Shown here piece after piece: positions 1-64,000 of a stretch of DNA of 64,000 bases (position 1 is its first letter; each line of letters starts with the position of its first letter). The notes under the pieces were generated by a model. That model had not been told where the DNA came from, searched no databases, and saw nothing but the letters and a program-made list of their open reading frames with translations. The stretch lies in NCBI GenBank assembly GCA_963846575.1, contig CAWJWJ010000002.1, positions 256,001 to 320,000 on the forward strand, in the 5' to 3' direction. The DNA is from an uncultured Nitrospiraceae bacterium. Its GTDB lineage: Bacteria; Nitrospirota; Nitrospiria; Nitrospirales; Nitrospiraceae. The position numbers and the translations under genes were made by a program.

Positions 1-251
1 GGGTGCGCCAAAAGTACGGTTTTGAGGCCGTCCGCCGGTACCGGGCGATCGTTGAGAAAAAGTTCTCCCGATGCAGTCAGCGTAACCACCACCGGTACAT
101 CTTTGCGGTCTCCGGCTTCCTTCGCTTTAGCAAGATTCACGGGGATCTGGCCGGTGCTGATGAAGGTTGCAGTGGTCAGCACGATGACGAGCAACACCAA
201 CATCACATCTACCAGAGGAATGACGTTGATCTGATTGACCTCACGTTCCAT
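1..251 (-). CDS. exbD: Biopolymer transport protein ExbD (3' end runs off the window)
   Basis: Read manually: MEREVNQINVIPLVDVMLVLLVIVLTTATFI carries the ExbD TM motif with conserved Asp; start overlaps the end of exbB. Confidence 0.9.
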   Translation of the reverse strand, partial: MEREVNQINVIPLVDVMLVLLVIVLTTATFISTGQIPVNLAKAKEAGDRKDVPVVVTLTASGELFLNDRPVPADGLKTVLLAH

Positions 252-666
252 GTTGAGCCCTATACGTGGTCAGCAGTTCCGCCACTCGGCGCCGCAACAC
301 ATTGTTCATGACGACGCAGGGAATGGCGACGAGCAGGCCGACGGCGGTGGCCTTCAGGGCTAGGCTCAAGCCGATCATGATGGTATTGACCGCCATCGTG
401 CCGGAGGTCCCCATCGTGTGGAACGTCATCATAATTCCGAGCACGGTCCCCAGCAGCCCGATATAGGGGGCATTGGCGGCCACCGTGCCAATGATGACCA
501 ACCTTTTCGTCAGCGCCATTTCGAAAGTCTGCGCATCGGAAAATTGTGACGGATCCACACGTCTATAATAGAGCCACCGCTCAACGGCGACTGCGACCGA
601 CCACACGCTCAGTGCAATCAGGAGCCCGATAATTCCATATTCCACTGCATTTTTCAGCGCGTCCAT
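241..666 (-). CDS. exbB: TonB-system energizer ExbB, short type
   Basis: APYIGLLGTVLGIM and ALKATAVGLLVAIP motifs of MotA/TolQ/ExbB; GGAGG RBS before the ATG at 666. Confidence 0.9.
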   Translation of the reverse strand: MDALKNAVEYGIIGLLIALSVWSVAVAVERWLYYRRVDPSQFSDAQTFEMALTKRLVIIGTVAANAPYIGLLGTVLGIMMTFHTMGTSGTMAVNTIMIGLSLALKATAVGLLVAIPCVVMNNVLRRRVAELLTTYRAQHGT

Positions 667-776
667 TCGTCGATCCTCCACCTCTCAAGTTTTTATCTTG
701 TCGCCCGGCGGGACATTCCATTGATTTCGGCCTTATGCCGCGGACCTGCGACGGGCCTTAGCTTCCATCGGGCCGC

Positions 777-1925
777 TTACGTGTCCGGACGTGAGTCGGA
801 CGGCTGTGGAAAAAGCACCGTATGCGTGGCCACCACATGCAACGCAATGGCCGTTCCCACCTCATAAATGCTCAGGGACGACTCGCTGCTATGGATGAGT
901 TGTCCCGACTGGAGTTGAATCGTGTAAAGATTCTCGGATCCCTTGAACTGTCTCCCCAGGATGCGGGCATTCGCTCCCTTGGCAGGGGTGATGTGAATAT
1001 CATCCGGACGAATCATGACATGTACCCTGGTGCCCGTGGAGAAATTCCTGGTGTTGGGGAATTGTCCGATTTCGGTCGTAACCTGGTCACCCGTGACGAG
1101 ACCGGAGATGAAGTCCGCTTGTCCGACAAAGTCTGCCACGAATGGGGTGGTCGGCAGGTGATAAATTGCCTCAGGGGTGTCGAATTGCTCCAATCGGCCA
1201 CGGTGTAACACTGCGATCCGGTCCGCCATGGCGAAGGCTTCGTCGTGGTCATGCGTGACCAGAATCGCCGTCGTTTTTGTTTGTCGTAGCAGGGTGTGAA
1301 GATCCTGCCGCATTCGACTGGCCATGTCAGGGTCGAGGTTGCTGAATGGTTCGTCCAGCAGCAAGAGCACCGGTCGGGGGGCCAATGCACGGGCGAGTGC
1401 GACGCGTTGCTGTTGCCCCCCGGAGAGTTCGTGCGGATAACGCTGTTCGAGGCCGCGCAACCCGGTGAGCGTGAGCAGATCATCAACCACAGCCTTCTGC
1501 TGAGAACGCGACAGATGATGGAGCCCGAAGGCGATATTCTTCTCGACGCGCAAATGGGGAAATAATGCATATTCCTGGAATACCATGCCGATGTGACGCT
1601 GCTCGGTCGGAACCAGGGTGTCACTCGAAGACACCAGCTGTCCCGATAAGGCAATGCTACCGGCGACGACCCTCTCAAATCCCGCAATTGCGCGTAAGAT
1701 CGTAGTCTTGCCACATCCGGAGGGACCCAGGAGGCAGAGGATTTCTCCTTGCTGGACCGTAAAGGTAATCTCTTCGACCGCCGGTCTGGCCGGCTCGTAC
1801 GCACAGGCAACCTCCCGCAATTCAAGGACGGGTGAATGCGTGACGGTCAGGTCGTCGGCCTCCGGCGAGGGGACTGTCGTAAGACCTGGTGGTTTGCTGG
1901 GGCTCGAGTCCCTCAAGTCATTCAC
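777..1925 (-). CDS. fbpC: Fe(III) ABC transporter ATP-binding subunit
   Basis: [26 protein letters not shown]-like C-terminus; GTG start overlaps the permease stop (GTGA). Confidence 0.85.
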   Translation of the reverse strand: MNDLRDSSPSKPPGLTTVPSPEADDLTVTHSPVLELREVACAYEPARPAVEEITFTVQQGEILCLLGPSGCGKTTILRAIAGFERVVAGSIALSGQLVSSSDTLVPTEQRHIGMVFQEYALFPHLRVEKNIAFGLHHLSRSQQKAVVDDLLTLTGLRGLEQRYPHELSGGQQQRVALARALAPRPVLLLLDEPFSNLDPDMASRMRQDLHTLLRQTKTTAILVTHDHDEAFAMADRIAVLHRGRLEQFDTPEAIYHLPTTPFVADFVGQADFISGLVTGDQVTTEIGQFPNTRNFSTGTRVHVMIRPDDIHITPAKGANARILGRQFKGSENLYTIQLQSGQLIHSSESSLSIYEVGTAIALHVVATHTVLFPQPSDSRPDT

Positions 1926-3526
1926 GTGACGATCTCCCGCTCTTGCCCTCGCCAATCCCTGGCGACCAACAGAAGTAATGCCGGTAGGCTCAGGAGGACA
2001 ATCAGCAGGGCGGCAGGCGCGGCCAGTTGATAATATTCCTCGCTGGCTTCTAACCAGACTCGAATAGCCAGTGTATCAAATCCGACCGGGCGCAGTAGAA
2101 GGGTGGCTGGAAGTTCCTTCATGGTCTGTAGAAACATTAAGACCCACGCGGTGATACAGCCACTCTGGATCAGGGGAAGCGTGACACGCCGCAGAGTCTG
2201 GCGAATTGTGCAGCCCAATGTCCGTGCGACTTCCTCCACATTGGGCGTCACCTGTTGCAGGGCCGGCTCCATGGATTGGAGCCCGACCGGAATGAAATGT
2301 AGGACGTAGGCGATGAGCAATACGATGATGGAGCCGTACAGGGCTGGCACGAACTGGGTGAAGAGCACAAGGACGGCGAGAGCGGTGACCGGCCCGGGTA
2401 GCGCGTACCCCGCATAGGCGGCCTGAAGACAGGCGAGGTTAAGCCGCGATGGCCGCCGGCTGGCCAGGTAGGCTAGCGGGAGGCCGATCAGAACGGCCGC
2501 TCCGGCGGCCGAAGCCGACAAAAAAGCACTATTCCAGACAAAGCCGAAAAACCGCGCATCCAAGGCTCCCTGCGAAACGGCTGCCACACTCCACTGAATC
2601 AACATAACCGCGGGAATTCCGAAAGAGACCCCGAAGACGAGCATGACGTAGGCGGTCAGGAGCGCGGTCCCGAGGGGGCCTTCGCGACGACGGGCCGAAC
2701 TGCGGTATCGGCCGGAAGTCTGGTAAAAACGACTGCGTTGACGAAACCATCGTTCAGTCACGAGAAAAACAATGGCCATCAGGACGAGCAGGACACTGAG
2801 GATGCTGGCCGCGCTCTGATCGTACCGGCCGGTCATCTGTTGATAGACCGCATAGGTCAGCGTTTGGTAACGGAGAAGCGATACGGCTCCGAAATCCGAC
2901 ACGACATACAAAATCACGAGCGCAAGCCCTGCGGCAATGGCAGGACGAATCAGCGGCAGAGTCACGCGCCACAGTGTCTTCCAGGCCGGGACGCCGCAGG
3001 CTCGTGCCACCTCTTCGAAGGAGACATTGAGATTGACAAGGGCGCTTCGAGCCAGCAGGTAGACGAATGGAAAGGTATCGAGGGCCATGATGACCGTGAC
3101 GCCGAGGAAGCTGTTGGGAGAAATGAGCCTCGCATCAGGTCCCCAAAGGGACTGCCACCACTCTTCCACAGGGCCGCCCATGCCCATGAGATGGGCATAC
3201 ACATAGGCCAGCACATAGGTCGGCATGGCAAGGGGAAGCACGATGGCCCATTCCCAGATCCGGCGGCCGGGAAACTCATAACGAACCATGATCCAGGCCA
3301 GGGAGACGCCGAGCACGAGCGTGGTCATGGCTACGCTCGTGGCGAGGGAGAGAGTGTTCCATAACAGTTCGGGAATGCGCGTCGACAGGAGGCGGTGCCA
3401 TACCGCCGGGGCAGCGGTCAGCGCCGTGTAGATAATATAAATTGTGGGAAGAATCAGGCATCCGGCAGTGATCAGGCTGATCCACTGGAGGGGAGAGGGT
3501 AGGCTGAACCTCGTGGCGGTGACCAT
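1922..3526 (-). CDS. fbpB: Fe(III) ABC transporter permease (duplicated domain)
   Basis: 534 aa with many TM helices, two EAA loops (EEVARACG, EEVARTLG), SDFG and KELP motifs. Confidence 0.9.
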   Translation of the reverse strand: MVTATRFSLPSPLQWISLITAGCLILPTIYIIYTALTAAPAVWHRLLSTRIPELLWNTLSLATSVAMTTLVLGVSLAWIMVRYEFPGRRIWEWAIVLPLAMPTYVLAYVYAHLMGMGGPVEEWWQSLWGPDARLISPNSFLGVTVIMALDTFPFVYLLARSALVNLNVSFEEVARACGVPAWKTLWRVTLPLIRPAIAAGLALVILYVVSDFGAVSLLRYQTLTYAVYQQMTGRYDQSAASILSVLLVLMAIVFLVTERWFRQRSRFYQTSGRYRSSARRREGPLGTALLTAYVMLVFGVSFGIPAVMLIQWSVAAVSQGALDARFFGFVWNSAFLSASAAGAAVLIGLPLAYLASRRPSRLNLACLQAAYAGYALPGPVTALAVLVLFTQFVPALYGSIIVLLIAYVLHFIPVGLQSMEPALQQVTPNVEEVARTLGCTIRQTLRRVTLPLIQSGCITAWVLMFLQTMKELPATLLLRPVGFDTLAIRVWLEASEEYYQLAAPAALLIVLLSLPALLLLVARDWRGQEREIVT

Positions 3527-3544
3527 AAGTGTTACAGGATGTGT

Positions 3545-4576
3545 TCAGCGAAGGCCGACCTGCTCGATCAGGGTGAGGGTCGGCTCCCGCAATTCCGCGA
3601 GTCGAGCGAGGGGAACCAGAGCCGCGCGGAAGGAGTGTCGGTCGACGAGGGCTGGATCCGCTTTGACGTCCGGATGAAGCGGATATTCTTTGTCAAGATC
3701 CGCAAACAGTTTCTGGCCGGCTTGCGCAACCAGAAATTCAATGAGCAGTTTGGCGCTGTCGACGTGCTTGGAGGCTCGCGTCACCCCGATTCCCGATACG
3801 TTCATAATCGCTCCCATGCCGCCCTCCTGCTGATCGGGCATGATCGCTGCGATCGGTGCGGTGGGTTGTGCGGCGAGATGACGATAAATGTAGTAGTGGT
3901 TGACGATGCCTGCCGCGACCTGACCTTTGGCCACAGCCTCTACAATCTGCGAGCTTTTCTGATAGACCTGTGTGCCGGCATTGGCCTTAAGACCCTGGAG
4001 GAATTGTTTGGTGCGGTCATCTCCGACGGTCGCCTTAATGACGGACACGCCCGCTTGGAGATATTCACTGCCGGAATTGGGAATCGCAATTTTGTCTTTC
4101 CACTGCGGTTGTGCCAGGTCAAGCAACGATTTGATCTGATCGGGCTTCACGAGGGCCGTGTTGTACGCCACAATCCAGAAGCGGCCGGACAGGCCGATCC
4201 AACTATTGTCGGATGCGCGGTATTGAGAGGGAATCGCCCGTTCAACCTCCCGCATATTCATCGGCCTCAAGAGTTTGAGTTCCCGTGCCCGCTCAAGGCT
4301 GCCGGCGTCGTTCGTAAGGAAAACATCAGCGGGAGTGCGGTCACCTTCTGCCTGCAGGCGGTTGACAAGTTCGGTCGTGCCCGAGGACAGCAGTTCCACC
4401 TGGATGCCGCTTTTCGATTGGAATTCATCCAGGACGGGTTTGATGAGGCGCTCGGCTCGTCCCGAATACACGACCAGTTTGTCGGCGGCAAGCGCGGGGG
4501 ACGAGCTGGATGGAAAGAGGCTCAGGGTTCCTAGAATGACAGTCAGGACAAGAAATGTGCGGGGAGATGAAGCCAT
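3545..4576 (-). CDS. fbpA: Fe(III) ABC transporter periplasmic binding protein
   Basis: Signal peptide; VYSGR, PADVF and VNHYY (tandem Tyr iron ligands) motifs. Confidence 0.88.
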   Translation of the reverse strand: MASSPRTFLVLTVILGTLSLFPSSSSPALAADKLVVYSGRAERLIKPVLDEFQSKSGIQVELLSSGTTELVNRLQAEGDRTPADVFLTNDAGSLERARELKLLRPMNMREVERAIPSQYRASDNSWIGLSGRFWIVAYNTALVKPDQIKSLLDLAQPQWKDKIAIPNSGSEYLQAGVSVIKATVGDDRTKQFLQGLKANAGTQVYQKSSQIVEAVAKGQVAAGIVNHYYIYRHLAAQPTAPIAAIMPDQQEGGMGAIMNVSGIGVTRASKHVDSAKLLIEFLVAQAGQKLFADLDKEYPLHPDVKADPALVDRHSFRAALVPLARLAELREPTLTLIEQVGLR

Positions 4577-4626
4577 GCGGCATGCCTCCAGATCGTCGGA
4601 CAGCCCGCTGGCCGCCTTATTTGAAA

Positions 4627-4643
4627 TTGATAAGCCGTCTCAA
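4627..4643. promoter_or_regulatory. Putative Fur box upstream of fbpA
   Basis: Imperfect palindrome TTGATAAGCCGTCTCAA resembles the 7-1-7 Fur consensus; lies between fur and fbpA. Confidence 0.6.
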
Positions 4644-4669
4644 GATGATACTGGATGCGAAGCGGTTCG

Positions 4670-5101
4670 TCAATGCCGGCAACGCGAACAAAGGCCGTAC
4701 AGTTCGAGTCGATGGGTTTGTATGACAAAGCCGTTCTTGGTGGCGACCTCTTCCTGCAACCGTTCGATCTCGCAATTTTCGAACTCCACAATGGTTCCGC
4801 AGCCGGTGCAGATGAGGTGGTCGTGATGACCCTTGTGCGAGATGTTGTCGTACTGCGTCTGGGTGCCGAAATGTCGGGCTTGGGCGATTCCGGCTTCGCA
4901 GAACAGGTTTAGGGTGCGGTAGATGGTGGCCAGGCCGAGGTGGGGATCTTTCTTGGCGAGCTGATGATACATCGATTCCGCCGTGATGTGTTCCTGTCGG
5001 AGAAATGCCGTCAGGATCAGTTCCCGCTGGCGGGTCAGCTTGAGTTGATGCTTTGCCAGGTGCTGGCGAAGCACGTCCATTTCTTTAATGGTTTTAGTCA
5101 T
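4670..5101 (-). CDS. fur: Ferric uptake regulator (Fur family)
   Basis: LTRQR, GLATIYRTL, HHDHLICTGCG, C-terminal CSRC; next to iron uptake genes. Confidence 0.92.
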   Translation of the reverse strand: MTKTIKEMDVLRQHLAKHQLKLTRQRELILTAFLRQEHITAESMYHQLAKKDPHLGLATIYRTLNLFCEAGIAQARHFGTQTQYDNISHKGHHDHLICTGCGTIVEFENCEIERLQEEVATKNGFVIQTHRLELYGLCSRCRH

Positions 5102-5253
5102 GGCATGGCTCAGTATGAGCGAGGCCCATTAAAGACGAAACTGCCACGATGGGTCAAGGGGGCGAAGAAGATGGGCGCCCTGACGATTGACGAACAGAAA
5201 TGCTCCTGGCTATAGTCCTACCCGGTTGCGGAATACCGAAGGAGATCTGACAC

Positions 5254-5817
5254 GTGCGGAAACCTCATGAAATGACAATCGATAGAGCACTGCTGTTGTA
5301 CGTCTTATCGCAGGCCGAGCCCTACGGGTTGCTGAGCGATGTCAAACTCCAGCAGCTCTGTTTTCTGTGCGAACTCCAGATGTTCGGAAAGGGCGTGAAG
5401 GGGTTCCATTTTGAATTCGTTCGGTTTGCTTATGGGGCCTTCAGTCGGGATCTCGACAACGATTTGACCTCGCTTCGGCGCAAAGAGCGGGTTGAAAACT
5501 TCAGTCCCTCCGACCAGGTCCGCGATGAGGTGATTCCGCTGCTCTTGAAAGCGATCGAAGGGAATGAGACCAACGAGCAAGTGCGGGATCTTATGCAAGC
5601 GGTCATCACCACGTACGGCCCTCAGGACGTCACGGCCATTACACAATCTGTCGAATCCGTGGAATTAAGTACGCCGCAACAGCCGGACTTTAAAATACCG
5701 ATTCGCGACATTGTGTTTCACACGACGTTACTGGTTCCTGCCCGGATTGAAGTGACCACAGAATTTACGCTCCCGGCGAATTATGCCGCCAAGCTGAATC
5801 TCGGGATGGGCTACTAG
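5254..5817 (+). CDS. Panacea/DUF4065 (SocA/YwgA-like) domain protein
   Basis: LLLYVL...KLQQLCFL...FEFVRFAYGAFSRDLDNDL pattern; AAGGAG RBS and TTGACG-18-TATAGT promoter at 5187-5216. Confidence 0.6.
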   Translation: MRKPHEMTIDRALLLYVLSQAEPYGLLSDVKLQQLCFLCELQMFGKGVKGFHFEFVRFAYGAFSRDLDNDLTSLRRKERVENFSPSDQVRDEVIPLLLKAIEGNETNEQVRDLMQAVITTYGPQDVTAITQSVESVELSTPQQPDFKIPIRDIVFHTTLLVPARIEVTTEFTLPANYAAKLNLGMGY

Positions 5818-6047
5818 CGCCGAGTCAGAGCAGGAGCCTTCTCGTAGAGTGCCAGCGTTCGTGTGCGCCGCTCACTCATTTCGCATCCGGTATGTCCCCC
5901 CTCGACACACCCAGCTTCTCAAATCAGATCATGGCAGGGCCCGCTTCCACAGGCGAGCGACGAGATTCATCGGCAATCGCGCGGCGGCTCGGGTCAGGGG
6001 GGCACAGCGCCATGCGGACCTGGCAGAAGTTGGGGTCGAGATGGAGG

Positions 6048-6434
6048 TCAGCCGCGCCTGGGCAGAGCCAATGCCGCCTGAATCGTTTGAAGGATTGAGC
6101 TGGTTGCAACCGGTTCGACCAGGCAGTACTCGATCTGGAGCTCGCGAACGACCCGCTGAAACTTTTCACCCTCCCGGGCGGGATCGTGGAGGGCAGCTGT
6201 GACAATCAGACGGGCGGTTGGAAAGGTCTGCCGGAGTTCCACCAGGTCCTCCGGTCCCTGATCGTCGTCAGCCACAAGCCGTGCAATGACGAGATCCAGC
6301 TTGGAGGCCACGAGTTGACTGTGGGCTGCCTGAAGGCTGTCAGTATGGCGCACAAAATGCTCCATCCCCGGCAGCGCCAGCTTGACGAGCCGCTTCAGAT
6401 TGGGATCGGCATTGACGACGAGAATATTAGCCAT
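6048..6434 (-). CDS. Single-domain receiver-like protein (degenerate)
   Basis: CheY-like pattern ILVVNAD...DLVIARL...LVEPV lacking the phosphoacceptor Asp and conserved Lys. Confidence 0.7.
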   Translation of the reverse strand: MANILVVNADPNLKRLVKLALPGMEHFVRHTDSLQAAHSQLVASKLDLVIARLVADDDQGPEDLVELRQTFPTARLIVTAALHDPAREGEKFQRVVRELQIEYCLVEPVATSSILQTIQAALALPRRG

Positions 6435-6571
6435 AGTCAACAATGAGAGTCGAACTACATCGTGAGTGATGCTGACGCATTGTCACGGAGGCGACGCCGG
6501 CAGTTGTTCTCACCCCATCGGCCTGTCCTGATGAATCGTCTCGCTGTCACATCTACCATATACCCATAGTA

Positions 6572-7261
6572 TCAGACTAACTGGTGATCCAACGCATACC
6601 GCACCAGGTCCGCCGTTGTTCTCAATCCCAGCTTCATGAGGAGTCGCGAGCGGTACGTGCTGACCGTTTTAATGCTCAGGTTCAGTTCCTCGGCAATGTC
6701 GGTCAAGCGTCGCCCCCGTGCGATCCATTGCAGTATCTCGAATTCCCGGTCGGACAACATCGTCGGGAGGGCGTTCGTGCATGGGGTGCGCGACTTCGGC
6801 ATGCCGGATTGGAGGTCTGTGGTTGTTTCATTCTGATGATACTGTTCCCCTCGAAGCAGACGGGCGATCGCAGAGCGGAGTTCTTCGGGGCCTGCGTCTT
6901 TGGTCAGATAGCCGCGCGCGCCGGCTCGAACTACGCGGGCGGCATAGTGTTCTTCGGCGTAAATGCTCATCACGAGGACGGCTGCTGTCGGTTGGACGGA
7001 CTTCAGAATGCGAAGCATTTCCAAGCCCGGCATGTCAGGGAGGTTCAGATCAACAATCACAAGATTCCAGGCTGCGGCGTGCAGATGCCTGATGGCCTCA
7101 TGAGCCGATCCTGTTTCGACGATGCGAAGGGCTAAACCATCTTCGACGGAAAAGTCCTGGAGGAACTCCCGCAGGCCTCGACGGACCAGAGCATGATCGT
7201 CCACGATCAAAATATGGATATCCGCTTGTAAACAAGCGGTTCCTTGATCCCGTTCCATCAT
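6572..7261 (-). CDS. NarL/LuxR-family response regulator
   Basis: IVDDH, VIVDLNLP and GYLTKD receiver motifs plus LSDREFEIL...SIKTVSTYR HTH. Confidence 0.92.
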   Translation of the reverse strand: MMERDQGTACLQADIHILIVDDHALVRRGLREFLQDFSVEDGLALRIVETGSAHEAIRHLHAAAWNLVIVDLNLPDMPGLEMLRILKSVQPTAAVLVMSIYAEEHYAARVVRAGARGYLTKDAGPEELRSAIARLLRGEQYHQNETTTDLQSGMPKSRTPCTNALPTMLSDREFEILQWIARGRRLTDIAEELNLSIKTVSTYRSRLLMKLGLRTTADLVRYALDHQLV

Positions 7262-7581
7262 GAATCCTCGTTACGTCTCAGCACATCTCACGCCCGGCTT
7301 GAGCGGGGTCATGGAGACTCGACCACACGGTTGCGTCAGCGTAGCCCCTGCCTCATTGGTGCTCACGGGGAACCATGACGACCAAGTGCGACAGGTATAG
7401 CAGAAGCGTTGACGGACATCATAGAGCTGTTCGGCTCTATGATGTCCGCTGGAACAGGCCGGGTTATCGTACCAGGGTGAGCGACTGAGGCGATCCCTAG
7501 GTCAGTACGGGGGGAGAGATCGTTCGAGGAAAAGAGTTCATTGAGGGGCAGCGGAGGGCCGCCGGAGAGTGGCGGGCTGGT

Positions 7582-9114
7582 TCAGAGTCGATAGAGCAAC
7601 CGGTACTTTTCTTCAAGGTAACGCAGGAACGGCTCCGGGTCCACTCCCGATCCCGTGACGCGACGAGCCAGATGATCGGGCGTGAACATCCGTCCCCATC
7701 GATGGATTTTCTGTTCAAGCCACCGTCGGAGCGGCAGCAGATGTCCGGCCTCAATTTCTTCGTCCAACTGCGGCAGCTCCTGTTTGGCCTGCTCGAAGAA
7801 CTGTACTGAGTAAAGATTGCCCAACGTATAGGTGGGGAAGTAGCCAAATGCCCCCATCGACCAGTGGACGTCCTGAAGGACACCCTCGGCATCCTGCCCC
7901 GGCACGATGCCCAAATAGGACTGCATCTTTTCATTCCAAATGCCGGGCAAGTCCTCCGCCTGTGTCCGTCCCTCGACGAGGGCCTGCTCGATCTCGACGC
8001 GGAGCATGATGTGCAGGTTATACGTTAGCTCATCGGCTTCGACTCGGATCAATGAAGGGGCGGCGCGGTTAATCGCGGCATAGAATCGATCGAGCGGCAC
8101 GGTTGCGAGCTGTTGCGGAAATGTGTGCTGCAGGATCGGATAGAAGCAGCGCCAGAACGGCAACGACCGGCCCACGCAATTCTCCCAGAGCCGCGACTGG
8201 CTCTCATGAAAACCCAAGGACAGGGACTCACCCAGGGGTGTGCCGTAGTAGCGTGGATCCAGTCCCTGATCGTAGAGGCCATGGCCCCCCTCATGGATGC
8301 AGCTGAACAGGCACGAGGGCAGATCCTTCTCGAAGACCCGGGTCGTCACCCGGACATCGGTAGGATGAAAAGAGGTAGTGAAGGGGTGGGCGGAGAGGTC
8401 CAGCCTTCCGCGGTCGAAATCATATCCCATGGCCGTGAGGACGAGTCGTCCGAACTCGACCTGCTTGGCCTGATCGAAGCTCTGGTGCAGGCAACTGTCG
8501 TCAATGGTCACGGCACTGCCTTGGACGCGCTGCAGGAGCGGAACGAGGCGTTCGCGTAGCCGTGTCAACAGTGGCGTCAGTTGGGCAACCGTGGCTCCCG
8601 GCTCATAGGTATCCAGCAGCGCATCATACGGGGAGTGTTCATAGCCCAAATACTGAGCCTCCTCCCGTTTGAGGCCCAGCACCGTCTTGAGCGAAGGCAG
8701 GAATTTCGAAAAGCGGCTCTCTTCCCGTGCCGTCACCCAGGCCTGTTGGGCCAAGGAACACTCACGACTCAGCCGGATCACAAAGTCGGACGGCAGTTTC
8801 TTGGCTCGGTCGAAATCGCGGCTGGCTTCCCGCAACAGGGCGCGTGACGGTTCGTCCCAACTTTCGCCTTGAGATTCGGCAGCCTCTCCGGACGCGGGGT
8901 CCACCCACTGGGCGAGAAGCCGTTCGACCTCCCCCGATACGAGTTTCTGGTGGGCGAGGCCCTCCAGCGTCGCGATCTGCTCGGCGCGAGCCGCGCCGCC
9001 GCCCGCAGGCATGTAGGTTTCCTGATCCCAGGACAAGACCGACGCGGCGCTCTGGATACGCCGGATTTCCAGGAGTCGAGTCGTCAGAGGATCCAATGTC
9101 GCCAATGTCTTCAC
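7582..9114 (-). CDS. Carboxypeptidase, M32 (Taq) family
   Basis: HEGGH, HESQS, IRVEADE, QDVHW and GYFPTY motifs; GTG start with AAGGAG RBS. Confidence 0.93.
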   Translation of the reverse strand: MKTLATLDPLTTRLLEIRRIQSAASVLSWDQETYMPAGGGAARAEQIATLEGLAHQKLVSGEVERLLAQWVDPASGEAAESQGESWDEPSRALLREASRDFDRAKKLPSDFVIRLSRECSLAQQAWVTAREESRFSKFLPSLKTVLGLKREEAQYLGYEHSPYDALLDTYEPGATVAQLTPLLTRLRERLVPLLQRVQGSAVTIDDSCLHQSFDQAKQVEFGRLVLTAMGYDFDRGRLDLSAHPFTTSFHPTDVRVTTRVFEKDLPSCLFSCIHEGGHGLYDQGLDPRYYGTPLGESLSLGFHESQSRLWENCVGRSLPFWRCFYPILQHTFPQQLATVPLDRFYAAINRAAPSLIRVEADELTYNLHIMLRVEIEQALVEGRTQAEDLPGIWNEKMQSYLGIVPGQDAEGVLQDVHWSMGAFGYFPTYTLGNLYSVQFFEQAKQELPQLDEEIEAGHLLPLRRWLEQKIHRWGRMFTPDHLARRVTGSGVDPEPFLRYLEEKYRLLYRL

Positions 9115-9198
9115 CTTCGCGCTCCTTCTTCCAGGATGACGTGATATGATCCTGCGGCCGAGGCGATTGTCGCACAACTCTCTGACGGAGCGAAACCC

Positions 9199-9876
9199 AT
9201 GACCGAGCTCGTGCTGCCGAAGATCGACGCCTATGCCGCTGCCCATTCTCTGCCGGAATCACCGGTTCGCCGCGCGCTTCGAGAAGAAACGGAACGGACG
9301 ATGGAGTATGCCCGCATGCTGGTCGGCCCGCTGGAGGGAGCGTTTTTGCATGTAATGACCCGTCTCGCGCGGGCTACCCGAGTGCTCGAAATCGGGATGT
9401 TCACGGGGTATAGCGCGCTCTGTTTTGCCGAAGCACTGCCCGACCGGGGACGTGTGACGACCTGCGAGGTGGACGAGGAGTCGGCGGCCGTGGCCCGTCG
9501 TTTTTTCGATCAGTCACCCCATGGTCACAAGATCGAGATTTGCATGGGCCCCGCCCTGGATACGATGGCCGGACTGCAGGAGCCCTTCGATCTGATCTTT
9601 ATCGATGCCGACAAAGTCAACTATCTCAATTACTACCGGCGTGCGTTGGAGCTACTGTCGCCTCGCGGTGTGATGCTCATCGACAATGTGTTATGGGATG
9701 GAGAAGTCCTGCACGATCCCCCACCGGACGACCGTACCGCGGCCATTCAGGAGCTCAATCGAGTCGTCACCGCCGATCCACGCGTGACCGCCGTGCTGGC
9801 GACGATTCGAGATGGCATTTGGGTGATCACCCCCTCTCCGTCGTTCCAGACTGCGGACCCACCGGCAGCGTCATGA
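9199..9876 (+). CDS. O-methyltransferase (caffeoyl-CoA/COMT-like family)
   Basis: VLEIGMFTGYS, FDLIFIDADK and DNVLW motifs. Confidence 0.9.
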   Translation: MTELVLPKIDAYAAAHSLPESPVRRALREETERTMEYARMLVGPLEGAFLHVMTRLARATRVLEIGMFTGYSALCFAEALPDRGRVTTCEVDEESAAVARRFFDQSPHGHKIEICMGPALDTMAGLQEPFDLIFIDADKVNYLNYYRRALELLSPRGVMLIDNVLWDGEVLHDPPPDDRTAAIQELNRVVTADPRVTAVLATIRDGIWVITPSPSFQTADPPAAS

Positions 9877-9911
9877 GAAGTTTCATCACATTCAGGTGAG
9901 GGATCGTGCCC

Positions 9912-10823
9912 ATGGAGAAACCCACCACGTTCGCGGCCTATACGGCGCTCACCACCTCGGCGCTGGTCTGGGGCGGCTCTATCGTGGGTCAGAAATTGGC
10001 GCTCGGGGCATTTTCAGCGGTGGAGACCTCGGTCCTCAGAGCCCTTGGCGCATTAGCGATCTTGATTCCGCTCTGGTGGTGGACCGAAGGAGGGCGGACG
10101 ACGGTGTCCACGCGCGACCTCAAGCTCTTGTCCCTACTGGGGCTCGGGGTGTTGGGGAATCATCTCCTAACGCTGTTCGGCCTCCGGTATGTCAGTGCGT
10201 CGACCGCCGGGGTCATCATTGGCGCCAGCCCGGCCATCACGGCATTACTTTCCTCACTGCTCGTGCGCGATATTCCGTTTAGGACCGTGGCGGCCGGCTG
10301 TGCGGTATCCTTTGCGGGAGTAGCCCTCGTGTCCGGCGTCGGAGGCGCTACGCCGAGCGGGGACAGTCCCTGGCTGGGCGGCATGCTGGTTCTGCTGGGT
10401 CTGGTCAGCTGGGCGCTCTATTCTATCGGTGGCCGCGAAGTCATGGTGCGGCTATCGCCATTAACCGTCAACTGGACGACGCTGCTCGTTTCCCTGCTCC
10501 TGCAAATTCCGTTACTGTGGACCGATCAAAAGCTGCTGTTGTCCGGAACGACTGTGGTGCCTTTCTCAGGCTGGCTGGCCTTGCTCTACCTGATCGTGTT
10601 TGCGACGGCGCTTGGGCAACAGGCGTGGTTGTATGGAGTGCAAGGGGTCGGACCTTCACGGGCCGGGGTATTCGTCAACCTGATTCCGGTCTCGGCGCTT
10701 CTCCTCTCGGCCTTGGTGCTGGGTGACGCGATCGGGGTGAGGGAAATCGCGGGCATAGTTCTCATCCTGACCGGCGTCTGGCTGGTCGGCTGGCAGTCTG
10801 CCAGGTACAAACAATTCGCATAA
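9912..10823 (+). CDS. EamA/DMT family transporter
   Basis: About 10 TM helices in two EamA-like repeats. Confidence 0.88.
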   Translation: MEKPTTFAAYTALTTSALVWGGSIVGQKLALGAFSAVETSVLRALGALAILIPLWWWTEGGRTTVSTRDLKLLSLLGLGVLGNHLLTLFGLRYVSASTAGVIIGASPAITALLSSLLVRDIPFRTVAAGCAVSFAGVALVSGVGGATPSGDSPWLGGMLVLLGLVSWALYSIGGREVMVRLSPLTVNWTTLLVSLLLQIPLLWTDQKLLLSGTTVVPFSGWLALLYLIVFATALGQQAWLYGVQGVGPSRAGVFVNLIPVSALLLSALVLGDAIGVREIAGIVLILTGVWLVGWQSARYKQFA

Positions 10824-11868
10824 CATGGAATTGGCCGGGTGTTCTTTACCGCAGCCTTGGCCGGCCTGTGCAACGGCCGAGGCAGCATACTGTGCAGAGG
10901 TGGGGCCGCGGAGAAGAACGGGACCGATCTGTATGAAACGATCGAGGCATTGGGCTGGTGTTTGGAACAGCTTCAGACGGTGTGTGTCTCGCTGACGACC
11001 CCTCATGGACATTTGTTCGGAGAAGACCAAGTCGATGCCCGCCGCCTCTTTGCAGGCGAGATGCGATGAGGGGATAAGGGAGGCACGACTTGGTTCGTCA
11101 ATGGCCAGGCGTGGCCGGCCTGGCCCCATGGTCTCGCGAACTCGTGTTCTGCAAGGGGAGCTGCTCGGGGAGTGACAGGGACAAGCATAGTACGGCGGAA
11201 GAATCAGCACACAGGCGGCACGGTGATCAGCATGGGCCAGCACCCGTCCTCTCCCCAAGTCGAAGGATAGAATGTTTTGGTCAGATGGTCGACTGACTCT
11301 CCTGAGATTGCCCCCGCCGGCATCTTGCCTGCCGCGCTTCGTGCATGCGCCGAGTTAGCCTCTGCATCTGCAGCTGTCCGAGACTGCGTCCTGCGTCGAT
11401 CTGCAGTGATACCAATTCCGTTTTACTTTCTCCACATGAAGCAGCCCTCGGTAAGAGACTGTGTCACACCTGGAACGATAAGGGGGTGACACAACAATGA
11501 CACGCCGACCCGCGCCAGAAATTTGACGAGTCTTTGAAGCAAGCGCATGGCAGTCGTGGAAAATCCCGCAGAAATGCGATTGTTCAACGGAATCTTGTGC
11601 GGCATGATCCTTGATATCACAAGAGACAATGGTTGGAGCCGAGAGCGGTACGAAGCATCAGATGCGAGCGCAAAGGGAAGTGGAAATTCCATTGTGTGTG
11701 AATTTGCCGATCGCCATGAAGGCCCGAACGTCACGACTCACCGCGAGCACATCTGCGTGAATCTGTGTACCATCCGCCGCCCGGTTGAGGGTCTGAAATC
11801 TCGGTCCCACGTTCGACTCGGAGCTCTCCACGGTGAAGATACATCATTACGAACAAGGAGAACTGATT

Positions 11869-12186
11869 ATGTGGAATGATAAGGTGGATCTGATGCGGTT
11901 TGATCATGAGGCGGGGACAGGGGCACTTCCGGAGAGGGCGGAGGCAGGGAGGGCTGGAGTAACCGCCAAGCGACGACCGGAGGAGTTGACCCCCCGGGAA
12001 CACGAGATCCTGCAATTGGTGTGGGCCGGGTTCACGAATCGCACAATTGCGGAGCAACTGCATATCAGCGTCAAGACGGCGGAGGCACATCGTGCCAATA
12101 TGATGAAAAAACTTCGCGTCTCCAATATCGCGCAACTGCTGAAGACGGCTCTGGAAGAGGGGCTGCTTGCTACCCATGTGAGTTAA
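11869..12186 (+). CDS. Stand-alone LuxR-type HTH regulator
   Basis: LTPREHEILQLV...SVKTAEAHRANMMKKL; AAGGAG RBS; no receiver domain. Confidence 0.85.
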   Translation: MWNDKVDLMRFDHEAGTGALPERAEAGRAGVTAKRRPEELTPREHEILQLVWAGFTNRTIAEQLHISVKTAEAHRANMMKKLRVSNIAQLLKTALEEGLLATHVS

Positions 12187-12332
12187 CGGGATACGCGGCG
12201 ACCTGCGGCTTCGGGAGAAGTCCCACTCCCGAGGATGGTAGCTCCCCGCGAATCCGCCCTTCTTACAGTACAATTCATCTCGCGCCGGAGATGGTGTTTG
12301 CAGTACAATGCCGCACTATTTCCGGAGCAGCC

Positions 12333-12725
12333 GTGGTCGAACAGCGAATCGAAGAAATTACGCGCGCGAATCTCGCTTTCTATGCCGCTTTTGAAAGTCT
12401 GGACATGCTCCAGATGGACAAAGTGTGGGCTCATCTCGAATATGTGACTTGTATCCATCCGGGCTGGAACCTTCGTAGCGACTGGCCGGCGGTTCGCGAC
12501 TCCTGGGTCTTGATTTTCAACAACACCTTTTCCATGAAATTCGAGCTCACCGACGTCCAGGTCCAGGTCGCTGGCGATCTGGGCTGGGTGATCTGTACGG
12601 AGCATCTCACCAGCCGGCAGGACGACCAGCCGGTCGAAACCCGCGTCCTCGCTACCAATCTATTTGAGCGTATCGGCGATGAGTGGTTGATGATTCACCA
12701 CCATGGAAGCCCGGTGATGGGCTAG
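12333..12725 (+). CDS. SnoaL/NTF2-like domain protein
   Basis: ANLAFYAAFE...CIHPGW...ATNLF...WLMIHHHGS; GTG start after GGAG. Confidence 0.85.
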   Translation: MVEQRIEEITRANLAFYAAFESLDMLQMDKVWAHLEYVTCIHPGWNLRSDWPAVRDSWVLIFNNTFSMKFELTDVQVQVAGDLGWVICTEHLTSRQDDQPVETRVLATNLFERIGDEWLMIHHHGSPVMG

Positions 12726-13044
12726 CGGAGCCCGGGCGATGCGGTTCGTTGGTGCCATGCGAACGCCGCATCGAGAAGCAGCTCTCCCTCCGATTTGACT
12801 GGACCAATGCAGCTGCCTCCCCCGAAAGCCGATATTGTCCGGTGGGCAGTCCATTCGGACCACAACTCTACGCCGGCTCATTCAAGGCCGGCGGGGAAGT
12901 CACCCTCACGTCACCGCCGCTCTACTGAAATCACTGCGCTGGATCGTTCAGGACGGATGGCGGACACCGTGATTCCAAGAGTAACAAACCCCCGTTGGAC
13001 GGACGTCGGGCTGACCCATCGATCCTGGTCTGAGACGTGTTTTT

Positions 13045-13067
13045 TATGTCCAGCATTGCTGGACATA
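13045..13067. promoter_or_regulatory. Perfect 11-1-11 palindrome, candidate regulator site
   Basis: TATGTCCAGCA-T-TGCTGGACATA about 260 nt upstream of the acyltransferase-FkbH cluster. Confidence 0.55.
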
Positions 13068-13323
13068 TGCTAATCTACGGCTGGTTTTCCGTGCAGAACC
13101 GCGAGCATGAACGGTTCTCTTCCCGCGAGCCCGAGTCTTGGCACGATGGAATGGAAAGGCTTCTGAATGGTGGATCGCGAACCCGGCTCAGTCGGCCCGG
13201 AGTACCACACAGTATTCATGAAGCTGTCCTCTAGTGATGTGCGTCCCGCCCTGATATGCAGCGCAGTTTCTCAACACAGCTCCCGGTCAGTTACTCAAAA
13301 CAATTCCGAGTAGGTGCGAGACG

Positions 13324-13956
13324 ATGAACGTTCGACCGATGCTCGCTCACGTGACCGACAAGCCAGTGTTAGGGGCGATGGTGCGATTGTGCCGAGGGGT
13401 GAGGGAGCTGATCGGTCAGATCCATGAAGACTGGACGGTGAACAGCCGGGACTGGACGATGCCCGGCTTTCGCGCCCTTACCGTTCACCGCATAGGTACC
13501 TGGGTTTCCAACAGACGCGGAAGCATCCTGAAGTCGGGCATGCTTCTGCTGTACGGGATGATGTATCGATACGTGCGGAATCACTACGGCGTTGAAATAC
13601 CATTGACGACCACGATAGGACGAAGAATGCTGCTTGTCCATCAACATGGGATCGTGTTCCATTGGAAAGCTGTCGTAGGGGATGACTGTGTGATCCGACA
13701 CAATGCCACGATAGGCGCGGGATACGGGGGAGCCAAAACCCTTCACAAGGGGCCAAAACTTGGAAATCGGGTGGAAGTCGGCCCTGGCGCCGTGATCTTT
13801 GCCGCCGTCAAGATCGGGGATGGGGCGGTGATTGGACCGAATGCCGTGGTCATGTCCGATGTGCCGGCGGGGGCCCGAGTCTTTGCTGAGGCGCCACGTG
13901 TCATTTGCCTGCCTAACCAGACCCAGGGGAAATCAGTTTTAGCTGGGACCAGCTAG
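13324..13956 (+). CDS. Hexapeptide-repeat (left-handed beta-helix) acyltransferase, CysE/WcaB-like
   Basis: GVEIPLTTTIGRR, HQHGIV, VVGDDCVIRHNATIG, IGDGAVIGPNAVV repeats. Confidence 0.85.
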   Translation: MNVRPMLAHVTDKPVLGAMVRLCRGVRELIGQIHEDWTVNSRDWTMPGFRALTVHRIGTWVSNRRGSILKSGMLLLYGMMYRYVRNHYGVEIPLTTTIGRRMLLVHQHGIVFHWKAVVGDDCVIRHNATIGAGYGGAKTLHKGPKLGNRVEVGPGAVIFAAVKIGDGAVIGPNAVVMSDVPAGARVFAEAPRVICLPNQTQGKSVLAGTS

Positions 13957-13996
13957 TCGGAGGATTTCTACAGTTCGACTAGGGAGTTTCCTAGTC

Positions 13997-16051
13997 ATGC
14001 CTGCCTTCCTGCTGAGTCAAATTGTGCACCGCCAGAATGATATGTCGCTTCTCGGAAAAATAGAATCGACCTCGGGCACTTCATCGCCCGCCACTCCGGA
14101 GGTTCGCGGCGATGCCTATCGGAAGTCTGGCCTCATCGCACAGGCGATTCAGGCGTATCTGGAAGGTGTGATCCATCCGGCCCCGGCCGGACTGTGCCTC
14201 AAGCTTGCGCGGAGTTACGAAGAGATTCAGAATTATGCAGAGGCCAGCCGTTGGGCGCTCGCTATTGTCGATTCGGGCGATGATTTTACGGCATGGCAGA
14301 ATGGCTGGTCCCTGTTCCGGCGGGTGGCGTCGAAGGCTAACCGGCCGATAGTTCGGAAGGCCAAAGTCGCGCTTCTCGGCAGCTACACGACCACCCAATT
14401 TGGTGCCATGTTGTGTTTTGCGGCGAGTCGATTCGGCATTGCGGTCGACCTCTATGAAAGCCATTACGGACAGTTTCAGCAGGAGATCATCGATCCCGCG
14501 AGCGGCCTCTATGCCTTCCGGCCCGAGATCGTCCTGCTCGCCGTGCACGAAAAGGATCTCCGACTGCCTGAATACAGCCAGCACCCGGAGGCGGATATCC
14601 GTCAGGAAGTCGGCCGCTGGACAGCGCTGTGGAAAATGGTGGAAGAACGCTCCGGGGCTCGTGTCATACAGCATAACTTCGCCCTGCCTTGCGAGATTCC
14701 TGCCGGCCATCTCGCGACGCGTCTCTCCGGGTCCCGATACATGATGGCACAAGCCGTCAACGCAGGGCTTGGACGAGCGGCGGCAAATTCGGTGTCATTG
14801 GTCGATTGCGAACGGCTGTCCGCGTACATCGGTAAGCAGCGATGGTGCGACCCCCGCTATTGGAACCTCTCCAAACAAGCCGTTGCACTGGAGGCTGTTC
14901 CCTTACTCGCCCGGCACACCGCGGCCGTCATGGCAGCCGCTTTGGGGGCGAGCCGGAAATGTCTCGTGCTCGATCTGGACAACACTCTGTGGGGCGGGGT
15001 TATCGCGGAAGACGGGTTGGCGGGAATTCGATTGGGCAATGGGGTCGAAGGTGAGGCCTTCGTCGCCTTTCAAGAGTATCTTCTTCGGCTCAAGGAAAAG
15101 GGCGTGATCCTGGTAGTCTGCTCGAAGAATAACCATGCCGACGCGATCCAGCCTTTCGAAAAGCATTCCGAAATGCGACTGAAGCTCGGGGATATTGCCC
15201 TGTTTCTTGCCAACTGGGAATCGAAACCCGACAACATCCGCCGGATAGCCAAGACGCTGCAGATCGGGTTGGACTCACTGGTGTTTGTCGATGACAACCC
15301 GGTCGAGCGGGAGATCGTCCGCAAGTTTCTGCCTGAAGTTGACGTGATACCGCTTCCCGAGGACCCGTCCTATTATCTCAGAGCGCTCTCTCAATACCTC
15401 TTACTCGAGACGAGCGCGTTTACGGCCGAGGATAGTCAACGGACCGATCAATATCGAGCCCGGGCTCAGATCTTGGAACTGGAAACGTCCGCCGGGTCCA
15501 TTGAAGACTTTTATCGAGGGCTCCAGATGCAGGCCATCGTGGCTCCTTTCGATGCGGAGCAGTTGCCGCGGATCGCCCAGCTCATCGGGAAGACGAATCA
15601 ATTCAACCTCACGACTCGCCGTCACGGCATGGCGCAACTCGAAGAGTGTATGCAGGATGCGCACTGCGTACATCTCGCCCTGCGGTTGAGGGATCGTTAT
15701 GCAGACCACGGGTTGGTGAGTTTGATGATTGCGCGGCAACAGGGTGCCGTGCTGGATATCGATACGTGGCTCATGAGCTGCCGGGTCATCGGTCGGACCG
15801 TCGAACGGACGATGCTGGCGCACCTCTGCCGGCGGGCCGCGCAGCTCGGCTGTGCCACCCTTCAAGGTACCTATGTCCCGACGGAAAAGAATGCGATGGC
15901 CGCAGACGCCTATGCGAAGTGCGGATTTGAGCTGCTCCATCGGAATGACGGCCACGAGATCTGGACCTACGATCTTCCTTCCAAGGGCATGCTCACGAAT
16001 GAGTTCGTGAAATCGGTCCAGTCCTGGGAATTCGCTGATGGCGCCGGCTGA
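13997..16051 (+). CDS. FkbH-like HAD-IIIC glyceryl-ACP synthase
   Basis: VLDLDNTLWGG, VCSKN, FVDDNPVER, KTNQFN and MSCRVIGR motifs; start could be 14042. Confidence 0.92.
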   Translation: MPAFLLSQIVHRQNDMSLLGKIESTSGTSSPATPEVRGDAYRKSGLIAQAIQAYLEGVIHPAPAGLCLKLARSYEEIQNYAEASRWALAIVDSGDDFTAWQNGWSLFRRVASKANRPIVRKAKVALLGSYTTTQFGAMLCFAASRFGIAVDLYESHYGQFQQEIIDPASGLYAFRPEIVLLAVHEKDLRLPEYSQHPEADIRQEVGRWTALWKMVEERSGARVIQHNFALPCEIPAGHLATRLSGSRYMMAQAVNAGLGRAAANSVSLVDCERLSAYIGKQRWCDPRYWNLSKQAVALEAVPLLARHTAAVMAAALGASRKCLVLDLDNTLWGGVIAEDGLAGIRLGNGVEGEAFVAFQEYLLRLKEKGVILVVCSKNNHADAIQPFEKHSEMRLKLGDIALFLANWESKPDNIRRIAKTLQIGLDSLVFVDDNPVEREIVRKFLPEVDVIPLPEDPSYYLRALSQYLLLETSAFTAEDSQRTDQYRARAQILELETSAGSIEDFYRGLQMQAIVAPFDAEQLPRIAQLIGKTNQFNLTTRRHGMAQLEECMQDAHCVHLALRLRDRYADHGLVSLMIARQQGAVLDIDTWLMSCRVIGRTVERTMLAHLCRRAAQLGCATLQGTYVPTEKNAMAADAYAKCGFELLHRNDGHEIWTYDLPSKGMLTNEFVKSVQSWEFADGAG

Positions 16052-17573
16052 TCCCTCCTCTCCCCCGCAAGAACCGCCCACGGTGTGTTTCACGACTCAG
16101 GACCTGACGCTGTTCAGTGCAGCCAGCCACGACACGAATCCTCTGCATGTCTCTCAGGAATACGCGCGGGCCACGCCCTACGGGGAGCCCGTGGTGTTTG
16201 GGGTGCTCGGTGGCTTGGCTGCACTTGGGCATCTTCCGGAACGCGAAGACCAGGTTCTGCACAATCTCTCGCTGGAGTTTCGCAACCCCCTCACCGTCGG
16301 AGTACCGTACCGCCTGGAAGTCAGCGAGCCGATGGCCACGCAGGCACTCGTAAAACTCTACGACGCGGGTCGATTGATGATAAAGGCGACTTTTATCTTT
16401 ATGCCTAGGCCAGCGGGCGTGGATTCATCAATGGTCTCCGCTGTGCCTGGTCCTCTGGAAGCGGCGGATCGGACGAGGGACAGCTTTATTGCGGGGGACC
16501 ACCTGTCCGGCACCTACGGCCCATCCCGTGCTGAGTTGGAACAGGTGGTTGAGCGTTGGGGGCTATCCGCCAAGGGAGCGACATCGGTCCACATTGCAGC
16601 GATGATGTGGGCAAGTTTCATCGTCGGTATGGAGCTTCCTGGGAAACGGGCGATTTTCTGGCGGCTGGTACTCGATTTTGAGCCAGCAGAGGGGCCTCGA
16701 CAGGGGCCGCTCTCCTATGATGTCACGATAGATAATTTCGACGAGCGGTTCGATCTTCTCCACACCACGGGGAATCTTTCATGCGGCACCAGCCCCTGTG
16801 CGACGGCTCGGATGTGGGCCTTCGTGCGAAAGGACTCTCCGCGCTCCTCTCTTCAACAGATTACGGATCTTCTGCCATGCTCCGAACAGCTCAAAGGGAA
16901 GGTTGCGTTGGTGATCGGAGGCAGTCGGGGACTGGGCGCCGCGATCACCCTGGCATTGGTGTCACAGGGCTGTTCCGTGCTGATGAATTTCCGTCACTCC
17001 CGGTCTGAGGCCGAGCGGCTTGTGGCGAGTCTGGCGGGAGCATCCGGCCTCATCGAGCTGGTGCAGGGTGATGCGGCTGATGTTGAATGGTGCCGGGCGG
17101 TCCAGCGGAATATCCTGGACCGGTACGGCAGGCTTGATGTGCTGGTGTGCAACGCCTCACCGCCCATCCGTCCGCTGCCCTTCGTGCCGGAGAAGGCCAT
17201 CCAGTTTCAACAGTTCCTTCTCGACAGCGTCGCGTTGATCAGTCTCCCGATGTCGTGTTTTCTCGATTCATTGTCTGAACGTTCCGGATGGAATGTTGTG
17301 GTATCTTCGGCGTTCGTCAAGGATCTTCCAGAGGACTGGCCGCACTATGTCACTGCCAAATGCGCTGTTGAGGGATTGGTGCAATGGGCCGCGCTGCATT
17401 ACCCCAAGGTTCACGGTCTTCTAGTCAGGCCTCCGAAATTGCTAACCGATCAGACCAATACGACGCTGGGCAGACAGGGGGCCATGCGTGTTGAGCAAGT
17501 GGCCGCTGCCGTAGTCGGGCAGCTCTGTCATGCCGCGTCGTCACAGACGGTGCGGATATTGGAAGATTTTTAA
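16038..17573 (+). CDS. MaoC-type dehydratase / SDR ketoreductase fusion
   Basis: N-terminal FSAASHDTNPLH hydratase motif, SFIVGMELPG, then VALVIGGSRGLG and YVTAK; overlaps fkbH. Confidence 0.85.
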   Translation: MAPADPSSPPQEPPTVCFTTQDLTLFSAASHDTNPLHVSQEYARATPYGEPVVFGVLGGLAALGHLPEREDQVLHNLSLEFRNPLTVGVPYRLEVSEPMATQALVKLYDAGRLMIKATFIFMPRPAGVDSSMVSAVPGPLEAADRTRDSFIAGDHLSGTYGPSRAELEQVVERWGLSAKGATSVHIAAMMWASFIVGMELPGKRAIFWRLVLDFEPAEGPRQGPLSYDVTIDNFDERFDLLHTTGNLSCGTSPCATARMWAFVRKDSPRSSLQQITDLLPCSEQLKGKVALVIGGSRGLGAAITLALVSQGCSVLMNFRHSRSEAERLVASLAGASGLIELVQGDAADVEWCRAVQRNILDRYGRLDVLVCNASPPIRPLPFVPEKAIQFQQFLLDSVALISLPMSCFLDSLSERSGWNVVVSSAFVKDLPEDWPHYVTAKCAVEGLVQWAALHYPKVHGLLVRPPKLLTDQTNTTLGRQGAMRVEQVAAAVVGQLCHAASSQTVRILEDF

Positions 17574-17777
17574 CAAGGAGTACGACTTGGCATCTCGCGG
17601 TCGCTCATGACTGATGCGATGCCAGGTGTGGCGGTTGGGCACAGGGTGTGTCGAGAGGGAAATCACCCGGGGGGGCGTCATCTCTCGAGGTCTTTGCACG
17701 ATATATGGTGGGCGTAGCGGCTTGACCGCATGCTACGACGATCGTACATTCATACCGACGCAGCTAGGAGCATACAC

Positions 17778-18014
17778 ATGGAGTTGCACGAACGACTGGA
17801 AGAGGTGTTTCGCCAAGTGTTCGACAATGAAAACCTCACGCTGACGGATGAGATGATGGCCACGGACATACAAGGCTGGGACTCCGTGGCACACATTAAT
17901 CTCATGTTTGGCATCGAACAGGCATTTCGAGTCCGATTCAAGGGCAACGAACTGGCTGACATGAAGAACATCGGCGAATTGAAGCGGTTCCTGGCCGGCA
18001 ATGGGAAACATTAA
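17778..18014 (+). CDS. Acyl carrier protein
   Basis: 78 aa acidic protein with GWDSVAHINL phosphopantetheine Ser motif; AGGAG RBS. Confidence 0.9.
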   Translation: MELHERLEEVFRQVFDNENLTLTDEMMATDIQGWDSVAHINLMFGIEQAFRVRFKGNELADMKNIGELKRFLAGNGKH

Positions 18015-18123
18015 CTGCCGAACTGCGGAGCGTGCAGGGCAGAATCGGATGGTATGTTCCGCCCCTCGATCGCGGCTGCCGTTATTGGGGAGGGCGGAGC
18101 GAACCTTCGCCGATCTAATCTGA

Positions 18124-19401
18124 ATGGGTGACATTGCGATCCACGTTGACAGCTTGCATAAACTCTATCGTCTGGGAGCCATGCATGCTCAGGACGGGTC
18201 CTTGGCCAGCGTGCTCTCGCGTGGACTCCGCCGGTTGACAGGACGGCGGGCCGGCGGCGCCACGGGGGCTACAGAGGCCATCTGGGCCTTGCGCGACGTC
18301 TCCTTCGAGATCAAGCGGGGTGAAGTGTTCGGAGTTATCGGCACCAATGGCTCGGGGAAAAGTACGCTCCTTAAAATCCTCTCCCGGGTGACGGAACCCA
18401 CGAAGGGGCGGGCGGTCATCCATGGGCGCTTTTGCGGCCTCCTGGAAGTGGGGACGGGGTTCCATCCGGAATTGACCGGCCGCGATAACGTGTACATGAG
18501 CGGCGCCATTTTGGGGATGAAACGGCAGGAAATTACCAGGAAATTCGACGAGATCGTGGCCTTTGCCGAAGTGGAACAGTTTATCGATACGCCGGTGAAA
18601 CACTATTCCAGCGGGATGTATGTCCGACTGGGGTTTTCGGTCCTGGCCCATATGGATCCGGACATTCTCATCGTCGATGAGGTGTTGGCGGTGGGAGACG
18701 TGCGCTTTCAAAAAAAGTGTATGGGCAAGATGGAGGATGTGGGACAGCATGGGCGGACGGTGATCCTTGTGTCTCACGACATGCCGGCGATTACCCGGAT
18801 GTGCAAACGGGCGATTCTGCTCAACAAGGGGGAGATCGTGCAGGCGGGGGCGGCGCACGATGTCGTTCGGCACTATCTCCAGGCGGGTCATATCCAGCCC
18901 TCTGTCGGATGGCCGGATCTCACCCAAGCACCGGGGAATGAGGTCGTGCGCTTGCGGGCCGTACGGGTTCAGACCGAATCCGGATCGGTTATGGATCGAT
19001 TTGACATCCGACGGCCGATCGAACTCGAGGTAGAGTTCGATGTTATAAAACCCGGACATGTCTTCGTCCCGGTGTTTAATCTGCATAGCGAGGAAGATCA
19101 GGTTATCTTCATCGCGCATGATCGCGATCCGGCATGGCAACGCACTCCACGCCCCATGGGTCGGTATGTGTCTTCTGCTTGTGTGCCGGGAAACCTGCTC
19201 GCTGAAGGCATCGTGACAGTCGCAGCCCTCATAATGACCGAGAGTCCGTTTCGGATGCATGCCCACGTTCCGCGCGTGATTGGCTTCCGGGTGGATGATC
19301 CCGGCGTGGGAGACTCGGCACGCGGGGACTTCCACGGTCGATGGCCTGGGGTCGTGCGCCCCTTATTGAAGTGGCGGACAAGGTTCTCGCCCGCGGATTA
19401 A
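18124..19401 (+). CDS. wzt: Polysaccharide ABC exporter ATP-binding subunit with C-terminal carbohydrate-binding domain
   Basis: WALRDVSF, GTNGSGKST, GFHPELTGRDN, YSSGM, VDEVLAVGD plus a long C-terminal extension. Confidence 0.88.
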   Translation: MGDIAIHVDSLHKLYRLGAMHAQDGSLASVLSRGLRRLTGRRAGGATGATEAIWALRDVSFEIKRGEVFGVIGTNGSGKSTLLKILSRVTEPTKGRAVIHGRFCGLLEVGTGFHPELTGRDNVYMSGAILGMKRQEITRKFDEIVAFAEVEQFIDTPVKHYSSGMYVRLGFSVLAHMDPDILIVDEVLAVGDVRFQKKCMGKMEDVGQHGRTVILVSHDMPAITRMCKRAILLNKGEIVQAGAAHDVVRHYLQAGHIQPSVGWPDLTQAPGNEVVRLRAVRVQTESGSVMDRFDIRRPIELEVEFDVIKPGHVFVPVFNLHSEEDQVIFIAHDRDPAWQRTPRPMGRYVSSACVPGNLLAEGIVTVAALIMTESPFRMHAHVPRVIGFRVDDPGVGDSARGDFHGRWPGVVRPLLKWRTRFSPAD

Positions 19402-19580
19402 CCCCGATCGCCCACGTTCTATAACCGCTTCTACTTCTGATCCTATTCATCCGTGCGACCGCCCCGGATTGACAGGGTGTAGATTTTTGGCTAGGGTCCG
19501 CCCGCCGTGGACTGCAGCCGACAGGTCATGAGGGTGGGTTCGGTGCTGATTCACGGGGTTTCAAGTGGCAGGAGGCCGAT

Positions 19581-19979
19581 ATGGAACGAGGGTGCGTCCG
19601 ATTAGCCGGGGCGGGCCTGGTCATCGTGTTTCTGAACGGTTGCACGACGGTGGCGCAGGTGACGACATTGGCTGAAGAGACTTGTCATCACAAGGTGCGG
19701 GACCAGCTAGAATCAATCCTCACTGAGGAGAATGAAAAACCTGACATCGCCAATCGGCTCGCGGTGAATACGACCACGGTCCTCGCGACCGGTGCGCTCG
19801 GTCCTCGTCCATTCGGGATCTCGTCGCCGTCAGGGGCCGACTATAGTTTCTTTATCCAGCGTAGGGGCGGCGAATGTTGGCTGCGGCTCTATGGCCGGCA
19901 GAAGGGATTTACCCGTTATACGAACAACCTCACCCATATCGCCACACGTTCACTGGAAGGCTGCGCCTGTGCCGAATGA
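19581..19979 (+). CDS. Hypothetical lipoprotein
   Basis: LNGC lipobox; GGAGG RBS; TTGACA-17-TAGGGT promoter upstream. Confidence 0.7.
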   Translation: MERGCVRLAGAGLVIVFLNGCTTVAQVTTLAEETCHHKVRDQLESILTEENEKPDIANRLAVNTTTVLATGALGPRPFGISSPSGADYSFFIQRRGGECWLRLYGRQKGFTRYTNNLTHIATRSLEGCACAE

Positions 19980-20277
19980 GTCCGTTATGGATGGCGGATC
20001 CGCCCCGCGAGGGTGACTGTGATGTCGATTCAGATTCCGGTCCTGATTTTTGTGTGCACGACGGGGATGCGAGGGGCTTTCCTGGCCTGATCGTGCGTGA
20101 GCGGGCAGGGTCTTGAAACAGACTGACACCGTCGACACAGCCTCATCCAACTAAAAATCTGCGCTGTGCTCTGCCAGCGAGAGGAGATAGCCCTCTCCTC
20201 GCGTGCGCGTCAGATCTTTCCTTCGAGGAAGGGGGCTGACGATCATATTTCGCAGGATGGACTGACGACGACGTGAA

Positions 20278-20514
20278 TTAACGTCCGGGAACGGGGTGAG
20301 GCAGATCCTTGGCGCCTAAGGTCTGACGCCACTCAGCGGTGATCTCGTCGCGTTCTTCCATGGTCATGCCCGCGTATTTACGGAACATCTGAGGCCCTCG
20401 TCGGCGGCGCCACGTGAGAAAGCTGAGAAAGTGGTCTTTACAGACAGATTGGGTCCCGGCCGGCGCATAGACCCTCCCTTGACATCCTTCGATTAAACAG
20501 ATCTGTCCGCTCAT
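20278..20514 (-). CDS. Small protein with a C-x4-C-x13-C-x2-H motif
   Basis: MSGQICLIEGC...VCKDHF; GGGAGG RBS. Confidence 0.65.
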   Translation of the reverse strand: MSGQICLIEGCQGRVYAPAGTQSVCKDHFLSFLTWRRRRGPQMFRKYAGMTMEERDEITAEWRQTLGAKDLPHPVPGR

Positions 20515-20756
20515 CGGTGCCTCCCTTGAATTTGGCAAAGTATGCAGGAGATCGCGTTGCAAATGCAATGTCAGTCCAGCCGCGTGAGGCCGGAAGCCGG
20601 ACGCTCGGGCTTGCGACAGGCGCGGGGTTGAGCGGTCACACAGTTCGCGGGGAGACGCTCCTCGTGAGTCTGACGGAGGGAAATTCCGCTTGCAATCGCA
20701 ACGAGCGGCCAGGTACCGTACCGCGTTCCCCCGCATAGTTTAGGATCACGTGTGGC

Positions 20757-21011
20757 ATGGCGATGCAGGTCATTTCGGTGGTCGGAGCTCTGATGGTGCT
20801 TATCGCCTATGGCCTGATCCAAGCCGGAACCTGGCGTGAGTTGGACGCGGGATATCTGGCGCTGAACATCATCGGTTCACTACTCTTGGGAATCGTCGCC
20901 ATAGAAGACCGACGCGTGGGATTCGTCCTGCTGGAATTCGCCTGGGCCGGGATTGCAATGATCGGAGTCGCGCGGGCTGTTCGAGCCAGACGCGTTGCAC
21001 GTGGCCTGTAA
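20757..21011 (+). CDS. Small three-TM membrane protein (CBU_0592-like)
   Basis: Pattern GALMVLIAYGL...YLALNIIGS...FVLLEFAW. Confidence 0.7.
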   Translation: MAMQVISVVGALMVLIAYGLIQAGTWRELDAGYLALNIIGSLLLGIVAIEDRRVGFVLLEFAWAGIAMIGVARAVRARRVARGL

Positions 21012-21073
21012 CGGGTGACCGCAGGATACACAACAGACATCGGATAGTCTTGTAACGAAGGAGTAAAGGAACT

Positions 21074-21556
21074 ATGGCAGGGTTATTGTCGGCAGATGAC
21101 ATATTCGAGCAGGCCAGAAACGCAGCCGCTGCGGCCACGAATCAGGACGAGAAGCCGCTTCAGATCGACTATGAGGCGTTACAACTCAAATTTCGCGCGG
21201 CCCTCGGCGATCGCAAGGTGGCGCGATGCCACATCAACAAGTTTCTGCCGGAAGGATACGAAGACCAGGGGCGCTTCAATCTCATGATCCTGACCGTCGG
21301 CAACGTCATCTTTGATATCGTAATCGGAGATTCGTATTTCCGCTACGACGTGGTATCCGTTGGGCAGTTGGATAAAGTCCAGGTCATCGATGCGATGTGG
21401 GACAATCGTGAGAAACGCCAGGAGGAGCCGTTCCTGAGCCTCCGGCTGATGCACGCTGAGGAAACCCATTTGTTGCTGGCATTGGGCGACAACGAGCGGA
21501 AGAGCCTGCTGGACTTCGCATCGGCCGTGTCCGCCGTGCGAAACCCCGAAAAGTAA
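21074..21556 (+). CDS. Hypothetical protein
   Basis: 160 aa ORF with AAGGA RBS and protein-like composition. Confidence 0.75.
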   Translation: MAGLLSADDIFEQARNAAAAATNQDEKPLQIDYEALQLKFRAALGDRKVARCHINKFLPEGYEDQGRFNLMILTVGNVIFDIVIGDSYFRYDVVSVGQLDKVQVIDAMWDNREKRQEEPFLSLRLMHAEETHLLLALGDNERKSLLDFASAVSAVRNPEK

Positions 21557-21562
21557 CTGGGG

Positions 21563-22654
21563 TCAGGCGCGGACGTAGAACGGGAGGGCATGGACGGTCG
21601 CCGAATGGCGCGTCCCTGCCACTTCCACGGTCAGATTCGTATCGGGCGCTGAAAAATCCCGCAGTGGAAATCCGAATGCGAGTACGGCGTTGCGTTGCGG
21701 GGAAAAGGCCGCGCTGCTGATCCAACCCACCTCACGCTCACCGCTGAACAGCTTGGACCCTTTGGGCGGGACCGTCTTGTCCTGAAGGATCAATCCGACC
21801 AGGTGTCGGCGAACGTTCCCATAGGTATCCATTCTGGCCACGACCTCCTGTCCCGGATAGCAGCCCTTGGACAAGCTGAAGGCCTTTCCTTCCAGATTGG
21901 CTTCCGGCGGGACGATCTCCTCATTCAGGTCAGGGCCTGTCTTGGGCAGGCCGGCTTCGATCCTCAGGGCTTCCCTGGCCTGGGCACCTACCGGCTTGAG
22001 GCCGAAGGTTGAACCGGCGGACATCAACTGCTCCCATGCGGCCGTAAGGCCTTCACTAGGGATGAGCACTTCAAAATCTTGCTCACCCGTTTCTTCGGTG
22101 CGGATGAGCCAGGCCGGCTGTCCGCCGATGGTGCATGACAACATATGCAGGAGATCCAGCGAACGCACGTCCGTGCCGAAGGCCGCCGTCACCACCTCAG
22201 CCGATCTCGGGCCGCTCACCACCAGCAATCCCCAACTGTCCGTGCAATTTTCCATCTTGGCTTTGGTGCCGTAGAGCAGAAACTTCCGCAACGCGTGGAA
22301 CGTGGTGTCCCCTACTTCGCCCACATCTTCTATCCAGACGGCATCCGATTGGACATAGACCCGGAAGTAGCCGAGCATCTTCCCCTTATGGGTGAGAAAG
22401 CTGGAGTAGCGTCCCTGTCCGGCTTGGAGCGGGAGAAGGTCGTTGCTGATGATGCTCTGCAGCCACTTGATCCGGTCATCGCCCGTCACCCGGATCTTCC
22501 CCCGGTGAGACAGATCGGAGAGGCCGGCCGCCTGGCGAACGGCCGCATGTTCCACCGTGACCTGATCGTAGTGCGCCGGGACGGACGAACCCGATATCTC
22601 TTCAAAGGTAGCGCCGAGCTGCACATGCAGATTGTGAAGAGGAGATTCTTTCAT
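21563..22654 (-). CDS. YgfZ/GcvT-family folate-binding protein
   Basis: DLSHRGKIRVTG, LRIEAG and the YgfZ signature KGCYPGQE. Confidence 0.88.
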   Translation of the reverse strand: MKESPLHNLHVQLGATFEEISGSSVPAHYDQVTVEHAAVRQAAGLSDLSHRGKIRVTGDDRIKWLQSIISNDLLPLQAGQGRYSSFLTHKGKMLGYFRVYVQSDAVWIEDVGEVGDTTFHALRKFLLYGTKAKMENCTDSWGLLVVSGPRSAEVVTAAFGTDVRSLDLLHMLSCTIGGQPAWLIRTEETGEQDFEVLIPSEGLTAAWEQLMSAGSTFGLKPVGAQAREALRIEAGLPKTGPDLNEEIVPPEANLEGKAFSLSKGCYPGQEVVARMDTYGNVRRHLVGLILQDKTVPPKGSKLFSGEREVGWISSAAFSPQRNAVLAFGFPLRDFSAPDTNLTVEVAGTRHSATVHALPFYVRA

Positions 22655-22688
22655 GCTGGGATGCGCGCTTTCTCTCTGGTGATCAGCG

Positions 22689-23072
22689 TCACGGCTGTGC
22701 AGACGGCTGATGGTGAATAAGGTCTTCAACGAGATCTTTGGTGCGCGAGGAAAACTCGTTCCGGGATACCACCTTCGTGACCCCGAGTTCCTTGGCGCGT
22801 TTCCATGTGTCCACTTCCTCGTGATTGGCGAAGGCGAGGATAGGAAATCGAAGGGCGGCATCGGCCTGAAGGGATTCGAGCGCTTTGAAGGCATCGATGC
22901 CCAGGTCGTTCATATTGATGATCATGGCTGCGGGCGTGGCCGACCCGGCTTTCTGCAGCACGTCTTCCTGATTGCGGATCCGCTCCAGCGTATAGCCCTG
23001 CGGTCGTAAGGCGTCACGCACCTTCGTGTAGAAAAATATGTCGGTGACCGCCACTAAGATGGTGGTGCTCAT
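22689..23072 (-). CDS. Receiver-like protein (degenerate)
   Basis: CheY-like topology with IINMN in place of the phospho-Asp and VSRN in place of the Lys. Confidence 0.65.
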   Translation of the reverse strand: MSTTILVAVTDIFFYTKVRDALRPQGYTLERIRNQEDVLQKAGSATPAAMIINMNDLGIDAFKALESLQADAALRFPILAFANHEEVDTWKRAKELGVTKVVSRNEFSSRTKDLVEDLIHHQPSAQP

Positions 23073-23085
23073 AGGGCTGATGCTC

Positions 23086-23601
23086 CTAATTGAGAGAGCT
23101 GACGAGACGCCCGAGGGCCTTTTTTGCCAGGGTGTAATCGGGATTGAGGGCGAGGGCCTGCTTGTAACAGTCGATGGCCTCGCTCCACTTGCCCTGGCGC
23201 TCGTACACGCGGCCGAGGTTCAGATGGGGAAAGGCGGGACTCTCATACCGCCTGGCCTGCATGGCCTTTTGAAACCAGGGTATGGCCTCGTCCAGATCAC
23301 CTTTTTCGATCAGATAGGCCCCGATGTCGTTATAGGGGTTCCCGAAGTCCGGATCACAGGAGATCGCCTTGTGGCACTCATCGATCGCCTCGTCCAGCTT
23401 GCCCATGAAACTATAGGTCCATCCGAGGAACGTGTAAGCTTCCGCCGTACGGTGCGTCGCCAGGGACAGTTTGTAGAGGCTGACGGCTTCCTCCAGTTGC
23501 CCCTTCATTTGCTGCTCGTAGGCTTGCTGAAAGAGCTGCCAGGCTTCGCGCTTATCGGCCTCGCTGCCGTCGCCCTGTACGAGAAAGTCCTGTACATCCA
23601 T
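23086..23601 (-). CDS. TPR repeat protein
   Basis: About four TPR repeats (AEAYTFLG, NPYNDIG, PHLNLG). Confidence 0.88.
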   Translation of the reverse strand: MDVQDFLVQGDGSEADKREAWQLFQQAYEQQMKGQLEEAVSLYKLSLATHRTAEAYTFLGWTYSFMGKLDEAIDECHKAISCDPDFGNPYNDIGAYLIEKGDLDEAIPWFQKAMQARRYESPAFPHLNLGRVYERQGKWSEAIDCYKQALALNPDYTLAKKALGRLVSSLN

Positions 23602-23625
23602 GGTCCGTCTCTTTTCTCTCTCGAG

Positions 23626-24426
23626 CTATCGCGTCGCCAGTTTCTTCTGAATCAACTCCGCACCATAACGTCCGGACAGGAGCATCGAGCCGAAGGCCGG
23701 TCCCATGCGTGGGGTGCCGAAAACCGCCGCAACAGCCAATCCGATGACAAAGCAGTTCGCGTAGACTTCCCCGGTCCGGTCCATGACCTCTTCTTCCGAG
23801 CGAGACACCCACATGGCGCCATTACCAGGCACGGATTGATACAGATTGCGTTTGTTCAAAAGATTGACCACGACCGCGTCATGTCCGGTCGCATCCACGA
23901 CGATTTTACTCTCCAGCGCGATGGGATCAACATGAATAATATCGTGGCCGGCCATTTCAGCCGTCGTGCTATTCACGACCACCCCCTCGAGCACGGCATC
24001 CCGCCGCAAGATCAAATCGACCACACGTGTCAGGTTCATAATCTTCGCACCGGCGCTGTAGGCGGCGGCAATTAACGCGCCCGTGGCATGGGGAGGGTCG
24101 ACCATGTACATGCCGGGACATTCCTTGATCTGCTTGCAGGGCACACCTACTTCTTTCAGGATCTTGTGCGCGGGGGCGCAAATGGTGGCCTTGTTCATCA
24201 AGTACCCGCCGGACCAGAACCCTCCGCCCAAGGCCAGGCTTTGTTCGACGATGAGCGTCTTGACACCCATCCTGGCCAGGTCGTGAGCGCAGATCAACCC
24301 CGACGGACCGGCGCCGACGATGATGACGTCGCTCTCGATGAGCTGGTCGAATTCCTTATAATATTCCCGCGCGATATGACGGGTGATGTCGCGCTCGCGT
24401 AACGGCGCCGGTTTTGGCTTGCCCAT
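23626..24426 (-). CDS. thi4: Sulfide-dependent adenosine-diphosphate thiazole synthase (His-type Thi4)
   Basis: DVIIVGAGPSG, GGGFWSGG, HVDP, DATGHDA, GAMW and RMGPAFGSMLLSG motifs. Confidence 0.92.
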   Translation of the reverse strand: MGKPKPAPLRERDITRHIAREYYKEFDQLIESDVIIVGAGPSGLICAHDLARMGVKTLIVEQSLALGGGFWSGGYLMNKATICAPAHKILKEVGVPCKQIKECPGMYMVDPPHATGALIAAAYSAGAKIMNLTRVVDLILRRDAVLEGVVVNSTTAEMAGHDIIHVDPIALESKIVVDATGHDAVVVNLLNKRNLYQSVPGNGAMWVSRSEEEVMDRTGEVYANCFVIGLAVAAVFGTPRMGPAFGSMLLSGRYGAELIQKKLATR

Positions 24427-24557
24427 GCAGTCTTCTCCCTCGTCGGCAGTCGATCGTGGCTCCCAGCCTCCTGCTGAGCTCTGCCAAAGCCTCAGCGTCT
24501 CCCGGGGTTGCGCTGAATCTTGGAATTGCCCGGCCCTGGGTGGCCTCTTGACCAGCC

Positions 24558-26561
<2,004 letters not shown>

Positions 26562-26581
26562 TCACGAAGCCAGTAGATCGG

Positions 26582-26667
26582 TCGCTTCCCTACGCTGGTA
26601 TTACCCAGGTCAGGTTGTGAGGGTCGCCCGATCGCTCGGACTCTCAGCCGGATGGCACCCCTAGCTG
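26582..26667 (-). ncRNA. TPP riboswitch
   Basis: GGGGTGC...GCTGAGA...ACCC...AACCTGACCTGGGTAATACCAGCGTAGGGAAG upstream of thiC; promoter TTGACT-17-TACGAT at 26677-26705. Confidence 0.95.
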
Positions 26668-26735
26668 TCGCAGGTGATCGTACTCACCTGTCGGCACGAA
26701 GTCAATCTTCTGGAAGGCCTAGAGGCCGAGGGCCT

Positions 26736-27758
26736 TCAGGGGTAAAGCATTGAGCCGGATGATTTCGTGTTATCACGACGGACCGCCCGACCCGAGACTG
26801 ATTTCGAGTGGTTGCGGAAACGGGCCGGCGGCAGCCTGAACTCACGTTTGAAGGCCCGGTTAAAGGCCGCCTCCGATTCATAACCGACCTCCGCGGCGAT
26901 TTCGGCCACGCTCCGGCTGGTGGATTTCAGGATCTGCGCGCCGAGCTGCAATCGCCAGCGCGTGAGGTAGGCAATGGGTGTCTCCGAAAGGTACCGTCGA
27001 AAACGCTCGGCCAGGACGGAGCGGGACATGCCGACCTCATTCGCGAGCGTGGCAATCGTCCAAGGATGGGCCGGTTGTCGGTGCAGCAGGGCCAAGGCCT
27101 TTCCGACTTCCGGGTCGCGAATGCCGGCCAGCCAGCCGGTGTGTTCCGGTGGGAGTAAGGCAATATAACGCCGCAACGTTTCAACGAAGAGGACTTCGGA
27201 CAGCTTGGCGAGCACGGCTTCTTCCCCAGGCCTGGAGGCATCCGCATTATTCACCGAATACCGGATGGAGTTTTCCAGCCACTGACCGGACGCGTCCTGG
27301 CGAATGTTGACCTTCAGGATGGGCGGCAGCCCGCCGAGGAAGATCCGGCTGAGTTGAGGTTCGCAGGTCAGGTAGCCGCAGATGAGTTTAGTGAGTTCTC
27401 CCCCTCCGCCCAGGCGGGAAACCTTGAGGCCTTCGGACAGGATCCTGTGCAGCTCTTGCGAGCTGTCGACCGGCGTGACAGGCGCGCCGTTTCCCATCAC
27501 GTGCGCATCACCGTGCGGCAGGATCACGATGTCCCCCGCCTGCAGGGGAAGCGACCGATCGTCTCCCTCGAGATGCACGTAGCCGCGGCCCTCGGTTAAT
27601 AAATGATAAATGATGACGTGCCTGGACTCCGGGGAAAGATACGGAGCCATGGCGTGGGAGGCAGGTTGACCAACGCACCAGGGCGCTGAAAACTCGGCAT
27701 TGTAATACAGGGCGCCGTCGAGCCTGACGGCCTTGAGGACCTCGGACAAGACATCCAT
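26736..27758 (-). CDS. AraC-family regulator with N-terminal cupin domain
   Basis: MDVLSEVL...GDIVILPHGDAH cupin; WTIATLA...GMSRS...GYESEAAFNRAFKR HTH. Confidence 0.92.
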   Translation of the reverse strand: MDVLSEVLKAVRLDGALYYNAEFSAPWCVGQPASHAMAPYLSPESRHVIIYHLLTEGRGYVHLEGDDRSLPLQAGDIVILPHGDAHVMGNGAPVTPVDSSQELHRILSEGLKVSRLGGGGELTKLICGYLTCEPQLSRIFLGGLPPILKVNIRQDASGQWLENSIRYSVNNADASRPGEEAVLAKLSEVLFVETLRRYIALLPPEHTGWLAGIRDPEVGKALALLHRQPAHPWTIATLANEVGMSRSVLAERFRRYLSETPIAYLTRWRLQLGAQILKSTSRSVAEIAAEVGYESEAAFNRAFKREFRLPPARFRNHSKSVSGRAVRRDNTKSSGSMLYP

Positions 27759-27954
27759 GCGCGCTCCCTGCTGAGGCGGCGTCGTTTCGGCAAACATTAT
27801 CGGACGCCTAGGCAAGTCGCGCGCAGCCTAACATGCTCCTGCAAAGAGAACCAGACTCCCGGATAAGGCATGAACCGGCGATCCGCCTATACTGCGACCG
27901 TGGTTGAGGCGGCGAGGCCAATCTATTATTCCACAACACGAAGGGAGGGACACC

Positions 27955-28776
27955 ATGTTGACCCGCGCACGATTAGCTGAGGCCGAGACTGTGAAGACGC
28001 GTCTTAAGCAGACCTGGATGGCCGGCGACTACGACCGCTTCTCGCGTTACATGGAAGGCGGTGCAAGGGAGTTCTACGAGCGCCTTACGCTTGCTCAGGG
28101 CTGCCGCCTCCTGGACGTGGGCTGTGGCTCAGGCCAATTGGCTCTCATGGCTGCGAAGGATGGTTTGGACGTGACCGGTGTGGACATCGCCGGCAATCTG
28201 GTGGAACGGGCCCGGGCGCGTGCGGAGGCGGAGGGCCTGCCGGCCCGGTTCGAGGAAGGCGATGCGGAGGCGCTCCCCTTCGAGGATGCGAGTTTCGATG
28301 TGGTGGCGAGCCTCATCGCGGCGATGTTCGCGCCACGGCCGGATCTGGTGGCTCTGGAACTCCTGCGGGTGTGCAGGCCCGGCGGCACGATTGCCATGGC
28401 CAATTGGACGCCGCAGGGATTCGTGGGGCAAATGTTCAAGACTGTTTCCGCCTTTATTGCGCCCTCCGGGATGCCCTCTCCGGTTCTCTGGGGAGATGAA
28501 GCCACCGTCCGTGAGAGGCTCGGCGAGGGACTGTCCGATCTCAAGCTGGCCAGGCGCGAGTACAGGCTGACTTACCCCTTTACTGCTTCCGAAGTGGTGG
28601 AGTTTTTCCGCCTGTATTATGGCCCCATCAATCGCGCGTTTGCTTCCCTTGATGCCGGGGGCGGCAGCCGCCTTCGTCAGGAGCTTGAAGCGCTCTGGTC
28701 TGTCCACAACCGAGCGGGAAGCGGCTGCACCACCGTTTTTGCTGAATATCTGGAAGTTGTCGGCATTCGAGCGTGA
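27955..28776 (+). CDS. Class I SAM-dependent methyltransferase
   Basis: LLDVGCGSG, GDAEALPFEDASFD and RVCRPGG. Confidence 0.9.
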   Translation: MLTRARLAEAETVKTRLKQTWMAGDYDRFSRYMEGGAREFYERLTLAQGCRLLDVGCGSGQLALMAAKDGLDVTGVDIAGNLVERARARAEAEGLPARFEEGDAEALPFEDASFDVVASLIAAMFAPRPDLVALELLRVCRPGGTIAMANWTPQGFVGQMFKTVSAFIAPSGMPSPVLWGDEATVRERLGEGLSDLKLARREYRLTYPFTASEVVEFFRLYYGPINRAFASLDAGGGSRLRQELEALWSVHNRAGSGCTTVFAEYLEVVGIRA

Positions 28777-29214
28777 CCGAGTTGCAAGAGAATCCGAGGG
28801 AGATCCGCACCTCCGGGCGGCTATCCTGGCAGAGGATGGCCGCCTGTTCAATGTAGCCTGATGCAGGTCGCACGGCGCCGTTCCTGCTTGATCGCCTCCC
28901 CGTCGTCGTCACTCTTTCGTGTGCCGATTTTCCGTCTGTACGAGCCCCCTTCTTCCTTCTTTATCTGCCCCTGAACCCCCTGCCGCGTGTCGATGACTCT
29001 TCAAGCGGTTCGCGAGACACCTGTGTCTGATTCTCAAGAAGCTCCGGACCATCCGTCTCGATGCAGCGCTGTTGCGCGGCCATTATTGTTTTCGCGTTTT
29101 GTAGAGAGTGGCATCGACCGGCAGGGTTCATCTCGATTTGCCGGATGAGCGGGGGGTAAGATTGACGTAACGATTCGCTGAGGGACATGCGAAAACAGAA
29201 ATGGAGACCGTATC

Positions 29215-29811
29215 ATGAAGGGTGGAGGATTCTGGATTGGACTCGCAGTGGGAGCGATCGCAATGGGTCTCCTCGGTCAGCGCAGTCCTGCTGTCGCAAG
29301 CAAGGAGGTCACTCCACCCGCATGCGTACGAGCCGAAGCCGTTGCCGACTACATCCATAGTGTGATCCAAGCGGATCGGACGTTTTATACGACCGACGTC
29401 GTTGAGCGGATGCAGATGCGGGGCATCGTCTTCGCCGGGGAGAACTGGCGAGAGAGTTCGCGGCTTCCCCTCCCGGCTCAGTTCCTGTTGGAGGCGGGAC
29501 GGCTCGTGGCAGGAGGACATAGCGGGCTTCGATACCGGTTGGTCAGCAATTGGGCGATTAACAGTAAAAACAGCCCGGCCACTGACTTCGAGAGAACCGG
29601 CCTGAAGGAGGTGCTGGTGAACCCAAGCCAGCCCTACACGGCTGTCACGACAGAGGGTGGAACCTCCGTATTTCAGGCACTCTATGCAGATCGAGCCATG
29701 TCCCAGTCCTGCGTGGGGTGCCATAATGCCCATCCCAACAGCCCCAAAAAAGACTTCAAGCCGCGGGACGTCATGGGGGGGATTGTGGTGACCATTCCCC
29801 TGTCCCGATAG
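29215..29811 (+). CDS. Exported c-type heme protein (DUF3365/Tll0287-like)
   Basis: Signal peptide, LPLPAQ, NSPATDFE, C-terminal CVGCH...DVMGG. Confidence 0.8.
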   Translation: MKGGGFWIGLAVGAIAMGLLGQRSPAVASKEVTPPACVRAEAVADYIHSVIQADRTFYTTDVVERMQMRGIVFAGENWRESSRLPLPAQFLLEAGRLVAGGHSGLRYRLVSNWAINSKNSPATDFERTGLKEVLVNPSQPYTAVTTEGGTSVFQALYADRAMSQSCVGCHNAHPNSPKKDFKPRDVMGGIVVTIPLSR

Positions 29812-29921
29812 CCGCTTTGGTCGGACTCGCCTTAGGGGGAGCGCGTTTGATGTCGGCGCGAGCGGGCGAAGCAGGATCGTGGCCCGTTGCGACCCACAGA
29901 CCTGCCGGAAATTCTTCTCGG

Positions 29922-30125
29922 TTAGCCGGCCTGCCGTTTTTTCCAGTCGTCCGTCAATAACCCTTCGAATCCCCAGTTCTCTTCGGAGATTTCTTGAATG
30001 ACGATGTGAATGTGCTCCGGCTTCTTCTGGAGGATACGGCCGAGCGAGGCCGTTACCTCTTTCACGAGTTCAGCCTTCTGCGCCCTCGTGGCACCCGTGG
30101 TGATCTGAACGTTCACATAAGGCAT
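29922..30125 (-). CDS. 4-oxalocrotonate tautomerase family protein
   Basis: Pro at position 2, QKAELV...NWGFEG; 67 aa. Confidence 0.88.
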   Translation of the reverse strand: MPYVNVQITTGATRAQKAELVKEVTASLGRILQKKPEHIHIVIQEISEENWGFEGLLTDDWKKRQAG

Positions 30126-30215
30126 GATGCTCCTCTTCGATTGGTTGGGCCGGCCAAGGCACCGGAAATGATGCCGGCCGATGGCAGCAGTCGCCGTGCA
30201 GCCTGCTAATGCAGA

Positions 30216-30563
30216 TTAAAGAGTCGGAGGAGGGGCGGACTCGCCCGTCCCGGTCTTAGACGGGACAGCCACATGCACCGTCTGCTCAGGATTGTTTCGT
30301 CTTTGTCGGCGCCGGTCCAGCCACCAGGCCAGGAGGGGAAACAGAGCGAAGGAGCCCGGAGCCAGTAAGACTAGAAGGTAGGGACTGAGCGACGTCAGGT
30401 TGCGTAGATGGCTGCGAAGCTGCGCCCGTTCCGCGGGGGTCCATCGGCTGCCGTTGCGCTGCTTCATTAACAATGGCAACAGTCCTTGCATGCCTTGCAT
30501 CTCAGCCCTGATGCGATCCCGCTCCCGGCCGAGGGGAGCAACAAAACAGCGAGGGATATTCAC
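30216..30563 (-). CDS. Hypothetical membrane-associated protein (LETM1-like pattern)
   Basis: WTPAERAQLRSHLRNL...PYLLVLLAPGSFALFPLL. Confidence 0.6.
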   Translation of the reverse strand: MNIPRCFVAPLGRERDRIRAEMQGMQGLLPLLMKQRNGSRWTPAERAQLRSHLRNLTSLSPYLLVLLAPGSFALFPLLAWWLDRRRQRRNNPEQTVHVAVPSKTGTGESAPPPTL

Positions 30564-30866
30564 GACAATCCTTTCACGGGGGTGCGGTGCACCGGGCTCG
30601 TATGCAGAGCCCGGCCCATTCTACGTGTTCGGATCCGTTTGGTCTATCGCGGTCGACGTGCACGATGAAGGCTGGGGACAGAGGGCGTTACCGCATCGGA
30701 CGGGTACGGTTGCAGGCTGCGCGTATGGAGCGCAACATGACGGGCTTCTGGCCCCTTCGACCCATCTCCATGGCCATCCATAGGCCATCTTCTCATGGAT
30801 GGTTCAATTGATTGTGGGGGAGGGGGTGTCGTAGAATTATCAACGAGATGTCGGCTGCAATAAAGG

Positions 30867-31997
30867 GTGTCTGACTCAACCGAAAGGCTGCAGGTGAAAA
30901 CGGTCGCCACGCTTCCTCGTCCCATCACGGACTACCAGTCACTGTCTGCCGAAGAATTGTTCGAGCGGACCTGTGCGGCGAAACGCCTCCTCGGCGATCG
31001 TGTCATGATTCTCGGGCATAACTACCAGCGCGATGAAGTGATACAACATGCCGATTTCCGTGGCGATTCCCTCATCCTTTCGCAGGTGGCCGAGCAAAAA
31101 TCCGATCGCCCCTATGTCGTGTTTTGCGGCGTGCATTTCATGGCGGAAACCGCGGATGTGTTGAGCCGCTCCAACCAAACGGTCATTCTTCCGGACATGG
31201 CGGCCGGCTGTTCCATGGCCGACATGGCAGCGATCGAGCAGGTGGAGCAGTGCTGGGATGCGCTGGGCCGGATCGTCCCGGTTGAGGAGACAGTCATGCC
31301 GGCGGTCTATGTGAATTCGGCGGCGGTCCTGAAGGCCTTCTGCGGCGAACACGGCGGGCTGACGTGCACCTCGTCCAACGCCCGCAAGGTCATCGAATGG
31401 AGTTGGGCGCGCCGGGAGAAGATTCTGTTTTTCCCTGACGAACATCTTGGCCGCAACACGGCCAACAAAATGGGCATCCCCCGTGAGCAGATGATTGTCT
31501 GGGATCCCTACATGCCACGCGGCGGCAATTCGATTGAGGCGATCCAGCGGGCCAGGCTGATTCTGTGGAAGGGCCATTGCAGCGTGCACCAGATGTTTCA
31601 ACCGTCCCACGTGGACTATTTCCGCAAGCAATACCCCGGGGGCCAGGTCATCGTCCATCCGGAATGCCATGAGGATGTGGTCAACAGGGCGGACCTGGTG
31701 GGCTCGACCGAATTCATCATTCGCACCATCACTGCGGCGCCTGCCGGCACGACCTGGGCCGTGGGGACGGAATTGAATCTGGTCAACCGGCTGAAGCAGG
31801 AGCAGACCGACAAGAAGGTGTTTTTCCTATCCTCAACCGTGTGCCAATGTGCCACGATGTACCGCATCGATGCCCCGCACCTGTGCTGGGCGCTGGAAAA
31901 CCTGGTGGACGGCCATGTCGTGAATCAGATCGTCGTGCCGGACGACGAAAAGCAGTGGGCCAAGGTAGCGCTCGACCGCATGATGGCCCTTAGCTAG
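30867..31997 (+). CDS. nadA: Quinolinate synthase
   Basis: GHNYQ, FCGVHFMAE, GCSMA, YVNS, CSVH and HPEC; start approximate. Confidence 0.95.
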   Translation: MSDSTERLQVKTVATLPRPITDYQSLSAEELFERTCAAKRLLGDRVMILGHNYQRDEVIQHADFRGDSLILSQVAEQKSDRPYVVFCGVHFMAETADVLSRSNQTVILPDMAAGCSMADMAAIEQVEQCWDALGRIVPVEETVMPAVYVNSAAVLKAFCGEHGGLTCTSSNARKVIEWSWARREKILFFPDEHLGRNTANKMGIPREQMIVWDPYMPRGGNSIEAIQRARLILWKGHCSVHQMFQPSHVDYFRKQYPGGQVIVHPECHEDVVNRADLVGSTEFIIRTITAAPAGTTWAVGTELNLVNRLKQEQTDKKVFFLSSTVCQCATMYRIDAPHLCWALENLVDGHVVNQIVVPDDEKQWAKVALDRMMALS

Positions 31998-32106
31998 CCA
32001 GGATTCAGCTGCCACAACAAACCACTGGTTCCTCTCGCCTTGATTCGGTATAGTCCGCTCCTTACGCGCACTGTATTAGTATTTCGTTACTCAGTCAGGT
32101 CACGTT

Positions 32107-34926
32107 ATGGACTATAAAGCGACTCTCAATCTGCCGAAGACCGACTTTCCGATGAAGGCGAATCTGCCGCAGCGGGAACCGGAGATGCTCGCGCGATGGG
32201 ACCAGGAGCGGTTGTACGAGCGCATTCAGGAATCCCGCCAGGGCTTTCCGCGATATGTTCTTCACGACGGTCCGCCGTACGCGAACGGGCGTATCCACAT
32301 CGGTCATGCGCTGAACAAAATTTTGAAAGATATTATCGTCAAATCCAAGACGATGTCCGGTTATCACGTGCCTTATGTGCCGGGTTGGGATTGTCACGGC
32401 TTGCCGATCGAACATCAGGTGCTGAAGGAACTCGGCGACAAAAAGCGAGATTTGGATGCCCTCGCGATCCGCAAGCTTTGTAAGGAGTACGCCGAAAGAT
32501 ATGTTGCGATTCAGCGGGAGGAGTTCCAGCGGCTGGGTGTCTTGGGTGATTGGCAGCAGCCCTATCTCACGTTGCATCCCTCCTATGAGGCCACCATCCT
32601 GCGCGAGTTCGGCGGGTTCGTCGAACGGGGCGGGGTGTACAAGGGCTTGAAACCCGTCCTGTGGTGCACGCAAGACCAGACGGCGTTGGCGGAAGCCGAG
32701 GTCGAGTACGACGACCATACCTCACCCTCGGTCTATGTGAAGTTTCCGCTCGTTAGTCCCCTCTCCCTATTGAGCAAGAGATTCGGCCCCCTTTCGTTTC
32801 CTGTCGAAGCGACGCGCGCGTCAGTCTTGATTTGGACCACCACTCCCTGGACCTTGCCGGCGAACCAAGCCGTCTGCCTGCACGCCGACATCGACTACGC
32901 CTTCGTGCAGGTCGGTGACGAGCTGCTGATCATAGCCGAGAAGCTGGTCGAGCCGGTCGCCAAGGCCTGTGATCTGCCGGCCTATACCATCGTCGGCGTG
33001 AAAAAGGGGGGCGAGGGTTTCGAAGGATTGGAGACGCAACGCCCACTCACCACCGGGCTTTCGCCGATCCTGCTGGGCGATTTTGTCACGTTGGAGCAGG
33101 GGACGGGTTGCGTCCATATCGCGCCGGGCCACGGCATGGAGGACTACCTGCTGGTGCTGGATCACAATGCGAAGTCCAGCGTGGGAGAGCGGCTTGAAAT
33201 CCTGGCGCCGGTGGACAACGGTGGAAAATTCACGGAGGTCGTGCAGGAGTTCGCCGGCCAGCATGTCTTCAAGGCGAACCCGAAAATCGTGGAGCGGCTC
33301 AAGGAGAACGGTCGCTTGCTCGGCCATGGTTCGCTGAAGCATTCCTATCCCCATTGCTGGCGGTGCAAACAGCCCGTCATCTTCCGCGCGACCGAACAAT
33401 GGTTTGTCTCGATGGATACCAACCACCTGCGTGCCGAGGCGCTGGCGGAGATCGATCGCGTGCAATGGGTGCCGCCTTGGGGCCAGGATCGGATCGAGGG
33501 TATGATCAAGAATCGCCCGGATTGGTGTCTCTCGCGCCAGCGGGTCTGGGGCACGCCGATTCCGGCGTTTACCTGCGTGAAGTGCGGGCATGTGCTGGCC
33601 CATCCCAGGGTGATCGATCATGTAGCGGATTTGATAGCCCGGTATGGCACGGACTACTGGTTTGCCAACCAGGCCGCAGCATTGCTCCCCGCCGACACGC
33701 AGTGCGAGGCCTGCGGCACCACGGCATTTGAAAAAGAACGCGACATTCTTGATGTCTGGTTCGAATCAGGCGTGAGTTATGCGGCGGTCCTGAAACCGCG
33801 CCATTGGTGGCCGGCCGACTTGTATTTGGAGGGATCTGACCAGCATCGCGGTTGGTTCCACAGCGCGTTGCTGGCCGGGGTGATCACTGATCGCAAAGCG
33901 CCCTACAAGGCGGTGCTGACGCACGGTTTCGTACTCGATGGCGCCGGACGAAAGATGTCGAAATCGGCGGGCAATGTCGTGGCGCCACAGGACGTGATCA
34001 AACAGTCCGGCGCGGAAATCCTCCGCTTGTGGGTCTCGGCGCAGGACTATCGTGAAGATTTGCGCATTTCTCCGGAGATTTTGACCCATCTCATCGAGGC
34101 CTATCGAAAGATCCGCAACACCTGTCGCTTTCTGCTGAGCAATCTTTACGATTTCGACCCCGCGAAGGACCGCGTCCCGTTCGAGCGGCTGCCCGAACTC
34201 GACCGATGGGCACTCATGCGGCTGGGAGATTTGATCCCGCGCGTGCGGAAGGGCTACGACGAGTTCGAGTTCCATACGATTTTCCATGCGCTGAACAACT
34301 TTTGTTCGGTGGACTTGAGCGCGGTCTATCTCGATATCCTGAAGGATCGCCTCTACACCTTCCGCAAGGATTCGCCTCTGCGACGGGGCTCGCAGACCGT
34401 GCTCTTCGAGATCCTGGTGGCGTTGACGAAGCTGATGGCGCCGGTCCTGAGCTTCACGGCAGATGAAATCTGGCGGATGTTGCCCGATGCAGTGCGGAGG
34501 GATGCGAAAGCCGACAGTGTGCATCTGGCGATGTTTCCGGAAGTCGACTCGCGATGGGATGATTCGAAGCTGGCTGAGCGCTGGGAGCAGCTTCTCGAGG
34601 TGCGAACGACGGTCCAGGCAGCACTGGAAGTGCAACGCCGGGATAAGGTCATCGGGGCGCCGCTCGAAGCGAGGGTCGTGATTGAAGCTCAGCCCGCTTT
34701 GTATGATTTGATGAAGACATACGGGCAGGATCTCCCCGCGTTTTTCATCGTGTCGGATGTGGTGTTGAAGGACCTCCCGGACGTGCCCGACGCCCCGGCG
34801 GTCATCATTGCCGTGGAGAAGGCGACCGGCGCGAAGTGCGGGCGGTGTTGGAACTACCGGTCGGCCGTGGGGACATTTCCCGACCATCCGACACTCTGCG
34901 AGCGCTGCGTGGAGGCGGTTCGTTGA
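32107..34926 (+). CDS. ileS: Isoleucyl-tRNA synthetase (type 1)
   Basis: HIGH, GWDCHGLP, KMSKS and C-terminal Zn finger CGRCW...CERC. Confidence 0.98.
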   Translation: MDYKATLNLPKTDFPMKANLPQREPEMLARWDQERLYERIQESRQGFPRYVLHDGPPYANGRIHIGHALNKILKDIIVKSKTMSGYHVPYVPGWDCHGLPIEHQVLKELGDKKRDLDALAIRKLCKEYAERYVAIQREEFQRLGVLGDWQQPYLTLHPSYEATILREFGGFVERGGVYKGLKPVLWCTQDQTALAEAEVEYDDHTSPSVYVKFPLVSPLSLLSKRFGPLSFPVEATRASVLIWTTTPWTLPANQAVCLHADIDYAFVQVGDELLIIAEKLVEPVAKACDLPAYTIVGVKKGGEGFEGLETQRPLTTGLSPILLGDFVTLEQGTGCVHIAPGHGMEDYLLVLDHNAKSSVGERLEILAPVDNGGKFTEVVQEFAGQHVFKANPKIVERLKENGRLLGHGSLKHSYPHCWRCKQPVIFRATEQWFVSMDTNHLRAEALAEIDRVQWVPPWGQDRIEGMIKNRPDWCLSRQRVWGTPIPAFTCVKCGHVLAHPRVIDHVADLIARYGTDYWFANQAAALLPADTQCEACGTTAFEKERDILDVWFESGVSYAAVLKPRHWWPADLYLEGSDQHRGWFHSALLAGVITDRKAPYKAVLTHGFVLDGAGRKMSKSAGNVVAPQDVIKQSGAEILRLWVSAQDYREDLRISPEILTHLIEAYRKIRNTCRFLLSNLYDFDPAKDRVPFERLPELDRWALMRLGDLIPRVRKGYDEFEFHTIFHALNNFCSVDLSAVYLDILKDRLYTFRKDSPLRRGSQTVLFEILVALTKLMAPVLSFTADEIWRMLPDAVRRDAKADSVHLAMFPEVDSRWDDSKLAERWEQLLEVRTTVQAALEVQRRDKVIGAPLEARVVIEAQPALYDLMKTYGQDLPAFFIVSDVVLKDLPDVPDAPAVIIAVEKATGAKCGRCWNYRSAVGTFPDHPTLCERCVEAVR

Positions 34927-35444
34927 GCACATCCGTTCGCTATCTGCTGCTCGGATTGCTCAGTCTGGCGATCGTGGTGCTGGATCAGATCACGAAGGTG
35001 TACGTCATGCAGACGATGCGACTGCATGAGTCCATTGTGGTCATTTCCGATTTCTTCAGTATCACCTACATCCGCAACCCGGGGGCAGCTTTTGGTTTTC
35101 TGTCCTCCAGCAGCAGTACCTTCCGCTTTGTGTTCTTCGGGCTGACGTCGCTCTTTGCCGTGGGATTGCTGGGAACCATTCTGGTGCGGATGCCGAAACA
35201 CGACTGGCTGGGTCAGCTCAGCGTGGCGGCCATTCTTGGCGGGGCGATCGGCAATCTGCTGGATCGGTTGCGATACGGGGAGGTGATCGACTTTCTCGAT
35301 TTCTATGTTAACGGCTATCACTGGCCGGCCTTCAATGTGGCCGACTCCGCGATTACCGTCGGGGTCGTGTTTCTGATTCTCCACTTCGCCTTGGAAAAGC
35401 ATCCCGATGATGCTCCGCTTCTTCAGGAGAACCGCCCCTCTTAG
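34923..35444 (+). CDS. lspA: Lipoprotein signal peptidase II
   Basis: DQITK, NPGAAFG, GNLLDR and FNVAD; TTG start overlaps the ileS stop. Confidence 0.95.
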   Translation: MSTSVRYLLLGLLSLAIVVLDQITKVYVMQTMRLHESIVVISDFFSITYIRNPGAAFGFLSSSSSTFRFVFFGLTSLFAVGLLGTILVRMPKHDWLGQLSVAAILGGAIGNLLDRLRYGEVIDFLDFYVNGYHWPAFNVADSAITVGVVFLILHFALEKHPDDAPLLQENRPS

Positions 35445-35771
35445 GGCGCGGTGGTAGATTCCCCGGGCCCTCCAGACACCGATCAGGTCTCCAGTCACGA
35501 ATCGGTGTGGCTCCCCGGCAGGGGAGAACGAACGAACCCGTTCAGCCCGTTCTCGTACGTGACGCCAACACCTTACTCAGAACAAGTCGTGCCGCAGGAC
35601 GCTTGAAAGAATCGTCCGGCGACAGGGCACAGCCTGACTGTCAGGTTGTCACGACCGGGTGCATGAGACGGGTGAATACGCAATTCGGCCGGCGCAGCCA
35701 TAACCAGATGGCTGACCGTCAGGGCACGGGGGGAGGTCGCCGGAGGGCTTTCCGGTAGTCGCTCCGAACGA

Positions 35772-36647
35772 CTAGCGCACGACGAGTAGCACCACGATGC
35801 CCAGCGCCATCCGGTAGTACGCAAATACGCTCAGGCTATGGCGTTGCACGAATGTGAGGAAGGCGGCAATCACGGCCCAGGCCACGGCGAAGGAGACGAC
35901 CAAGCCTATTCCCAGGGCGACGTAATCCTGCTGGGAGAAGGCCGCTTGCGATTTGAGCATTTGGTAGATCGTGGCGATAATCATCGTCGGAAGGGCTAAA
36001 AAGAACGAATATTCCGTCGCGACGCGCCGATCCAGCCCTGCCAGGAGGCCTCCGACGATGGTCGATCCGGAGCGGGACATACCGGGAATCAAGGAGACGC
36101 ATTGGGCCAGACCGATCCAGAGAGCCGAGCGGGGAGTGACCTGGAGCAGTTCTTTGACCTGCACACGGTTGTGCATTCGTTCGACCACCAGGATGACGAT
36201 GCCGCCGACGATCAATGAAGCCGCGACGGTCGAGGGGGTGAACAGATAAGCTTTTATCGACTTGTGCGCGACGAATCCCACAAGGGCTGCCGGCAGAAAC
36301 GCCAATCCCAATCCGATAACGAACCACAGGTTGGGGTGCACCTGAATGGACTTCTGAAGAAACGTGGTCCAGGGGGTGCTTCCACGGACCGCCATTAGTG
36401 ATCGAAATTCGCGCTGTTCACGGAGTGCATGGGACGCCAATGAGGCAAGCTTTGTGCGCTCGTAGGCGATGATGGCCAGAATCGCTCCCAATTGAATGGA
36501 AATCTCCACGTTGGAGGCGATCTCTCCTGTAAACCCGAGCGCGTGTCCGACGAGAATGAGATGTCCAGTCGAGGAGACGGGAAGAAATTCCGTCAGTCCT
36601 TCAATGATACCGAGAATGACGGCAAGCTCCGGGCCCCAGTTCATCAT
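35772..36647 (-). CDS. uppP: Undecaprenyl-diphosphate phosphatase
   Basis: EGLTEFLPVSSTGH and PGMSRSGST. Confidence 0.95.
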   Translation of the reverse strand: MMNWGPELAVILGIIEGLTEFLPVSSTGHLILVGHALGFTGEIASNVEISIQLGAILAIIAYERTKLASLASHALREQREFRSLMAVRGSTPWTTFLQKSIQVHPNLWFVIGLGLAFLPAALVGFVAHKSIKAYLFTPSTVAASLIVGGIVILVVERMHNRVQVKELLQVTPRSALWIGLAQCVSLIPGMSRSGSTIVGGLLAGLDRRVATEYSFFLALPTMIIATIYQMLKSQAAFSQQDYVALGIGLVVSFAVAWAVIAAFLTFVQRHSLSVFAYYRMALGIVVLLVVR

Positions 36648-36900
36648 AATAGTACAAATAATAAGATGTGGTGGAGAGGCGGTGGTGTGTGGTTTCGCTG
36701 ACTAGTCCTGCATATTCCCAGACTGTTCTCCTGCAGTCAAGCGCCGTCGACTTTTGTACGGGAGGGGCCGCGGATGACGACGGGCATGGAGGACCGGCGC
36801 TCTCCAATCGGCAAACCTGTTGACAAAGCGGGGGTCTTGGCATACACACAACAAGAGGAAAAGAATCGGATAGGTCCTGATCGAACAGGGGGAGGGTCGC

Positions 36901-37632
36901 ATGAGGCACGTGTGGATGGCCGGGATCGCGCTCATGAGCGCAATCGCCGTCAGCGGATGCGTAAGTAATAAGAAATACAATGAGGTGCTTGCCGACGCGG
37001 ATGCTGCCAGGAGTGATCTGGAACGCACCCGTGCGCAGAAAAACGCGCTGGAGCAGCAGGTAAAAACGCTCAAGGATCTCAACGCAAAATTTGGTTCGGA
37101 AACTCAGATCGCCAGGGACGAACTCCAGCGTATCCAGCATGGGCGCGATAAGGAGCGTGACACCATCGATGTCCGGACCAAGGAGCTGGAAGACAAGGTC
37201 AAGCAGCTGACCGCACAAAACCGGAACGTTAAGCAGGAATATGACGAGGCCCGCCGGCATAACGAACAGCTAAAATCCCTGGTCGCACGCTACCAGAAAG
37301 AAATGAAGGAACGCGCCCGGTCGCTGTCACCGAATGTGACGCCTCCCGTTTCGAGCGCACCACGGTCTGGTTCTGGGACGTCCTCGACCCAATCAACATC
37401 AGCGGCTCCTCCACCGGCCGTCCCTGCGGAGGCTTCGCCGGCCGCTTCGTTGCTTAACATCAACAAGGTGCCTTCGTCAGATCTGGTACTTTCCTTGGGT
37501 GTGACTCAGGATGTGGCCGACCGGATCGTGAGCAACCGACCCTACAAGGTAAAGGGCGAACTAGTGGCCAAGAATGTGGTGCCAAAGGACGTGTTCGACG
37601 ACATCAAGGACCGCATCACCGTCAGTCCGTAA
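36901..37632 (+). CDS. Lipoprotein with long coiled coil and C-terminal ComEA-like helix-hairpin-helix domain
   Basis: VSGC lipobox, heptad region, Ser/Pro/Ala linker, then LNINK...LGV...ADRIVSNRPY...IKDRITV. Confidence 0.75.
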   Translation: MRHVWMAGIALMSAIAVSGCVSNKKYNEVLADADAARSDLERTRAQKNALEQQVKTLKDLNAKFGSETQIARDELQRIQHGRDKERDTIDVRTKELEDKVKQLTAQNRNVKQEYDEARRHNEQLKSLVARYQKEMKERARSLSPNVTPPVSSAPRSGSGTSSTQSTSAAPPPAVPAEASPAASLLNINKVPSSDLVLSLGVTQDVADRIVSNRPYKVKGELVAKNVVPKDVFDDIKDRITVSP

Positions 37633-37805
37633 GTATCTGCACAGGTCCCGATCGTGGACCGAGAACGCGCCGGGGCCGTGTACCGTTAATGGTACACGGC
37701 CCTCGTTGTATCTGCCCGAATATCCGCCCGCAGGCTCCTTGCTGCATCGTAAAATCGTTTCCTGCTAGAATGCCGTCTTTGCCCGGCAGGAGGATGTTCT
37801 CGTTC

Positions 37806-39050
37806 ATGCGCCGCGTGAGTTTGATCATTGGAGTGCTTGCAATCGGGCTCGCTATCGCCGGGTACGTATTCTTTAACGGCGAGCGGCGGGTGCCGGTTCG
37901 GTATCGCACGGTTCCTGTCGAGCGAGGAACGATTGTCTCTCTTGTGACCGCGACGGGCACGATCAACCCGATCACGACCATTCAAGTCGGAAGTCAGGTG
38001 TCCGGCATGATCGAAAGTCTCCATGCCGATTTCAACTCCAAGGTGAAGGCAAACCAGGTCGTGGCGCGCATCGATCCATTTCCCTATCAGGCCCGGCGGG
38101 ATCAGGCCCTGGCCAGCCTGGCCAATGCGAAAGCGGCCTTCGATAAGGCACGGATCGATCTGGCGCAACGTCGGCGTGAATTGGATCGGGCTAAGTCACT
38201 GATCGGACAGCAATTCATTTCACAAAACGAAGTAGACGTCGCGCTGACGGCGTCCGAAGGCGCTGTGGCCCAACTGAAGGTGACCGAAGCCGCGGTCAAG
38301 CAGGCGGAGGCGATCTTGCAGGCGGCTGAGTTGGACTTGAAGTATACGGTGATCCGTTCCCCGGTTGACGGCGTGGTGATCTCCAGGCTGGTCGAGGTGG
38401 GGCAGCGAATTTCAGCGAGCTTTTCCATCCCCACCCTGTTTTTGATCGCGGAAGATGTGACGAAAATGCAGGTTGATACGAACGTCAGCGAAGCCGACAT
38501 CGGCGGCGTGGCAGAAGGGAAAGAGGCCTCATTTACCGTCGATGCCTATCCCGGAGAGCGGTTTCGCGGACGCGTCCGGCAGGTCAGGAATGCGCCGATC
38601 AATATCCAGAATGTGGTGACGTATGACGTCGTGGTCGAATTCGAGAATCCGGAGTTCCGTCTGAAGCCGGGGATGACCGCGAACGTGGCCATCGTCGTAG
38701 CGAAGAAGGAGCAGATTCTTAAGGTACCGAATGCGGCCCTGCGGTTCACCCCTCCGCGCGGCGCTCGAGAGGAAGGTGCTGCGGGTCGGCCTGTCGGCGC
38801 CGCCACCGGGATGGTGAGCCGTCAGCGTACGCTCTGGAAGCAGAACCTGACCGATGAGCTGGAGCCTGTGCCGGTGGAGATAGGGATTTCCGACGGAACC
38901 TATTCGGAAATCATCGCGACTGAGGTGACCGAGGGTGATCAGGTAGTGATCGGTATCGATACCGTCCGCGGAGATCGCAAGGGCGGAGAGCTGCCTCCTG
39001 GGTTCGGGTCCGGGCAGCCGCGCAGCTCCCGGCGTGATCGAGGCATCTGA
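37806..39050 (+). CDS. MacA-like periplasmic adaptor
   Basis: ATGTINP, GSQVSG, IRSPVDGVV and LKPGMTA. Confidence 0.9.
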   Translation: MRRVSLIIGVLAIGLAIAGYVFFNGERRVPVRYRTVPVERGTIVSLVTATGTINPITTIQVGSQVSGMIESLHADFNSKVKANQVVARIDPFPYQARRDQALASLANAKAAFDKARIDLAQRRRELDRAKSLIGQQFISQNEVDVALTASEGAVAQLKVTEAAVKQAEAILQAAELDLKYTVIRSPVDGVVISRLVEVGQRISASFSIPTLFLIAEDVTKMQVDTNVSEADIGGVAEGKEASFTVDAYPGERFRGRVRQVRNAPINIQNVVTYDVVVEFENPEFRLKPGMTANVAIVVAKKEQILKVPNAALRFTPPRGAREEGAAGRPVGAATGMVSRQRTLWKQNLTDELEPVPVEIGISDGTYSEIIATEVTEGDQVVIGIDTVRGDRKGGELPPGFGSGQPRSSRRDRGI

Positions 39051-39250
39051 CAGGATGCCGCACCTCGATGCCGGCGGGTGACCACACCGGCGAAGGCCAT
39101 CCGTCGCATCCGGAACGGTTCCTTTCGCCCTGCCCAGGGGGAGACTCGACCGCCAAGAGCGACAGCGACCACCATGCCGATTTCGACTCTCCAGAGCTTT
39201 GCTTGTCGGCTAGACCGTGAACCCGTTCGCCATTCTAACGCAAGGCCAGT

Positions 39251-39961
39251 ATGGTTCCCCTGATCGTCTGTGAAGACATCTGGAAGATCTATCGGGTGGG
39301 CGACGTCGAGGTGCAGGCCTTGCGCGCGCTTGATCTCACCATCGATCGAGGCGAATTCGTCGCGGTAATGGGCACATCCGGATCAGGCAAATCGACGCTC
39401 ATGAACATTCTCGGCTGTCTGGATCAACCGACTCGCGGACGATACCGGCTGAACGGTCTGGAGGTGGGGAAGGCGAAACCGGACCTCTTGGCAGAGTTGC
39501 GCAATCGACAGATCGGATTCGTGTTCCAGAACTTCAATCTGATCCCCAGAACCAGTGCCCTGGAAAACGCTCAACTGCCGCTGTTTTATCGAGGTCTGTC
39601 GCTCAAGGAACAGCGGAGGCAGGCAGGGGCGGCATTACAGCGTGTTGGGCTGGACGGGCGTGAGCACCACTACCCTTCACAGCTTTCCGGAGGCCAACAA
39701 CAACGTGTGGCGATCGCGAGGGCCCTCGTCGGAAGTCCCTCCATTCTGTTCGCGGACGAACCCACCGGCAACCTCGATACCGCGTCGAGTCGGGAAATCA
39801 TGGACATCCTGGTCGAACTCAATCGCAAAGATGGAATTACAATCATTGTCGTCACGCACGAGGCGGATATTGCGGCCTACGCCTCTCGTGAACTCGTGAT
39901 GAAAGACGGTCAGGTCCTGCAGGATGTCCGTCGGGCCCCCCACCTCTCCGTCATGCAGTAG
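39251..39961 (+). CDS. MacB-type ABC ATP-binding subunit
   Basis: [17 protein letters not shown] and ADEPTGNLD. Confidence 0.92.
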
Positions 39962-39968
39962 GGATACG

Positions 39969-41204
39969 ATGCTCGCCTTTATGTTGTTGACCGTCTTGAC
40001 CGCCTTGCGGATCCTAAGCCGAAACCGCATGCGTGCGGGCTTGACCATGCTCGGCATTGTGATCGGGGTGGGCGCCGTCATTGCCATGGTAAGTATCGGA
40101 CAGGGCGCCAGGGCGGCGGTGCAGGCGCAGGTTGCGAGTATGGGGACGAACGTCATCATCGTGATGCCGGGTTCCACGACCGTGAGTGGCGTCAGGGGAG
40201 GCCAGGGCGGAGCGGTGACGCTGACGGTCAGCGACGCCGCAGACCTGAAAAAGCGGAGTCCCTTGCTGTCCGACACCGGATGGGCAAGGCGGGAAGTGAT
40301 GCAAATCGTTAACGGGAACCGCAATTGGAACGGACCGGTGAATGGCATCTCACCAAGCTATCTCACCATCCGCGATTGGGCGTTTATGAGCGGGGGTGCG
40401 TTTACGCAATCTGATCTGGACGGTGCCGTCCGGGTGGCGTTGATCGGGCAAACGACACTGGAAAATCTGTTTGATCCGGGTGAGGAGGCGATCGGAGCGA
40501 CCATCCGGATTAAGAACGTGCCCTTCCAGATCGTCGGGGTCTTAGCTCCTAAGGGCCAATCAGCCCAAGGGTCCGATCAGGATGACGTCATCTTCATCCC
40601 CTTCACCACAGCCGAACGGAAGGTGTTCGGCAGCCAATTTCTCGGCTCAGTCGGGGCGTTATTCGCTTCAACCGAGCAGAGCGCCGATCTGCCTGAGGCC
40701 GTGGAGCATGTTCGGGAAGTACTCCGGGGACGCCACCGATTGCAGCCTGGGCAGGCGGACGACTTCACCATCCGTACGCAAGTCGATATTGGAAAAGTGC
40801 AGGAAAGCACGAGTCAGACCCTCACGGTCATGCTGTTTGCCATCGCTTCGGTGTCGCTGCTGGTGGGCGGCATCGGCATCATGAACATTCTGCTTGTCTC
40901 GGTTACGGAGCGAACGAGAGAGATCGGGATACGCATGGCGGTCGGCGCCAAGCGCGTGCATATCCTCATGCAGTTTCTCATTGAGGCCGTCACTCTGAGT
41001 CTGGTGGGCGGACTCATCGGAGTGGTTGTGGGTATCGCTGGTGCCCTCCTGACAACTGCGATCGCGGGATGGCCGACGATTATTGCCCTTGATTCCATCG
41101 TCAGCGCTTGTATCTTCTCACTAGCCGTCGGACTATTTTTCGGCCTGTACCCCGCCAATAAGGCTGCACGGCTCAATCCCATCGACGCGCTACGCTACGA
41201 ATAG
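39969..41204 (+). CDS. MacB/FtsX-type ABC permease
   Basis: LTMLGIVIGV, GGIGIMNI...SVTERTREIGIR and PIDALRYE. Confidence 0.92.
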   Translation: MLAFMLLTVLTALRILSRNRMRAGLTMLGIVIGVGAVIAMVSIGQGARAAVQAQVASMGTNVIIVMPGSTTVSGVRGGQGGAVTLTVSDAADLKKRSPLLSDTGWARREVMQIVNGNRNWNGPVNGISPSYLTIRDWAFMSGGAFTQSDLDGAVRVALIGQTTLENLFDPGEEAIGATIRIKNVPFQIVGVLAPKGQSAQGSDQDDVIFIPFTTAERKVFGSQFLGSVGALFASTEQSADLPEAVEHVREVLRGRHRLQPGQADDFTIRTQVDIGKVQESTSQTLTVMLFAIASVSLLVGGIGIMNILLVSVTERTREIGIRMAVGAKRVHILMQFLIEAVTLSLVGGLIGVVVGIAGALLTTAIAGWPTIIALDSIVSACIFSLAVGLFFGLYPANKAARLNPIDALRYE

Positions 41205-41280
41205 CGGCCCAAGTCAGCCGGCCGTTGTCGGCGTAGTCTCTAGATCGAATGATGAGATTGGCGCGGAACGGGGAGGGCCA

Positions 41281-42519
41281 TCAGGAAACCGCCCGCTCGA
41301 ACTCCGTCGGAATGGTCCCGAGCACCGAAGAAATCTTGCGCACCGGAGCTTGTTCGTCCTGATTGGCCAGGTCGATGACGAGTGGCACGATATAGGGCGT
41401 GCCGGAGGGGTCGTGTGTAATGGTAATGATCGGTTGGTGCAGCTTGTTGGAATTGAGAACGGAAACGACGGCTCGTTCCCCGGTGGTCAGGGTGACATAA
41501 CTATAGACGGGGTAGATCCCCATCACTTTGACGAAGAGCGAAACCCACTGGTTTTCATACTTGCCCTCGTGTCCTTCCTGGTAGAGCCGTTGCAACGACT
41601 GGTGCGGAGTCAGCGGTGAGGCGCCGCCGAATCCGGTCAGCAGTTCGTCATAACGTTCCGCTACCATGACGATACGGGTCATCTCCGAGGTGAATGCGCC
41701 TCTGGTTTCCGCTGGAAAGCCGCTACCATTCAGGTAGGCATGGTGCTCTGCCACAATTTGTTCAACCGCCGGAGCGAACCCTCCTTGCCGCTCGAGCAGA
41801 ATCGCGCCGGAGCGGGCGTGGGCCTCGTAGGCTCGGCGGTTCTGTTCTGACAGGATGGCGGAGGTATCATGGATCCGCTGAAGTACGGTCGGCGAGACCT
41901 GTAGGAGTCCGAGATCGTGCAGGAGCGCTCCGGTGGCAAGATCCTGGAGCGCAAACAGGTTGTACGCCGCGGCGTGAGCGAGAATCATCGAAAAGGTGCA
42001 GGTCGCGAGCGCATGTTCGCTGAGGGAGTGGTGCCCTCCGCGGCCTTGGCTGAAGGCGATGAACAGAGCACTGGTCGTGAGGGTTTTGGCCACCGCATCG
42101 ATTTCGTGAATGGTGTGTTCGGCCTTCTCAGGATCGACGACACCTGATTCGGTAATGCGCGCAAAGATCGACTGCACCGATTGTTCCAACTGTCGACGCG
42201 CCGTTCGGGCATCCTGCAGCTCCTGCGTCATCGCTTCGAGTGAGCGTACGGCCGATGACTTGGCCGATGAGGAGATCTTCGGGTGTATGGTCACATGCTG
42301 CTTTGCCGGGGCAGAGGCGGACGTCTCCGCCACGTCGAGCCCCCGGGCGGGATCAATCTTGAGTTGTTTCACCCCGGCTCGCCGTAACTTTTGAATCTGT
42401 TCGTCCGTGCGAATCAGAAATGAATGCCTGAAAAATGGCGAGCGGAACCATGCCAGATCCAGTTTAGCGACGTGCATTCCGATCCGAAGCGATTCGATGG
42501 TAATGTGCCGGTATGTCAT
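41281..42519 (-). CDS. HD-GYP domain protein with DUF3391-like N-terminus (variant motifs)
   Basis: LRIGMHV...WFRSPF N-terminus; LLHDLG, HHAYLNGSGFP and MGIYPV. Confidence 0.82.
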   Translation of the reverse strand: MTYRHITIESLRIGMHVAKLDLAWFRSPFFRHSFLIRTDEQIQKLRRAGVKQLKIDPARGLDVAETSASAPAKQHVTIHPKISSSAKSSAVRSLEAMTQELQDARTARRQLEQSVQSIFARITESGVVDPEKAEHTIHEIDAVAKTLTTSALFIAFSQGRGGHHSLSEHALATCTFSMILAHAAAYNLFALQDLATGALLHDLGLLQVSPTVLQRIHDTSAILSEQNRRAYEAHARSGAILLERQGGFAPAVEQIVAEHHAYLNGSGFPAETRGAFTSEMTRIVMVAERYDELLTGFGGASPLTPHQSLQRLYQEGHEGKYENQWVSLFVKVMGIYPVYSYVTLTTGERAVVSVLNSNKLHQPIITITHDPSGTPYIVPLVIDLANQDEQAPVRKISSVLGTIPTEFERAVS

Positions 42520-42578
42520 GACCTGTGAGCGGAGGCGACTGGTGCGTAATCGCGCGCGTGCTCGCGCGCGTCCCCCTC

Positions 42579-43214
42579 TTAGTCTCGCGGCGCAGGCGCG
42601 GGATTCTTCAGAGTAACGATGGGTGATACGGCGGATGCGAGGGGCCGAGGAATATCAGGTGACGCGGTTGGTGCGACTGACAACCGGATGTCCATTCTGG
42701 GATTCTCCCGGTCTTGAAACTTGTACAGGTGGACCTCCACCACCCGATTATCATTCAGCCCCAGCCCTTCGCACATAGCGTCCTGCGCGATTTTCAGTCC
42801 TCCATCAGTATCCCGACGAAGCGCCGATGCAAAGAAAAAATGGATCGATAAGGAGAGGCTCGCCTGACGCAAGATTTGTCTTACATTAACACGATGTGGC
42901 GATTGGGCAAGCGCAACTAGGATTTGTTGCGCGACCAGACTCTTGTAGGCGCGTCCCTTGGCGGAAAGGAGACGACGTCCGTTGACGGTGGCATATTGGT
43001 GATTCACGCTGGGAGGAACCGGCAACGTCAGTTGAATGAAATCCTGAGCGACCAGCACCGCCAGCTGAGGCGGCATGCGCGGGGAACCTGTGGTGCGGGC
43101 TTTGACCGACTTGCGTGAGCGTGCAGGATTCTCGCCGCCAGCTGTGGACGGTTCGGTCGATGCGCGATAAGACGTAGACCTGAGCGTGACGGGGTTTTGT
43201 CGGGGAAGGGACAC
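42579..43214 (-). CDS. RusA-family Holliday junction resolvase (start uncertain: GTG 43214 or ATG 43076)
   Basis: LPVPPSVNHQY...RRDTDGGLKIAQDA...NDNRV. Confidence 0.8.
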   Translation of the reverse strand: MSLPRQNPVTLRSTSYRASTEPSTAGGENPARSRKSVKARTTGSPRMPPQLAVLVAQDFIQLTLPVPPSVNHQYATVNGRRLLSAKGRAYKSLVAQQILVALAQSPHRVNVRQILRQASLSLSIHFFFASALRRDTDGGLKIAQDAMCEGLGLNDNRVVEVHLYKFQDRENPRMDIRLSVAPTASPDIPRPLASAVSPIVTLKNPAPAPRD

Positions 43215-43239
43215 GCGGCGCAAGGGCCTGCCTATTACA

Positions 43240-43680
43240 CTAGAGAAGATTTTGAATCTTAGCCATATCCTGTTCAAACCGATCTTCGGTTCTGGTGAGG
43301 TACCGTCGCCATTCCGCCGGGCCCCAGACCTCCAGTCGGTGATACATTCCCACGAGGAATATTTCCTGATCCTCATCCATGGGGACGAGCTTCCGAAGGC
43401 GGCTTGGAATGAGTACACGGCCGGCCTTATCAATATCCGAGATGCCGGCTTGCGACATCACATGATGCATGAACAGACGGCTCTGATCCTCATCCAGCGT
43501 GGTCCTGGTTCGCTCCAGTACCTTTTCCCACTCCTTGGCTGAATACATCCAAAGCGTCTGTTCCGTATTCTTCAAGAACATCACCTGGTTGCCTTCGGTC
43601 TCGAGGCGTTCCCGGAGAGGAGACGGAATCAGAAAACGTCCCTTTTCATCGACTTTGCAGAGGTATTCACCGGCAAACAT
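43240..43680 (-). CDS. mraZ: MraZ-family transcriptional regulator, not in a dcw cluster
   Basis: MFAGEY...VDEKGRFLIP, DIDKAGRVLIP and RLEVW; GGAGG RBS. Confidence 0.85.
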   Translation of the reverse strand: MFAGEYLCKVDEKGRFLIPSPLRERLETEGNQVMFLKNTEQTLWMYSAKEWEKVLERTRTTLDEDQSRLFMHHVMSQAGISDIDKAGRVLIPSRLRKLVPMDEDQEIFLVGMYHRLEVWGPAEWRRYLTRTEDRFEQDMAKIQNLL

Positions 43681-43695
43681 GATGGGCACCTCCGG

Positions 43696-43893
43696 TCAAG
43701 GCCGCGGTGCGGGGGCGGAACGCTCTCGCAGCCACTGTTCGAGATCGGTGCGAACGAAGCGCCATTCCTTGCCCAGTTTGAATCCAGGCAGATGGCGGTC
43801 CTGAATATAGCGGTACAGGGTACGAGGGCTGACCTTGAGATACCGGCACGTCTCCGCCACAGTCAGGAGTTCGTTCTTGAGGTCGGTTGTCAT
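43696..43893 (-). CDS. Excisionase-like helix-turn-helix (HTH_17) DNA-binding protein
   Basis: LLTVAETCRYLKVSPRTLYRYI...LPGFKLGKEWRF. Confidence 0.88.
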   Translation of the reverse strand: MTTDLKNELLTVAETCRYLKVSPRTLYRYIQDRHLPGFKLGKEWRFVRTDLEQWLRERSAPAPRP

Positions 43894-43955
43894 GTCGAAT
43901 CAGAGGTAGTGCGAGTAAGAACATAGGAGCTAGGGTATGGTGCGTTTCTACCTCG

Positions 43956-43984
43956 ATGGTAGGAGACAAGGCCAAGCCTGTCAA
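43956..43984 (-). promoter_or_regulatory. Sigma70 promoter for the HTH-mraZ-rusA unit
   Basis: TTGACA-17 nt-TACCAT on the minus strand. Confidence 0.7.
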
Positions 43985-44007
43985 GTGATTATTCATGACA
44001 ATATGAG

Positions 44008-44352
44008 TCAGTCGAAGTCGGTAGGGCTCATGTCGGACAGTCCATGCTGCCCGTCTTCCATCGCGGAATCCACTTCGTCCCCAAGGTCCTCGCCCATCTC
44101 CTGCCCCATTTTTTTCATGAATCGGGCCATGCTCTGCGGATCGTTCTCATCCAATCCTCCAAGCTGGCTCGGGTCAGCGAGAGCCTCCAGGCGAGCCTCT
44201 TCAGATTTGGGAGAGGCGAATCGGGACATGAGTCGTTCCAGATCGGGGCTGTGACAGTGACGGCAGGACTGGGGCGGAGGCGCGCTGATGCTCAAGACTA
44301 ATCGGGTGGTTCGTTGTGTACATTGTCGACAGCGATATTCGTAGATCGGCAT
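44008..44352 (-). CDS. FmdB-family zinc-ribbon protein
   Basis: MPIYEYRCRQC...CRHC...LERLMSRF. Confidence 0.88.
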   Translation of the reverse strand: MPIYEYRCRQCTQRTTRLVLSISAPPPQSCRHCHSPDLERLMSRFASPKSEEARLEALADPSQLGGLDENDPQSMARFMKKMGQEMGEDLGDEVDSAMEDGQHGLSDMSPTDFD

Positions 44353-44355
44353 AGA

Positions 44356-45153
44356 CTAGGCTCGCAGGTCCCCTGGTTGATCAAAGGCTGAGGGCGGCAG
44401 TGCTGAGTCCGGCACCATGCCCCTCTCGACCGAACGAGCAAGGGCGAGGACCGCCACCTCCAGAGCGCCAGCTTGGAGGAGAACTTTCGCACATTCATTC
44501 ACGGTGGTGCCAGTGGTGAACACGTCGTCGATGATCAGGATGCGTTTGCCAAGGACTTCCCGGGGAACACGGAGTGCGAAGGCCTGATGAAGATTTCGAA
44601 GGCGGGCGGAGCGCGGAAGGGTGATTTGCGGATCCGTATCGACCGTTCGCATGAGGTTTCGCCAGGACACCGGTCGCTGTAACACCGGACTGATGCGGTC
44701 GGCCAGAAGCAGCGACTGATTAAATTCCCTCTCACGGAGCCGTGCGGGATGAAGCGGAACGGGCATCAGTATGTCGGTAGTCAGATCCGGCGGGAGGGAA
44801 CGCGCCAATAATGCACCCAACGAATCCGCTAACGCCACCTTGCCTCGATATTTGAACAGCGCGATGGCATCTCGCAGTGGGGGAGTGTAGGCGTAGGAAG
44901 CCCACACCTGGGTATACTGAGGGGCACGTGTACGACAATCATGACATTCGTGCGTGGGGCTATGACTTGTGGCTGAGGCTGATGCGAAGGGGCGATGGCA
45001 ACGGGGGCAGCCTGGCCCCGGCAGAGGTCGAATGTATTCCCAGCATTGACGGCAAAAAAACGGGTTGGGATCGTCGGTTAGCGGCTGAGTGCAACTGGTG
45101 CAAGCCGATGGCAGTAACAGTCGCGCGGCTCGTCTCAGCATACTTGCGACCAT
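44356..45153 (-). CDS. comF: ComF-family phosphoribosyltransferase with double zinc ribbon
   Basis: Four CxxC pairs, VPLHPARLREREFNQS and IIDDVFTTGTT; start approximate. Confidence 0.88.
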   Translation of the reverse strand: MVASMLRRAARLLLPSACTSCTQPLTDDPNPFFCRQCWEYIRPLPGPGCPRCHRPFASASATSHSPTHECHDCRTRAPQYTQVWASYAYTPPLRDAIALFKYRGKVALADSLGALLARSLPPDLTTDILMPVPLHPARLREREFNQSLLLADRISPVLQRPVSWRNLMRTVDTDPQITLPRSARLRNLHQAFALRVPREVLGKRILIIDDVFTTGTTVNECAKVLLQAGALEVAVLALARSVERGMVPDSALPPSAFDQPGDLRA

Positions 45154-45372
45154 CACGGGTGATCCCCTCCTGCTCATGCAGCGCACCTCACCAGAATCGA
45201 GCGTTCGACTTGTACGGAAAACCCTTCTGCCTGTCAAGGTTGTGACCTGTAAAGAGGGTATGGTATAGGACCATTCTGCCTGCGTAAGGACACGTTAGTG
45301 TGATCGGGCAGGTGGAGGCAGACTTGCCTGCCGACGATTCACCTCAAGTATACGGTCATCAGTCCCCAAAGC

Positions 45373-46071
45373 ATGCCAGACCCTGTCAAGACGCTCGTGA
45401 CTGTGCAGAATCTCTCCAAGGAATACAGTCGCGGACAGTCCGTCGTCCACGCGCTTCAAGATATCACCCTTGACGTGAAGCCGGGAGAATTCGGCGCCTT
45501 CGTGGGTCCCAGCGGCTGTGGGAAGAGTACCCTGCTGAATCTCATCGGAGGTTTGGACCAGCCCACTTCCGGCAGCATCGCCATCGAGAACCAGTGTGTG
45601 ACTCAAGCCAGTGCCGCTGAGTGGACGCGACTGCGGCGGGAGTTGATCGGAATCGTCTTTCAAGCCTTTCATCTCATCCCGGGACTGACCGTTGCGGAAA
45701 ACGTAGCACTGCCTCTTTTGCTCAGAGGAGAGTACGGGGGGGCGGTCGCGGAACGTGTGAAGGAGGTACTGGGGGCGGTGGGAATGGATGCTCGCCGTTC
45801 GCATCGACCCAGCGAGTTATCGGGTGGTGAACAGCAGCGTGTCGCCATTGCCCGGGCCATCGTACATCGGCCGCGACTCATTTTGGCAGACGAACCAACA
45901 GGCAATTTGGATTCGAAACAGGGTGCCGACATCATCACGCTATTCCGCACGCTTCCACGACGCTTCGGCCACTCGGTGTTACTGGTGACACACAGCGAAG
46001 TCGCGGCGGCAGCGGCGGACTATGTGTGGCATATGCGGGATGGCCGGCTGGTGAACTGTGTGCGACAGTAG
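45373..46071 (+). CDS. ABC transporter ATP-binding protein (LolD/MacB-like)
   Basis: GPSGCGKST, LSGGEQQR and ADEPTGNLD. Confidence 0.9.
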   Translation: MPDPVKTLVTVQNLSKEYSRGQSVVHALQDITLDVKPGEFGAFVGPSGCGKSTLLNLIGGLDQPTSGSIAIENQCVTQASAAEWTRLRRELIGIVFQAFHLIPGLTVAENVALPLLLRGEYGGAVAERVKEVLGAVGMDARRSHRPSELSGGEQQRVAIARAIVHRPRLILADEPTGNLDSKQGADIITLFRTLPRRFGHSVLLVTHSEVAAAAADYVWHMRDGRLVNCVRQ

Positions 46072-46298
46072 TCCATGGCGGCTGGAAAAAATATCTCGAA
46101 CGCACCGGCCTGCCGACCGGTCCGATATGAACGCGGCCTCGGTAAGCAGGAGATTTAAATGTCGACTAAGCAGGACCGCGCCCGGTGCGCGCCAAGCTCT
46201 CCGCGGAGCATAATGTGCCTTGGGCGTTGCTGGGTCGGCCCTGCGGCCTGTGCAAGTGGGCGGACGTTGTGTGGGTCTCACGATGAGAAAGGATCAGC

Positions 46299-47225
46299 AT
46301 GGATTTGAGCGCCACCATTGCCGGCGTGAAGTTTCCAACCTGTTTGATGAATGCGTCCGGGGCACTCTGTATGACGCGCGAGGAGTTGCTCGCACTGGGC
46401 CGCTCACGCGCGGGGGCGATCGTGACCAAATCGATGACACTGGAACCACGTCTGGGAAATCCCGAACCGCGTTATTATGGCTTCCCGGGCGGCTCCATCA
46501 ACTCGATGGGGCTTCCGAATCTCGGGTACCGGGCCTATGCGGAACTGATTCCCGAACTCAAACAGTTTGGCAAGCCGGTCATCGCCAGTATAGCCGGACT
46601 TTGTGAGGACGATTTCCTCATCATGGCCCGGGTGATCAATCAGGCCGGCCCTGATCTCATCGAGGTGAATCTATCCTGTCCGAACATTCCGGGGAAACCG
46701 CAGATTGCTTATGATCCGGTTGACTCAGAGCGGCTCTTGAAGCGGGTGCGTCCCCTCATCAGTGTACCCATGGGTGTGAAGTTGCCGCCCTATTTCGACC
46801 CGGTTCACCATGCCGTGATGGCCGAGGTGATTCGTCGCTGTGGTGTGGACTATTTGAATCTGATTAATTCCGTCGGCAATGGACTCGTCGTAGATCCCAA
46901 GCTCGAAAGTGCAGTCATCAAGCCCAAAGGGGGATTCGGAGGTTTAGGGGGCGCGTTGATCAAACCTGTCGCGCTCGCAAATGTGCGGGCCTTTTGGAAA
47001 CTGCTGCAGGGACGGATTCCGATCATCGGCACCGGCGGGGTCATGGAAGGGGTAGATGTATATGAACATGTCCTGTGCGGCGCATCGGCGGTGCAGGTGG
47101 GAACGGCATTGGTGGAAGAAGGCGTAGAAGTGTTCGACAGGTTGGAAAACGAATTGGCGGCGGAGCTTGTCGCCCGCGACAAGCGGGGACCGAGTGAGTG
47201 CCGGGGAAGTTTGAAAGAGTTATAG
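46299..47225 (+). CDS. pyrD: Dihydroorotate dehydrogenase, class 1A-like
   Basis: NASG, INSMGLPN, NLSCPN, KLPPY and GGFGGLGG; no pyrK adjacent. Confidence 0.88.
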   Translation: MDLSATIAGVKFPTCLMNASGALCMTREELLALGRSRAGAIVTKSMTLEPRLGNPEPRYYGFPGGSINSMGLPNLGYRAYAELIPELKQFGKPVIASIAGLCEDDFLIMARVINQAGPDLIEVNLSCPNIPGKPQIAYDPVDSERLLKRVRPLISVPMGVKLPPYFDPVHHAVMAEVIRRCGVDYLNLINSVGNGLVVDPKLESAVIKPKGGFGGLGGALIKPVALANVRAFWKLLQGRIPIIGTGGVMEGVDVYEHVLCGASAVQVGTALVEEGVEVFDRLENELAAELVARDKRGPSECRGSLKEL

Positions 47226-47268
47226 CGGAAGAGACAGTGAGACTCTCTGCGGAACGGGTGTGCGGGAA

Positions 47269-47613
47269 TTATTTGAATGCGAAATTTTTCGGGAGAAATC
47301 CCTGCTGCAGCGCTTGACGGAGAAGCTGTGCCACGTTGCGAACCTTGAGCCGCCGCATCAGATTGAACCGATGCACCTCCACCGTCCGGACGCTGATCTC
47401 AAGCCGGCGGGCAATATCCCGGTTCGTATTCCCTTGCGACACCAGTTTCAAAATTTCTTTCTGGCGCGGCGTGAGGCCGTCCGATCGCTTGCCGGTCGGT
47501 TTCGTCGGTCTGCTCGATTGAGTCCTCTTGGTGGCGCGCGCAGTCTTAATTGGCCTGGCGGGCTTTCTCGTCTTGGAAGATTTTTTGGAGCGAACCGGTT
47601 TGCGAGGTGCCAT
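47269..47613 (-). CDS. Stand-alone LuxR HTH regulator with Lys/Arg-rich N-terminal tail
   Basis: MAPRKPVRSKKSSKTRKP... followed by LTPRQKEIL...SVRTVEVHR. Confidence 0.85.
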   Translation of the reverse strand: MAPRKPVRSKKSSKTRKPARPIKTARATKRTQSSRPTKPTGKRSDGLTPRQKEILKLVSQGNTNRDIARRLEISVRTVEVHRFNLMRRLKVRNVAQLLRQALQQGFLPKNFAFK

Positions 47614-47708
47614 AGAGATTCTGTGTCCCAAATTCTACTGTTAGTAATCTTAGCATACCTAGGGAAATCTGTAAAAACAATTACTGGGCCCTAAACTGGC
47701 GTGCACTG

Positions 47709-50363
47709 ATGTCATTGATACCTTTGTCTTTCGTCGCAGTTTTCGTTCGCCTGGGATGGACCCATTTGTTCACGCATCCTGGTCGTACCTTCCTCACCAC
47801 GGTCGGAGTGGGACTAGGAGTGGCGGCAACCATTGCCGTTCAAACGGCCAATGTGAATGTTTTACGTTCATTCGAAGAGTCTGTCTTGAAGGTGGCCGGT
47901 CCCGTGACCCTGGAGGTGTCAGCAGGAGAGGCCGGAATGGATGAGGGTCTTATCACCGTCGTGCGACGCGTTTCCGGGGTGGAATCGGCAAGACCGGTAG
48001 TGGATGTGGGCGTTCGGATGGCTTTAGGTGACGGGCGGCAGCAGTCGCTCCGTATCCTCGGAGTGGACCTTTTGGATGAACTAAACTCGCCGAAAGGTCG
48101 TATTCCCGCTTCCTTCGAGGCGCTCAAAAACACAGGACAGGAGCAAGGGTTGGAAGGCCTGCTGGCCCCCCATGGCATGTTAGTGGGCCACGCCTTGGCG
48201 TCGGAGTTGGAGCTTCAACCTCGGAGCGACCTTGCCCTGGAGATCGGGGGGCGAAAGGTGGCGGTCACGGTGACCGCAGTGCTGGATCCAGGACTGGATT
48301 CCCGATCGATATGGGACCGTCTGGCGGTCATGGACATTGCCGCCGCGCAACGGACATTCGGCCTAGTCGGGCGTTTGGATCGCATTGATGTCGTCACGCA
48401 GTCTTCATCTCCGGTCGAGCAGGTGGCTGAGGCGATCCAGCGGATACTGCCTCCCGCTGTCACGGTACAACGTCCGATTCAGCGCAGCCGACAGGTCGAA
48501 TCGATGGTCGGCGCATTTCAAATGAATTTGTCCGTGTTGAGTATGGTGGGTCTCCTGGTCGGCATATTCTTGATCTACAACACGGTGTCTTTTGCCGTGA
48601 CGCAACGTCGGCGGGAGGTAGGAATACTGCGCGCGATCGGGATGTCCGAACTGATGGTCGTTGCTCTCTTTCTGGTGGAGGCCGGACTGTTTGGTTTGGC
48701 TGGGGGATTCGTCGGAGGCGGACTGGGCCTCCTCCTCGGCAATGTACTGGTTGGTTTGGTTGGCCGAACCATCCATGATTTGTATGCCCCGATGGCCGAC
48801 ATCTCGCAAGTGTTCGGGTTCCCGCCAGGATCCGGCCTGCTGTTACTTGAAGCCCTGGTGATCGGCAGCGGCGTGTCTATGCTGGGTGCGCTGGGACCGA
48901 GTGTGGATGCGGGACGTACTATTGTGGTCGCAGCCCTGGCTCCGGGAGAGTACGACGTTGCACAGCGAATGCGTGCGGTTCCTCTTGGTATCGGCGGGGC
49001 TATGTTGTTGGTGATCGCAATGGGCTGTGCCCTGGCCGATCCCATCGGCGGAGTGCCGGTCTTCGGGTATCTTGCGACTTTTTGCATCCTGGCCGGGTTA
49101 TCCTGTTTAGCTCCGATTGTGATTCAGCAGTTTTGTGGCGCGCGAGAGTTAGACAAGGCTCCGCTCTCGCCGTCTTTGGGAGGCGCCATCCGGCACATTG
49201 CACGGGAGCAGACCACCAGGGGCATGGGGCGGAATGCGGTCACGGTTTCCGCTTTCCTCGTGGGCGTGGCCATCATGGTCGGCGTCCTGGTGATGATTCG
49301 CAGTTTTCGAGATACGGTAGAGATCTGGATTGATCAGACCGTCATGGCGGATCTCATCGTGGCCCCAGGGGGGTGGCCACAGACCAGCCACAGCGGCACC
49401 GTTAACAGCACGCTTCCCGCGCTCTGGCGAGCGACGTTGGCCCGGACGGACCAGGTGTCCGCCGTCGATGCGTACCGTGATCTTCGGATCGAGTTACGGG
49501 GACGACAGGTTGCATTGGTATCCCGGGATCTGGCGCTCCATGCTGCGCGAAGTCGATACCTTTTCCTTGAAGGTCAAGCGGTGGAAATTTTGGCTGGCGC
49601 CGCCGCCGGGCAGGGGGCCATCCTTTCTGAGGTGTTGGCGAATGCTCTCAATGTGACGAGAGGCGACAGGTTGTCCGTCATAACGCCGTCGGGTGAGAAA
49701 TCGATTACGGTTTTGGGAGTATTCTTCGACTATGCGACAGATGGCGGAAAGCTCGTACTTGATCGTTCGCTGTTCCAGAGATGGTGGCAGGATGATGCCG
49801 TCACCCTTTTCTCCGTTTATACCGAAACCGGTGCGGATCTTGGGCGCGTCCGGCTCGCCCTTTTAGACAACCTGGCACAGGAAACGGGAGGGACGAGGTC
49901 AACGACAGTGTTGACCAATGGGGAGTTGCGAGAGGAGATTCTTCGTATTTTTGACCGCACGTTCACTCTGACTTACGTGCTGGAAGCCATCGCCGTGATC
50001 ATTGCGATGCTCGGGATCATCAATACGCTCGTGACGTCAGTCGTGGAACGACGTCGAGAGTTGGCGACGTTGCAAGCGGTCGGCAGCAGTCAGGGACAAA
50101 TTATTGCTCTCATTCTGTGGGAGGCTGGATACCTTGGTCTGCTGGGGACGGCGATGGGATTGTTCGGAGGGCTTGCGCTTGCCTGGATACTGGTCCGAGT
50201 CATCAACCGGCAGTCGTTCGGCTGGACGATCCAGATCTCGTGGCCCATTGGCCTTATGGCCGAAGTCGCCGTCCTGGCCTTGGTGGCGTCGCTCCTTGCC
50301 GGACTCTGGCCGGCAAGGTGGGCTGCCAAACAACCGCTGATAGAGGGATTGCGTTATGAATGA
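47709..50363 (+). CDS. Large FtsX-like ABC permease (duplicated domain)
   Basis: 884 aa with two FtsX repeats (QRRREVGILRAIG, ERRRELATLQAVG). Confidence 0.9.
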   Translation: MSLIPLSFVAVFVRLGWTHLFTHPGRTFLTTVGVGLGVAATIAVQTANVNVLRSFEESVLKVAGPVTLEVSAGEAGMDEGLITVVRRVSGVESARPVVDVGVRMALGDGRQQSLRILGVDLLDELNSPKGRIPASFEALKNTGQEQGLEGLLAPHGMLVGHALASELELQPRSDLALEIGGRKVAVTVTAVLDPGLDSRSIWDRLAVMDIAAAQRTFGLVGRLDRIDVVTQSSSPVEQVAEAIQRILPPAVTVQRPIQRSRQVESMVGAFQMNLSVLSMVGLLVGIFLIYNTVSFAVTQRRREVGILRAIGMSELMVVALFLVEAGLFGLAGGFVGGGLGLLLGNVLVGLVGRTIHDLYAPMADISQVFGFPPGSGLLLLEALVIGSGVSMLGALGPSVDAGRTIVVAALAPGEYDVAQRMRAVPLGIGGAMLLVIAMGCALADPIGGVPVFGYLATFCILAGLSCLAPIVIQQFCGARELDKAPLSPSLGGAIRHIAREQTTRGMGRNAVTVSAFLVGVAIMVGVLVMIRSFRDTVEIWIDQTVMADLIVAPGGWPQTSHSGTVNSTLPALWRATLARTDQVSAVDAYRDLRIELRGRQVALVSRDLALHAARSRYLFLEGQAVEILAGAAAGQGAILSEVLANALNVTRGDRLSVITPSGEKSITVLGVFFDYATDGGKLVLDRSLFQRWWQDDAVTLFSVYTETGADLGRVRLALLDNLAQETGGTRSTTVLTNGELREEILRIFDRTFTLTYVLEAIAVIIAMLGIINTLVTSVVERRRELATLQAVGSSQGQIIALILWEAGYLGLLGTAMGLFGGLALAWILVRVINRQSFGWTIQISWPIGLMAEVAVLALVASLLAGLWPARWAAKQPLIEGLRYE

Positions 50364-51388
50364 AGACCCACGGCTGGTTCCGCTGTCTGGTTCGATCCCT
50401 GTCCAGCGGGAAGCTTGTCTACCTGAATGTCGAATCCTAGATCTTCGATCATCCGCCATACTTCTGCGGCAGGCTGCCCCGGTGTGGTGAGATAGCCGTT
50501 TACGAACACCGAGTCCGCCGGATAGAGCGCGAGCGGCTGCAGGCTCCGAAGATTGTGCTCCCGGCCCCCGGCAATCCGAAGCTCGGTTCGTGGATGAAGG
50601 AAGCGGAAGAGGCAGAGGGCCTTCAGGCATCGTTGCGGTGTGAGTGGAGTGCAGTGTTCTAATGGCGTGCCGGATGCGGGATGGAGTGTATTGAGTGGGA
50701 TTGAGTCCGGCTTGAGCTCACGGAGTGCCAAAGCCAAATCGATCAGGTCCTCATCGCTTTCCCCCATACCGACGATGCCACCCGAACAGATTTCCAGCCC
50801 GGCAGTACGTGCATGCCGAATGGTTGCCAACCGGTCCTGAAAAGTGTGTGTGCTGCAAATAGAAGGATGGTATGCCTCGCTGGTATTCAGATTGTGATTA
50901 ATTCGATCAACACCGGCGGCTTTGAGGTCTCTCGCTTGGCTTTCGTTGAGGAGTCCCAGGGAACAACAAACCTGGATCGGAACTTCCTGTTTGATGGACC
51001 GCACGGCTGAGGCTATTTCAACAATTTCCCTGTCCAGCGGGCTGCGCCCGCTGATCACGATGCAGTACCGCTGGGCCTTCGCGGCGGCGGCCCGGCGCGC
51101 GCCTGTCACCATTTGATCGTGGGGGAGCAATCCGTACCGCTCGATGGGAGCTGTAGAGACGGCTGATTGCGAGCAGTAGCCGCAGTCTTCCTGGCACGCA
51201 CCGCTTTTGGCATTCAGCAGCATTTGCAGCCGAACGGTTTTGCCGAAGTACCGTTCACGGACCCGAAAGGCCGCCTGCAAGAGTTCAAGGAGCTGGGAAT
51301 CCGGTGTTTGCAATACGGTGAGGCTTTCCTCGCGGGTGAGCAGCTCATCCCGCAAGGCCTTGTCGGCCAGGATCGTGAAGTCAGTCAT
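50354..51388 (-). CDS. bioB: Biotin synthase
   Basis: KSGACQEDCGYCSQS radical-SAM motif, NHNLNT, CSGGIVG and RIAGGRE. Confidence 0.95.
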   Translation of the reverse strand: MTDFTILADKALRDELLTREESLTVLQTPDSQLLELLQAAFRVRERYFGKTVRLQMLLNAKSGACQEDCGYCSQSAVSTAPIERYGLLPHDQMVTGARRAAAAKAQRYCIVISGRSPLDREIVEIASAVRSIKQEVPIQVCCSLGLLNESQARDLKAAGVDRINHNLNTSEAYHPSICSTHTFQDRLATIRHARTAGLEICSGGIVGMGESDEDLIDLALALRELKPDSIPLNTLHPASGTPLEHCTPLTPQRCLKALCLFRFLHPRTELRIAGGREHNLRSLQPLALYPADSVFVNGYLTTPGQPAAEVWRMIEDLGFDIQVDKLPAGQGSNQTAEPAVGLHS

Positions 51389-51488
51389 GCACGCTACTCC
51401 TCGGAAAAATAAGTCGAGCCGGGCCACCCGCGTCGTATTCCATGCGGAAGAAGCCTATTCTGTGAAGTGAAAAAAGAGCCGAGAAACC

Positions 51489-52889
51489 CTACACGGTTTC
51501 AAACGGAGATGCAATGCCTTGATAGGGGACAGCAGGGAATCGTGAGGCCCGCTCCTCTTGATCGGTATCGGGCTTATTAGTATCGCGCCACGGGAGGGCG
51601 ACGTAGGTGTTCCAGCGCCCGCAGCGTCGGCAGCGGCCGGACCACTCCGCCAATTCATGGTGGCACTGGGTGCACTGGTAGGGAACGACGACTCGTTTTT
51701 TGAAACCCAGTGCTTTCTTCAGTTCCCCTACGGCCTCATCCATGTGCTGCTTGCGCAAATACAGATTGGCCATGATCTTGTGGAAGTCGACGAGTTGCTC
51801 CTGTGACCCGTCGAGAGTCGAGAGGACGTCATACGCGTCATCGACCATTTCCAGCCTGTAGTAGAGCTTGCCCAGGTAGAACTGAATCACGGCATTGTGG
51901 GGGTCCTGCTGGAGAGCTTCTTGATAGGCACGAATGATTTCATCGGGCTCTCCCAACTCCAAAAAGAGCTCCTCCAACCGGTGCAGAATAATGATGCTCC
52001 GGGTTTTAACATAAATTTTCTTGAGAATTTCGACGGCGTTTTTAGTCTTACCCTCTCGTACCAGGATTTCCCCGATGCCAATGTAGGCCGGCAGAAAGGT
52101 GCGGTCCTTCTTGATCGCGCCTCGGAAATAACGACGGGCTTTGTCGGGGTGGCCGCGCTCCAGAAGTTGCCGTCCGACTTCGTACATGCAGCCAATAAGG
52201 AGGTTGGCCTCGGCACGCCGCTCGCTTTCAGGCAAGTTGGCCTTGACCAGCCGATGCTGGATTTCAAGGGCATCGCTCCACTTTTCAAGCCGGATTTGAA
52301 GGTCGCGTTTGCGGATCAGGGCCATGAGATTATCGGGCTCAATGCGGAGAATGTCCTGAAGTGTCTGGAGCGCCTCTTCATACCGACGGGCGCCTTCTAG
52401 GTCCTTTGCCAACTCCAACAGGACTTCCACATTGCGATCTTCGATACGGTGAGCCTGCTGGTGGAGGCGAATGGCCTCGGTGAAGTTGCCTTCAGACCGA
52501 TAGATGTTCCCGAGCCATAGCAATGAATCCGTCCGGTTGGGGTCAATGACCAGGGCACGTTCGAAAAGGCTGACCGCCTGGGCGGTTCGTTTGGACATGA
52601 AGGCGTGCGTACCGTCACGGTGGAGCGCATCGACCTTCTCTTTGCGCCGCACCAGGCGATTGGTGCGCCAGTTCACAAAGACGTGAGTGGTCTCCTTGAT
52701 GGTGACGATGAGAGCCACCAGCGTGGCTCCGAGAGCCATTGCAAATAACACCAATGAGACCGGACTCAGCTCGAACAATGCGTCGGGGCTGGTTCGAATC
52801 GTAATCGTCCCGGGGTTGAGCTCACGAAAATAACTGTAGAGAAAAATGCCGACGCTGACGAGGAAGATCGTTGAGAGGAGCCGAAACAT
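51489..52889 (-). CDS. lapB: LapA-LapB-like fusion (two TM helices, TPRs, rubredoxin-like tail)
   Basis: N-terminal TM-loop-TM, multiple TPRs, C-terminal CTQC...CRRCGRWNT. Confidence 0.78.
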   Translation of the reverse strand: MFRLLSTIFLVSVGIFLYSYFRELNPGTITIRTSPDALFELSPVSLVLFAMALGATLVALIVTIKETTHVFVNWRTNRLVRRKEKVDALHRDGTHAFMSKRTAQAVSLFERALVIDPNRTDSLLWLGNIYRSEGNFTEAIRLHQQAHRIEDRNVEVLLELAKDLEGARRYEEALQTLQDILRIEPDNLMALIRKRDLQIRLEKWSDALEIQHRLVKANLPESERRAEANLLIGCMYEVGRQLLERGHPDKARRYFRGAIKKDRTFLPAYIGIGEILVREGKTKNAVEILKKIYVKTRSIIILHRLEELFLELGEPDEIIRAYQEALQQDPHNAVIQFYLGKLYYRLEMVDDAYDVLSTLDGSQEQLVDFHKIMANLYLRKQHMDEAVGELKKALGFKKRVVVPYQCTQCHHELAEWSGRCRRCGRWNTYVALPWRDTNKPDTDQEERASRFPAVPYQGIASPFETV

Positions 52890-52890
52890 C

Positions 52891-53313
52891 CTAGACCCGT
52901 TTCCGGGTGCGAGCTGGACGTGCCGTGGGCGGTGCTGGCTGAGCGGCTTTCAGTGCGCGCTCCTCCGGCAACCGGACTTGTCCTGCGTCGCTCCACAGTC
53001 GTTCGAGCGCGTAGTGTTCGCGAATATCCTTCTGGAAAATGTGAACGATGACGTCACCAAAGTCCATGACGACCCACTTGGCTGACGACGCGCCCTCAAT
53101 ACTGAGGGGAGCATGTCCCTGTGCGCTGAGAATGTTGCTCACGTGATCGGCGATCGCGCGTGCTTGACGGTCCGATTCCCCGGAGCCGATCACCAGGTAG
53201 TCGGCAATGGAAGTCAGGGAGGCGATATGCAGGATCAGGACATCGGTGGCCTTCTTATCCAGGATGGCGCTGGCCACCGCGAGAGCTTTGACCTTTGATT
53301 CAGATGCGCTCAC
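52891..53313 (-). CDS. rsfS: Ribosome silencing factor
   Basis: DKKA, DYLVIGSG and WVVMDFGDVIVHIF...YALERLW. Confidence 0.95.
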   Translation of the reverse strand: MSASESKVKALAVASAILDKKATDVLILHIASLTSIADYLVIGSGESDRQARAIADHVSNILSAQGHAPLSIEGASSAKWVVMDFGDVIVHIFQKDIREHYALERLWSDAGQVRLPEERALKAAQPAPPTARPARTRKRV

Positions 53314-53980
53314 TGTCCTCCCTGTATAACCCCTGGTGAAGTATATAGGATTCGACAGAAGCGGGCAACAGATTTACCAGAGGTCGGCCCTCCCGCACGC
53401 GCCGTCTGATTTCAGACGCGGAGACGTTGCAGGGCGGCAGCCGCAGGAGAGTCAACGTTCCCCCGTGAAGAAGAACCTCGTCTGCCCGCTCTTTGCTGGA
53501 GGCGTCGAGTGCGGCCAGAGTGTCCGACCGTAGCTCGTGAAAGAAGGGAATCGCCGCCAAGGCCAGAAAACTGACGGAAGGTCGTGAAAACACCACGAAA
53601 TGACAACTGGCCAGCAACGTTTCCGGCTCTTTCCACGAAGGAAGGTCCAGAAACGCATCCAACCCGATGATGAAGAATAACTCGCTCCCGGGGGAGTATT
53701 CCTCGCGAATCGCGCGAACGGTATCGATCGAATAGGATTTGCCAGGACGGCGGATTTCGATGTCTGCGGGGGCGAACCCAGGCTCCTCCCGAAGCGCCAG
53801 CTCGACCATTCGATAGCGGTCCTGCGCAGCGGCAAGCGTGTTTGGTTGTTTGTGCGGTGGGTCACCGGTTGGAACAAACAGTATGCGGTCGAGTTGGAGG
53901 AGTTGTGTCGCGGATCGAGCGATTGATAGGTGGCACCGGTGTATCGGATTGAAGCTGCCGCCCAAGAGTCCCAACCGCAT
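53300..53980 (-). CDS. nadD: Nicotinate-nucleotide adenylyltransferase
   Basis: GGSFNPIH, PPHK, SYSIDT and VSASEIR. Confidence 0.93.
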   Translation of the reverse strand: MRLGLLGGSFNPIHRCHLSIARSATQLLQLDRILFVPTGDPPHKQPNTLAAAQDRYRMVELALREEPGFAPADIEIRRPGKSYSIDTVRAIREEYSPGSELFFIIGLDAFLDLPSWKEPETLLASCHFVVFSRPSVSFLALAAIPFFHELRSDTLAALDASSKERADEVLLHGGTLTLLRLPPCNVSASEIRRRVREGRPLVNLLPASVESYILHQGLYREDSERI

Positions 53981-54080
53981 GTGTAGTCGGCTTCCTGCGA
54001 GAGATCGTTGATGGTGAAGTTGTCGGCCGACCTCGGAGATCTCGATTCCGCTGCCGGGGATTCAGTTGGTGAGCGTCGGT

Positions 54081-55202
54081 TTAGAGAATGACCAGGTTGT
54101 CTCGATGAATCACTTCCTCATAGTCCTGGAGACCCGGGAGTTTTTGAATATCAATCGTCTTCAGTCCCTTGATGCGGGCCAAGGTCTCCGAAGAGAAGTT
54201 GACCAGGCCTTTGGCGCACTCCTTCCCGTCCGGGGCGAGGCAGGTGACCGGGTCGCCGGCGTCGAAATGGCCTGTACTATCAAGAATGCCGGAGGCCAGG
54301 AGGCTTTTCCCCTTCTGGACCAACGCTTCCACGGCGCCTTGATCCAGCCGTACTTGTCCACGCGGGCGTAAAGTAAACGCGATCCAGTGCTTTCGGCTGT
54401 TCAATCGGCGTTCGCGGGCAAGGAACAGGCTCCCTCCAGGCATTCCAGCGAGCACCTCCGGAAGGAGCTTCGATTGGGTGCCGTTGAGAATCAGGGTCGC
54501 CACTCCGTACTCGCCGACTTTTTTTGCGGCACGTACCTTGGTGGACATACCGCCGGTACCTTCGAAGGTGGAGGACAAGCCGGCCCGTCGTTCAATGTCC
54601 TCGGTAATGCCATGGATCAATGGAATGAGCGTCGCAGCCGGGTCTTTGCGAGGGTCGGCAGTAAACAGCCCGTCCACATCGGACAGGATCACGAGCAGAT
54701 CCGCATCCACCAGATGTGCCACCTGTGCCGCAAGGGTGTCGTTGTCCCCCACGCGCAGTTCTTCCACGGCGACGGTGTCATTTTCGTTAATGATGGGAAT
54801 CACACCGAACTTGATCAGCGTGGTGAGGGTGTGCCGGGCATTGAGAAATCGCCGTCGGTCGGCCAGGTCTTGGTGCGTCAGCAGGACTTGCGCCACCCGG
54901 AGACTCAGGCGCTCGAAAGCCTTTTCATAGGCCCACATCAGGTGGCTTTGACCCACCGCTGCGGCGGCCTGCTTCACTGGCAGGCTCTTGGGATATTCGC
55001 GCAGTCCAAGCTTCTTGATTCCGGACACCACCGCACCGGATGACACCACTAACACTTCGCGGCCTTGGGCTCGGACGTCGGCGATCTCGCCGGCAAGGCG
55101 ATCGATCCGCTCGGAGCTCAGGCCGGTTTCGCGCGATGCGACCAGGCTGCTTCCGATCTTGATGACGATGCGTTTCGCCTGTCTTAGGAGTTCGTCTCGC
55201 AC
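54081..55202 (-). CDS. proB: Glutamate 5-kinase with PUA domain
   Basis: KIGSS, NENDTV, GDNDTL, TGGMSTK and KSLL. Confidence 0.95.
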   Translation of the reverse strand: MRDELLRQAKRIVIKIGSSLVASRETGLSSERIDRLAGEIADVRAQGREVLVVSSGAVVSGIKKLGLREYPKSLPVKQAAAAVGQSHLMWAYEKAFERLSLRVAQVLLTHQDLADRRRFLNARHTLTTLIKFGVIPIINENDTVAVEELRVGDNDTLAAQVAHLVDADLLVILSDVDGLFTADPRKDPAATLIPLIHGITEDIERRAGLSSTFEGTGGMSTKVRAAKKVGEYGVATLILNGTQSKLLPEVLAGMPGGSLFLARERRLNSRKHWIAFTLRPRGQVRLDQGAVEALVQKGKSLLASGILDSTGHFDAGDPVTCLAPDGKECAKGLVNFSSETLARIKGLKTIDIQKLPGLQDYEEVIHRDNLVIL

Positions 55203-56215
55203 GGGGTTTTCCGGAGAAGGTCCACCTGCTGGCCCATATAACGTACGCACTCATCCAGTCCCTCTCGAGTGGCTGCCGAAATCGGGAAGAATGGAATTTT
55301 TCGTCGTTGGCAATATTTTCTCAGCCGGTGGAGGCGCTCCCCCTCCCCCTTTACGTCGAGTTTTGTGCCCAGCACGGCAAATGGGCGCGCGGCCAGGGCG
55401 TCGTCGTAGGCCGTGAGTTCCTGGCGCATGACCTCGAAGCTGGTCACAGGGTCTTCCGTGATCCACTCGGAGATATCGATCACATGAATCAGGAGGCTGG
55501 TTCGTTCGATGTGGCGAAGAAACTGGAATCCCAGTCCCTTGCCTTCGTGAGCTCCTTCTATGAGCCCCGGAATATCAGCGATAACGAAGGATTGGGTTTC
55601 ATTCCATCGCACGACCGCCAAATTTGGCGTGAGCGTGGTGAACGGGTAGTCCGCGATCTTTGGTCTTGCTGCTGAGATGGAAGCGATCAGAGTTGATTTG
55701 CCGGCGTTTGGATAGCCGACTAATCCGACATCCGCTAGCAATTTCAGGTCGAGTCGAAGAAAGCGCTCTTCACCGGGTGTTCCCAGTTCAAACTGTGTCG
55801 GAACCCGGTTAGTTGAGGTGGCGAATCGAGAATTGCCTTTGCCCCCAAGGCCCCCCTTGGCGATAACGCAGCTCTCGCCATCCATCGTGAGATCGGCTAG
55901 GAGTTCTTGGGTCGTGTCATCAAACACCATGGTGCCGACCGGAACGGGGATGTATACATCGACGCCCCGGCGCCCCTGGCAATTGCTGCCCCCTCCGGCC
56001 TCGCCGTTTTCGGCCTCGTAATGTTTTTGGTATCGTAGATCCAGGAGGGTGCTGAGGCGCGTGGTGGACTGTACAATGACGCTGCCGCCATTCCCCCCGT
56101 CTCCGCCATCCGGGCCGCCGCGAGGAACGAATTTCTCCCTGCGAAAGCTGCAGGCCCCATTGCCGCCGTGACCGGCTTTCACAAGAACCTGGACTTGATC
56201 GACAAATGTAGCCAT
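55184..56215 (-). CDS. obgE: GTPase ObgE
   Basis: FRREKFVPRGGPDGGDGG, GYPNAGKS, DYPFTT and DIPG. Confidence 0.97.
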   Translation of the reverse strand: MATFVDQVQVLVKAGHGGNGACSFRREKFVPRGGPDGGDGGNGGSVIVQSTTRLSTLLDLRYQKHYEAENGEAGGGSNCQGRRGVDVYIPVPVGTMVFDDTTQELLADLTMDGESCVIAKGGLGGKGNSRFATSTNRVPTQFELGTPGEERFLRLDLKLLADVGLVGYPNAGKSTLIASISAARPKIADYPFTTLTPNLAVVRWNETQSFVIADIPGLIEGAHEGKGLGFQFLRHIERTSLLIHVIDISEWITEDPVTSFEVMRQELTAYDDALAARPFAVLGTKLDVKGEGERLHRLRKYCQRRKIPFFPISAATREGLDECVRYMGQQVDLLRKTPCETNS

Positions 56216-56341
56216 CGCAGCAACCCCCAGACGGCGCGGTGATTCAGAGCCAGCAGTATATCGTATTCGCCGGTCCCGGGGGAGGCTGCGCGAGCGAAAG
56301 GCGCCTGGTCTGTGGAAATAATGGCGTGAACTGAGGAGAGA

Positions 56342-56605
56342 TCAGGCCTTTGCTGTCACAGGATAGACGCTGACCTTTTGTCGGCCGCGGCCACCTTCAA
56401 ATTTCACTACCCCGCCTACATAGGCAAACAGGGTATGGTCCCGGCCCAGACCGACATTGAATCCAGGGAAAAATTTCGTCCCGCGCTGGCGCACGATGAT
56501 GGACCCGGCCTTGATGGTCTCGCCGCCGTAGGCCTTAACGCCAAGGTATTGCGGATTACTGTCGCGGCCGTTCCTAGTCGAACCGCCGCCTTTGTTTGTT
56601 GCCAT
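56342..56605 (-). CDS. rpmA: 50S ribosomal protein L27
   Basis: [10 protein letters not shown]...[10 protein letters not shown]. Confidence 0.97.
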
Positions 56606-56626
56606 GGAAGATTCCCCTTCGAATCG

Positions 56627-56941
56627 TTACTTCGTTTCGATCTCAGTGACCCGCAGCTGCGTGAACCCTTGCCGGTGGCCTCGGGTTCGACGATAATTCT
56701 TGCGGCGATGCTTCTTGAAGACCGTGATGGATCGGGTGCGTCCCTGGCGAATGATTTCCGCCGTCACGCGTGCCCCAGTGATGATCGGCTGGCCGACCAC
56801 CAGTCCGCCCTCGCCATGCAGCAGCCGCACCCGGTCGATCTGCACCGAATTCCCGACCTCCCCAGGGAGTGATTCCACCTGGAGTACCGTTCCGGATTCT
56901 ACTCGATACTGTTTCCCGCCCGTCTCAATAATAGCGTACAT
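56627..56941 (-). CDS. rplU: 50S ribosomal protein L21
   Basis: MYAIIETGGKQYRV...GHRQ. Confidence 0.97.
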   Translation of the reverse strand: MYAIIETGGKQYRVESGTVLQVESLPGEVGNSVQIDRVRLLHGEGGLVVGQPIITGARVTAEIIRQGRTRSITVFKKHRRKNYRRTRGHRQGFTQLRVTEIETK

Positions 56942-57162
56942 GTGCTTCTTTCTCCTCGTCAGCAGAACGTGAGTGTCTATCACAGCTGGAAATGAGGTGT
57001 CAAGGAGAAGTCATCCCTGTGTTGCGCCGGTGAACCGTGGGAAGCCACGAGTTCGGCTTGAGACCCGTTCCGGTGCATTTAACTCGAATCAGAACCGCCA
57101 ACGCTCCCTTGCCCGGGCTGTTGTCTTGACGCTCATTGTGACCCGCTGGTATGATCCCGCGC

Positions 57163-58077
57163 ATGTTGCAAGCCAGCGAAAAAATATGGATGGATGGGAC
57201 ATTTGTCGCCTGGGCCGATGCCCAGGTCCACGTGCTGACACACTCGCTCCACTACGGATTGGCGGCCTTTGAAGGCATCCGGTGCTACAAAGGGAAAAGC
57301 GGGTCGGCCATTTTTCGATTGCCCGAGCATGTGGATCGTCTGTTTGAATCCGCCCATATTGCATTGATTGAGATGCCCTACGACAAGAAGCAGATCACCG
57401 AGGCCATCGTCGAGACCGTGAGGATCAATCGGTTGGAAGCGTGCTACATTCGTCCCCTCGTGTACATCGGGTATGGATCCATGGGTCTCTATCCTGGGGA
57501 AAATCCCATCAAGGTAAGTATCGCTGCCTGGAAGTGGGGGACGTATTTGGGGGACGAGGCACTGTCCAAAGGAATTCGGGCAAGGGTCTCCTCATTTACG
57601 CGCCATCATGTGAATGTGTCCATGACCCGCGGGAAAATATCTGGCTACTACGTCAATTCCATTCTCGCCAAACGTGAAGTCAAGGCGGATGGTTACGACG
57701 AGGCCATCATGCTCGACCCCGAGGGGTATGTGGCGGAGGGAACGGGGGAAAACGTCTTTATCGTCAGGCGTGGTGTCCTGAAAACAACCCCCTTGACCTC
57801 GATTCTTGAGGGTATTACACGAAATTCCATCATTCAGTTGGCGAAGGAACGTAACATACCTGTGGTCGAAGAACGCTTTACACGGGACGAAATGTACGTG
57901 GCGGAGGAGGTGTTTGTCACCGGCACCGCGGCGGAACTCACACCGGTTACTGAAATCGACCAGCGGAGCATTGGCACGGGAAGGCCAGGTTCGATCACTC
58001 AGGCACTACAAAAGGCATTCTTTGAGGTTGTGGGAGGGACAGATCCTGTTCACCGGCAGTGGCTCACCCCCGTCTAG
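57163..58077 (+). CDS. ilvE: Branched-chain amino acid aminotransferase
   Basis: HSLHYG...FEGIR, YIRP, EGTGEN, LEGITR and GTAAE. Confidence 0.95.
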   Translation: MLQASEKIWMDGTFVAWADAQVHVLTHSLHYGLAAFEGIRCYKGKSGSAIFRLPEHVDRLFESAHIALIEMPYDKKQITEAIVETVRINRLEACYIRPLVYIGYGSMGLYPGENPIKVSIAAWKWGTYLGDEALSKGIRARVSSFTRHHVNVSMTRGKISGYYVNSILAKREVKADGYDEAIMLDPEGYVAEGTGENVFIVRRGVLKTTPLTSILEGITRNSIIQLAKERNIPVVEERFTRDEMYVAEEVFVTGTAAELTPVTEIDQRSIGTGRPGSITQALQKAFFEVVGGTDPVHRQWLTPV

Positions 58078-58193
58078 AGTTTGATTCCGTTTCTTTTTCC
58101 CCCAGCCCAAAAACATCAAATGAAACAGGGCGCTCTGCAGCCGCTTGGTTTCGCGAAGCTTGTCTAGGGACGACAGGGGGATTCGAAGAACTG

Positions 58194-58547
58194 CTAGTGG
58201 GAACCTTCGCCTGCGGGATGTGATTCCGTGGCAGGAGGCGTGGGAGCTGCAGGTGGTGTTGTGCTTGGCCCACCCGCGGCAGGTTTCTTATTCAAATCTA
58301 TGACGGTTGAGGAGAAGTTTCGTTCTTTCGCCAGAATCGCCAAGGTTAGCGAAGTGAACATGAACACAAAGGCGGTGATGACGGTGAACTTGCTCAGAAA
58401 GTTCGCCGGTCCTCGGCTGCCGAATACGGTTTGGCTTGAACCACCGAAGGCCGCACCGATTTCAGCTCCTTTGCCGGATTGCAATAGAATTGCCCCAATC
58501 ATGAGCAAACAGACGATGATGTGAATGATGACGAGTAAGGTGTACAT
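58194..58547 (-). CDS. secG: Preprotein translocase subunit SecG
   Basis: ILLQSGKG...FGGSSQTVFGSRG; lies downstream of tpiA. Confidence 0.95.
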   Translation of the reverse strand: MYTLLVIIHIIVCLLMIGAILLQSGKGAEIGAAFGGSSQTVFGSRGPANFLSKFTVITAFVFMFTSLTLAILAKERNFSSTVIDLNKKPAAGGPSTTPPAAPTPPATESHPAGEGSH

Positions 58548-58554
58548 GTTGAAA

Positions 58555-59334
58555 TTAGGCCGTGGCAGGTTTGGACCCGAGTGCGACCGACAGGAGTGTA
58601 GCAAAACAGGCTGGGTCTAAACAAGCCCCACCCACGAGTGCACCGTCGATTTCTGAAGAATCGAGGAAACCGGCAATGTTCTGTGGCGTGACGCTGCCCC
58701 CATACAGGATCCGCACCCGGCGGCTGCTGTCTGAGTTGCTCAGCTGGTCAATGGTCTGACGGATCATTTGGTGGACCGGGACAGCATGATGGGGCGATGC
58801 GGCCCGACCGGTCCCAATGGCCCAGACAGGCTCATAGGCGATTGTCACGGACTGGAGCGCCCGCGGCTCGATTCCGGCGAGGCCGGCTCGAAGCTGACGT
58901 TGAATGACGAGGTTCGTACCGCCGGCTTCGTATTCTTGTAGTGTTTCCCCTACGCAAAGGATCGGCTGGAGGTCGTGACGAATGGCCGCGTGCACTTTCC
59001 TGTTGGTCCAGGTGTCCTGCTCCCCGAACAGATGCCGGCGCTCGGAGTGGCCTATGATGACGAAGTGGCAACCCAGATCCTTCAACATCGCGCCGGACAC
59101 TTCTCCGGTGTAGGCCCCTTTCTCCTCCCAGTAGAGATTTTGCGCACCGAATAAAAACTGCGATGTGGTTCCCAGCGCCTCACGGACTGCAGGCAGAGCC
59201 GTGAATGGCGGCGTCAGGCCCACGTCGATCCCGCTGCAGTCTGAGACCTGTTGCGTAAGTTCGCGAACGAACGCCGTAGCCTCAGAGGCAGTTTTGTTCA
59301 TTTTCCAGTTGCCGACAATAAAGCGAGTTCTCAC
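58555..59334 (-). CDS. tpiA: Triosephosphate isomerase
   Basis: GNWKMN, GHSERR, AYEPVWAIGTG and YGGSV. Confidence 0.97.
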   Translation of the reverse strand: MRTRFIVGNWKMNKTASEATAFVRELTQQVSDCSGIDVGLTPPFTALPAVREALGTTSQFLFGAQNLYWEEKGAYTGEVSGAMLKDLGCHFVIIGHSERRHLFGEQDTWTNRKVHAAIRHDLQPILCVGETLQEYEAGGTNLVIQRQLRAGLAGIEPRALQSVTIAYEPVWAIGTGRAASPHHAVPVHQMIRQTIDQLSNSDSSRRVRILYGGSVTPQNIAGFLDSSEIDGALVGGACLDPACFATLLSVALGSKPATA

Positions 59335-59371
59335 GAGTCCTCGGTGGTGATGGCGAAGCGACCTAGACTCG

Positions 59372-60571
59372 CTAGGAGGTGCGATTGGGGAGTGCCGCGA
59401 GACCAGGGAGAGTTTTCCCCTCCAATAGCTCGAGTGCGGCTCCTCCACCGGTTGAAATGAACGAGATGCTTTCAGATTCTCCGGCTCGATGGATGGCGAG
59501 CGCCGTTTCTCCCCCGCCGACAATGGTCAGGGCATAGGCATTGGCGACCTCATGGGCCATTGCCAGCGTGCCTCGGGCAAAGGCATCCACTTCAAACATG
59601 CCCATGGGACCATTCCAGAGAATGGTTTTGGCGTCCTGCACAGCTTCGGAGAACAGTTTGACGGAGGCGGGGCCGATATCCAGCCCATACCAACCTTTTG
59701 GGATTTCCTGCACCGTAACGATTTTCGTCTCGGCTCCCGGTTCGCGACTGGCCGCGACTACGCAGTCCACCGGTAGATAGAACTTGACGCCGCTGGCGAA
59801 GGCGTGATCTTGAACCCCCTTGGCGAAGTCCAACATGTCATTTTCGACCAGCGATTGGCCGATCTCAAGTCCCATGGCCTTTAAAAAAGTAAAGGCCATT
59901 CCGCCGCCGATGATGACCTTGTCGACTTTTTTCCCGAGATTCTCAATCACCCCGATTTTGCCGGACACTTTGGCGCCGCCGAGAATGGCAACAAAGGGTC
60001 GAACCGGGTTTTCCACTGCCCCTTCAAGGTACTCGATTTCTTTCTTCAGCAGATAGCCGGCTGCAGCCTCCGGAATGAATTTAGTAATGCCGACTGTCGA
60101 GGCATGAGCGCGGTGCGCGGCGCCGAATGCGTCATTGATATAGACATCGGCAAGGGAAGCCAGGGCTTTGGAGAAGCCGTCGTCGTTTTTTTCTTCTCCG
60201 GGATGGAAACGAAGGTTTTCCAGCAGCATTACATCACCGGGCTGCATTTTAGCCACCAGGCCTTCCACGGCCTGACCGATACAATCCGGAGCGAAAATGA
60301 CTTCTTTGCCCAGCAGGCGTTGGAGGCGCTTGGCAATGGGGGCCAGGCTGAATTTCGGGTCGAACTTTCCTTTCGGGCGACCAAGGTGTGAGCAGAGAAT
60401 GACCTTCGCTCCTTCATCGACTGCGCGATTGATGGTCGGGAGGGTCGATCGGATTCTCGTGTCGTCGGTGATCTGCAATGACTCGTCGAGCGGGACGTTG
60501 TAGTCCGCACGAATGATGACGCGCTTCCCACCGAGCTGAACATCCTCAATGATTCGCTTCCGAAGATTCAT
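59372..60571 (-). CDS. pgk: Phosphoglycerate kinase
   Basis: DYNVP, SHLGRP, LENLRF, GGAKV and STGGGA. Confidence 0.97.
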   Translation of the reverse strand: MNLRKRIIEDVQLGGKRVIIRADYNVPLDESLQITDDTRIRSTLPTINRAVDEGAKVILCSHLGRPKGKFDPKFSLAPIAKRLQRLLGKEVIFAPDCIGQAVEGLVAKMQPGDVMLLENLRFHPGEEKNDDGFSKALASLADVYINDAFGAAHRAHASTVGITKFIPEAAAGYLLKKEIEYLEGAVENPVRPFVAILGGAKVSGKIGVIENLGKKVDKVIIGGGMAFTFLKAMGLEIGQSLVENDMLDFAKGVQDHAFASGVKFYLPVDCVVAASREPGAETKIVTVQEIPKGWYGLDIGPASVKLFSEAVQDAKTILWNGPMGMFEVDAFARGTLAMAHEVANAYALTIVGGGETALAIHRAGESESISFISTGGGAALELLEGKTLPGLAALPNRTS

Positions 60572-60664
60572 GGCAGATCCTCACTCCTCCTGTGTATGTC
60601 CAGAACCGGTGATCTCAGGGATCGGCTGGTGCCGCAGGTCAGAAGAGCCTGGCATAAGACCAGT

Positions 60665-61684
<1,020 letters not shown>

Positions 61685-61889
61685 TCAAGAATTAAGCGGG
61701 TTGAACAGAGTGAGCCTGAGGCGATAGTACTGACCGACTTTCTGCGTGTCAAGCATACAAAAATGGGGAATGGTTCCAATCGATGCCGTGATTATTGGAC
61801 AGCATCACAACCAATTTGCGTGCCTTGCCTGACTGGATGAGGTCGGGTAGAGTCTGGCGTTCTGAGGGGCCGACAACAGGCGGGGTGTC

Positions 61890-64000
61890 ATGCAGTCTGA
61901 CAAGCTTCAGCGTGAGGCGACCAAGGTTTTAGAATGGGCTCAATTGTTGGACGTCTTAGCTTCCCACACACAATCCACTGTGGGCGCAGAGCATTGTCGC
62001 TCCTTGGGGCTGGAGCAGGATCTTGCCCGTGCTTCGATGCGGCAGGAGGAAACATCCGACCTGATACGACTTAAAGCAGGGAGTGATCCCTTTCCTCAGC
62101 TTCGGTTTCCTTCAGTCGCTGAAGGGTTGGGCCGTGTGGCGAAGGGGGCCTGCTTAGAGGTCCATGAGCTCCGCGATGTGGCCCTGGTGCTGGAGGTGAT
62201 CGAAGAGGTGCATCGGTATCTAGGGCGACACCAGAGGGATGCGCCTACGTTGAGCGCCATGGCCTCGGAACTCGGGCCCATGGGCGAGTTCCGGAGGTTG
62301 CGGGCTGCGTTGAATGCCGCTATCGATCCGGACGGCTCCATGCGGGAATCAGCCAGCCCCGAATTACATCGGCTGACGCATCGGGCCAATGACCTCAAGC
62401 AGCACATGCGTCATCGCCTTGACCAGATTCTGCATTCCCGCCGCTACGAGGGCGTCTTGCAGGAAGACTATTTCGCGCAGCGCGAGGGGCGCTATGTGAT
62501 TCCGATCAAGACTGACATGCAGGGGAGAATACCCGGTATCGTGCACGATGTGTCGGCAAGTGGCGCCACCGTGTTTCTGGAACCGCGTGAGCTCGTTGAG
62601 TTCAATAACTCCATCAAAGTGGTGGACCTCGAAGTGGAACGCGAGGTGCGGAGAATTCTCCGGGAACTGTCTGCGATGCTCGCGCCGCACGCACCTGCGC
62701 TTTCAATCAGTGTGGCGCTGCTGGGGCAACTTGATGCCATCTCCGCCAAGGCAGGGCTGAGCCGGCAGTTGCACGCGAGTCCGCCGCGCCTCAATGACCG
62801 AGGGCGAATCATGCTCAAGCAGGCTCGGCATCCCTTTCTTGTGCTGACCAAGGAGCAGGTGGTGCCGAATGATCTGACATTTGATGAGACTGTGCGTGTC
62901 CTCATTATGTCGGGCCCCAATACCGGTGGGAAAACCGTGACACTGAAATTGTTGGGGCTGTTTTCCCTGATGGTGCGTTGCGGTCTGCACCTTCCCTGTG
63001 CGCCCGACTCGGAAATGGCCATTTTCCCGGCCGTCTACGCCGACATCGGTGATGCACAGGACCTGGCGCGCGACTTGTCCAGTTTTTCCGCCCACATTAC
63101 TCAAATGGTGCAATTGCTTCGGGAGGTTTCGTCTGGGACGGAGGGTGACAGCGACCATCCAGAAGACCCCGGACGAGCGCTCGTATTACTTGATGAGCCG
63201 GTAACGTCCACGGATCCGGCCGAGGGTGCCGCGCTGGCGAGTGCCCTGCTCTGTCGTTTGGCGGCTTCCGGCGTCAAGGTGGTGGCTACGACACACTACA
63301 GCCTCTTAAAAGGATTGGCGCAGGAGACGCAGGGTTTTGCCAATGCGAGCGTGGAGTTCAACCTGGACACCCTCTCGCCGACCTATCGGGTGATCGCGGG
63401 GCAGCCTGGCGGGTCCGCCGCGATCGAAATTGCCGGGCGTCTAGGCATGGACGAGTCATTGCTGCGGGATGCTCGTGCGCGACTACAGGGAGATAATCGC
63501 CTGCTAGAAACGCTTCTGAGCGATCTACAGGACAGACAGCGGCGAGTGAGTGAAGACGAGGCTGCTGCCAGTCTGGCGAAGCGGGCCGCCGAACAGATGG
63601 CGCGCGAGGCCGAGGATTTGTTGACATCCTTGCAGACATCGGAACGAGACGCGCGACAAGGGCTGAAGAAAAAACTGTCCGAAGAGTTCCAGCGTGCCAG
63701 ATCGTCGGTCCAGGCAACGCTTGATGATCTGAAGCGTGATCAAAAACTGATCAAGGCGAAAGAAGCCAAAGTCCGACTGGTTGAGTTGGAGCAGGAAGTC
63801 AGGCGAGAGGTCGGGGAGCCGCACGAGCCGGTTCCTGTGGACCAGATGGCGATCGGCGATGCGGTGGAGGTCGTGGGTCTCGGCATAACCGGAACGCTGC
63901 TTGAACATCCTCATGGGAAAAAACGGGTGCGTGTCAAAGTCGGAGAAGGAGAGCTCCTGGCAAATGTGGCAAGTCTGGCCGGGATCCCACGCCCCCGGCA
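61890..64000 (+). CDS. mutS2: Endonuclease MutS2 (runs off the window end; absent from the ORF track)
   Basis: Read manually: KVLEW, REGRYVIP, HDVSASGAT, ARHP, SGPNTGGKT (in frame at 62907), LDE...TDP.EG and TTHY. Confidence 0.93.
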   Translation, partial: MQSDKLQREATKVLEWAQLLDVLASHTQSTVGAEHCRSLGLEQDLARASMRQEETSDLIRLKAGSDPFPQLRFPSVAEGLGRVAKGACLEVHELRDVALVLEVIEEVHRYLGRHQRDAPTLSAMASELGPMGEFRRLRAALNAAIDPDGSMRESASPELHRLTHRANDLKQHMRHRLDQILHSRRYEGVLQEDYFAQREGRYVIPIKTDMQGRIPGIVHDVSASGATVFLEPRELVEFNNSIKVVDLEVEREVRRILRELSAMLAPHAPALSISVALLGQLDAISAKAGLSRQLHASPPRLNDRGRIMLKQARHPFLVLTKEQVVPNDLTFDETVRVLIMSGPNTGGKTVTLKLLGLFSLMVRCGLHLPCAPDSEMAIFPAVYADIGDAQDLARDLSSFSAHITQMVQLLREVSSGTEGDSDHPEDPGRALVLLDEPVTSTDPAEGAALASALLCRLAASGVKVVATTHYSLLKGLAQETQGFANASVEFNLDTLSPTYRVIAGQPGGSAAIEIAGRLGMDESLLRDARARLQGDNRLLETLLSDLQDRQRRVSEDEAAASLAKRAAEQMAREAEDLLTSLQTSERDARQGLKKKLSEEFQRARSSVQATLDDLKRDQKLIKAKEAKVRLVELEQEVRREVGEPHEPVPVDQMAIGDAVEVVGLGITGTLLEHPHGKKRVRVKVGEGELLANVASLAGIPRPR

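Follow-up and report, generated by a model that had tools for sequence, protein, structure and literature searches.

The five-gene cassette at positions 13324-19401 on the plus strand of the window, the 64,000-nucleotide stretch of an uncultured Nitrospiraceae genome that was analysed, is read here as a displaced tailoring module of an XrtA/PEP-CTERM-type surface-polysaccharide locus. The module would pass lactyl groups to a glycan by way of an acyl carrier protein (ACP), and we put the probability of this reading at about 0.57.

A conserved cassette of five genes

ORF calling combined with profile and motif searches recovered, in one orientation and with their expected motifs, the five genes named in the sequence-only reading: a beta-helix acyltransferase (AT), an FkbH protein, a dehydratase-ketoreductase fusion (DH-KR), an ACP and the exporter ATPase subunit Wzt. 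Because the gene order is kept across the genus, this arrangement is not chance. FkbH is accompanied by AT in 29 of 30 genus loci, and the exception starts within FkbH at a contig end. Profile searches of the window gave no match to condensation, ketosynthase (KS) or MBOAT domains. The earlier statement that such genes are missing thus holds locally but not genome-wide for KS and condensation domains, since the genome of this window (G000) has a single modular KS and 12 condensation domains at a distance of 0.8-1 Mb from the cassette. MBOAT (PF03062) found no match in this 99.9% complete genome, and no glycosyltransferase was found among the scanned ORFs flanking the cassette. Our literature search found no paper on such a pathway.

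Predicted synthesis of lactyl-ACP

The predicted glyceryl-ACP loader (684 aa, 13997-16051, plus strand) is of the FkbH type, matching PF21211 and scoring 291.7 bits against TIGR01686 (cut-off 146.65); its true start possibly lies about 15 codons downstream of the called one. An N-terminal extension is followed by an FkbH_N domain, a HAD domain with DLDNT at residue 326 and a C-terminal domain with the MSCR cysteine at 593, which agrees with its earlier description as intact. The only solved relative found was Bacteroides BF1531 (3slr, E 3e-71).

The FkbH ORF overlaps by 14 nt the DH-KR gene (511 aa, 16038-17573, plus strand), as had been noted from the letters. The fusion joins a predicted MaoC-type dehydratase (residues ~15-265) to a short-chain dehydrogenase/reductase (SDR; ~283-511), with Pfam matches to MaoC, limited to residues 7-57, and to adh_short. 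Its motifs are DTNPLH at 32, GGSRGLG at 294 and YVTAK at 437; D32, N34 and H37 are invariant in 63/63 aligned rows, and Y437 and K441 are kept in 62/63. The predicted model has a pLDDT of 94, and the matches listed by two fold searches, in which the DH part was folded only together with the rest, were all to SDR proteins. Over 94% of its length, DH-KR is 36.9% identical to a free-standing 500-aa DH-KR of Streptomyces griseofuscus pSGRIFU1, encoded within a PKS cluster as one of a free-standing trio whose other genes, for an ACP and a HAD-IIIC protein, adjoin it, and 32.9% identical to a PKS N-terminus of Burkholderia sp. FERM BP-3421 p1. We take these to be the lankacidin and FR901464 clusters, respectively, which the records do not state. 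The window protein keeps each catalytic residue, of DxNPxH and of S-YxxxK, that it has in common with the plasmid PKS DH-KR proteins. In FR901464 and lankacidin biosynthesis, DH-KR converts glyceryl-ACP to lactyl-ACP (He et al. 2014, via PMC4765723). Because full-length homology (33-37%) ties DH-KR to enzymes of two polyketide clusters, lactyl-ACP is the likely product of the cassette.

DH-KR is present in 25 of 36 genus genomes. It has decayed in G001, G007 and G017 (remnants were detected in the latter two) and is absent from G244 and G269 of the sister genus, with AT, FkbH and ACP intact in all five. DH-KR is therefore optional, which suggests a switch between lactyl and glyceryl.

The stand-alone ACP (78 aa, 17778-18014, plus strand) begins at an ATG at 17778 preceded by AGGAG and carries its serine in a GWDS motif. 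NCBIfam ACP models gave only weak matches under their cut-offs (E 3.4e-5); W-D-S is invariant in all 22 aligned cassette ACPs, in keeping with its earlier assignment as a WDS-type carrier.

A beta-helix acyltransferase of its own subfamily

AT (210 aa, 13324-13956, plus strand) belongs to the CysE/EpsC/WcaB superfamily of left-handed beta-helix (hexapeptide) acyltransferases (Hexapep PF00132, E 7.6e-11), and we propose that it depends on ACP. It had been called WcaB-like; the superfamily stands, but the EpsC and CysE models score higher than WcaB and every model lies far under its cut-off. Identity as an EpsC or WcaB glycan acetyltransferase was rejected at 80.4 bits (cut-off 150) and 66.9 bits (cut-off 196). 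The same applies to a CysE serine O-acetyltransferase (79 bits, cut-off 210.65), as VHQHG and HKGP replace DHxxG and RHP, so that both the Asp preceding His and the Arg-His pair of CysE are missing; elsewhere G000 has another, CysE-like gene that does encode such motifs (DHGMG and KRHP). LpxA/LpxD membership was likewise discarded (28-35 bits against cut-offs of 207-242, with a match spanning only ~50 residues).

His106 of AT is invariant in 72/72 aligned homologues and aligns with the His of the serine acetyltransferase DHATG motif. Serine acetyltransferases are its nearest solved relatives, and enzymes that use ACP trail them by a wide margin. Serine acetyltransferases use acetyl-CoA as donor, and LpxA and LpxD use acyl-ACP. 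AT shares with the CysE/EpsC/WcaB O-acetyltransferases the fold family, the N-terminal helical part and the conserved His; unlike them it forms its own subfamily, some members of which are fused to ACP, as in the homologue P0372 with its PP-binding domain. From such fusions and from gene co-occurrence, which bear on the point only indirectly, we infer that AT itself may take the acyl group from ACP.

A Wzt paralogue and a lost wzm

The last gene encodes a Wzt paralogue (425 aa, 18124-19401, plus strand) with the ABC motifs GTNGSGKS and YSSGM and a carbohydrate-binding domain at ~18950-19398. The cassette had been linked to a polysaccharide exporter; the ATPase subunit is indeed present, but it is only half of the exporter, and the cognate wzm is reduced to a 35-nt 3'-end remnant (18089-18123, plus strand; 34/35 nt identical to the end of wzm in the exopolysaccharide (EPS) locus) whose stop codon abuts the wzt ATG. 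Seven relatives (G001, G007, G010, G014, G017, G018 and G030) retain an intact wzm between ACP and wzt, and the EPS locus of G000 holds the matching wzm.

The cassette and EPS-locus wzt genes are 98.7% identical in DNA over nt 1-780 and 57% from nt 840 to the end. In all nine genomes compared, the ATPase halves of the two paralogues are 91-99.6% identical within each genome and ~80% identical between genomes, and the sugar-binding domains are 56-60% identical within genomes; this pattern is that of ATPase halves homogenised by concerted evolution (9/9 genomes). Gene conversion between like paralogues can be neutral. The cassette sugar-binding domain is under purifying selection (dN/dS ~0.10), and Wzt is broken where the cassette has decayed (G029) or been deleted (G028).

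The ATPase is close to Aquifex aeolicus Wzt (E 3e-67). Pfam Wzt_C did not match cassette Wzt; its predicted C-terminal fold matches the Wzt carbohydrate-binding domains 6o14, 8dky, 2r5o and 5hnp. This domain may recognise the acyl group; its fold is right, but the Wzt domain adjoining the G194 cassette is nearer the EPS clade (52-53%) than the cassette clade (45%).

Relatives place the cassette in an exopolysaccharide cluster

In three genomes of the sister genus (G194, G244 and G269), orthologous AT, FkbH and ACP genes (54-57%, 67-68% and 73-78% identity, respectively) lie inside a homologous EPS cluster, and in G194 the cassette also carries DH-KR (61%). In all three the cassette is followed by a gene of roughly 360 codons with no assigned function and by AsnB. 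The homologous EPS cluster of G000 is 1.9 Mb from the cassette; 17 of its 33 called genes match the G194 region, and GDSL/SGNH and AsnB-like genes are present in the locus. No KS or condensation gene was seen next to the cassette in the fetched loci of relatives. Both the proposed synthesis of lactyl- or glyceryl-ACP and the suggested connection to a surface glycan are well supported by homology, sister-genus synteny, domain fusion and Wzt paralogy, all of them lines of evidence out of reach of the sequence-only reading.

Homologues outside the genus do not lie consistently beside PKS genes, a pattern that the sequence-only reading had named as counting against it. Among 51 non-Nitrospira DH-KR loci, each of 8 kb or more, 23 are PKS/NRPS-linked and 23 are glycan-type; four of the PKS/NRPS-linked loci also carry wzm/wzt-like genes. 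A beta-helix transferase occurs in 8/23 glycan-type loci and 0/23 PKS/NRPS loci, MBOAT versions of the cassette in 6/23 glycan-type loci, and the two together in none of the 51, a mutual absence expected if each serves as the transferase. The locus DNA examined holds neither gene in 9/23 glycan-type loci, and therefore another transferase may exist. Single proteins join the same activities: the metagenomic P0383 (1503 aa) reads beta-helix-ACP-FkbH-DH-KR, its beta-helix belonging to a different subfamily (19% identity to AT over 182 columns), and L184 is a beta-helix-ACP-FkbH fusion. In the DH-KR tree the nearest non-Nitrospira neighbours belong to glycan-type loci, a placement that is weakly supported.

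Proposed pathway and alternative readings

By analogy with the known FkbH family, FkbH would take 1,3-bisphosphoglycerate, dephosphorylate it and load glyceryl on ACP; by homology to the PKS enzymes, DH would then give pyruvoyl-ACP and KR lactyl-ACP. AT would move the lactyl group in the cytoplasm, probably as an O-ester, onto a sugar in a glycan that is linked to a nucleotide or a lipid. Export would follow through the EPS-locus Wzm, able to pair with either Wzt paralogue, the cassette Wzt contributing a different sugar-binding domain; genomes without DH-KR would add glyceryl in place of lactyl. A more speculative version, which we regard as doubtful, makes the cassette a portable cap-and-reader module in which AT uses lactyl from the dedicated ACP, or glyceryl where DH-KR has been lost, to cap the EPS-locus glycan at its non-reducing end, and the second Wzt reads the cap. 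Gene conversion would then keep the ATPase half interchangeable for docking on the shared Wzm, and subunit swapping would let one transporter handle two differently capped polymers.

The acyl group could also reach the glycan with AT being an ordinary acetyl-CoA acetyltransferase, whose target is either the glycan or the lactyl 2-OH, and another protein moving the ACP-bound acyl: the FkbH_N domain, a GDSL/SGNH protein, or the EPS-locus AsnB-like or roughly 360-aa protein. The serine acetyltransferase-like structure of AT, the presence of those genes in the EPS locus or after the sister-genus cassettes, and the nine glycan-type loci lacking both candidate transferases all fit this account. We consider it unlikely, as FkbH and ACP have been relocated to distant sites with AT and without the GDSL/SGNH, AsnB-like or ~360-aa genes, AT-ACP fusions exist, and beta-helix and MBOAT genes never co-occur. 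It is improbable that the delivered group is instead glyceryl, pyruvoyl or some C3 acyl that has undergone more processing, with DH-KR a dispensable modulator: DH-KR here is intact, overlaps FkbH, keeps every PKS-shared catalytic residue and is carried by most genus genomes, even though its decay or absence beside intact AT, FkbH and ACP in five genomes and the existence of N-glyceroyl sugars (PMC5378307, PMC9912281) point that way.

Still less probable is a non-glycan acceptor (lipid, lipid A, serine or protein) with wzt as a hitch-hiking duplicate. The CysE-like ancestry of AT and the lack of a glycosyltransferase found next to the cassette would suit it, and the ATPase identity could have arisen by neutral gene conversion, but the cassette sits within the EPS cluster in three genomes, AT is without the CysE Asp-His and Arg-His while G000 has a separate CysE-like gene, and the Wzt sugar-binding domain is conserved rather than drifting. 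Very improbable, finally, is that the cassette provides a lactyl starter in trans for a distantly encoded NRPS or PKS, as happens in clusters of the lankacidin type, where DH-KR, ACP and FkbH are free-standing. In 23/51 outside loci this DH-KR family works with PKS/NRPS genes, the pSGRIFU1 trio is free-standing, and condensation domains occur in 39/39 genus genomes searched. However, both of the NRPS start genes examined in G000 open with their own AMP-binding domain, a DIP2-like (fatty-acyl-AMP-ligase-like) domain and a carrier; NRPS genes are also found in the cassette-free genomes G004, G008 and G012; KS or condensation neighbours were seen in none of the fetched cassette loci; and the weakly supported tree neighbours are glycan-type.

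Relation to known systems and significance

Dlt D-alanylation of teichoic acids uses a carrier protein and an MBOAT. As proposed for the cassette, the acyl group reaches a polymer of the cell surface from a carrier dedicated to it; in contrast to Dlt, G000 has no MBOAT, transfer would be cytoplasmic, and the loader is FkbH rather than an adenylation enzyme. The domain set equals that described for the FR901464/lankacidin lactyl starter modules (FkbH/GAT, ACP and DH-KR). The cassette differs from these in having no ketosynthase or condensation domain in the window or in relatives' cassette loci, in an FkbH_N domain unmatched in the plasmid PKS clusters, and in its partners, a beta-helix transferase and Wzt, with orthologues in an EPS cluster. 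The Wzm-Wzt exporters dependent on a carbohydrate-binding domain described for A. aeolicus, E. coli O9a and Raoultella O12 (PMC9445017) share the ATPase and the cap-binding fold. Their described caps are methyl, (methyl)phosphate or Kdo, whereas an ACP-derived acyl group is proposed here, and here there are two Wzt paralogues with a homogenised ATPase half and differing binding domains. A Campylobacter jejuni strain whose pseudaminic acid is modified with dimethylglyceric acid has an FkbH-domain gene, cj1302, in its flagellar glycosylation locus (PMC7099621). That gene shares with the cassette an FkbH domain in a glycosylation setting; the available text of that source gives no function for it and is silent on any DH-KR, beta-helix partner or Wzt.

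Bacterial glycans are documented to carry lactyl and glyceroyl substituents (PMC9912281), and finding the genetic basis of the N-glyceroyl group was termed a major open challenge in 2017 (PMC5378307). The FkbH-ACP-(DH-KR)-transferase module, four soluble proteins, is a concrete candidate route to such substituents. If the proposed reading is true, the chemistry of polyketide starter units would reach as far as cell-surface glycans, and the CysE-like enzymes would gain a small-acyl, ACP-dependent member. The Wzt pair offers a natural experiment in how ABC exporters diversify glycan recognition with the motor fixed. The genes of this Nitrospira-type bacterium probably apply chemistry known from antibiotic pathways to an intermediate of glycolysis, and a variant export-pump subunit for the polymer travels with them; in nitrite oxidisers such a decoration could influence floc formation or phage binding.

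A five-gene cassette predicted to make lactyl-ACP

ORF calls and profile matches placed five co-oriented genes at positions 13324-19401 of the window (C2:256001-320000 of G000, the Nitrospiraceae genome under study), encoding a hexapeptide (beta-helix) acyltransferase (AT), FkbH, a MaoC-SDR fusion (DH-KR), an ACP and Wzt. FkbH scored above the TIGR01686 cut-off and carried both DLDNT and MSCR, the fusion gene overlapped the FkbH gene by 14 nt, and the ACP, with its start at 17778, was a WDS-type protein of 78 aa; ORF calls, profiles and motifs therefore confirmed the gene set described in the sequence-only reading. That reading had also described a neighbourhood free of PKS, NRPS and MBOAT genes, which held: genome-wide searches of G000 gave no condensation, ketosynthase or MBOAT match inside the window, all 12 condensation domains lay elsewhere in the genome, and MBOAT had no match anywhere in G000. 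The scanned ORFs on the upstream flank (LuxR-type and SnoaL) and downstream flank (an unannotated 132-aa ORF and a GcvT-like gene) were unrelated to the cassette. The GC content of the cassette equals that of the remaining window, and a promoter scan showed 3 sites against 3.0 expected. A look-up of sequencing runs gave two DNA runs, with shares of 0.08-0.09, and no RNA run. ORFs resembling a Thi4-type thiazole synthase and ThiC, judged by eye from the translation, were seen at window 23626-26474.

DH-KR matched, each over 94% of length, a free-standing 500-aa protein of the PKS cluster on S. griseofuscus pSGRIFU1 (36.9% identity), which adjoins ACP and HAD-IIIC genes, and the N-terminus of a PKS on p1 of Burkholderia sp. 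FERM BP-3421 (32.9%). The records do not name these clusters, which we take to be those of lankacidin and FR901464, respectively. D32, N34, H37 and S423 were invariant in 63/63 rows of the DH-KR tree and Y437 and K441 were kept in 62 of them; fold searches with the whole protein listed SDR matches alone. A review describes DH-KR proteins that turn glyceryl-S-ACP into lactyl-S-ACP in the lankacidin and FR901464 pathways (PMC4765723). Based on this homology, the known conversion and the conserved residues, lactyl-ACP is the expected product of the cassette. Known families and intact motifs make it very probable that FkbH loads glyceryl on the ACP and DH-KR converts it to lactyl. In function the cassette would resemble the lactyl starter modules of PKS pathways; as it has no assembly line, it is not counted among them.

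A cassette serving an NRPS in trans would fit the recurrence across the genus of an NRPS of ~3140 aa and the presence of condensation domains in 39/39 genomes. However, the G000 copy of this NRPS starts with its own acyl-activating domains and NRPS genes also occur in genomes lacking the cassette, which makes such a role unlikely. The G000 copy (L252:5554-14922; C2 ~1.089-1.098 Mb) consists of an acyl-activating domain, a carrier, two C-A-carrier modules and a thioesterase, and is accompanied by an ABC exporter and a PPTase; condensation ORFs of such length recur genus-wide.

DH-KR homologues occur in both natural-product and glycan loci

The sequence-only reading had pointed to glycan genes versus KS genes around DH-KR homologues as a check, and its expectation was borne out in part. 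From a set of 80 non-Nitrospira loci, the 51 that offered 8 kb or more of DNA were classified and the remaining 29 were left out. The 51 are top hits, neither random nor independent (four are from Nocardia). By tblastn against Pfam-annotated reference proteins, 23 of them contained glycan or MBOAT genes, another 23 were PKS/NRPS-linked and 5 were unclear. A beta-helix transferase was present in 8/23 glycan-type and 2 unclear loci and in 0/23 assembly-line loci, an MBOAT in 6 glycan-type loci and 1 assembly-line locus, and the two co-occurred in 0/51. The DH-KR module is therefore common to natural-product and glycan pathways, and its transferase partner varies. A scan of genome contigs with a generic SDR pattern gave at least 80 loci; of the 80 listed, 52 (L069-L120) were SDR-only and were dropped.

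Several individual loci were recorded. In four metagenomic loci (L188, L191, L196, L199), DH-KR has wzm/wzt-like, esterase and NRPS genes as neighbours, and the Wzt C-terminal domains of these loci are distant from that of the window (14-18%). A glycan locus of another family (L140:7513-13936, G039) holds a short MaoC-SDR, FkbH, ACP, a beta-helix transferase, two SDRs and a cytidylyltransferase. FkbH-ACP cassettes with MBOAT, a Dlt-like variant, were seen both within the family (L274-L276) and outside the phylum (L059, L178).

The cassette is probably a displaced module of the EPS cluster

G000 carries an XrtA/PEP-CTERM-type polysaccharide (EPS) cluster at C2:2.18-2.21 Mb, which includes proteins for export, a chain-length kinase, an initiating transferase, wzm-wzt, nucleotide-sugar enzymes and glycosyltransferases. 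In the sister-genus genome G194, orthologues of AT, FkbH, ACP and DH-KR (54, 67, 73 and 61% identity) sit midway in the homologous cluster, where 17 of the 33 genes called in the G000 EPS region have matches. Two further sister-genus genomes (G244, G269) carry AT-FkbH-ACP without DH-KR at the same place, and G303 has a full cassette at a site equivalent to that of the window. The other five of eight FkbH loci examined held more distant FkbH types (33-39%), likewise among glycan genes. Because orthologues lie inside the homologous cluster in G194, G244 and G269, the cassette appears to be a module of the EPS cluster that was displaced in the genus of G000; synteny is the strongest evidence. Together with the pairing of the Wzt copies, it makes delivery of the acyl group to the EPS-locus glycan likely. 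In two metagenome contigs (L162, L176) the cassette runs into EPS-locus genes; these contigs may have been wrongly joined at the almost identical ATPase repeat and were not counted as evidence. Next to the EPS cluster (L122:15234-18220; C2 ~2.215-2.218 Mb) lie genes for phosphoenolpyruvate mutase and phosphonopyruvate decarboxylase, and phosphonate decoration of a surface glycan is possible.

The cassette and EPS-locus Wzt share an ATPase but differ in the C-terminal domain

In G000 the two wzt genes do not differ in their first 450 nt (100% identity) and share 98.7% over nt 1-780, whereas their C-terminal domains share 57%. In all nine genomes with both copies complete, three of them single-contig, the ATPase parts were 0.906-0.996 alike within a genome versus means of 0.80-0.82 between genomes, and the C-terminal parts of the two copies 0.56-0.60. 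Copies paired by genome in 7/9 cases in the ATPase tree and split by locus in the C-terminal tree. Assembly collapse of ~80%-alike copies cannot account for the within-genome likeness, though it could inflate the exact identity values. Of the genomes with two wzm copies, G001 and G007 had 97-98% identity between the copies and G030 had 79%. The window wzm is deleted save 35 nt, therefore the cassette Wzt would depend on the Wzm of the EPS locus.

The modelled Wzt C-terminal domain (pLDDT 85.5) has the Wzt carbohydrate-binding fold, with 6o14 and 8dky as best matches (E ~1e-6). Its dN/dS of 0.096 in the cassette clade and 0.060 in the EPS clade indicates purifying selection, and the clades differ at 21 nearly fixed positions. 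Such domains recognise a terminal cap and thus clear the polymer to be exported (PMC9445017). Reading of a lactyl cap by the cassette domain is possible but not favoured, since the domain in the G194 cluster is closer to the EPS clade (52-53%) than to the cassette clade (45%). A change of the Wzt domain upon loss of DH-KR was also considered: the domains of G001, G007 and G017, which have lost DH-KR, were set apart at 7 positions from those of the 15 remaining cassette copies, but controls reached 4 and G017 has the longest branch, and the comparison was given no weight.

The two wzt copies (G000:C2:2203405-2204673, in L122, and window 18124-19401) are nearly identical over ~800 nt and so act as a repeat. 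Many drafts from the genus are interrupted within wzt, and in G009 both copies are fragmented, hence rearrangement or mis-assembly across the repeat is likely. The G009 fragments, two partial Wzt genes, may be mis-joins of this kind and were not counted as evidence.

The cassette is conserved in the genus and decays in some members

The closest named DH-KR homologues were mostly Nitrospira records, so the genus of G000 is presumably Nitrospira. Near full-length DH-KR was found in 25/36 same-genus genomes (1 frameshifted, 1 cut by a contig end) and FkbH in 30/36, with DH-KR in 0/24 genomes from other families of the order. Across 251 genomes drawn from the phylum, the DH domain occurred in 8, seven in the genus of G000 (itself counted) and one in the sister genus (G194); a search of viral contigs found no DH-KR relative. 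The order AT-FkbH-(DH-KR)-ACP-(wzm)-wzt is conserved at two main genomic sites, and AT lies beside FkbH in 29/30 tabulated loci. Three genomes (G001, G007, G017) have a decayed DH-KR and otherwise intact cassette genes, with remnants of DH-KR detected in two of them; the entire cassette is frameshifted in G029 and deleted in G028, where a broken wzt alone remains.

An upstream 240-aa gene, TPR and efflux genes, which are cassette-adjacent in many relatives, were rejected as cassette parts because in G000 they keep a location away from it. The site used by most relatives for the cassette is present in G000 without it (C2:2521016-2528797, L127), containing TPR, a 240-aa secreted protein without Pfam hit, a 2OG-Fe oxygenase and ABC genes, so the cassette has more than one possible site. 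In G009, a filamentous-prophage-like stretch with Rep_trans and Zot-family genes (L031:1021-5209) lies directly upstream of the cassette. An integrase-flanked island in G026 (C9; L248:3320-13850) combines a wzt of the cassette type with genes for a glycosyltransferase, an AlgX-like protein and a solitary ACP that shares 78% identity with the window ACP; FkbH and DH-KR gave no match there.

The acyltransferase may take its acyl group directly from the ACP

The closest solved relatives of AT are serine acetyltransferases, which speaks against an ACP donor. AT as housekeeping CysE was rejected, because it scored below the cut-off and lacks the Asp-His and Arg-His motifs, which a separate gene carries. 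A C-terminal ACP-like domain was found in 2 of 120 listed AT homologues, P0372 (Pfam-confirmed) and P0357 (by eye, without Pfam confirmation). A beta-helix-ACP-FkbH chain followed by DH-KR occurs in L184, and in the metagenomic L185 one 1503-aa chain (P0383) joins a beta-helix, WDS-ACP, FkbH, DH and KR, its beta-helix being a distant relative of AT (probability 96.6%, 19% identity). P0383 (L185:4986-9494) has a probable N-terminal membrane segment and a glycosyltransferase nearby. A search for longer AT fusions (369-2000 aa) gave one weak match and missed P0383, which came from another search, so the scarcity of such fusions is weak evidence. Co-migration, the fusions and the mutual exclusion with MBOAT suggest that AT transfers the acyl group straight from the ACP, which we consider reasonably likely given loading, conversion and delivery. 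The whole proposal, in which lactyl-ACP is made, the group is delivered to the glycan and AT transfers it from the ACP, has a probability of roughly 0.57.

Implications for glycan acylation

Among the substituents of glycans, N-lactyl is called rare and glyceroyl is known (PMC9912281); the enzymes for N-glyceroyl were reported as unknown as of 2017 (PMC5378307). The gene cj1302, which is of FkbH type, is noted within a glycosylation locus with no function assigned (PMC7099621). Our literature search, with most subscription papers outside its coverage, found no account of an FkbH-ACP-DH-KR-transferase glycan pathway or of Wzt paralogues homogenised by gene conversion. P0383 would be a good one-protein model for biochemistry. 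The cassette is real and widespread and is probably a glycan-acylation variant of known chemistry, apparently an uncharacterised one, and it seems to bring with it an unexpected swappable exporter subunit, Wzt.
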